Positions 1-39,858 of a stretch of 39,858 nucleotides of DNA are shown here, piece by piece (the stretch's first letter is position 1; the number at the start of each line of letters is the position of its first letter). The translations under genes and the position numbers were made by a program. Source of the DNA: Sarea resinae (taxonomy: Eukaryota); NCBI GenBank assembly GCA_026026165.1, contig JAPEUD010000038.1, forward strand, positions 186,001-225,858. Direction: 5' to 3'. The notes beneath the pieces were generated by a model. The model searched no databases and had not been told where the DNA came from. It saw only the letters and a list, made by a program, of their open reading frames with translations.

Positions 1-2
1 CG

Positions 3-3000
3 TTGCTTCATACCAGGAACTATCTGCCTTCTTTGATTGAAGCGAGTGCAGAGATGAGCCAGGTGCACCGACAAGCAGTCCAACAGCGAAACTCTTCCGC
101 AAAAGCTGCAATCCGCCACATGCAAACAATATCGGCGGTCGAGTCGATGCTTGCAAATGTTCATTCAGATCTTTCGGGTCTAGACATAAACCCGGAAGAA
201 ATCGCAGCTTTTGACCTACTCACTCTGGTATCTAGATTGCCATTTGCTTATGGATCTCTATTGATAGAGTCTGTCCGGCGGCGAGAATGGTCGGAGAAGA
301 TGAAGACTGATTCTTCAACCTTGGCAGAGGAGATGGCAGCCTACAAAGAAGAAGAGGAGCGGCGCCGGAGAAAGTGGGTCAAGGCTCTTGGAGACTTTGT
401 TCCGAGTGGTGCGGTCGACGGCAAGGCGATAGGGGTAGAAGTCAACCTCCAAGGTGAAGAGAAGACATTACCATTCGCTACTCGGGAAGACGTCAATTCT
501 TTTCTGAAGGAGCTGGAGGACCTTGGTGGAATGGAAGAGATCACTAAAGAATTATCTCAGCTGCTGAAAGATTTGGATCGGCCTACTCGACAGCATGCGA
601 AAATAGCTAAAGCATTCAAAAATGGAAGCGTACATGACGCCGCTTTTGGCAGGGGCTCGCTCCTTCTTCGAGGTGAAGATGACCTTGTTCGGAGTCTGAA
701 GGATGACAAGAATAGACTTGAGGATAGGCTGAAGGGCTCTGAGAGTCGAGTGCGGAAGTTGGAGGATCTTCTACACCGCCAGAGCCAGATGGGTCGATAT
801 CCAGGTGGAAATATATTCCAGCCTTCCCACAGTCCTAGCCGAGACCCAATTAATCAAGCCACTTCTTTGTCCTCGCCGAGGCATTTGGATACAACATCTC
901 GTCGTTCATCGGTCTCTTCACGTAGGGTTTCTGCAAGCCATGGGATGGAGGATAAAGCCTTAGCAAACAGAATTCTAAGCCTAGAAGCCGAGCTGCTAGC
1001 GGAGCGGGAGAAAATAACAGGTCTTCAAAACGAGACTTCGCAGAAGAGTGGCACAGATGACCAACTAAAGATTCAGATGGAGGAGGCTATCTCGACAAAG
1101 AAGGACCTGATGGACAATCTAGAAGCGCAGCAACGCGAGTTTACTGGCGAGCGGAAGCTGCTTCTGGATGAGATCAGGAAAGTCAAGATGAGAAACGACG
1201 AACTCGAGGATGAATTTGACAGAATACTTGGAAGCAGAGATAATGAGAAGTCGGGCATCGATGAGAGAATTCTCTCTCTCGAGGCTGATCTAGATAAGAC
1301 TAGAAAGGCTGCTGCAGAAGAAGTGCAGAGAGCTCAGGGGCAGGTTGACTTCATGAAGAACGATTATACTCTGCAGCGAGAGAAAGCCAACAGACTTGAA
1401 AGCGAAATTGGCCAATCCGAACAGCAAAATGCCGGACTCAACGAGAAGGTTAAGGAGCTTGAGAACCATATGCTGGAGGATCAAACAGCTCGCGCAGAAG
1501 CTCTTCAAGCTATTCGATCTGCATATTCTCACCTAAAACCGGATGAAATGCCTCCGAACGACCTGACTACCTTGGCACAAGCATTCGAGCTCGCTACCGA
1601 ACGAGCAGTCAACCATGCAAAGGATCTGGGGGATGCTCTTGCCTTGGCGCAAGCTGATATCCAGGACCTGAAATCTAAAGTCAGTACCGCGGAGGAAGAT
1701 GGTCTTGCAGCCCATGAGAAACTTGCTGCAGAAGAGAACAAAAATTCCTGCCTTCAAGAAGCTCTTTCCCAAGAGCAAGCTCGGGTGGGCTCGTTAAGGA
1801 AGGAGCTAGACGATGAGCGGCAGGAACTGAATGGTCTCCGAACTAGATTCGCTGATGGTGAAACGGGATCTGAAGCTTTGAGATCGAGGGTGTCTCAAGA
1901 GGAGAGCAAAGTCATCGAGCTGTCAGGAAAACTTTCTGCTGCAGAGTCGCATGCCCGGAGCCTCGAGACAGAATTAGGAAGATGGCAATCAAACTTTCAA
2001 AGTTCTCGAAGAGAATCGCAAAGCACTGTGGCCCGTCTCGAGTCGCGTACTATGCGTGCAAAAGACTTGACACAGAGACTGTATTCTCAGAATGACCGTC
2101 TTAATCGTCTGCTCGAATCATTGGGTTACGCTATCACTCGTCGTGATGGCTCGATGATCATCCAGAAGGTGCCCAGAGCTACAAGTGCCAGCGCTACACT
2201 CTCCGATCCACAATCAATGAGTCGCACTGGATCTGGCCAGAATCCCACGAGGAGAGCCTTGGAAGATTCGGAAGATCTGAACTTGCTGTATTGGATGCAG
2301 GCGGACGACTCTGATACCGAGTCAGAGAAATATGCTGCATATCTGAGAAGCCTTGGGAAATTCGATGTTGAAGCATTCAGTGAAGCCATCACGAAACGTG
2401 TCAAAGAGACCGAGCATATGGCTCGCAAATGGCAGAAAGAAGCACGGGCTTATCGCGACAAATCACATAGAGCGCAGGCTGAAGCTCATGAGAAGATTGC
2501 GTTCCGTTCATTTAAGGAAGGAGACTTGGCACTTTTTCTTCCTACCCGGAATCAAGCAACAAGGCCATGGGCGGCTTTTAACGTCGGTGCGCCTCATTAT
2601 TTCCTCCGAGAGCAGGATTCGCACAAGCTGCGCACAAGAGATTGGCTTCTAGCTCGTATCAACAAAGTTGAAGAGAGAGTGGTCGATCTTTCAAGATCCC
2701 TCGCCGGGCTCAATGCGCCCAGCATCAGCGACCGCCGCTCAATTGGCGAAGGCAGTGAGGGTGGCGCTTCTATTGACGACGAAAATCCGTTCGAATTGTC
2801 CGATGGCCTGCGCTGGTACCTGCTCGATGCTGCCGAGGAGAAGCCTGGTGCCCCATCAACACCTGGTCTGGGCAAAAGCACTGTTGCCAGTGCACATGTC
2901 GATGCCAAAGGCAGCATTCGCATGAAAAAATCATCTGTCATTGGCGGAGGCGTCTCAGCCACTAAGACATTAAGCAAAAGTCTTGACAGCAGACGTAGCA

Positions 3001-3284
3001 GCTCGAATTCGAAGAAAGGCGTCCCCCCAGCTGCTGTTGCTGCCACTGGCGCTTCCACTTCTATCAACGCTTCCTCTCCGGCCTCTAATGGGGCTGCATC
3101 TGTTGATGCTTCCAGAGCAGGTACTTCCGCCGGGCCTCCCCCAACAGACGGTGCCTCTTATCGCCCATCAGGCCTAGTGGGTCTAGGGCTAGACAGCGAT
3201 GGCAATACAAGAGAGGACAGAAACATCGCAAACGCCGCCGAGAGCGCTGAACAGGTGCGAAAAGATCTCCTCTGGGGCCCCTAA
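3..3284 (+). CDS. ATG11: Autophagy-related protein 11 (Atg11/FIP200-like scaffold), 5'-truncated by the window edge; unspliced (short) C-terminal form ending EQVRKDLLWGP*
   Basis: 1093-codon open frame with long coiled-coil segments. The C-terminal Atg11/claw domain is recognisable: KIAFRSFKEGDLALFLPTRN..PWAAFNVGAPHYFL..DWLLARI.KVEERVVD..NPFELSDGLRWYLLDA. The frame is open from the window start, so the true start lies upstream. Confidence 0.95.
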   Translation: MLHTRNYLPSLIEASAEMSQVHRQAVQQRNSSAKAAIRHMQTISAVESMLANVHSDLSGLDINPEEIAAFDLLTLVSRLPFAYGSLLIESVRRREWSEKMKTDSSTLAEEMAAYKEEEERRRRKWVKALGDFVPSGAVDGKAIGVEVNLQGEEKTLPFATREDVNSFLKELEDLGGMEEITKELSQLLKDLDRPTRQHAKIAKAFKNGSVHDAAFGRGSLLLRGEDDLVRSLKDDKNRLEDRLKGSESRVRKLEDLLHRQSQMGRYPGGNIFQPSHSPSRDPINQATSLSSPRHLDTTSRRSSVSSRRVSASHGMEDKALANRILSLEAELLAEREKITGLQNETSQKSGTDDQLKIQMEEAISTKKDLMDNLEAQQREFTGERKLLLDEIRKVKMRNDELEDEFDRILGSRDNEKSGIDERILSLEADLDKTRKAAAEEVQRAQGQVDFMKNDYTLQREKANRLESEIGQSEQQNAGLNEKVKELENHMLEDQTARAEALQAIRSAYSHLKPDEMPPNDLTTLAQAFELATERAVNHAKDLGDALALAQADIQDLKSKVSTAEEDGLAAHEKLAAEENKNSCLQEALSQEQARVGSLRKELDDERQELNGLRTRFADGETGSEALRSRVSQEESKVIELSGKLSAAESHARSLETELGRWQSNFQSSRRESQSTVARLESRTMRAKDLTQRLYSQNDRLNRLLESLGYAITRRDGSMIIQKVPRATSASATLSDPQSMSRTGSGQNPTRRALEDSEDLNLLYWMQADDSDTESEKYAAYLRSLGKFDVEAFSEAITKRVKETEHMARKWQKEARAYRDKSHRAQAEAHEKIAFRSFKEGDLALFLPTRNQATRPWAAFNVGAPHYFLREQDSHKLRTRDWLLARINKVEERVVDLSRSLAGLNAPSISDRRSIGEGSEGGASIDDENPFELSDGLRWYLLDAAEEKPGAPSTPGLGKSTVASAHVDAKGSIRMKKSSVIGGGVSATKTLSKSLDSRRSSSNSKKGVPPAAVAATGASTSINASSPASNGAASVDASRAGTSAGPPPTDGASYRPSGLVGLGLDSDGNTREDRNIANAAESAEQVRKDLLWGP

Positions 3285-3407
3285 ATTCCTTTGCTCCCTC
3301 CACCCACCCCAATCCAGGATGAGGCGCGAAACAATCCGAAGGTCCGGGGCCCCCTGAATCGTTGCGCTATTAGTCACGACGCTGACGCGTATCCCATCCT
3401 CTTTCAG

Positions 3408-3710
3408 GCGCTACCGCGGGAACTTCTTCCCGGTTCAACTACTGCCGTCGAAGTCCGTGGTCTGGATCAGTCACCGCGCTTTGCATCTGCAGCTGCTTCG
3501 AAGTCGCCGCTCTCGTCGAGGACCGAAATTGTACCTCCGACTGCCGCAGCAGAGCCTCTAATGTCACAATCTTCTTCTTCATTCGCGAATGGAACAACAA
3601 GTAGTAAAGAGAAGGATGCTGACAAGGCCGGTCGCAAACCAAGGCAGAGTCTTTGGGATTCGCTGTGGTCGTTCGATCTCAGTGTCGAGAGTGGAAGGAC
3701 TCGACGCTGA
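3408..3710 (+). CDS. ATG11: Alternative terminal exon of ATG11 (100 aa, ALPRELL...SLWDSLWSFDLSVESGRTRR*)
   Basis: Donor CAG|GTGCGA at 3255, branch GCTGAC at 3381-3386, pyrimidine tract and TTTCAG acceptor at 3407. The junction is phase 0, and the exon is in the same frame as the main ORF. Confidence 0.7.
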   Translation, partial: ALPRELLPGSTTAVEVRGLDQSPRFASAAASKSPLSSRTEIVPPTAAAEPLMSQSSSSFANGTTSSKEKDADKAGRKPRQSLWDSLWSFDLSVESGRTRR

Positions 3711-4503
3711 TTTCCTCGCGTCGTCTTTTTGATTGATTGCATCAGCGTCTGGGTGTCTGTTCAGGACCGAATCTGCTTTTGCTTTGATCAAGTGAGGCAT
3801 TGCATCTTCTTTTTCGTTGCTTTTGTTTTCTCGTATCTCTTTCCGCTTTTTCGGAATTTTTTTTTTCATTTCTCCTGCATATTCCTTTGTCTTTGTCCTT
3901 TCTTCTCGTTTGCTCTAGAGCTCGCTAGCTAGATACCCGCCCTTAGTCTCCGTGTCGTCTTTTCTCATCCGTAAGGTATTCATATATTCCATCCATCTAT
4001 ACATACACACATGCATACATGCCCCTTGATCTATTGTTTGACCATCCACCACTCCGCCGGATCAGAAAGCTTTGTAGAACTTTGATCCTACTGGGGCTTG
4101 TCATAATGCAAGGCGTCGAGAACGCCACGCAAGCAGGTTGATATCTTGCGTGTATGCATGATTTGTATGGGTTTTGTATATTTTTATATATATAGGGAGA
4201 GAAAGAGAGAGAGAGAGAGAGAGCGGGGCCTTTATCTACATGCATGTGGAAAACGACCGAGGTCGTGGCAGGAGGATAGGAATTGTCTCTTCTGTATAGG
4301 GTGCATAGGACGGAGATATATTGGACAGATCGACATATGCTATATCTCTACATGATGGTCGCAGTAGCCCCCCATCCCCCTATGAATCTCAAAACCATCC
4401 CCGCGAAAGGAAAAAGAAGGAAATGAAAATGAAAAACTCCTTGGGGAAAATGCCTCTGCCTGGATCATTCTAATCCTACTATCTACCCCCCTTGCTCGGG
4501 AAC

Positions 4504-5604
4504 TCATGGCCCAGCTGCACCACCACCACCACCACCACCACCATCCTCCATACCCTCCATACCCGGCAGCCCGTCCACGCCACCCAGATCCTTGAAGAAC
4601 TCGTCAAAATCAATGCCGTGTTTCTCAAACAGCTCCTTAGCCTGCCGCATAGCCGAAGCCTGGCGCTGAGGAGTAAAGCCGCCTTCCTGGGTGGACTCGT
4701 ACTGGACGATTTCGATCCAGCGGAAAAACAGCGACTCGTGGCCGAGGAGGGTGAGGCGGTCCTTGAAAGCAACGATCTTCTTGCGGCTGACCTCGTCGCC
4801 GCCCTCGTCGAGCTGCCAGACGGGCCAGACGATCCAGCCGAACGGGTCCGAGTGCATGATGACGGTCTTCTGGAACTCGGCCTCGGCGACGCGCGCGCGC
4901 GCCACCAGATCGTGCGCGCACATCATGGCCGCAAAGTCTAGGTCCCACGACTTGTCCATCATGATGTAGCCCGTGCGGCGCGCCACGTACGCGCGGTCGA
5001 TGGCCGGCAGGATGCGCTCCAGGAAGATGGCGCTGTCCGGGTCCGTGATGATGGCGCTGGTGACGGCCGGGTTGGCGGCGGCGTCCCAGCTGCGCCGCGA
5101 CACCCGCACGATGATCTCGCGCGCCTGGAACCCGATCGTCCAGCGCCAGACGCACGGGTTCGCCAAGAAGGTGAAGGGCCATGGTAGGATGTATTTGAAG
5201 AGGACGAAGTCGAGCGCGAAGTTGCCGGCGCGCCGCAGGGCGATCGCTGCGAGCTGCGCCCAGGAGCTGTGCGCCACGTCTACCGTCGCGTCCGACGGGT
5301 TGCCGAGGGTCGACAGCACGATCGAGAAGTAAAAGGGCACGATGGCGTACAGGCGCCAGGCGAGTAGCACGAGGATGCCGATGTTCATGAGAATCGGGAC
5401 TGAGAAGACTTTGCGCTTGAACTGCGGCGGGTGCGTGTCGATGTGGGTGATGTAGATCTTGGCTGGGTCGAGGGTATCGAGGAAGGGTTGAAGAGCTTCG
5501 GGCGCCGGCTCGAAAGGCTCTGGTGGTTTGCTTGGGGGGGTTTTCGTGGTGGGTTTCGTGGGCTTCGGGGGCTTGGGGCCCCGTTTTGAGGCCGACTTCG
5601 CCAT
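4504..5604 (-). CDS. Uncharacterised fungal membrane protein (366 aa, about two TM segments, K/P-rich N-terminus, poly-Gly C-terminus)
   Basis: Intronless ATG-to-TGA ORF with strong GC3 codon bias. Hydrophobic stretches VFSVPILMNIGILVLLAWRLYAIVPFYFSIVLS and FALDFVLFKYILPWPFTFL. No family recognised. Confidence 0.85.
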   Translation of the reverse strand: MAKSASKRGPKPPKPTKPTTKTPPSKPPEPFEPAPEALQPFLDTLDPAKIYITHIDTHPPQFKRKVFSVPILMNIGILVLLAWRLYAIVPFYFSIVLSTLGNPSDATVDVAHSSWAQLAAIALRRAGNFALDFVLFKYILPWPFTFLANPCVWRWTIGFQAREIIVRVSRRSWDAAANPAVTSAIITDPDSAIFLERILPAIDRAYVARRTGYIMMDKSWDLDFAAMMCAHDLVARARVAEAEFQKTVIMHSDPFGWIVWPVWQLDEGGDEVSRKKIVAFKDRLTLLGHESLFFRWIEIVQYESTQEGGFTPQRQASAMRQAKELFEKHGIDFDEFFKDLGGVDGLPGMEGMEDGGGGGGGGAAGP

Positions 5605-6639
5605 TGGCCGTGTTCGATTTGCTGTGACTTGGAGAGCGGCCAGTCCTGTAGATATCAGGTCAATGCGTGGGACTTTCCGGCTTCAGGAATGACCAGCTGC
5701 CATGAGAGCACTGATGGTGGCTGTTCGTGTTGAGTGTAAGAGGATTGTTTACTCGGTGATGAGGTCAAATCTTTCTGGGGTAGGGAGTTGAAAGGTTCGG
5801 TAGAGTTTAGCGCATGTGCCAGGGCCAAGCTCTGTGGATCATATATTAATAGAACATCTCCACGAAGACTGGACCGATTAACAGACATTTATGACGTTTC
5901 GACATCCCGATAGAATGCAGGTGTCATTCTGGATGAAATCTGCGGTCATGGACGCAAGTGACAGAAGGATCATCACAAGATGAGAAGGGTTCATATACTT
6001 GCCGCATACGACACCCGACATCATCATCGCGATGATATTACAAACATTGGATTATACGCCCTCCATTACTCAGATAATCAATACCCCGAACGAACACGAT
6101 ATTTTCCTAACGAATTTACTTCTGTTGCTCCTTGGTGTCGACACCAGACTTCGGAGACAAAGCTTGCGCTGGATTTAATTCACAGTATTGTCTCTGCCTT
6201 TAACTACCGATGCATGCTCTCCCACCAAGCGTAAGTGACGTGGAGCGCATGAAAGTGACATTGAACGAACGTGCAAGCTCGCCCATCTCCCATCTCGCCC
6301 ATCATCCTCACTGGATCACACATGACTTGTGCCAGCGTGACCCTCTTGCCCAATTTTGTACAGATTATCGATCTCCTTTCCCGAAAGCGAAGTCTTCTGC
6401 AGAAAGGACTCTTTCAGACCACGACTTCTTCCCTGATGATAAATTGGAAGCCACAGTCCTTGAACACCCATGAACTTGAGAGGAGAGCCGAAAGAAAACG
6501 GAAAACAAGACACAAACGAAGGGGAAAGCACCTATCCTATTAGCAACATTTTCATTCTCGTAAATGAATAAAGACGACATGCTGAAACAAGTATCAGGCT
6601 TTTCGTCAGCTTGCAAGCAAAGCTGGTAAGTTGAACCGC

Positions 6640-9605
6640 TTAGTGTCCGTAATTGCCGCCCCATCCACCTCGGCCACTATTTCCATAATAATTTCCAAAT
6701 CCGGCGCCGTAGCTCCCATAGCCACTAGTCTGGTGGCCTTGTCCAGCAGCTTGATGCCCACCAAGACCACCAAGTCCTCCATACTGGCCGGCGTGTAAAT
6801 GGCTCGGGTATCCTCCAAAGCCTTGCTGGCTCTGCTGTGATTGAGGAGGGGGAAGGCCGGATTGACTTGCTTGAGCCGGAGTATGGTTGGTTGCAGATGT
6901 TGGGCGTCCTGGCTGATTCAATGAGGGACTCGGACCGCTAGCCGCTTTTGGCTCTCCGAAAGGCTTCAAAGACTCTTCGCCGCCGGTCTGTCTGTCGCTC
7001 GGCTGCTGGCCAAGTCCTTGGTTCTGGCCAGGGAAGCCGGCACCAGAGCGGCCAAAAACGTCAGGCATGCCTCCGAAAGCACTCGCGGCAGATGGTTGCT
7101 GATTAGATGCCTGAGCTGATCCAGAACGACCATAGTCACCCAGCCCGCCGCCGAGGCCGCTGTCTCTACCTTGCATACCAGGTTGACCGAACCCAGCAGG
7201 ATTTGCAGGTGATGCCGAGTGTTCAAAAGAAGACTGAGGAGACATCCCGTAGCCATGATGAGGCTGGCCGTACATCCCTCCCTTTCCGAAGGGCGCAGCA
7301 TAGCCTTGACCACCGTAGCCAAACTGTGATTCCTTTGTGAGTGATCAGAATGAGAGCTAACAATGGTCTTGTGAAACTTACTTGATTCAGGTAAGCAGCG
7401 TAGTAAGGGCTGGAGAAATACGGATGGCCATATGGATAACCTGCACCATGCGCTCCAGCTTGGTTGTGGGGCTGCTGTTGCAAGTGCTGACCCTGCTGGG
7501 ACTGACCGGCATGGATTTGCTGCCCAGGGAGACTCGGGTTAGGGGTGGTATGCCCGCTCGTCTGTTCACCGTATCGAGGCTGCGATTGCTGAGCCTGACT
7601 TGGGTATTGTGATGAAGTATCGGCCGCAGCGCCGAATCCACTTGTCGATCTCTGCTGATTGAAACCTGCATCTTGTTGGTTCTGCGGGGCCTGCTGGCCG
7701 TAAGTCGAGCCATAGTAGTTTTGATAAGCATTGCGTTGCTGATCAGAAGTGTAGTATGAAGAATAGTCATTCGGGGCAGATGAGAAACCACCAGTCTGGG
7801 ATTGTGGCTGTTGAGGGGCCTGGGACTGGCCGGGGTATCCTTCATACTGCTGGGTTGGGATTTGAGTCTGCTGGCCAAAAGGATCATAAGGTTTCTGAGA
7901 CGGGGCTGCTTGCTCTTGTTGCTGACCATATCTGTTGAATTGGCCGTACTGCTGGCTTCCTTGTGAACCTTGATGGGCCATCGCCTGCGGTCCCACAGGA
8001 GCTTGGGGAGATTGCTGTTGGGGCATCTGGTTCTGTGGCTGGGGTACTGGAGGAAGACCAGGTGCTTGCCGAGGAGTCGGCGCAGCGTCCTGGATTGGCT
8101 GCTCTGAAGGTATGGATGATTGTCTAGGGGCCGGAGGAAGGGAGGCAACCGGGTGAGCAACGGGAGAGTGTTGGGGAGGCTGAGCGCGAGTCTCGGCTTC
8201 CTCTCTCTCCTCATCGACATCGAGATCGTCCGCAGATCCGTTCAGTCCCAGGCTACCAAACTGTACAGCAGCGCGGTCGACTGCATGATTTCCTGGCATG
8301 ACCACAGCCTCCTGCTGCTCTAAAATTCGTCGTTGAAAGCTTGATGCGCGACCAGGAGTACCAGTCGCTTTGTGGGCACTGGTGGCAAAGCCCCCAAGTG
8401 CTGGACGGGATCCGGACGGCGGATGAGAGGCAGTCAGAGGGGTTACACTGGCGGCGGTGCTTCGAGGGTCTCTCGAGGTTGCGACAGTGCTGGCCACAGT
8501 AGCAGTAGCTGGAGGATTGGACTCGTCTAGGACTTGCTCAAGGTTCGTCTCTGTTAGTTCGTCTCTTGGTGGAGTGAGCTGAGATGCACTCTCCGAAGGC
8601 GTAATAGGAGTCACTTCTCCCGTAGACTTCTCTTCAGCCGGAGTCGTTTCAATAGATGGAGGCAGTACTTCGGGCTCCGCGGCCTGGTTTTCGGAAGGTT
8701 TGGGTGCAGCTGGAGTTTCCGTGATCTTTTCCTGCGATTGCGGCGCTGCAGATGCCTTTGGTGTTACGGGCGGAGGAGCCGGCTTGGCAAACATGCTCGC
8801 CCAGCTCTTTTTGACTCCCGTGGGAATGACACTACTTTTTTGTTCGACTCCTGCTGAAGGCTGATCCACGCTATTCTCTGTGGTCTCGGGTACTGGAGCA
8901 GGCTTATCCCAAGCCGGTGATTCATTCGTGGGAATAGAAGTTGTTGGGACATCAGTGGTCTCTGCAGACGTCTTAGTCGTCGCCGAAGGTCGTGCGCCAT
9001 TTGTGGGTGCATTTGAACCTGCTCGACCGCCCCGACCGACGCCGCGTCCTCGTTCGGAGCCACGGCCGCGGCTTGTCTTGCCACGTGCGCCACGCATAGG
9101 TGCTGCAGCAGTATCGGCTATGGTGCTGATGCTTTCCTTAACCTTTGACCGAGAACGATCGCCCTTTGACTTCTTCTTGACCTCTCCCCACTGAGATACA
9201 TTACCTGGAATTCAAGTCAGTAGCTGGTAGATTTCAAAAGCCAACAAAAATCACGCGACGTCGCGGGCCTCGGATGGAGATGGACGTGCAGGACGCACCT
9301 TCAGTGATACGATCAATAGTGCTTTCCAGGTCCCCGTTGGTCTCCTCCAAGGCAAAAATAATGTCTTCATCTGTCCAGTCTGGGAACATTTCCTTGATGG
9401 TACTCAATTGCCCTGCGTATTGCTTCTTGAGCTGGCCAATTTCGCCCTCATCCTCCAAGGTTTCAATTGGCGTGGTCTGAGACTTTTCGCCGTTAGCATA
9501 TCGGCCGCCGCCTCGAGCGCCTCCCCTTGTTCCATGGCCACCTCGGCCGCCCCGGGCTGAGCCTCTGCCACGTGGGGCAGAAGGCCTTGTCTGTACTTCC
9601 GACAT
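6640..9605 (-). CDS. DEF1: RNA polymerase II degradation factor Def1-like protein (CUE domain, RGG tracts, Q/P/G-rich low-complexity tail); exons 9605-9299, 9204-7382, 7323-6640
   Basis: CUE motif IKEMFPDWTDEDIIFALEETNGDLESTIDRITEG. Intron 9298-9205 (GTGCGT..TACTGAC..CAG) gives ITEG/NVSQWGEVKKK. Intron 7381-7324 (GTAAGT..CTGAT..CAG) gives YLNQ/FGYGGQG. The two introns join three ORF-track fragments in frame. Confidence 0.88.
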
Positions 9606-10679
9606 TCGGTGATGTGTGTGATGTGAAGTCTGTTCAAAGAAGAGAGGTAGGAGGAGCCACGGTCACGAATAGCGGTCGCGTGAGGTGGGAGTGGTGGGTT
9701 GGCAATGTCGAAGAAAAAGGTTGGCGAGAGCTCCTCGTAAATCTTGAGCCTCGTCAGACCAGCAGTCCCCAATGATCAAGGGTCACGGCTCCCTCGAGAG
9801 GACAGGAGGTGGTGAAAAGAGGCGTGCTTCCGATGAGATTGAAGCACCAAATGTGGTATTGCAGGGCAATGCGGAGGGCGCGGTGGGAAGGTGGGAGGAT
9901 GATGAGGGTGGTGGTGGTGGTGGTGGTGGTAGTAAAGGAAGTTACAGTGAGAGAGGTAAGAGTTGTGAGGTGTGGAAGGAGGATTGGGATCACGTACCTT
10001 AGAGTTACCTTAGTGGTTAGGTAGTCGTGGTGCTACTCCTCGTACTGAAGTAGTGAAGAGGTGAGATCGGGTACGACTACTTGGCCGGTACTTGATTCAC
10101 CGCTCCTTGCTGTATGTGAATGCAAGTCACCCTCGCTTCCCTTCTCCAGCGATACCTTGATCGCAGGTGGCCGTATGCAGGGGAGACAAGTCAGTTCCGT
10201 AGCATAAGGCAGATGCGGTCGGTCTGGAGAACAGAGACGGTCGCGGTACTTCTGAGAGAGTGGACCATCAGCGCACAGAGGAAGTAGAGTTACCTGCGAC
10301 TTCACTGGCGGCTGAGGGCTGGGGGCTGGGGACCGGCTAAGCGAGTCCCTCGGCTCGTCACTTCTTCGTCGCTGTCGTTGTCTTTTCCTTAGTCATCATG
10401 GGCCAATGCATTTCAAGGCCTCCAGCTGGCGGCGATCCATGATGGTCATGACTCCAGAAAAGACACCCTCATCATTGTTGCCCCACCTTGACCATCTCTC
10501 TTCCTGAGAAGTCTTTACGCTGCCACGTCTACGACTAGTATCAGCCACGACAGGTGTTCATTCCGAGTCAACTTCATACCCAGAGCGCTGTTACCGCTCC
10601 TCATCGAGACCAGACCCCAGATCATACGAGACCTACCGAGATCTGGGGAACTTTCTAGACTTCTCGAATCGGATTCACC

Positions 10680-12029
10680 ATGAAGGCGTCCGCCGTCCGC
10701 TCTCTGCGCTCCCTAACCGCGAAGATCCACCCTCCCCTCTCGCTCAATCCAAGGGAGTCCCAACAGCTCCTGAGCCTCCTAACTTCCTCGTTCAGACGCG
10801 AACTCAATCGAGAGCATCCTTCATTGGCTCAAGACGACGCTCACCGAGCATCTCACGGCATACAGAATGGATTGCAGCGGACGAGCCCGGTGGACCATGC
10901 GGAGAAGCTGGTCAATTCAGGCTATTCATCTTCAGTCTCGACGGATCGCCACTTCGAGGCCATACTGACGAATCCCTTATTTGCTCGAAAAAGAGAAAGG
11001 CGATTATCGTCTGCACGTATGCCAAGGTCTCGAAGGGGAAGTTGGGATGAGGCTCAACGTATGGTCAATGACCCTATGGGTTGGTTCGAAGAAAAGGTCT
11101 CTTTGGGGGAAGCGAATGTGGCCGCGGCAAGGAATTGCTTGGAGGCGTACGAGAAGGTCCTCCTTGGCTCTCCCGAATTTTCCCTGAAAACAAGCATGCA
11201 ACGGTCCGGCGCAGGAGCAAAAGTTCTGAGTTGGGTCCGGGCGAGCGGACTTCAAGAGTCGGCCGAATTCCTGTCTGACAGGTGCTTCATTCGCATATTT
11301 GTCCGGTTCCTGGTTGCCGAAGGTCTGCACAGTCGAGTACTGCAATGGTTAGAGCTTCCCGTATCCACCCCGGGGATAGCTCTCACGCTCGAAGACGAGG
11401 CTAGCGAGCGAGCTTCGAAGAATAAGGGCTGGCTTCTTTTCCAGCTGGTCAAAGCAGAGATGTCTTTGGGCAGTGGGATAGATGAAGCTACCGAGACTTT
11501 CCTACGAGCGGTGGCAGTGAGGGACTCGTTTTCTGCGCCATCGACCAAAGCAGGCGTTCATGTGCTCGGGTCAGCAGGGGGCTATCTTACGGAGCAGTGG
11601 GCTCATCTCTCGGATTCCGTCGACCACGATGTGGCCTTGTTCGACGCCTTTGCCGCGAGTGTCAAGCTGTGGTCCTTTAACAACAAAATCTTCTCCGCAA
11701 GGATCCAACTTCATCATCCAACCGCTCCCTCGACGCGTCTTGCCCTGAGGGTTTTGGAAAACGCGTCGAACAATGCGCCTGCCAAGCTCACGCCGAGAGC
11801 GCGACGGAGGCTATGTCAGTTGGGATTAGAAACGGCACAGTTACTGCTTGACCAGCGGAGGCTCAGCGATGGAACGCGCTTGATGGATCTGCTGCAAACC
11901 CATTTTGCTGCCGAATTGGGCGTTGAACGAGATGAGAACGCGGTTGGGGAGAAGCCGGCCGAGGAACAGTCGGCAGCGAGCCTCGAAGCCACCAATCTCC
12001 ATCTTCTAGAAGGGTTGGATCTGCAATGA
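10680..12029 (+). CDS. Uncharacterised protein (449 aa), probably mitochondrial and helical
   Basis: Intronless ORF with good start context (CACCATGA). The N-terminus MKASAVRSLRSLTAKIHPPL is rich in R/S/L/A and lacks acidic residues, like a presequence. No family recognised. Confidence 0.8.
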   Translation: MKASAVRSLRSLTAKIHPPLSLNPRESQQLLSLLTSSFRRELNREHPSLAQDDAHRASHGIQNGLQRTSPVDHAEKLVNSGYSSSVSTDRHFEAILTNPLFARKRERRLSSARMPRSRRGSWDEAQRMVNDPMGWFEEKVSLGEANVAAARNCLEAYEKVLLGSPEFSLKTSMQRSGAGAKVLSWVRASGLQESAEFLSDRCFIRIFVRFLVAEGLHSRVLQWLELPVSTPGIALTLEDEASERASKNKGWLLFQLVKAEMSLGSGIDEATETFLRAVAVRDSFSAPSTKAGVHVLGSAGGYLTEQWAHLSDSVDHDVALFDAFAASVKLWSFNNKIFSARIQLHHPTAPSTRLALRVLENASNNAPAKLTPRARRRLCQLGLETAQLLLDQRRLSDGTRLMDLLQTHFAAELGVERDENAVGEKPAEEQSAASLEATNLHLLEGLDLQ

Positions 12030-13472
12030 ACACGGCGCGTTTTCTTTGGGATACGGGGCGTGGGGCCGGGTCGGATACCCTACCGAGGGTCTCTCTTGTT
12101 TCGGGGCAATCACGCGTCGGGAGATACATCTCATGGCGTCTAGCGAGTCATGGAGTCTAGGGTTGCTTCTTCTTGAAATCTGTTCATATAGCGCATTGAT
12201 GAGCTTGAGGAATGCCATATTCCTCGCGAGCCTCGAGGCAGTCCGAATACTCTAATTGATTCGAGACATATGTCGGATGACTAAACCCTTAGTCACACAG
12301 TCACCATTTACTCGAAGTACTCCGTACGTACGCAGTACTGTCAGGACAATGCTCTCTGCGTAGGAGTACTACGTATCTGTACTCTAGTAGGTACTCTATG
12401 AACAAAGGGACGGCGTAGGTACACTCCGGCTAATGACGCGGTGTTCTGCCGTCCATGTGGGGAAACCTCGAGGATCATCAATGGGATCGCCCAGCGGCCG
12501 TCGATATGACGTCCGCGGTGTTTACGTGCCGAGTGGGGCTGTTGGGGCTGTCCATAATATCTTGACTGGAATCGTCTCTTCTCTTGTTTCTCGTGCGGTC
12601 AGTCGAAGCTCGAGAGGAAACGAGGACGATGAGACGAGATGATCTCATCGTCCCCGGCCCATCGGGCCACTTCCCAACCACGAACTTGACACACGCAAAC
12701 AGGAAGACTCCATATGCATCATAGCATTGGGATCGCGACCGTCCAGCCGCCCGCGCTCGTGCTCGCCGCTCGTGCTGGTGCCATGGCCTCGAGCTCACCG
12801 CGCTGGCGCTTTCTCGATGGGGTAGATGGGGTAGATGGGGCAAATGCATTACCCCATCATTGGCCCCCATCGCACCTGCCTTGGCGATGATTTGCACCCG
12901 CTGTGGTCGTACCTGACGGACCATGCCTCTTTCTTCTGGCGGCTAACCAGAACAGCCCTGCCGACCTGCCCGAATGCGATGTGTTGCTGTCTGGATCGAG
13001 CAATTAAGGACCTTAAGGACCTTACCCCATACCCGCCTTACCTTGCTTGCCATCAACATTCCGACATTCCAAACTTAGATCCATCGTCCTTCCATTCCCC
13101 GCCCAATATATCCGTCCGTGTGCGCGCGTGCGTCCTCGACTCTTCTAGTCACATCCATCATATATCCATCCCCGGTTGCCTCGTCGTCTCGTAACTGATG
13201 CTTGAACCGTCGGTGTTGTGACGCTATCGCGATCAACAAACAGTATTGCAACTTGGAATTGCGATTCCGGATAGATATCTCCTTTTCCTTCGCTGAGGAT
13301 CCATCTCGCACCAGAGCTCTCAGGTCGCGCTCACTGCATATCCATCTCGAGCTCGTTGCGCGCAAGCTGCTTACCCTTCTATCAATCTGCGACGGCGCGT
13401 AAATCCCGGCGCAGGACAGCATCCACCAAGATTACCACGTCACGTCTCGTCAAGCGTCGCACCAGAAACAAG

Positions 13473-14245
13473 ATGGCCGATAAAGACATCCAAAAAGGCG
13501 ACCAAGGTATGCTCTCCATCCTCAGTCCATCCTCAGCTCTATCCCTCTCTCTCCCACCTTTGGCTCCCACCCCCTTTTCTAACCATCGGCCTCCCCCAAA
13601 CTCCCCCAAAACAGCATCTCACTAACCCTGCCCTCTCTCTCAGTATCATGGCAGTGGTCCAGCGGCCGTCCAGGCGGCACCGCAGCCGAAATAGCCACCG
13701 AGGGCGAGATCGCCATCCAGTCCAAACGGGGCAACACGATCAAAAAGAACGCCGACGCGGACAACCCAGCCGTGCACATCGAGCGGCCCGGCAACGACGT
13801 CGTGAAGCGGGCCAGCGAGCTGGATGTCGAGGAGAAGAAATCCGGGCCTCCTCAAGGCGCGCATGCCGAAAAGACAGAGGAGAAGCAAACCAACGGCACG
13901 GACCAGAAAGAGGACGAGAGCCGGAAGGGCGAGAAGCGGAAACACGACCATGACGATGTGGATACTGACGCCGCCAACAACAACGCTAAAACCAACGGCG
14001 AGAAATCCCACCCCACCGACCCGGACTCGGGTGAGAAAGACGCCAAGAAACAGAAAACCAACGGCTCCTCTTCTTCTGCTCCCAAACAGCCCGAAGAAGC
14101 GGCGCAGAAGAAGAAACCGGGCCGGCCGAAGAAGGGCGACGAGAAACCGAAACCGTCGGCCGCGTCGGGAGACAAAAAGGATTCCAAGACTCGCGGGCCG
14201 GTCAATGGTGATACGGTGGGTAGTCGGACCAGGTCGAAGACTTGA
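13473..14245 (+). CDS. Hva1-type Tudor-like domain protein (DUF2945 family) with a charged, disordered tail; exons 13473-13506, 13644-14245
   Basis: Intron 13507-13643 (GTATGC..CACTAAC..CAG) yields MADKDIQKGDQVSWQWSSGRPGGTAAEI...KRGNTIKKNADADNPAVHIERPGNDVVKRASEL, which matches the remembered family pattern. The tail has an AT-hook-like KKPGRPKK. Confidence 0.85.
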
Positions 14246-14689
14246 GTGGGGGAGAGAGAGGAGGGAGTGGAGGGAGTGGAGACAATTCCCCCTTGGACCG
14301 GACTGGACTGGATTGGACTATAGATCCGGAGGCGGAGATTTCTTCTCTTTTCTTTCATTTGGGTGCGGTGAGATGGGGCGCGATGAGAAAACAGAAAGAA
14401 GAGTGGCCACCAAGGAAAAGGGTACTTTTGTCTTTTTGGTTTCCGGCTCCTTTTCTTGTTTTCGTCGTACTGGCTTCACAGGCCGGACGGAGGGGCAGGG
14501 CCAGGGTGTCTTGAGAATAAAAACTATTGCTGCTTTGCTGCGTTGTGCTTTTTGGTGGCTTTTGGTTTCCTTTTTCTGTCTGTTTTCTGCTTGTCTTTTC
14601 ACCCCCTTTTATCTCTCTCTCTATGCCTCCGTCCCTCCCTCTCTCCTTGTCTCGACTCCTCTCTTAGCCCCTTTCTCTCGATAAGTACT

Positions 14690-15682
14690 AGATTCACCTC
14701 GACCTACTAGTCGCACAGACCCCTCTTCCCCTCTCTCCCTAAGATGATAATAAACAAACAGTCTATTGATCTAACAAACTATCAATCAGTCAATCAGTCA
14801 ATCAAACGATCAATCAATCAATCCAACCAATAGATACTAGTTGTAGAGTGTAAAGCAGGGTAGGCCTACGTGTATAATAGCCACGAAGAGATTGACGTTA
14901 CGATTAGTGTTAGGATTGAGATTGATGTTGAGTTGAGACGAGGGATAAGGCGAGGCGAGGGAAGCTCTAGGGAGGGAGGCAGTGTATGTAGATAGATAGA
15001 TAGAAGTAAGTGGGATAGAAGTGAGATGAATAGATAGATTAGTCGATAGGTGGATAGATAGATAGATGTATATCTATAAAGGTATAACACCATATTGATA
15101 TAATAATGTAACAAACATGCTAACTCTAACAGAATACAAAGAGTATACAGATCATCAGGCGATATCAATATATCAAGATATATACAGATAGACAGCAACT
15201 TCTCTCCTACTACTCTCTAAACCCTCTAACCCACCCCCCCCTTTTTTTTTTCTCCCCCTCTGAACACACAAGATGCTATCAAGCTGTATACGCTACGCTA
15301 CGCTACAATACAATACACTACGCACGTTCTATAGTACAGTATAGTATAATCTAACGCAGCACAATCCAACCTAATACACATAGACATAGACCTAAATCCC
15401 CCCTGTGTCAATGTCTTTATACTACCTACTTTACTACCTACCTACCTACCTACCTACCTACCTAGGTAATTTCCAAGGCCAAGTAAGCGTTAGCAGTAGT
15501 AGTAGTAGTAGTAGTGGCGGTGGTGGTGGTGGTGGTGGCTGTAGTGGTTGTGTTAGCGTTAGCGTTAGTGTAAGTGTTAGTTGTCACTAATTGATTGTTT
15601 ACTATTGATGCTGTAAGTGTTTATTGATTAGTGTCTATGAATGGCTCTAGATGTTGAAGATCTGGCTGGCTAGCTAGGGTGT

Positions 15683-15748
<66 letters not shown>

Positions 15749-16080
15749 TGTGTGTGTAGTGTGTTAAGGGATAGATAGATGATGAGATTGATAGATAATG
15801 AGATAGATGGGTGGATTACAAGACAGGGGGAATAGGTGGGTTGGCAAGCAGGCAAGCAGGAAGGCAGGCAGGTAGGTAGGTCGGACGGTAGATACGAAGG
15901 CAAGTAGGAACGTAGGTTTGAAGAAAGATAGTTGGTGGGTGGGTAGGTGGGTAGTTCGGAAAGGAGGTGGAAAGGCAGATAGAGCTCAGAGATTTACAAT
16001 AGCTACTAAATACATGGAAGTGGACATGCAGATGTGATGCAATACAATTCAGATGCAAGATCGATACGAATACGCCGACT
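14690..16080. repeat. Compound microsatellite / low-complexity island: (ATCA)n, (GATA)n, (CGCTA)n, (CTAC)n, (AGT)n, (GGT)n, (AG)31, (TG)n, (GGCA/GGTA)n
   Basis: Directly visible, e.g. (CTAC)n at ~15435-15462, (AGT)n/(GGT)n at ~15495-15538 and (AG)31 at 15685-15746. It lies between two convergent gene ends. Confidence 0.9.
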
Positions 16081-16282
16081 GCTACTATGCCAAGTATCTA
16101 ATGTTGCAGAGATAGAGACGAACAGAAAGGCCTTCGCCAGAAGCCAACTCCGCTTCAAGAGATACGCGGCGACACCACCACACCACAGCACGGCACACTC
16201 CACCACGCTCTCTATCCATCAATTCGCCAGCAAAGTCCCTCTCTCCTCCCGAGAATTCTTTCCATGGACATAAAGACGGGAA

Positions 16283-18361
16283 TCACACCACGTCCGCCGC
16301 GCCAGGCCTCTCCATCTCGTAGAACAGCAGATAGACTTCCTTCTGCATGCCGAGCACATCGGCCGTCTTGCTCTCCTTGATCTTATCATCGCTGATCCGC
16401 CACCAGCGCTCGTTCTTTTCTTTGTCCTTTTTCGATCGATGGTGGCTGAAGCTGGAGTGCCGCCGGAGGCGCGACGTGTCGGAGATGGAGCGCGACCGTT
16501 TTGGCTGGCTTGCCGGGGTTGGCGTTGTGGACGAGCTGGAGACGGTGGATTTGCGTTGGAGCGTGGCCGATGCGGATACCGAGGTGGTGCGATGGTGATG
16601 GTGGGAGTGGCTTGTGGGGTCGGATGTAGTTGGCGTGCTTTTGGTATGCGCCGAAGATGGTTCCATGGATAATGGCGGGAGCGAGATGTGCTTTCCCAGG
16701 TGGGCGGGCGAAGAGTCCGAGGAAGGGCGCGCGGAGGAGACGTCGGCCGAGGAAGTCGACGCGGAAGAGGACGAGAGGAGATAGGATTGGTCTGGGCTAG
16801 GGGAGATGGCGAGGCGCTCTTTCTTGGGAACGGTGGCTGAGACGCGTGGACTGGATATTGTGGAAGACGGATTAGGACTGGTAGACGAGTTGGGTGAGCT
16901 ACTGCTGAGGCTGATGGGATTTGGGTGAGGATATAGGTTCGAGCTCGATCCCGGCGGCGGAGACGGTGGGGATAGACTCTGTCGCCTGAACGATTCGTAG
17001 TGTCCGCTATTGTGGCTGCCCTTGTGCATGACAAGACCGAAGAGCTTGTATCTCTTCTGATGGAGGATGCCGCCCAGAGGCAATCTTTCGGGGAAGGCAA
17101 CTTTGGCTGCGTTCTTGACCGATGCACTGCGAGTGTCATAGATAGAGCGTGATAGATGGATGGCCATGATCTTCGGAAATGAGATGATACGTGTATGTCT
17201 GGCTATCTTCCGCCTTGGGGCGTACTTGATATCGGGCAAGACCAAACCCTTGGGCGGTCTCTCGGGATCTTCTCGGAGCACCTTTTCGATTTTGTACATT
17301 TCGGATTCTATCGAAGCCTTCTCGGTGTCGGATTTGGCCTTTGCTAGCGCCTGGGACCGAAGCTGGAACGCGTGTTCGAGCCGACATCTTTCGCATTTAA
17401 AGTCCTCGATATATTCCGTCTTGAAGAGTCCGTCAAAGCAAGCGTTGAGTGAGGTGGAGCTTTGCTGAGGGACGTTAAGGGTCAACGTGACAAAGGTGGA
17501 TTTTTTCGGCTTGGGCTTAAAGTGACATGTTAGACACTCGATTTGTGATTCCAATAATCCTTCGAACGGGAAGCCATCTTCTTTTTCTTCAGGGAGTGCT
17601 TGGGCTTCAAGATGTTGCCGCTCAGCTTCTGATACTCCGTTGGTCTCCTTCTTCACTCCGTTGCCTTGTCCCTCAGCCTGTCCGTCACCTTGCTCGTTGC
17701 CTTGCCCGTCACCTTGCTCGTTGCCTTGCCTGTCACCTTGGCCGTCGTCTTCTCTGCCGCCGTCCTTTGCTAAATGTGGCTGGGACACCGATCGGCGCTT
17801 CCGCGCTTGCCGTCGCGCCTCATACCCTGCATGATATTCGTCGCTCAAACGCTCTGCCACGATCTGCAAGAATTCTTGAGCATCCTGCTGTTGCCTACTC
17901 AACCGGGTCCGAAACGCATGCTCGAGAGCTGCCACAAAGGCCTCGGCCGATATTGTCTTTTTGTATATTGGTCTCTCATTCAGCTTGTCTAGCAGACTTT
18001 TCAATGCTTGCGTTACGATAGCTCTCTGCAATGCCTGCTGCTTCCAATCATCCGCGCTGCTCTTCCCGCGGCTATCCGCTGCCAGTCTCGAGACCTCGGG
18101 CCCATCTAGCTTTCTTCGGTGCAGTTCGCGGACGAGGTAATCGCGTAGATCGTCGAGGCCGGCGAGGGCCTGAAGGACGGAATTGATGAAGCAATCGTTT
18201 GCCGGGTTCGAGAGGCCGACGGCGCCTTTCTTGCGGGAACTACTGGAGGCGTCTGAGGAGCCGCCATCAATAAAGGTCGGACCAAAGACGTACACGAGGG
18301 TAATGGCTGCCAGAGAAGCTCCCGCAGCATAAGTGGCGATGGTGAGCGGCCTGTCTGGCAT
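16283..18361 (-). CDS. UBP16: Ubiquitin C-terminal hydrolase (USP/C19 family), Ubp16/USP30-like, with N-terminal membrane anchor (692 aa)
   Basis: Cys box GLSNPANDCFINSVLQAL, QQQDAQEFL, His box HKGSHNSGHY and WWRISDDKI. N-terminal TM ATYAAGASLAAITLVYVFGPTF. The first in-frame ATG is at 18361; the track's 18568 start is a TTG. Confidence 0.9.
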   Translation of the reverse strand: MPDRPLTIATYAAGASLAAITLVYVFGPTFIDGGSSDASSSSRKKGAVGLSNPANDCFINSVLQALAGLDDLRDYLVRELHRRKLDGPEVSRLAADSRGKSSADDWKQQALQRAIVTQALKSLLDKLNERPIYKKTISAEAFVAALEHAFRTRLSRQQQDAQEFLQIVAERLSDEYHAGYEARRQARKRRSVSQPHLAKDGGREDDGQGDRQGNEQGDGQGNEQGDGQAEGQGNGVKKETNGVSEAERQHLEAQALPEEKEDGFPFEGLLESQIECLTCHFKPKPKKSTFVTLTLNVPQQSSTSLNACFDGLFKTEYIEDFKCERCRLEHAFQLRSQALAKAKSDTEKASIESEMYKIEKVLREDPERPPKGLVLPDIKYAPRRKIARHTRIISFPKIMAIHLSRSIYDTRSASVKNAAKVAFPERLPLGGILHQKRYKLFGLVMHKGSHNSGHYESFRRQSLSPPSPPPGSSSNLYPHPNPISLSSSSPNSSTSPNPSSTISSPRVSATVPKKERLAISPSPDQSYLLSSSSASTSSADVSSARPSSDSSPAHLGKHISLPPLSMEPSSAHTKSTPTTSDPTSHSHHHHRTTSVSASATLQRKSTVSSSSTTPTPASQPKRSRSISDTSRLRRHSSFSHHRSKKDKEKNERWWRISDDKIKESKTADVLGMQKEVYLLFYEMERPGAADVV
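17660..17746 (-). repeat. Coding minisatellite (24-bp unit, ~3.5 copies) encoding GQGD(R/G)QGNEQ-like repeats inside the USP domain insertion
   Basis: ccgtcaccttgctcgttgccttgc repeated with variants; protein DDGQGDRQGNEQGDGQGNEQGDGQAEGQGNG. Confidence 0.85.
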
Positions 18362-19164
18362 GTCCACAATCAAGATGACAGAGCCGTTTGCCGGAGGATT
18401 GGAAGGGTGGCGACGCGAGCGAGCCCGTGGGGAGAGGCCTGACGGAGAAGGGAAGCTTCGGCAATCACGCCTTTCCTCATAGTCTCCGACACGCTGCTTG
18501 AAACGGGAAGAGAGAGCAAGGTAGTCAATAAGAGGAAAATGAATGGCGAGGCAGAGAAAGAGGGACAAGGGCGAGGGAGCTAGGATGAAGCAGCGACTGG
18601 AGTCATCTGAGGAGGGGGTGCAGAGAGTTGGATGATGGGCGAGATTAGGAATGATGTCGATGGCATGAGGGGCTCTATTCTAGCATGGTTTATTTTGCCG
18701 TAGCTCACCGCACTGCATTTGCATTTCTATCGATTGGGGAATGATCCATCGTGGGGGGGGGGATCCATTCACATCGATTTTAGGCTTCAGTTTGTCTGGA
18801 GATGGGAGACTGCGGACACTGCACTGCACATTAACATGCATAACAGCAGAGTATGACCTCTCGGACCCTTATGCCGACCGAGACATCTCCATGCCCTGCT
18901 CATGTTGGACTGCGCAGTACTCCCGGTAGAGCGCGAAGTCACGACTCCATCTTCCCCCACGCGCACTACTGCGGTAGAGCTTCGCGCACCAAGGCATCGG
19001 ATCCATTCATTGCCTTAGTAAGATACAGTAGTACCCCGTACGGTCGATGCTTCGAACTCAACACGCAAGGCCTTCACGTGACCTGGCGATTTGCTCAGGC
19101 TGCTCTCTGGCTTGCTACCTACCTCCTACGGACTACTCTAGTCTATCCTTTTATCGTCATCGCA

Positions 19165-20145
19165 ATGGCTTCACACTTGGGGGCTTTGCGCATTCCGCAA
19201 TGTCTTTCCTGCGTCCGGCAGTTGAGCGGCACTGCCGGCGCGGGCTTTTCGTCCGCTCTCCGACAACAGATCCGGGGAAAGAAGAAGCTCGCTCGACCGA
19301 CTTCGTCAATCCGAGTTCGCCTGCTGCAGGACGTGACCAGATATGGCCGACAGGGTACGAGCTACAATTGGCTTGAGTCGTTCAGTGCTGATTGATATGC
19401 TTTTGTAGGTGCCATTGTGCCTATCGCGGCTGGCCGTATGCGCAATCGGTGGTACCCCGAGGGCATGGCCGAATACGTGACAGAGGCCCAGCTCAAGCAT
19501 TTACAGTCCCAGGAGGTGCCAATGGAGCGAGACTTCAACTTCCGGCCCGGGGAAGCGCTGCAGAAGGCCAAGGTCGAGATCGAGGCTGCAGCTCAGGTCA
19601 AGCCGAGAGTCAAGACGGTAGCAGAAATGGATATCGAGATACTGACGGTAAGTCACCTCTGAGATGTCATACGGGCGTTCTTCTACAATGAATGGCATTT
19701 GCTGATTACTCCGCAGCCGGACCGAGCTACGCAAGTCGTATCCAATCTTCTCCCTTCGAAGATTGAATTCTATCGGACACCGATTCCAGCACCCAAGCCA
19801 GAGAAGCCTGCCCATGATACGTCTCGGGCCCCGTCCATCAATTCGGCTGCCGCAGACTTTGCGGCCGCCTCCGAACCGCTGCCAAAAACAGAACCGCTTG
19901 GTATCTATGGGTCGGTATCGACGGGGGATATTGCTTCAAGCATCAAGGCTTTCTTGGATAACAATGAAGAAGCTTCGAAAGTCAACCTTTCGGCAGAGGA
20001 TATTTCGTTTATCGGTGGGCCTACACCGTCAGACAACGCCGAGGTCGATCGGGTCAAGCACTTGGGAGATTTCGAAATCGAGATCAAAATCAAGGGAGCG
20101 GAAGAAACGATAAGAAGAGTCGTTGTCGTCAGACCTCAGGCCTAA
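19165..20145 (+). CDS. MRPL50: Mitochondrial ribosomal protein bL9m; exons 19165-19354, 19409-19647, 19717-20145
   Basis: Presequence-like N-terminus ending QQIRGKKK, then the L9 N-domain IRVRLLQDVTRYGRQG/AIVPIAAGRMRNRWYP. The L9 C-domain shows IYGSVSTGDIA and RVKHLGDFEIEI. Introns 19355-19408 and 19648-19716 are GT-AG with GCTGAT branch points. Confidence 0.88.
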
Positions 20146-21346
20146 GAACTGTTTGAGCTCTACAGATCGACATTATCTAGCGGTGAAGCGAAGCATAGCA
20201 TGCGTGGTTGTGCAGAGGTGAAAGATAAACTTCTATGTAAAGTGTTTGTATACTACTGGGTGTTGTAGTTCAAAATCGATATTATGGAATTCGGTTCAAG
20301 AAGAGCCGCGTGAATATTATGCTTATTTGTGGCCAAAATGACGCATGATAGCCTCGAGAATAAGGCTGCTGAAGCTGACGTTTGGCTTACCTCTTATCGC
20401 GAGCAGTGAGCACAAAACATATATAACGCATGCCTACGATTGAGAGAGCAGTCCCATCTCACGCCACAGAGATAGACGAGAACAGGCGGTAAACCTTACG
20501 ACTGACGGGGGAGCGAGTTTCATTACTCAAATCGAGTCGCAAAAGGTTTGAGATGAGATAGTGGCTAGTGAACGTGGACCATGCGGAAATCTCCTGACGA
20601 GATACGAACGCCTGAGCGCCGGGCGCTCGTCAATAATCAGAGGAATGAACAATAGGTAGTCAGGACGTGCCATGTCATTGTGTCCCGGCGACCGATGTTG
20701 GACTTGAAGCAAAATATAGAGAGCTGGTAAAAGTACTGATTAGATATATGCTTATTTCAAGTTTGTAGGGATCGACGGGACAGGACCTGTTGATGGATTT
20801 TGATGGCAGGAAAACTGCAATGCCCAAGGTTGGAGGGATTAATCGGTACGAGATTCGGGCTAGATACCTCTTTGGTACGGGATTTTTGTGGTGTCGACAA
20901 ATCAGAACGACGAACAGGGCGGAAGTGTTCGGAGTGGTGCGAGTGGAGTTACTCGCGTGCTTGTTACCTCCGGTACTCTTCAAGTAATCAGTACCTGGAA
21001 TTGTGCCGAGAGGTTGGTGAGGAAATAAGTCACCCAGTCCAGAGACTGGACGGTTGAAGGACTACGACCAAAAGCGAGCGAGAGCCCCCACCGACTGACG
21101 CCAGACTGACCCAAGCTTGCCATGTATTCGCCGTAGTGAGTAGGCCCCTCCATTGACTTTCGGCCTCATTCTACTCACCTCTAACCCATCCCTCAAGCCG
21201 AACGTCATAAGAGACTCAACTTCTCCACCTGCCGCTGCACCTTTCTCTCATATATCAATCTCCGTCCTCGCCCAAACATTCCGTACATCCATCCTCATTA
21301 AAAGTCAATTCACTGCGTTACGATTCCATATACCCCAAAACAAATT

Positions 21347-21513
21347 GTGAGTATCCCTTCACCGTTCCAACCTATTCCCAACGCTCGCCAGAGCTCGCCC
21401 CACCGCTAGTGTCTTCACCCCTCCAACCTCATCATGATCCTCCTCAGTTGGATTCTTCAGGCGTCCCGTCTACAGGAACACAGCATACATAGTTGCTGAC
21501 CTCAATTGCACAG
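21347..21513 (+). other. 5'UTR intron of FBA1
   Basis: GTGAGT donor at 21347, GCTGAC branch at ~21495 and CACAG acceptor at 21513, ending 19 nt before the ATG (TCAAAATGG). Confidence 0.75.
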
Positions 21514-21532
21514 AAAATACTCAATAATCAAA

Positions 21533-22845
21533 ATGGGTGTTACCGATATCCTCAGCAGGAAGACTGGTGTTATCGTCGGAGACGACGTGTACAACGTACG
21601 TATCCGTGCCCCGCCGAAGTGCGACCGATCAGGTCGATGAGGCATTAAAAGTTCACGTACTGACAATCCCAAAGCTTTTCAAATACGCACAGGAGAAGGT
21701 CTTTGCTATTCCTGCCATCGTAAGCCTGCGCTAGTCTTTGATGCTACGAATAAACAACTAATTCTTGACAGAACGTGACCTCTTCTTCTACTGCCGTTGC
21801 CGCTCTCGAGGCTGCTCGGGACAAGAAGTCCCCCATCATCCTGCAAATCTCAAACGGTGGTGGTGCCTACTTTGCCGGAAAGGTAAATCAATCTTAGGAC
21901 TGTACCTTGATTCCACGACTAATGCTTTGCAGGGCGTATCAAATGAGGGCCAGAAGGCTGCCATTGCCGGTGCCATCGCTGGCGCTCACTACATCCGAAG
22001 TGTCGCTCCAGCATACGGCATCCCAGTCGTTCTCCACACCGACCACTGCGCAAAGAAGCTTCTCCCATGGTTGGACGGTATGCTTGATGAGGATGAGGCT
22101 TACTTCAAGCTTCACGGCGAGCCCCTCTTCTCCTCCCACATGATTGACTTGTCTGAGGAGAGCGTTGAGTACAACCTAACCACCACTGCCAAGTACCTGA
22201 AGAGAGCCGCACCCATGAAGCAGTTCCTCGAGATGGTAAGTTTTCTCGTTCCTCTAGCTCGATCAAACTCTTACAGATTGCTAGGAAATCGGTATCACTG
22301 GTGGTGAGGAAGATGGTGTCAACAACGAAGATGTTGACAACAACTCGCTCTACACTCAACCCGAGGACATCTACCAAATCTACCAGACCCTTCTGCCCAT
22401 CAGCCCCTTCTTCTCCATTGCTGCCGGTTTCGGCAACGTTCACGGTGTCTACAAGCCCGGAAACGTGAAGCTCCACCCCGAGCTTCTGAGCAAGCACCAG
22501 CAATTCGTCAAGGCCAAGGAGAGCAGCAAGACTGACAAGCCTGTCTTCTTCGTCTTCCACGGCGGTTCCGGCTCCTCCAAGAAGGAGTACAAGGACGCCA
22601 TCAGCTATGGTGTGGTCAAAGTCAACCTGGACACTGACCTGCAATACGCCTACCTCACTGGTATCCGAGACTACGTCCTTAACAAGAAGGATTACCTCTT
22701 GAAGCAAGTCGGCAACCCCGATGGCGAGGACAAGCCCAACAAGAAGTACTTCGACCCGCGTGTGTGGGTGCGTGAGGGTGAGAAGACCATGAGCGCTCGT
22801 GTGGCCGAGGGTCTCGACGACTTCAACACCTCTGGTCAACTATAA
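21533..22845 (+). CDS. FBA1: Fructose-bisphosphate aldolase class II; exons 21533-21595, 21675-21719, 21772-21882, 21933-22235, 22285-22845
   Basis: Motifs FAIPAI/NVTSSST, VVLHTDHCAKKLLPW, EPLFSSHMIDLSEE, LEM/EIGITGGEEDGV, FGNVHGVY, FVFHGGSGS, KVNLDTD and PNKKYFDPRVWVREGE. All four introns are phase-0 GT-AG. Strong codon bias. Confidence 0.98.
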
Positions 22846-24528
22846 ACGCTTTCTTCTAGATTTTGTCGGTCCTGAAGCCATTGGCAGGCCGTTTTGGTGT
22901 CACGATGGAAACGTCACGTATATAGCTTTGGAGAGATGAAATTCCAACAAGTTATCTAATCCAAGATGATGAAACACGTCTTTTCTTTTTGTTGTTCATC
23001 GGTGAAGGATATTGTTGCATCTGGCAAGCGAAAACGATGATCTTCTAGTTCTAGAACGCTACGGTGCCCACTGTTTGTGGCTCAAGCATCTTGAGCCCTG
23101 AAAGTCTAGAAGGATTGAAAAAGTGGGCGTGTGGGGTGGAAGGGTGAAAGAGTGGAAGAGGCGCTGGCATGTTCAGTGCTCGAGTTCGGCACCTGGGCTC
23201 AAGGAGTACGTACGTACTTTCATGCCTTACCCGGTACGGTAGGTACATTGTACATGGTGAAACAGTGATACCAATCGGCGAACCCCGCGGATAGAGAAAG
23301 TGACTGATACCGATTGGCTGGTAGCTTTCCTGCCGTTGAGTCTAGCGTCTGCCATGTACTTCGTACCGTAACGTGTACGGAGTACATCTGATACTTCGTA
23401 CCTGAACGAGAGCGAGGGTAAAGATAGCAACAAGAAAAGAGGGAGAGCTGGGATCTTGGGATGCCTTCGATTCAACAGTCTCGACATGGGTTTTAAGAAG
23501 AGGGTTCAAGCAGGAGGGTCGCTGCCGTCCGTGGCTGGAGTGCTCGATACGAGTTGACGGTCAGCATGGCCGCCATATCTCGTATCGGTATGAGCTGGGT
23601 GAGCTTGGCTGGCTGGGTGCAGCTGTGTGTGGCCACCTACCTTACCTACCTTGGGTACCTAACTTCCCGACTCTTTCTGATAGTCGTAGTGACCGACTGG
23701 GTACAGCGTCCTACCTTCCAGGTTGCTTTATGACACTGTTCTCGTGGGTTCCTCTGTCGTAGTCGTCTTATGGAGCCCTGCTACTAGGTACTACGCAGTA
23801 CTCCGTCTGTACGCAGTACTGAGAAGAATCTCTGTGGTCTTTGACTACTGTGGTGTCTGGTTCGCAAGCAACGCAAAGATTCTGGTGGACCCTTGACACA
23901 ACCTGAGGCCACGCTACCTCGATGTGGAACCCAGACCGTGTCGCATCTCTCCACACCAATCGATCCCCGTCGATCTCTGTATGTACATACTTACATTGAC
24001 CATCCAAACTTATTCTTAGAGTCGTGAACTAGTGGTGACGGGCTTGAGGGATGATGGCCGTTCAGAGCAGAGCAGATCCTACGGCAGAAGTACCGGGCAC
24101 CGGAAGTTTTCGTAGAGAAGACGTGACTTCACCGTGCACACGACCTTACGCAGTGTTGTTGAGTTCTGGGCTGGACATCTCTGGCTACCGACACCTACTT
24201 CAAGGTAGCTGACCTATCTCTTCTATGCCCAGGTCACGGCTCGTCATCTCTTCCTACGCATTCACCTACTGCATTCGCCCGGCACTGTACATACGATCGT
24301 TGCATCTCGTGAGCCTTTGTCGTTCTTCCTTTATTCCTCCTTTGACCTTTGACCTTTGATCTTGACATTTTTCGATTCACTGCCATCCCTCCCATGGCTT
24401 AATCTTCGTTCATTTACCCCACACTCACCGCACGAGGGCCGGTCCCGAGCATCCCAATCAACGTCAAATCCAAGGCGTCCAAACCGTTGGAGTTGTTGGG
24501 CCGAGGCTATAGCCTACTTCCCGCCGTC

Positions 24529-27500
24529 ATGGCTGATTGGGGTTTGAGCTCGACTCAAACCTCATCCATGTTACCCCGGCAGCAGCAGAGCGAGAGCGGG
24601 GCAGACAAATTTCTTGGTCTCATCTCAGACCCTTTCGAGAGTTCGGTAAGTCTTCTCGGAACGATGGAATCCTGCCCGAGACTGATGAAGGCAACAGTTT
24701 CAAGCCAATGCTTTTTGGGCTTCGATCGGCTCATCCATCGGCGTTACCGTTCTCGGCACCATCTTCTTCTCTTTAATACGACCTCATCACTCCCTCGTCT
24801 ATGCGCCGAAACTCAAGATCGCCGAAGGGAAACGCGCTCTACCGCCCGTGGGTAGAGGACTATTTGCGTGGATCAAGCCAATCATCCAGATCCGGGAAGT
24901 TGATATGGTGGAAAAGATCGGACTGGATGCTATAGTTTTTCTGCGATTCACACGCATGTGCCGAAATCTTTTTGTCATCATGAGCGTCATCGGCTGCCTG
25001 GTGATGATACCGGTCAACGTTGGATTCAGGAACAAATCTCAAGCCAAAAGCTCCTCTAGCTTTCTCTTGATGACTCCCATGTTTGTATCTGGTAAAGCGA
25101 TTTGGGCTCAAGTGGTTTGCGCCTGGGCATTCGACATCGTAATAGCAGTATTTCTATGGACAAATTATCGGGCCATTGTGCGACTGAGGAGGCAGTACTT
25201 TGAGTCTCCGGACTACCAAAAAGCTCTCCATGCAAGGACCCTGATGGTGAGGCTTTCCGAATGAAATCTTGGCATTCGTGAACCCAACTGACGATTCTAG
25301 TTAACCGATATCCCGAGCAATTTCCGCACGGATCAAGGAATTCATCTTCTGACCGAAGAGATCAAGACCGCACGCGAGGTTCCCCGATGTGCGATTGCAC
25401 GAAATGTCAAGATACTACCGTCGCTCATCGAAGAGCACGACGAGACAGTTCGTAAGCTAGAGTCCTATCTGGCAAAGTATCTCAAAAATCCAGACAATCT
25501 ACCACGAGCACGCCCAACTTGTCGCCCTTCCAAGAAAGACAAGAGCTTTCGGACTGGACAGCGGGTGGACGCCATAGAATACCTGACGGAGCGTATTGGT
25601 GACCTGGAGGCTAAGATTAAAGAGGTCCGCCTGACCATTGACAAACGAGACCCCTTGCCCTATGGCTTTGCTAGCTACGATACGATCCCCGAAGCACACA
25701 GGATTGCGTATGCCGCGCGCAACAAGCACAAGCATGGGACGACCATCAAGCTAGCGCCAAGGCCGAATGACTTGATCTGGAGAAACCTGGCACTGTCAAA
25801 AGCTTCTCGGAGATGGCGCAGGTTGACGAATGTTCTCTGGGTCGCTGTGCTAACCTTGATATGGATTGCACCTAACGCATTGATCGCCGTTTTCTTATCT
25901 GATTTGTCTAACCTGGGAACACTGTGGCCAGCTTTCAATACCGAGCTGCATCGTAGCCCCAAAGGCTGGGCTATTGTCCAAGGTATCGCGGCGCCTGCGG
26001 TTACGTCTCTGGTATACCTTCTGCTGCCCATCGCATTTCGACGTCTCTCAATACGTGCCGGAGACAAAACCAAAACATCCCGAGAACGCCATGTCACACA
26101 CCGTTTATACGCCTTTTTTGTATTCAACAACTTGATCGTCTTTTCGGCGTTTTCCGCGGTCTGGCAATTCGTTGCTACCGTCATCGGCGCGAAACAACAT
26201 AACGAGGGAGTGTGGGAAGCCATCAAAGAGGGCCAGCTGTTTTCGAAGCTCATGACTGCATTGTGCAATATCTCAACCTATTGGGTGACATGGATCCTAC
26301 AGCGGAATCTCGGGGCTACGGTCGACTTGGCTCAGCTTCTCAACCTGTCCTGGATTTGGTTCACGAAGACATTTATGAATCCCACTCCACGACAAGAAAT
26401 TGAGTGGACAGCTCCTCCCATGTTTGACTATGCCAGCTACTACAACTACGTGAGAGAATTACCAGCTTTATCGGAACAGAACTAACCATACTCAGTTCCT
26501 CTTCTATGCAACGGTGGCACTTTGTTTCGCTACCATGCAACCTATCGTCCTCCCGGTTACTGCCTTGTACTTTGGCCTAGATTCATGGCTGAAGAAATAT
26601 CTACTGCTGTCCGTATTCCTTTCCTATTCCCTTCGCTGCACGCCCTAATGAATACAGTTATGTCTTCATCACGAAAACGGAGTCCGGTGGACAGTTCTGG
26701 CGTATCATCTACAATCGCTTCCTGTTCGCCACTCTTCTTTCGAACTTTGCGATTGCACTTGTGGTCAAAGCGCGAGGTGATTGGACGATGATTTGCGCCA
26801 TGATTCCACTGCCTTTTCTGTTGCTGGGCTTCAAGTGGTACTGCAGCCGGGCGTTTGACGACCAGATCCATTACTATACCAAGAAAGACCTCGAGTCTTC
26901 CTTGGCAGTCCCTCCCGGCGCCAAGCCACACCGACGCAACGACAAGCTCAGCTATCGTTTCGGTAATCCGGTTCTCTTCAAGCCCTTGATTACTCCCATG
27001 GTGAACGCGAAGGCTCGGCACGTTCTCCCTCAGATATATCGCGGTCGTCTTGAGGCAGATATGGATAGTGCTAGCCTAGCAGGCTATAACGACATAGTCC
27101 TTGACCCGCTGTCCTCTACCAAGACGGGCAAATTAGCGCAGGGAGCAGGGCCTGCTCCATTCGAGTTCGTCGACGAAAACCGTCTAGACTTCTCGTACTA
27201 CAAAAATCGTGACGATTTCGGCGACGAACACGGCGGAGGTGAGATCTATGGTAACCCCATTGATCTGATCTCCGAACGTTCCGATACGCCCAAGAGCTTC
27301 TTGGGCTATGAAGGCCGACCACCCACCCGAGGCTCCCCAGATTCTTCCCGAGCATCTAGCCCGACAGGCTTTGGTATGAATGGCGGTGTTGGCACAACCT
27401 ATCCGGCAGATTACCATCATCCTGCTTATCGCAACGAAGATCTCGGATTACCTCAATTTACCAGCACAGGCTACGGCGATCTTGGTGATCCGTCGGGCTC

Positions 27501-27738
27501 TGGCCATGGCCATGGCCGTGGCGGCGTCTATAATCTCGCCGACGAGAGCCAAACCCATCTTATGTCGAGTGCAGCAGGAATGCCTTACGTCGCCAGTACA
27601 CCGCCGGGAAGTCGTGGCCAAGCCCGAGGTGGTTACGGTGGTGTACCACAGCAGGACGAGGAGGTCGATGCCGATGAGCCGGTGGTAGATCCGTTGAGCT
27701 ATGATTACTTCAGACATGGCGGTGGTAGGACGAGATAG
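24529..27738 (+). CDS. OSCA/TMEM63/Csc1 (DUF221; RSN1_TM-PHM7_cyt-RSN1_7TM) calcium-permeable channel family protein; exons 24529-24645, 24698-25246, 25301-26449, 26496-26608, 26658-27738
   Basis: Motifs FSLIRP..VYAPKLK, GLFAWIKP, IGLDAIVFLRF, ARTLM/LTDIP, VDAIEYL, YGFASY, LAPRPNDLIWRNL and KKYLLLYVFITKTESGG. Four GT-AG introns restore one continuous frame. Confidence 0.93.
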
Positions 27739-28403
27739 TCGATGGCTCTCGTCATCTTTGTATAAATCTCTCTCCTTGGGGGTTTGTGTGGCTTCATGAG
27801 TTTTTGGTATGGCGTCCGGGTTGGGGCCAGGCTCGGTCCAGCTTCAATTGGGCTGAGCTGATTAGATGAGGCAAATTACGAAAATGGCTTATGAGCGACG
27901 AATTGGATTTGAATGCTATAGAGATGAGGGGAGGGCTCGTAAAGGGAGAAGGGGCTCGGGAGGCGGGCGGAACAGCACATGTACTTTGATATATCTATTC
28001 GTCTACGTCTTTGCTAAGGCGGGATATGTACACATAGATGACGAGAACGTGTCTCTTCGGTAAGAAGAGCGACCACGACTTGCTTTTCTTACATTTGGTG
28101 TTGAATGAAGTCACAGATAGAGGGCTCTTGTGCCGATCGCCACTGTTGAATTGTGGCGTCCAATCGTGCCCACTTCCCCCCTGTCGCATTGACGTATCTA
28201 AGCGAACAACTCAAGTTGCCCCTCACTACTACCAACTCTGGCAGTACCTGGAATACATGAGGCAATTGGAAGTTTACTTTGTACAGGTAGCCCCTCAGGT
28301 TGGAGACCCCACTACGATAACCGTCACTCCACCGACTTACTTTCTGTCATTGTCTCTTCAACCTCAGTCTCAAGATTTTGTGTAAGAATACTCATCCAGC
28401 AAC

Positions 28404-30239
<1,836 letters not shown>

Positions 30240-30917
30240 ACTCTCGACGGAGAGCAGCACGCAAAGGGATCGACGATGTGCCAGTCGCCGATCACCTGGA
30301 CGGCCCTCGAACCTTGCCGACGACCGGATCTATCCCTGCAACGAGACACGAGTAGCGAAAAGCAATAGAGACATGTATCGTACCAAGTGAATGAAGCGAT
30401 GGTCGTCTTTTCCGATGTGCATTGCCCATGGCTCCCCCATCCTCTCCGACGCACGAGGTATGAGGTATGAAGTAGTCGGTCGTAGTAGATAGGCAGTAGA
30501 TAGGTCGTAGAGCATCGAGAGTGCTGATGGACTCTGCGTGATGAATGAGGTGCGGGGGGATCTACTCGTAGTACGTGTAGTACGTGTGATCTGTGGACGG
30601 ATTCGCTCGTTTCGCTCAAGCAGGGAAATCACGGAAGCCGGTGACGTCGACAAGCGAGAGAACGCGTAGGCTGGTCTTGGCCCTGGCCGAGATGGAGGAG
30701 AGGGAGGGAGCAGAGGAAATCGAGGGAATCCCTTACGAGGGCTCCCTATCGAGTACTGGCCTACCTTACTCACCTACCTACTCCGGACACTTTGTACCTG
30801 ACCTTTCATATCTACGGAGTATGCAGTACTGACCACCTGCGGAGTAAACTACTGCCGTAGACCAACCCTCCCCCCCCCACGATCTCATCTCATCTGATCT
30901 GACCACAACGAGCTCAA

Positions 30918-31049
30918 CACCAGTATCACCAGTATCACCAGTATCACCAGTATTCATCTCCTTTGCTGTCCCGCTGGTGCAAGTTCTCCATCCAGACAGT
31001 CCCCGATCCTCTCCTTGCTCATCATCGTTGCCATCGTTGCCATCGTTGC
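30918..31049 (+). repeat. Two perfect 9-bp tandem arrays upstream of KES1: (CACCAGTAT)x4 at 30918-30953 and (CATCGTTGC)x3 at 31023-31049
   Basis: Directly visible exact repeats. Confidence 0.9.
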
Positions 31050-31163
31050 CACTCTCGAGTGTCCGTCACCTCGTTATTGACTAGCCATCCCCATTCCTAC
31101 CGTAACCTAGCCCCAACATCTCCCGTGTCCTCGACGGGCCTATCCACAACCACCACCCCCGAC

Positions 31164-32529
31164 ATGGCATCTTCAGAAGATCCGGTAGCCGTGTCGTCGC
31201 AGACCAAGAATTCGGGCTCATGGGGTGCTTTTCTGAAAGTTCGTCTCTTCATACCAGACCACGTAAATGGCTCACATCTAACGCCGCCTCCAGTCGATCG
31301 CCTCGTTCAACGGAGACCTCGCATCTCTCACTGCCCCGCCATTCATCCTCTCCACAACCTCCCTCACCGAGTATTCCTCTTACTGGGCCGAGCACCCTTC
31401 GCTCTTCGTCGCGCCCGCCTCGGAGCCTGATCCACAGAAGCGTGCCGTCTTGGTGCTGAAGTGGTTCCTCAGCACGCTGAAGCAGCAGTACTGTAGCCGG
31501 AACGAGGAGCTTGGCAGCGAGAAGAAACCCCTGAATCCTTTCCTGGGGGAATTGTTCTTGGGCAAGTGGGAGGATGAAGCTGGAGTGACACAACTGGTGT
31601 CGGAGCAGGTCAGGTAGGGTCGGATCTTGTCCAGCTTGGCGAATGCGTCACTCTAATTCATGCCAGCCATCATCCGCCTGTCACTGCCTACTCCATCTGG
31701 AACGACAAGCACGGGATTCGGGTAAGCTTCCCCTCCAGCATCCTCACTTCTGGATCGCGAATCTGACGCTCCTCAGCTTCAAGGCTACAACGGCCAAAAG
31801 GCTGCCTTTTCCAGCACCATCACCGTCAAGCAAGTAGGTCGCGCCATCCTCCACATCGACGCCTACGACGAAGACTACCTCATCACGCTCCCTTCTCTCC
31901 ACATCGAAGGTCTCATCTACGGCACCCCCTTTGTTGAGCTCGACCGCTCGACCTATATCCAGTCATCCACGGGCTTTACCGCCAAGATAGAGTACAGCGG
32001 CAAAGGCTGGCTCTCCGGCAAGAAAAATACCTTCACCTCATCCCTCTACCGCACAGGCCACGAGCGCTCCCCACTCTACACGATCGATGGCCAGTGGAAT
32101 GACGTCTTCACCATCAAAGACGCCGCCACCAAAAAGCCCGTCGAAACCTACAGCGCCGCTGACCATCCCACCACGCCCTTGACCGTCTCTCCTCTCTCCG
32201 ACCAAGACATCCTCGAGTCGCGCCGCGCGTGGTCCAAGGTCGCCGACGCCATCACCAAGGGCGACATGGACGCCGCGGGTGCGCAGAAGGCCAAGATCGA
32301 AGACCAGCAGCGCGCTTTGCGCAAGAAGGAGGCTGCCGAGAGCCGCGAGTGGGAGCGGCGCTTCTTCAGCCGTAAGATGACGGACCCCGTCGTCGAGAAG
32401 CTGGGTCCGAAAATCGGTATGAAGTCCGAGCTGGACAAGACGGGCGGCGCATGGTTGTGGGATGAGGACAAGGCGAAGGAGGCCAAGCCGCCGTATGCGG
32501 ATAGCGTTGAGTTCAAGGAATGGTTCTAG
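31164..32529 (+). CDS. KES1: Oxysterol-binding protein, short Osh4/Kes1 type; exons 31164-31238, 31294-31613, 31667-31721, 31777-32529
   Basis: [42 protein letters not shown], the OSBP signature SEQVS/HHPP, and ESRRAW...KIEDQQR. Three GT-AG introns, all in frame. Confidence 0.95.
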
Positions 32530-33201
32530 ACCGGCTTAGAGAGGCATTGTTCTGTGCTTTTTCTTTCCTTTTTTTCACGACTGATTGATTGATGGGCTTT
32601 GTTGGTGTTGATGGATCATGGCCGATGGTCTCAGCCAGTCGGTCGATGAAGCATGCTTTCTTCTTTTTTTTCCCCTCTCTCTTTTGTCCGCCTCTGCTAC
32701 CTTGGAACGGATCCCATGCACGGATCCACTCATCATAATCCTCAAAAGCCTACCATTTTACCCTACCAGCCTTACCTACCTACCCACCTAGTGGAAGTCA
32801 TCTTCTACGCGCATAGAGCTAGAAACAAGTAATAATACAACACCGGGACCCGGTCCTCCACTCCTTTTTTCGCTCCATTCCATCATTGTTATTGTTTCCT
32901 TTTCTTTCACTATCATCTTTTCGAGGCTTCACTCCGCCCTTGTTTCTCCTCCCGCAATCCCATCAGCCCTAACGCCCTTTATACGTAGAATCTGTCCCTC
33001 CATGCCTTGCTCCATCCCTCCCTCCTCTCGCCTAGATCAGCTGGATGGCTAGGCGGACGTGAAAGGAGAATTCTGGCTTTGCATACGTATTATCGAAACC
33101 ACCCGACCCCTGGGGATGCTCCTGCTCTTGCTGTTGCACATTCTCCACAGCAAGAGCTAAGCTACCCATCAGCTTCCCTTTCAAGCGACACGGCGCCGAC
33201 C

Positions 33202-33860
33202 TCACGGCGACGAAAAGAATCGCGCCCGGTAGTACCTAGCCTCGACGATGCTCTCCAGGACATCCTCCCTGGCCTCATGGACGAGCTTCTTGGGCGGCAC
33301 CGCCGCCAGGGCCTCGTCGGACGCCCAGCGCCGTGCGGCCTCCTTGATCGAACTCACGTCCAGGATGCGGTAGTGCAGATGCGCGAGCACGGCGTCGTAG
33401 GGGGCGCGCGCCAGAAACGCCCGGTCCGCGTGCACCGAGTTGCCGGCCAGCATCGCCCGGCCGGCTGTCGGGATGTACGTCTTGATGTAGGCGAGCAGGG
33501 CGGCGGCGGCGGCGGGGGCGGTGGTCGTTGAGGCAAGGGCCGCGCGCGTCAGGCCTGTGGATGCGTGCGTGCGCGTGCACCATTCGTCCATGGCGGCGAG
33601 GCGCGTTTGGGAGTGCTGGATGATGGCGCTGAAGCCCGTGGGGTCGAGCACGTTGAGCTGGGCGTCGGTGATGAAACAGGCGATTTGGAGGATGGAGTCG
33701 GTCGACGGGTCGAGGCCTGTCATCTGTGTGTGTCAGTGGTTGCGTATTGCGAGTTTGCTTGTTTGTGTTTGCATGGGGCGCCGCGAGGACGTGGGAGGCA
33801 TGAGGGACTTGCCTCGCAGTCTATCCAGACTAGAGGGTCGTCTGAACGTGTGAGAGGCAT
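33202..33860 (-). CDS. REX2: Oligoribonuclease (DEDDh, Orn/Rex2); exons 33860-33813 (or from upstream ATG 33938) and 33723-33202
   Basis: PLVWIDCE/MTGLD (ExoI), MDEWCTRTH..TGL, LAGNSVHADRAFL, LHYRILDVSSIKE and HEAREDVLESI. Confidence 0.95.
33724..33812 (-). other. Non-canonical GC-AG intron in REX2 (89 nt)
   Basis: GAG|GCAAGT donor, CACTGAC branch and CACAG|ATG acceptor. This junction restores the conserved DCEMTGL motif exactly. Confidence 0.9.
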
Positions 33861-34153
33861 TTTGCTGCCGAGATTGAATGTGCGGGCGTGTGGTCGATGC
33901 GCTGCTGTGAAAGTGATGTTGAGTGGACTGTTCACCATCTCGATGTTGATATCTTCGGTAGCGAAGAGTTCTCCGCAGGCGAATCCTTATCTTATCTCTC
34001 CTTGTCTTATCGGCTTCGCCGCCCGAGGCCCAGCAAACACGCCCCTCAGTCCCTCGACGATACAGCCAAGGTGCGCAGCTGTCGTCAACATGTCTGCGAC
34101 CGCCAGACCTTCCACAAAGAACACCGCAGAGATCACGAGGAAGCAATTGCGAG

Positions 34154-35938
34154 ATGCTCTCAACGGTGCCACCACTCCCAGGCCCTGCGCCCACAGCTTC
34201 CAGGGCCAGAGAAAGCGACTCGCGACCATCTGGCGATAACGTGCCAGGTTTCGGCAATTACAATGCTGAGGGCACTGGGACGCAGCATTCCGAGCGAGCA
34301 ACAACACTGACCCCATTGTCCAAGGCCATGACCCGGAATTCTGAAACCGCATTCGCAGAGAAAGGAGATATATCCACATCGCAGACCCACCCGAGCCCCT
34401 CGTCTAACGGCGGTCCCAGGATCCTTGTCATAGGAGCCGGCTCGCGGGGAAATGCCTACGCGCGCGCCATCGCCGAGTCCACGAACGGCATCGTCGCGGC
34501 CGTCGCAGAACCCATCGCGTCGAAGCGCCAGGAGCTGGGGCGCCGGTATATCTGGGGTGAAACGGGGCAGTCGGGCCCGGGCCAGGAGTTCGAAGACTGG
34601 GCGCAATTCCTCGAGTATGAAGAAGATCGCCGGAGACGAAAGGCCCGTGGAGAAGACGTCCCCGAGGGTGTTGATGGCGTGCTGGTGTGCGTTCTGGACG
34701 AATTGCACAAGAGGGTCATCACGGGACTCGCGCATCTGGAGCTTCATGTCTTGAGTGAGAAGCCTCTGGCGACCACCCTTGGGGACTGTCTGGATATCTG
34801 GGCGTCTTTGCGGCCAAAGAAGGCTGGGGAGAAGCCGAGGACCATCTTCGCTATTGGTCATGTGCTGAGGTATAGCCCGCATAATATGCTTCTCCGGAAG
34901 CTGCTACTGGAAGACAACGTGATTGGGGATATCATATCAATCGAGCATACTGAACCGGTGGGATGGTGGCATTTTTCGCATAGCTATGTCAGGGGAAACT
35001 GGCGGAAGGAATCGAGTACCGCGCCGTCCCTCCTGACAAAGTCCTGTCACGACATCGACTTCATCCTGTGGCTGCTATGCTCACCACCGCCTCACTCAAG
35101 GGAGCCAGCACACTTGCCAGCCCGTCTGACTTCGACGGGATCGTTGGTGTATTTCAGGAAGTCAAATAAACCGCCATTAGCGGCCAACGCTACGAATTGT
35201 CTATCTTGCCCGGCAGAGCAGCAATGCATCTATAGCGCCAAAAAGATATACCTCGAAAAACAACTCCAGAAGGGAAATGCCGACTGGCCCGTCAACATTG
35301 TAGATCCCGAAATTGAAGACTTGTTCGCGAATCAAGGTCCAAAGCCCGCATCAAAAAGACTACTTGAGCGCCTCGCGGAAGACTACGATACCCCTTCCGA
35401 GGAAGCCGATAGGCGCCCATGGTTCGGGCGATGCGTCTATGAATCCGCAAACGATGTTTGTGACGACCAGAACGTGATCATCAACTGGGACGAAGATCGT
35501 TGTCCCTCGTCGTCTACTTCGATATCCCGACACAGAGGCCCCAAAACGGCCATCTTCCACATGGTCGCGTTCACGGAAGCGCAGTGCGAGCGCCGAGGCC
35601 GTGTCTACGGCACCCGAGGAGAGATCGAATATGACTCGCGCGCCATCAGTGTCTTTACCTTTGGGTCCGGAGAGAAGGAAATACACTATCCGCCTCAGCC
35701 TGGCGGAGGACACGGAGGGGGTGACGACGGGCTGGCTACGCAGTTCATCCGCGCCATCGATGCGGTCAAGGATGGCGGGATGAGCGTCGAGACGGCCCAG
35801 AGAGAGCACATCGGGTGTGATATCGAGGAGATGATAAGGAGCCATGCCATGGTTTTCGCCGCGGAAGAGGCGCGGGTGGAGAAGAAGGTGGTGGGATGTC
35901 ATGAGTGGTGGATCAAGAATATGGGGCCAAACCTCTAA
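34154..35938 (+). CDS. Gfo/Idh/MocA-family NAD(P)-dependent oxidoreductase (StrI-like), 594 aa
   Basis: Rossmann ILVIGAGSRGNAYA, HVLSEKPLA, IGHVLRYSP, HSYVRGNWR, LLTKSCHDID, GRCVY..NDVCDDQ and GGHGGGD. Confidence 0.92.
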   Translation: MLSTVPPLPGPAPTASRARESDSRPSGDNVPGFGNYNAEGTGTQHSERATTLTPLSKAMTRNSETAFAEKGDISTSQTHPSPSSNGGPRILVIGAGSRGNAYARAIAESTNGIVAAVAEPIASKRQELGRRYIWGETGQSGPGQEFEDWAQFLEYEEDRRRRKARGEDVPEGVDGVLVCVLDELHKRVITGLAHLELHVLSEKPLATTLGDCLDIWASLRPKKAGEKPRTIFAIGHVLRYSPHNMLLRKLLLEDNVIGDIISIEHTEPVGWWHFSHSYVRGNWRKESSTAPSLLTKSCHDIDFILWLLCSPPPHSREPAHLPARLTSTGSLVYFRKSNKPPLAANATNCLSCPAEQQCIYSAKKIYLEKQLQKGNADWPVNIVDPEIEDLFANQGPKPASKRLLERLAEDYDTPSEEADRRPWFGRCVYESANDVCDDQNVIINWDEDRCPSSSTSISRHRGPKTAIFHMVAFTEAQCERRGRVYGTRGEIEYDSRAISVFTFGSGEKEIHYPPQPGGGHGGGDDGLATQFIRAIDAVKDGGMSVETAQREHIGCDIEEMIRSHAMVFAAEEARVEKKVVGCHEWWIKNMGPNL

Positions 35939-38029
35939 CATGAGCGGATAGACAGACGACGAAGTGTTTCGACGAGGGCTGGAGCAAGGCAGGATATTTT
36001 TCAATGAGCTTTGGTTTGACGACTGATGAAACCCCCTCCCCTGGATTTTTCTTCTTCGTCTCTAGGATAGATAGCTACCTTGGAAAAGCGTCGCATTTGC
36101 AGAACACTACTGGCAAGGTCACAACAAGTCAGTCATGAGATCGACGCATCCATACAATCGTTGCGGCGTGCAGAAGGGCTCTCGCGCAGGAGATCATCAA
36201 GTCGAAACCAAATGCTCGAAAACAATTTCCCGTCTCAAACGTAAATCATAATGCCTTAGCGGTATGATTGATGATCAGACCAATCAGAGCAGCAGCTTGG
36301 CGTATGAGTCGCAGGTTCTCTGTCAATGGTGAGGTGACGGGAGTCGTCGTGTAAGTACGTGTCAGTGGGAGTGGGTGGGTGTGGTCCCGTGTGGGCGTCG
36401 ATGTGGTGGGGGACGGATATGATGCAAGACTGGACTGCAAGTGGTCGGCATGACTGCGGGCTGCGGGTAACGCGACGGGCCGTCCTGTCGTTGGATGGCA
36501 AAGTCGAGGGACAGTACGGAGTTGATACTTCGTACGAAAGTACAGAGAGACTCACAATGGTTGATGACCTCTGTGAAACGTCCCATACGCCTTTCAACGC
36601 CGGATGAGATTAGACATCGTAGCCAAGGAAACAGTGTTCCGATCATGGTGATGACAATCATGCGGAGGATCATAATAATAGCGCTTTTGCCTTTTTCCTT
36701 TTTCCCTTTTCCCTTTTCCTTTTTCATTTCTCCTCTTGATACTCCTAGAGACGCAGACAGCCAAGCAAGAATAGGAATGGCAACCTTGCAGCGGCATCTG
36801 AGATGGGCCTTCCCCTACCGGCCCAGCAAGGCCCGGGTTCGAGGGTCAGTCCGGGCGGGCGGGCCTGGGCACGGCTCGCCAATCAGGCCCATCTCCACGC
36901 GCTGGACCCCCGCCGTGACTTGCATTCCACCCACTCTCGTGTGTCCCGCTGTCCCAGCGCCGGCGCCTCATCGATCATGGACCGCATGGCATTCTGCTCC
37001 TTCCCCTGCTGCACCGGGGTCGGGGCCAGGGGACATGCCAATGGTTGACCCGTGCTTACGCCGAGACGGTACGAAGTTACTGGTGCAGGCTCTAAGTTTG
37101 GGTCGCGCATGCCATGTCGGCGGCTAGACAGACATGTCAGAGGGAGAGAGGGAGAATGAGAGAGGGGAGAGGGGAGGAGGAGGAGGAGAGAGGGGACATC
37201 TGGCCCCCATCTTTCGCTGCCTCTGACTGTGATCTGCTGCTGACCGACCTGACTAGTCTGTACTCGTCTGTCCTCCGTACTCCGTCCTCCGTACTCCGGA
37301 GTACCACGCTCGCTGGCTCGACACTACCAAGAGTCCTTGGAGCTAATGGCCGCTAATTTCCCCAAGGGGCAATCTTATTCTTAGGTGGTGACCATCGCGC
37401 ACGGTACCACGCGGCCGTATCAGGCTATCAATGTGCCCAAAATAGGTATTTGAGGGCTTTTGGGCCTGTTTGCGTTGGCGCGCGACTTGCTCAAACTCGG
37501 GGGCCCGACTCCCTACTCCCTACTCCATCCTCCACCCTCCGTACTCCGTATCTGTCCCAAAGAAGCCGACCCTGCCGGATCCAGGAACGGCCCTGATCGC
37601 TCTTACCCAAGGCAGCCGTGACAGATCGGCTTGAGATCGCTGACCGCCCGAACGGGATAGCGCTGCCTCCGACCGGACCCCAAAATAGCATCTTTCGGTT
37701 TGGGATGCCCTGACGGCCGCCGTCAAGGCCGCCTGTTTCAATCCATCATCCCAGATTGGGACGTTGTTTCTGATTCAGATCTGCGTCGGACCTCTCTTGC
37801 ATCATGTTTCAACATGACATGTCTGCACGAACTCATGAACCATGTAGCACCGACCTGCTCTTCGCAATGCCCGCCAGAAGGATAAGTATGGAGCACATCA
37901 CCGACTCTGTTCGCCGTGTGCTCCAGTATCACGATCCTTCCAACGAGTTTCCTTTCTTTCCTTTCCTTCGGCGCTGAACATAGAATAATAAAGAGCTGGC
38001 CTCTTTGCAATCCATCTTAAAGTCTTAAT

Positions 38030-38086
38030 GTAAGTCGTCCCCTTCCACCTCGAGTTGATGGTCACTGATGGTTGTGTCGCATGAAG
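38030..38086 (+). other. Probable 5'UTR intron ending 1 nt before the ATG at 38088
   Basis: GTAAGT donor at 38030, CACTGAT branch at ~38063 and AAG acceptor at 38086; 57 nt, similar to other introns in the window. Confidence 0.55.
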
Positions 38087-38087
38087 A

Positions 38088-39737
38088 ATGGCGTCCTACA
38101 ATTCTTCTTATTATAGACCTATCACACCTCCCTTCAATGGAGACAACCAATCCCTTCTGCCCGATAGCGCTCACAGTCGCACAACCTCCGGCTCGTCCCT
38201 CTACTCGACCAATTCCTCGCCCGACTCGATCAACACCGCCTTGACCACTCCCATCAAGTCTCCGATCAGAAACCATGGCCCTCTTCTGTTGCCCAAAATT
38301 AGACCGCAGGATCAGAATTTTGATACTCCACCACCATCGAAGCGTCACCGGAAAGCGCTGTCAAATACCTTCAATCCTCCTGGTACCTACTTGGAAAAGC
38401 CAGCTGTACCGCGCAGCAGCACCAGCCCGCCGGACTGTGCCTCCTTGACATCCCCCCTATCAGCTGTATCTGCCTCCTCTGTAGATAGCTTTCAGAGCAG
38501 CTCCACTCTCAGTTCCCCCCTCGCCTTGCATTCTGCTCAGAATCGTCGCCCGGGGTACCACTCACGCTCGGCTTCTGCTTCGAGCTTGGATAACGTGATC
38601 CTTGGGAGATTTGGTTTCCCCACCTACCGTCAATATCCGTCCTACCTGCCGCCGGCGCAGTATAGCCCGTCGGTGGTTCCGGGCTCGTCGACTTTCGTTC
38701 CTCCTTCTCCACCAAGACGTCCGGTACGCCAACACATTTTACCCGCAGAATTGCAATACAGTATATCCGAAGTAGATACCTCTACAACCACTCTCCTTGA
38801 CTATCTAACGGCCCCAAACCCAACTCCCAGTCTTGTGCGCCACATCAGCAATCTCGGCCGAGGAGCGAATCTGCACTTTTGGTGGGACATTCGAAATTTG
38901 CGAACCTGGACGGATTTCACCCTGGAGACCATCGAGCGCATCCCGGACTTTAATCGACTGCTGCGGACAGAGGTTCCGGCAAACGCACTGCCTACTCCGA
39001 GCCAGGGCACTTCCAACCTCCAGCCCGAGACGGAAGCGGCTCTGCAGGATCTATGTAAAGATTACTATGCAACCAAGGTCAACGCTGCTTCGAAAGTCGC
39101 CCAAGGCCAACCTCACATCTCCATGCGCGTCCAATTGTCTCGCGATGGTCGACGGCAGCCTGAATTTGTGTCCTCGTATCAAGACGACTTCGAGGGGACC
39201 ATCTATGGGGGTGGACGCGGCAGAGTGGTCGGAATCGTCAAGTCCTTTGATCGATGGAACACGGGCATGCGCACGGATAAGCCGCACCGCCAAGTTGAAT
39301 ACCTGCAAGGGCTCTCGCATCTGCACCGCCACATGCGCGAGAACAGCTGCCGCTACGGCTTCATCATCACGGAAATCGAACTCGTCTGCGTGCGCGCGGG
39401 GACGGAGCCGATTCCGCACTTTGGCTTCCTCGAGCTCGCCAAGCCCATCTCCATCGAGACACGCGGGCGCGACCAACTGACGGCCTGTCTGGCCCTTTGG
39501 TACCTGCATATGCTGGCCAAGGAGGTGCCGCTACTGGGCCAGGCCGGTGCCAAGATGAACGTCGGCCCGCCCGCGGCGCTCTCGCGGAACAACTGTCTCG
39601 ACAAGGATGACTGGATCCCGCAGCCGCAGATTGGAGAGAAGCGCGAGGCCAAGAGGTTGAGGGGTTGGGTGTTTCCTGAGGAACCGTATCATCGGCGGGA
39701 AGGGCCGGGTCGGCCGGGGAAGCGGTGGCATAAGTGA
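38088..39737 (+). CDS. Uncharacterised fungal protein (549 aa): S/P-rich disordered N-half plus a globular C-terminal domain
   Basis: Intronless ORF with codon bias. The C-half has conserved-looking blocks FWWDIRNLRTWTDF, RVVGIVKSFDRWN, HMRENSCRYGFIITEIELVCVR and LTACLALWYLHMLA. Confidence 0.88.
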   Translation: MASYNSSYYRPITPPFNGDNQSLLPDSAHSRTTSGSSLYSTNSSPDSINTALTTPIKSPIRNHGPLLLPKIRPQDQNFDTPPPSKRHRKALSNTFNPPGTYLEKPAVPRSSTSPPDCASLTSPLSAVSASSVDSFQSSSTLSSPLALHSAQNRRPGYHSRSASASSLDNVILGRFGFPTYRQYPSYLPPAQYSPSVVPGSSTFVPPSPPRRPVRQHILPAELQYSISEVDTSTTTLLDYLTAPNPTPSLVRHISNLGRGANLHFWWDIRNLRTWTDFTLETIERIPDFNRLLRTEVPANALPTPSQGTSNLQPETEAALQDLCKDYYATKVNAASKVAQGQPHISMRVQLSRDGRRQPEFVSSYQDDFEGTIYGGGRGRVVGIVKSFDRWNTGMRTDKPHRQVEYLQGLSHLHRHMRENSCRYGFIITEIELVCVRAGTEPIPHFGFLELAKPISIETRGRDQLTACLALWYLHMLAKEVPLLGQAGAKMNVGPPAALSRNNCLDKDDWIPQPQIGEKREAKRLRGWVFPEEPYHRREGPGRPGKRWHK

Positions 39738-39805
39738 TGTGATGTGATGTGCTGTGCTGCGTGGCTATTTTTTGCTTTCTTTTGTTTCATGCATTTTTGG
39801 CGCTA

Positions 39806-39813
39806 GGGGGGGG

Positions 39814-39850
<37 letters not shown>
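39806..39850 (+). repeat. Poly-G run (G8-C-G36) at the window end
   Basis: Directly visible; 8 nt from the end of the sequence, possibly a contig-end artefact. Confidence 0.8.
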
Positions 39851-39852
<2 letters not shown>

Positions 39853-39858
39853 TTTTCC

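Follow-up and report, generated by a model that had tools for sequence, protein, structure and literature searches.

Atg11 probably exists in two versions with different C-termini in most filamentous ascomycetes, and comparison of orthologous genes makes it likely that the alternative ends arise through retention or removal of the last intron. Atg11 is the hub that joins cargo receptors to the autophagy machinery; its C-terminal claw domain is the binding site for selective-autophagy receptors, and the protein is required in filamentous fungi for pexophagy, mitophagy, development and virulence. The window (the whole 39,858-nucleotide stretch of Sarea resinae DNA that was analyzed) carries the 3′ two-thirds of the gene, and the ORF at 3..3284 is open on its 5′ side because the window begins within the gene. 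Gene identity was established with Pfam: the partial ORF matched PF10377 at aa 794-945 (E=3.3e-51, 173 bits, cutoff 22) and PF04108 (ATG17_like) at aa 5-132 (E=2e-30, 107 bits, cutoff 43), placing a claw domain and an Atg17-like domain in one ORF, as in Atg11/FIP200 scaffolds. The protein encoded by the main exon was identical to residues 291-1374 of the assembly's own 1504-aa ATG11 model (P0002).

3..3254, plus strand: ATG11 main exon, ending ...NAAESAEQ (ORF listing and Pfam)
2382..2837, plus strand: ATG11 (PF10377) domain, helix and claw (Pfam; coordinates computed from the frame)
2838..3254, plus strand: post-claw linker, comprising conserved blocks PGAPSTPGLGKSTVASAHVDAKGSIR and KSLDSRRSSSNSKK and then a disordered stretch of low conservation

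The two linker blocks are invariant columns in alignments A1, A3 and A5, and the disordered part received AF2 pLDDT values below 50. Beyond the linker lie the last intron and the two candidate endings, hereafter A (intron retained) and B (intron removed).

3255..3407, plus strand: last intron, 153 nt (3 x 51), phase 0, read from the sequence and proposed to be alternatively retained
3255..3284, plus strand: A ending, peptide VRKDLLWGP (3255-3281) and stop TAA (3282-3284), translated only with the intron kept
3315..3317, plus strand: alternative in-frame acceptor CAG (AATCCAG/), present in assembly model P0002, giving a 63-nt intron and a 131-aa tail
3382..3386, plus strand: branch site CTGAC, with its A at 3385 and the acceptor (3407) 22 nt further on
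3408..3710, plus strand: B exon, 100 codons and TGA (stop 3708-3710), encoding an S/T/P-rich tail
3654..3689, plus strand: B motif core WDSLWSFDLSVE, W-x-x-L and then alternating hydrophobic and acidic or Ser residues, with GRTRR after it
3711..3992, plus strand: probable 3′ UTR past the B stop (weak evidence: an RNA-library contig on 3746-3992)

At the donor (CAG/GTGCGA, 3254/3255) the codon CAG at 3252-3254 is followed by GTGCGA at 3255-3260, and the intron closes with TTTCAG/ at 3407, downstream of GCTGAC at 3381-3386. The window has the GT donor, CTGAC, AG acceptor and in-frame junction of a spliceosomal intron, CTGAC or CTGAT being the usual branch site of this intron among orthologous loci. 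In a scan blind to phase, the first CTRAY plus AG after the donor returned the 153-nt intron, in frame with the B peptide. An earlier note on this DNA had described a phase-0 intron of this length with the stop codon of the long ORF inside it, and that description was correct to the base; it had overlooked that the same frame is open again between 3285 and 3710, with a single stop (TAA 3282-3284) dividing the two ORFs. Transcript evidence came from a single sequencing run (9% of words matched), with contigs on 3746-3992 and 4371-4507, outside 3255-3407; the first of these (246 nt, 3 mismatches, 1 gap) derives from a library that may contain DNA and may belong to either strand.

In this organism the same switch might instead use the acceptor at 3317, alone or together with 3407, to produce a 131-aa tail beginning DEARNNPKVRGPLNRCAISHDADAYPILFQ; we consider this somewhat unlikely, if a serious possibility. 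Model P0002 uses that acceptor, reading ...AESAEQ/DEARNNPKV... across the junction, an intron of 63 nt comes closer to the lengths typical of other loci (51-131 nt), and the AG is preceded by a pyrimidine-rich tract (0.71). Codon usage of 3318-3407 scored 0.20, the same as the B exon, and does not separate the two acceptors. However, neither the candidate table nor the scan returned a CTRAY branch site upstream of 3317, whereas in 48 of 50 orthologous loci a strict CTRAY is located 7-30 nt upstream of the acceptor, and the competing acceptor at 3407 has CTGAC at 22 nt and a pyrimidine tract of 0.86. The 30 extra residues are also not S/T/P-rich (13%) and have no counterpart in other tails. Our preferred reading uses the acceptor at 3407.

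Existing gene models already contain both endings. Among the 120 best Atg11 models, 78 were A-type (...EVR(K/R/T)DLLWGP-like) and 18 B-type (...WDSLWSLDLSLESGKxKK-like); in a second set, comprising 210 models of at least 700 aa, the counts were 127 and 21. In B models the splice junction sits precisely where VR starts in A models, and both types occur within Aspergillus, Penicillium and Xylographa. One 90% cluster from Cryomyces minteri holds a model ending ...MPDGDE/VRKDLLWGP and another continuing ...MPDGDE/DGLK...GIWESLWQLDVSLESGKGKKQV, each followed by a stop. The earlier note's statement that both kinds of ending occur among filamentous-ascomycete models was thus accurate. For comparison at the DNA level, 80 metagenome loci were retrieved; the donor was present in 69 (the window counted), 55 of them unique, and in 50 of these 55 a B ORF lay 80-400 nt beyond the A stop. 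The first CTRAY and first AG after the donor, scanned without regard to phase, were in frame with B in 48 of the 50 loci, where chance would give one third; the other two had no strict CTRAY. Intron lengths in the 48 loci left remainders of 0, 1 and 2 on division by three in 28, 7 and 13 cases, respectively. At locus L015 the exons are fused in frame at the predicted junction (...AAIFDQ/GMERDK...RPWEKLWSLDYRSESTSGKR and stop), as would be expected of intron loss through a spliced copy, and in the Dothideomycete model P0157 an A-like peptide lacks its stop and forms one ORF continuous with B. Both endings are kept in Eurotio-, Lecanoro-, Leotio-, Dothideo- and Xylonomycetes and in at least one Sordariomycete; neither was found in Pezizomycetes. 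Judged by this recurrence in orthologous loci, the arrangement of two exons and a stop is not a product of chance.

The 100-aa B tail (S+T+P content 34%) ends RQSLWDSLWSFDLSVESGRTRR and matched an HMM of orthologous B tails with 44 bits (E=4.5e-12), although that HMM includes this very sequence. As a lone query the tail matched the window's own model and nothing else, because E-values of short motifs are too weak for that search, and the ESM Atlas gave no usable match. A profile of B tails run against 1.84 billion representatives recovered 52 matches at E≤0.001 (46 ORFs of at most 143 aa and 6 longer). The 12 of these 52 that were inspected comprised five Atg11 models or fragments, six short ORFs with the motif at their end, and P0140, in which it is internal; no other named family carrying the motif was found among them. 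Near the end of the B tail lies WDSL (TGG GAT TCG CTG, 3654-3665), of which the W, together with D at +7, is invariant in all 37 tails of alignment A2. Over 34 versions the motif had an amino acid identity of 0.52 and a pN/pS of 0.43, while codons 8-14 on its upstream side gave a pN/pS of 0.85, a contrast indicative of purifying selection on the peptide encoded by the downstream exon.

What the B motif might bind can be approached through its pattern. The AIM/LIR core [W/F/Y]-x-x-[L/I/V] is matched by the W in 37/37 tails and by L at +3 in at least 90% (I or F in the rest). Acidic residues before the W are not a feature of the tails: the upstream sequence is K/R-rich (SPSKKSxI, RKPRQSL), often with Ser at -3 or -2, and the basic residues previously remarked on before WDSL in the window are therefore typical of the family. 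The FIR core is psi-Theta-x-x-Gamma, with an acidic or phosphorylated residue directly before the hydrophobic one (PMC7946963). With the W in register, the psi position holds I, A, P or L, not an acidic residue; the register S-L-W-S-L would require the Ser to be phosphorylated, and Eurotiales tails have R or K in its place. The strand-type hydrophobic moment of the core (muH at 180 degrees) was 0.52, against 0.21 in shuffled sequences, 6% of which reach 0.52, and AIM and FIR peptides dock as added beta-strands (PMC7946963). The strand-like periodicity of the core would be more in keeping with a ligand of AIM or FIR type than with a membrane helix.

An amphipathic, membrane-binding helix with basic flanks is nonetheless the other structural reading, suggested by its two Trp residues, its several Leu and the K/R clusters that flank it, by an AF2 helix over the motif in the B-type model P0152 (pLDDT about 40-50), and by the further, unmapped membrane-binding regions of yeast Atg11 (PMC12453139). 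We regard it as improbable, given that the helical moment was at shuffled level (muH at 100 degrees 0.23 versus a mean of 0.24), the periodicity is i, i+2, and three conserved acidic residues lie within the core; the membrane-binding tail entertained in the earlier note is accordingly disfavored as a helix. Structure prediction by AF2 left both tails at low confidence. For P0152 (590 aa, 26-row alignment) the mean pLDDT was 61, with the claw below 50 and the motif a low-confidence helix, and for the A form of the window (304 aa, 121 rows) it was 57, with the claw at 60-79 and the last ten residues at 54-61, without secondary structure, so that no docking could be read from it. Prediction of a complex between residues 1095-1300 of P0002 and a 33-aa B tail, in which the alignments went unused, scored 0.00 and gave no answer; it counts neither way. 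Our best guess is that the B motif may form a strand and dock in the manner of AIM/LIR or FIR peptides.

The A peptide, encoded by the start of the intron, is conserved as protein. Its last seven codons had an amino acid identity of 0.60 and a pN/pS of 0.40 across 40 unique DNA versions, compared with 0.09-0.20 and 0.88-0.92 in the exon codons just upstream of the donor and 0.07 and 0.97 in the seven triplets 3′ of the stop; this and every other pN/pS given here is a rough figure, owing to the phylogenetic relatedness of the loci and a pS close to saturation (0.8). Positions 1 and 2 of the Gly and Pro codons are fixed in 38 of the 40 versions, with each of the four bases represented at position 3 (12/8/9/11 and 17/6/7/10), and the identical VRKDLLWGP is encoded by ten different DNAs, with TGA, TAG or TAA as the stop. 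The contrast of 0.40 with flanks of 0.88-0.97 indicates purifying selection at the amino acid level. In one lichen-type lineage (loci L025, L027, L031 and L038-45) B is kept, with a motif pN/pS of 0.05, and A is replaced by an unrelated peptide (VGISRAPDW and similar), and A is therefore dispensable there. Two readings of the ends were rejected in passing: DLLWGP does not behave as a shuffled AIM (IDWG-like, as we understand that motif), its W being L or S in Eurotiales and I or M in Leotiomycetes, and the sequence of neither form fits a PTS1-type ending.

If splicing were constitutive, only B would matter and the conserved intron start would be a splicing or RNA signal. The wider distribution of B, the loss of the A peptide from one lineage, the overlap of the Val and Arg codons with the donor hexamer, and the absence of the intron from L015 would all suit this, yet it appears quite improbable: conservation runs 7-14 codons past the hexamer and ends exactly at a stop, and it is the amino acids that are conserved while third positions and Leu codon families vary, whereas an RNA signal would conserve bases. 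The impression that both ends look protein-like, formed from the window, is upheld by pN/pS values of 0.40 (A) and 0.43 (B) against 0.85-0.97 in flanking codons, and comparison of both tails and their splice sites over the 50 unique loci, which the earlier note had proposed as a check, found the peptides conserved and third codon positions free. Since both endings are under protein-level selection across crown Pezizomycotina, this comparison indicates that both Atg11 proteins are made and used; the two-ending reading is well supported on evolutionary grounds.

Equally, the gene might end at the A stop, leaving the B ORF as an independent small ORF or relic. Most models of at least 700 aa (127/210) do end at A, and metagenome gene callers list the B ORF as separate proteins of 35-143 aa. 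Against this, an in-frame ATG precedes the motif in just 15 of the 50 B ORFs, and B therefore does not represent a small gene of its own; acceptor and branch site are in phase in 48/50 loci, B is under strong purifying selection, and the coding sequences are joined in L015 and in the single ORF of P0157, which together make this explanation very improbable. Read-through of TAA 3282-3284 into a 141-aa extension with both motifs is hardly plausible: the two ORFs of the window share a frame with one stop between them, and in P0157 the A-like peptide runs on into B, but intron length is not a multiple of three in 20 of 48 loci, where the ORFs are out of frame, and read-through therefore cannot be the conserved mechanism.

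Under the preferred reading of two endings, the intron at 3255-3407 would be optional in Atg11 mRNA. With the intron kept, translation would continue nine codons into it and stop, giving the A form (...AEQ-VRKDLLWGP); with the intron removed, those nine residues would be exchanged for a 100-aa disordered tail, the last 22 residues of the B form containing W-[DE]-x-L-[WF]-S-Phi-D-Phi-x-Phi-E-[SG]-G and then basic residues. The donor is bound to Val-Arg codons (GTN CGN or GTN AGR), which we take to be non-consensus for fungi, and such a donor would suit partial splicing. Through the B motif, the post-claw linker may be anchored at its end to Atg8 or folded back to contact the claw; to our knowledge, Saccharomyces Atg11 has no such post-claw tail. 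The A form would be without that contact and might offer another C-terminal short linear motif, D-L-L-Phi-G-P-COOH. Somewhat less than half of the confidence that we place in two isoforms extends to these guesses about motif function, and that the splicing is regulated, or amounts to a switch, is something we infer. In its fullest version, the reading is of an ancient two-way switch whose conservation lies in the protein sequence; it would have its splicing efficiency set by the weak Val-Arg donor and would balance modes of selective autophagy between a W-x-x-L end docking Atg8 or its own claw (gating receptor binding) and a DLLWGP end with a partner of its own; taken whole, this proposal is speculative and unlikely.

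Should the majority of Pezizomycotina, among them Aspergillus, Penicillium and the dimorphic Onygenales, produce two Atg11 proteins with distinct conserved ends, then tagging, complementation and interaction studies built on a single gene model covered just one of them. Public ATG11 annotation lacks consistency: a single genus may contain both A and B endings. If true, our reading would also place two new short linear motifs beyond the claw, where peptides and point mutants could be used to test them, and would be a clean addition to the few cases in which ancient alternative splicing has diversified fungal proteomes.

No report of the two ATG11 endings was found in the literature searched. 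SKI7/HBS1 is an ancient, protein-diversifying alternative splicing event in fungi (PMC3597508, PMC7491326), and as there, one ATG11 gene would give two proteins by a splice event kept across a large fungal clade, with both selected; unlike SKI7/HBS1, the ATG11 event would be retention of the last intron and would swap only a C-terminal short motif. Fungal glycolytic enzymes acquire a cryptic peroxisomal signal via splicing or read-through (PMC4207609). As we understand that case, it shares with ATG11 a choice of splice or stop at the 3′ end by which filamentous fungi exchange one short linear motif at the C-terminus; the Atg11 forms, however, end in WGP or are K/R-rich rather than ending in a PTS1 tripeptide (as we take its consensus to be), and the function here would not be dual localization of an enzyme. 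In Beauveria bassiana, splice isoforms are described for ATG4, ATG8 and ATG10, including a BbAtg8-beta isoform (PMC6550541, PMC10128008), so autophagy genes of a filamentous ascomycete do give splice isoforms, and those of Beauveria differ in binding. ATG11 is not among the genes reported in the sections cited, and the Beauveria events come from RNA-seq of one species, whereas the ATG11 event comes from conservation across classes. Arabidopsis ATG11 binds ATG8 through AIMs (PMC7301642), and the B motif, a candidate for such binding, lies in a disordered tail of an Atg1-complex scaffold. It resembles AIM and FIR ligands (PMC7946963) in its invariant aromatic residue, hydrophobic +3 position, acidic residues both inside the core and following it, and a periodicity like that of a strand, and differs from them in being preceded by basic or neutral residues and in having eight further conserved residues, with an invariant D at +7. 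Finally, yeast Atg11 is autoinhibited by its own C-terminal domain, and receptor binding at the claw relieves this (PMC6687201); a tail folding back on the claw would, by analogy, be a comparable device.

Comparison among orthologues strongly supports a reading in which ATG11, the gene of the selective-autophagy scaffold, probably has two alternative C-termini: an A ending when the last intron is retained and a B ending when it is removed. The elements involved, all on the forward strand, are as follows.

3..3284, + strand: ATG11 ORF, 5' end outside the window, encoding Atg17-like and Atg11 (claw) domains
3254/3255, + strand: splice donor, codon CAG finishing at 3254, then GTGCGA
Nine codons after 3254, + strand: A peptide VRKDLLWGP, with its stop TAA at 3282-3284
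3255-3407, + strand: last intron, 153 nt, phase 0
3381-3386, + strand: branch-site region, GCTGAC
Last base 3407, + strand: acceptor, TTTCAG
3408-3710, + strand: B exon, 100 residues, C-terminus RQSLWDSLWSFDLSVESGRTRR followed by the stop
3654-3665, + strand: WDSL motif, within the B exon

From the donor onwards, each of these elements had been read correctly from the sequence in the earlier note, as had the Ser/Thr/Pro-rich character of the tail (34% of its 100 residues). Positions 3285-3710 are open in the same frame, so only one stop lies between the A and B ORFs in the window. The assembly's own model (P0002, 1504 aa) instead removes an in-frame intron at 3255-3317 (63 nt), giving a 131-aa tail; the 30 residues added by its 3317 acceptor (DEARNNPKV...YPILFQ) are without counterpart in other tails.

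Eighty metagenome loci were retrieved with a profile of the claw end plus the tail, and the claw anchor was present in 78 of 81 sequences (80 loci and the window). Nearly all non-Pezizomycete loci carried the A-peptide ORF together with a B-motif ORF (detected with an HMM of B tails) 80-400 nt beyond the A stop. A Val-Arg or Val-Gly donor was found in 69 loci, 55 of them unique, with B in 50 of the 55. In a phase-blind scan (first strict CTRAY past the donor, then the first AG after it), the acceptor fell in the B-peptide frame in 48 of the 50 unique loci, against a chance expectation of one third, which identifies the splice sites as conserved; the remaining two had only a TTAAT-type branch site.

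Applied to this organism, the same signals make 3407 the likelier acceptor: a canonical branch site, CTGAC, lies 22 nt upstream and the pyrimidine tract is 0.86, while no canonical branch site was found upstream of 3317. That the spliced form uses 3317, as in the assembly model, is less likely but quite plausible, given that the intron ending at 3407 is, at 153 nt, the longest of the orthologue set and that codon usage across 3318-3407 is as coding-like as in the B exon; however, it is 3407 and not 3317 that obeys the branch-site rule found in orthologues. Both acceptors may be used.

Last introns spanned 51-153 nt across loci, and in the 48 introns length modulo 3, by our count, left a remainder of 0 in 28, 1 in 7 and 2 in 13. 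Stop-codon read-through cannot therefore be the general route to B, as the intron has a remainder of 1 or 2 in 20 of 48 loci. A separate small gene was likewise rejected: an in-frame ATG precedes the motif in only 15 of 50 B ORFs, which argues that B is an exon. One ATG11 locus resembling those of Onygenales or Eurotiales, L015:3-740, lacks the last intron, its two exons being joined in frame exactly at the predicted junction (...AAIFDQ/GMERDK...). Such a fusion would be the signature of intron loss via a spliced copy, and reflects either a precise loss of the intron or a contig derived from cDNA.

Substitution patterns indicate that the A and B endings are both protein-coding. Over 40 unique DNA versions, the final seven codons encoding the A peptide, inside the intron and past the donor hexamer, had an amino acid identity of 0.60 and pN/pS of 0.40, compared with 0.09-0.20 and 0.88-0.92 in three blocks of the upstream exon and 0.07 and 0.97 in the seven triplets past the A stop. 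The B motif gave 0.52 and 0.43, with pN/pS of 0.85 in codons 8-14 upstream of it. Both tails are thus conserved in orthologous loci relative to flanks at 0.85-0.97; these ratios are rough, as the loci share ancestry and synonymous changes are close to saturation, but the contrast with the flanks is still large. Within the A peptide, the codons for Gly and Pro have positions 1 and 2 fixed in 38 of 40 versions and take all four bases about equally at position 3; its Leu codons alternate between the CTN and TTR families, and identical VRKDLLWGP arises from ten different DNAs, with all three stop codons. An RNA signal was rejected as the cause of conservation at the intron start because the amino acids and stop position are kept and the bases are not, which points to a protein-coding A ending.

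Querying with the last 315 residues of P0002 retrieved 1092 relatives, with no close relative of Sarea resinae among those found (best match 72% identity, claw only). By their last residues, the 120 of 1092 listed comprised 78 A-type models (...EEVRKDLLWGP, ...FDEVRRDLLLGP; Leotiomycetes ...EVRNIDDLIGP), 18 B-type models (...IWDSLWSLDLSLESGKNKK; Eurotiales ...RPWERLWSLDYRLEGG) and 24 of neither type. Among the 210 models that reach 700 aa or more, 127 were A, 21 B and 60 other, the tally pattern setting aside two, P0002 (itself B) and P0157. B-type models part from A-type sequence immediately ahead of Val-Arg; Aspergillus wentii has ...APIFDE/SILSRR... (B), versus ...APIFDE/VRRDLLLGP and a stop (A) in its relatives. 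Both endings are annotated inside each of Aspergillus, Penicillium and Xylographa, and two Cryomyces minteri models in one 90% cluster differ exactly as A versus B. The earlier note's statement that both endings occur among filamentous-ascomycete Atg11 models was therefore right, and public ATG11 annotation is inconsistent between them.

Across loci and models, A and B co-occur in Eurotiomycetes, Lecanoromycetes and other lichen-forming classes, Leotiomycetes and Xylonomycetes, and also in Dothideomycetes (Cryomyces, Elasticomyces, Trichodelitschia); at least one Sordariomycete, Annulohypoxylon, has the B tail. In a lichen-type lineage (loci L025, L027, L031, L038-45), B is under very strong constraint (pN/pS 0.05) and A is replaced by an unrelated short peptide, with donor GTAGGC. 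No B ORF was found in Pezizomycete loci; Pezizomycetes (Trichophaea, Tuber, Morchella, Pyronema and others) have a different C-terminus, ...PRTPVEKIVAGVRSRAGSIRS..., with a conserved block of their own, ...PRTPVEKI(V/A)A(G/S)(V/I)RSRA(G/S)SIRS..., that is neither A nor B (L051, L052, L067, L068, L077, P0173-P0206). Five Geoglossomycete-type models (P0010, P0014, P0021, P0026, P0071) end ...NQEVREDRTPPRGHFTSTLTGV, the part after EVR being unlike A and conserved among the five. Two Leotiomycete-like loci (L022:2507-2599, L024:4620-4739), with A peptide VGYHQIDDLIGP, have the B motif interrupted after WDSLW (...IIWDSLWYVLSS...), which suggests an extra intron inside it. In the C-terminal 110 aa of P0157 (Trichodelitschia bisporula), a stop-less A-like peptide, QDEVRGELLWSP, continues in one ORF into the B motif, GIWDSLWQLDVSFESGRKK; this would be either a true single exon or a mis-modelled retained intron. 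Against 1.84 billion representative proteins, the B profile had 52 matches at E<=0.001, 46 of them of 143 aa or less; the 12 inspected were five Atg11 models or fragments, six short motif-ending ORFs and P0140, with an internal motif.

An alignment of 37 B tails shows W and D(+7) to be invariant and L(+3) nearly so, with basic residues ahead of W, as had been remarked for WDSL in the window, and at the C-terminal end. The earlier note's suggestion of a membrane-binding tail, taken as a helix, is spoken against by the 12-residue core, whose helical hydrophobic moment (0.23) equals that of shuffled sequences and whose strand-type moment is 0.52 versus 0.21 shuffled (6% of shuffles reach 0.52). 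The core fits a strand-adding docking peptide, by analogy with AIM/LIR peptides on Atg8 or FIR peptides on the claw, which are described as binding by strand addition (PMC7946963); plant ATG11, described as contacting ATG8 via AIMs (PMC7301642), is a precedent for such a contact with Atg8. Acidic upstream residues are typical of both classes, whereas the B motif is without them and atypical for both; Ser upstream of its W could be phosphorylated. The A ending places D-L-L-Phi-G-P (Leotiomycetes, I-D-D-L-I-G-P) at the carboxyl end, and we know of no nameable motif that it matches.

Beyond ATG11, the window is ordinary fungal chromosome with a housekeeping neighbourhood, including these Pfam matches in exon-sized ORFs.

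16286-18679, - strand: UCH ubiquitin hydrolase
25301-26482, + strand: PHM7/RSN1 channel
28908-30236, + strand: phosphoglucomutase
31726-32526, + strand: oxysterol-binding protein
33962-35935, + strand: GFO/IDH/MocA oxidoreductase

A (GA)n microsatellite lies at 4195-4223, between ATG11 and the next gene, and a CCA/CCC-rich run at 4508-4600 is the C-terminal Gly run of a minus-strand ORF (4504-5682, 392 aa) for which a Pfam search gave no match.

Full-text literature searches, with the supplementary tables of splicing surveys outside their scope, found no report of ATG11 intron retention or alternative C-termini. Alternative splicing of ATG4, ATG8 and ATG10 is described in Beauveria bassiana (PMC6550541), and conserved splice variants that add to proteome diversity are described as rare among fungi, SKI7/HBS1 being the classic case (PMC3597508). 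The ATG11 event, which concerns a gene central to selective autophagy, would resemble SKI7/HBS1 as ancient fungal alternative splicing.
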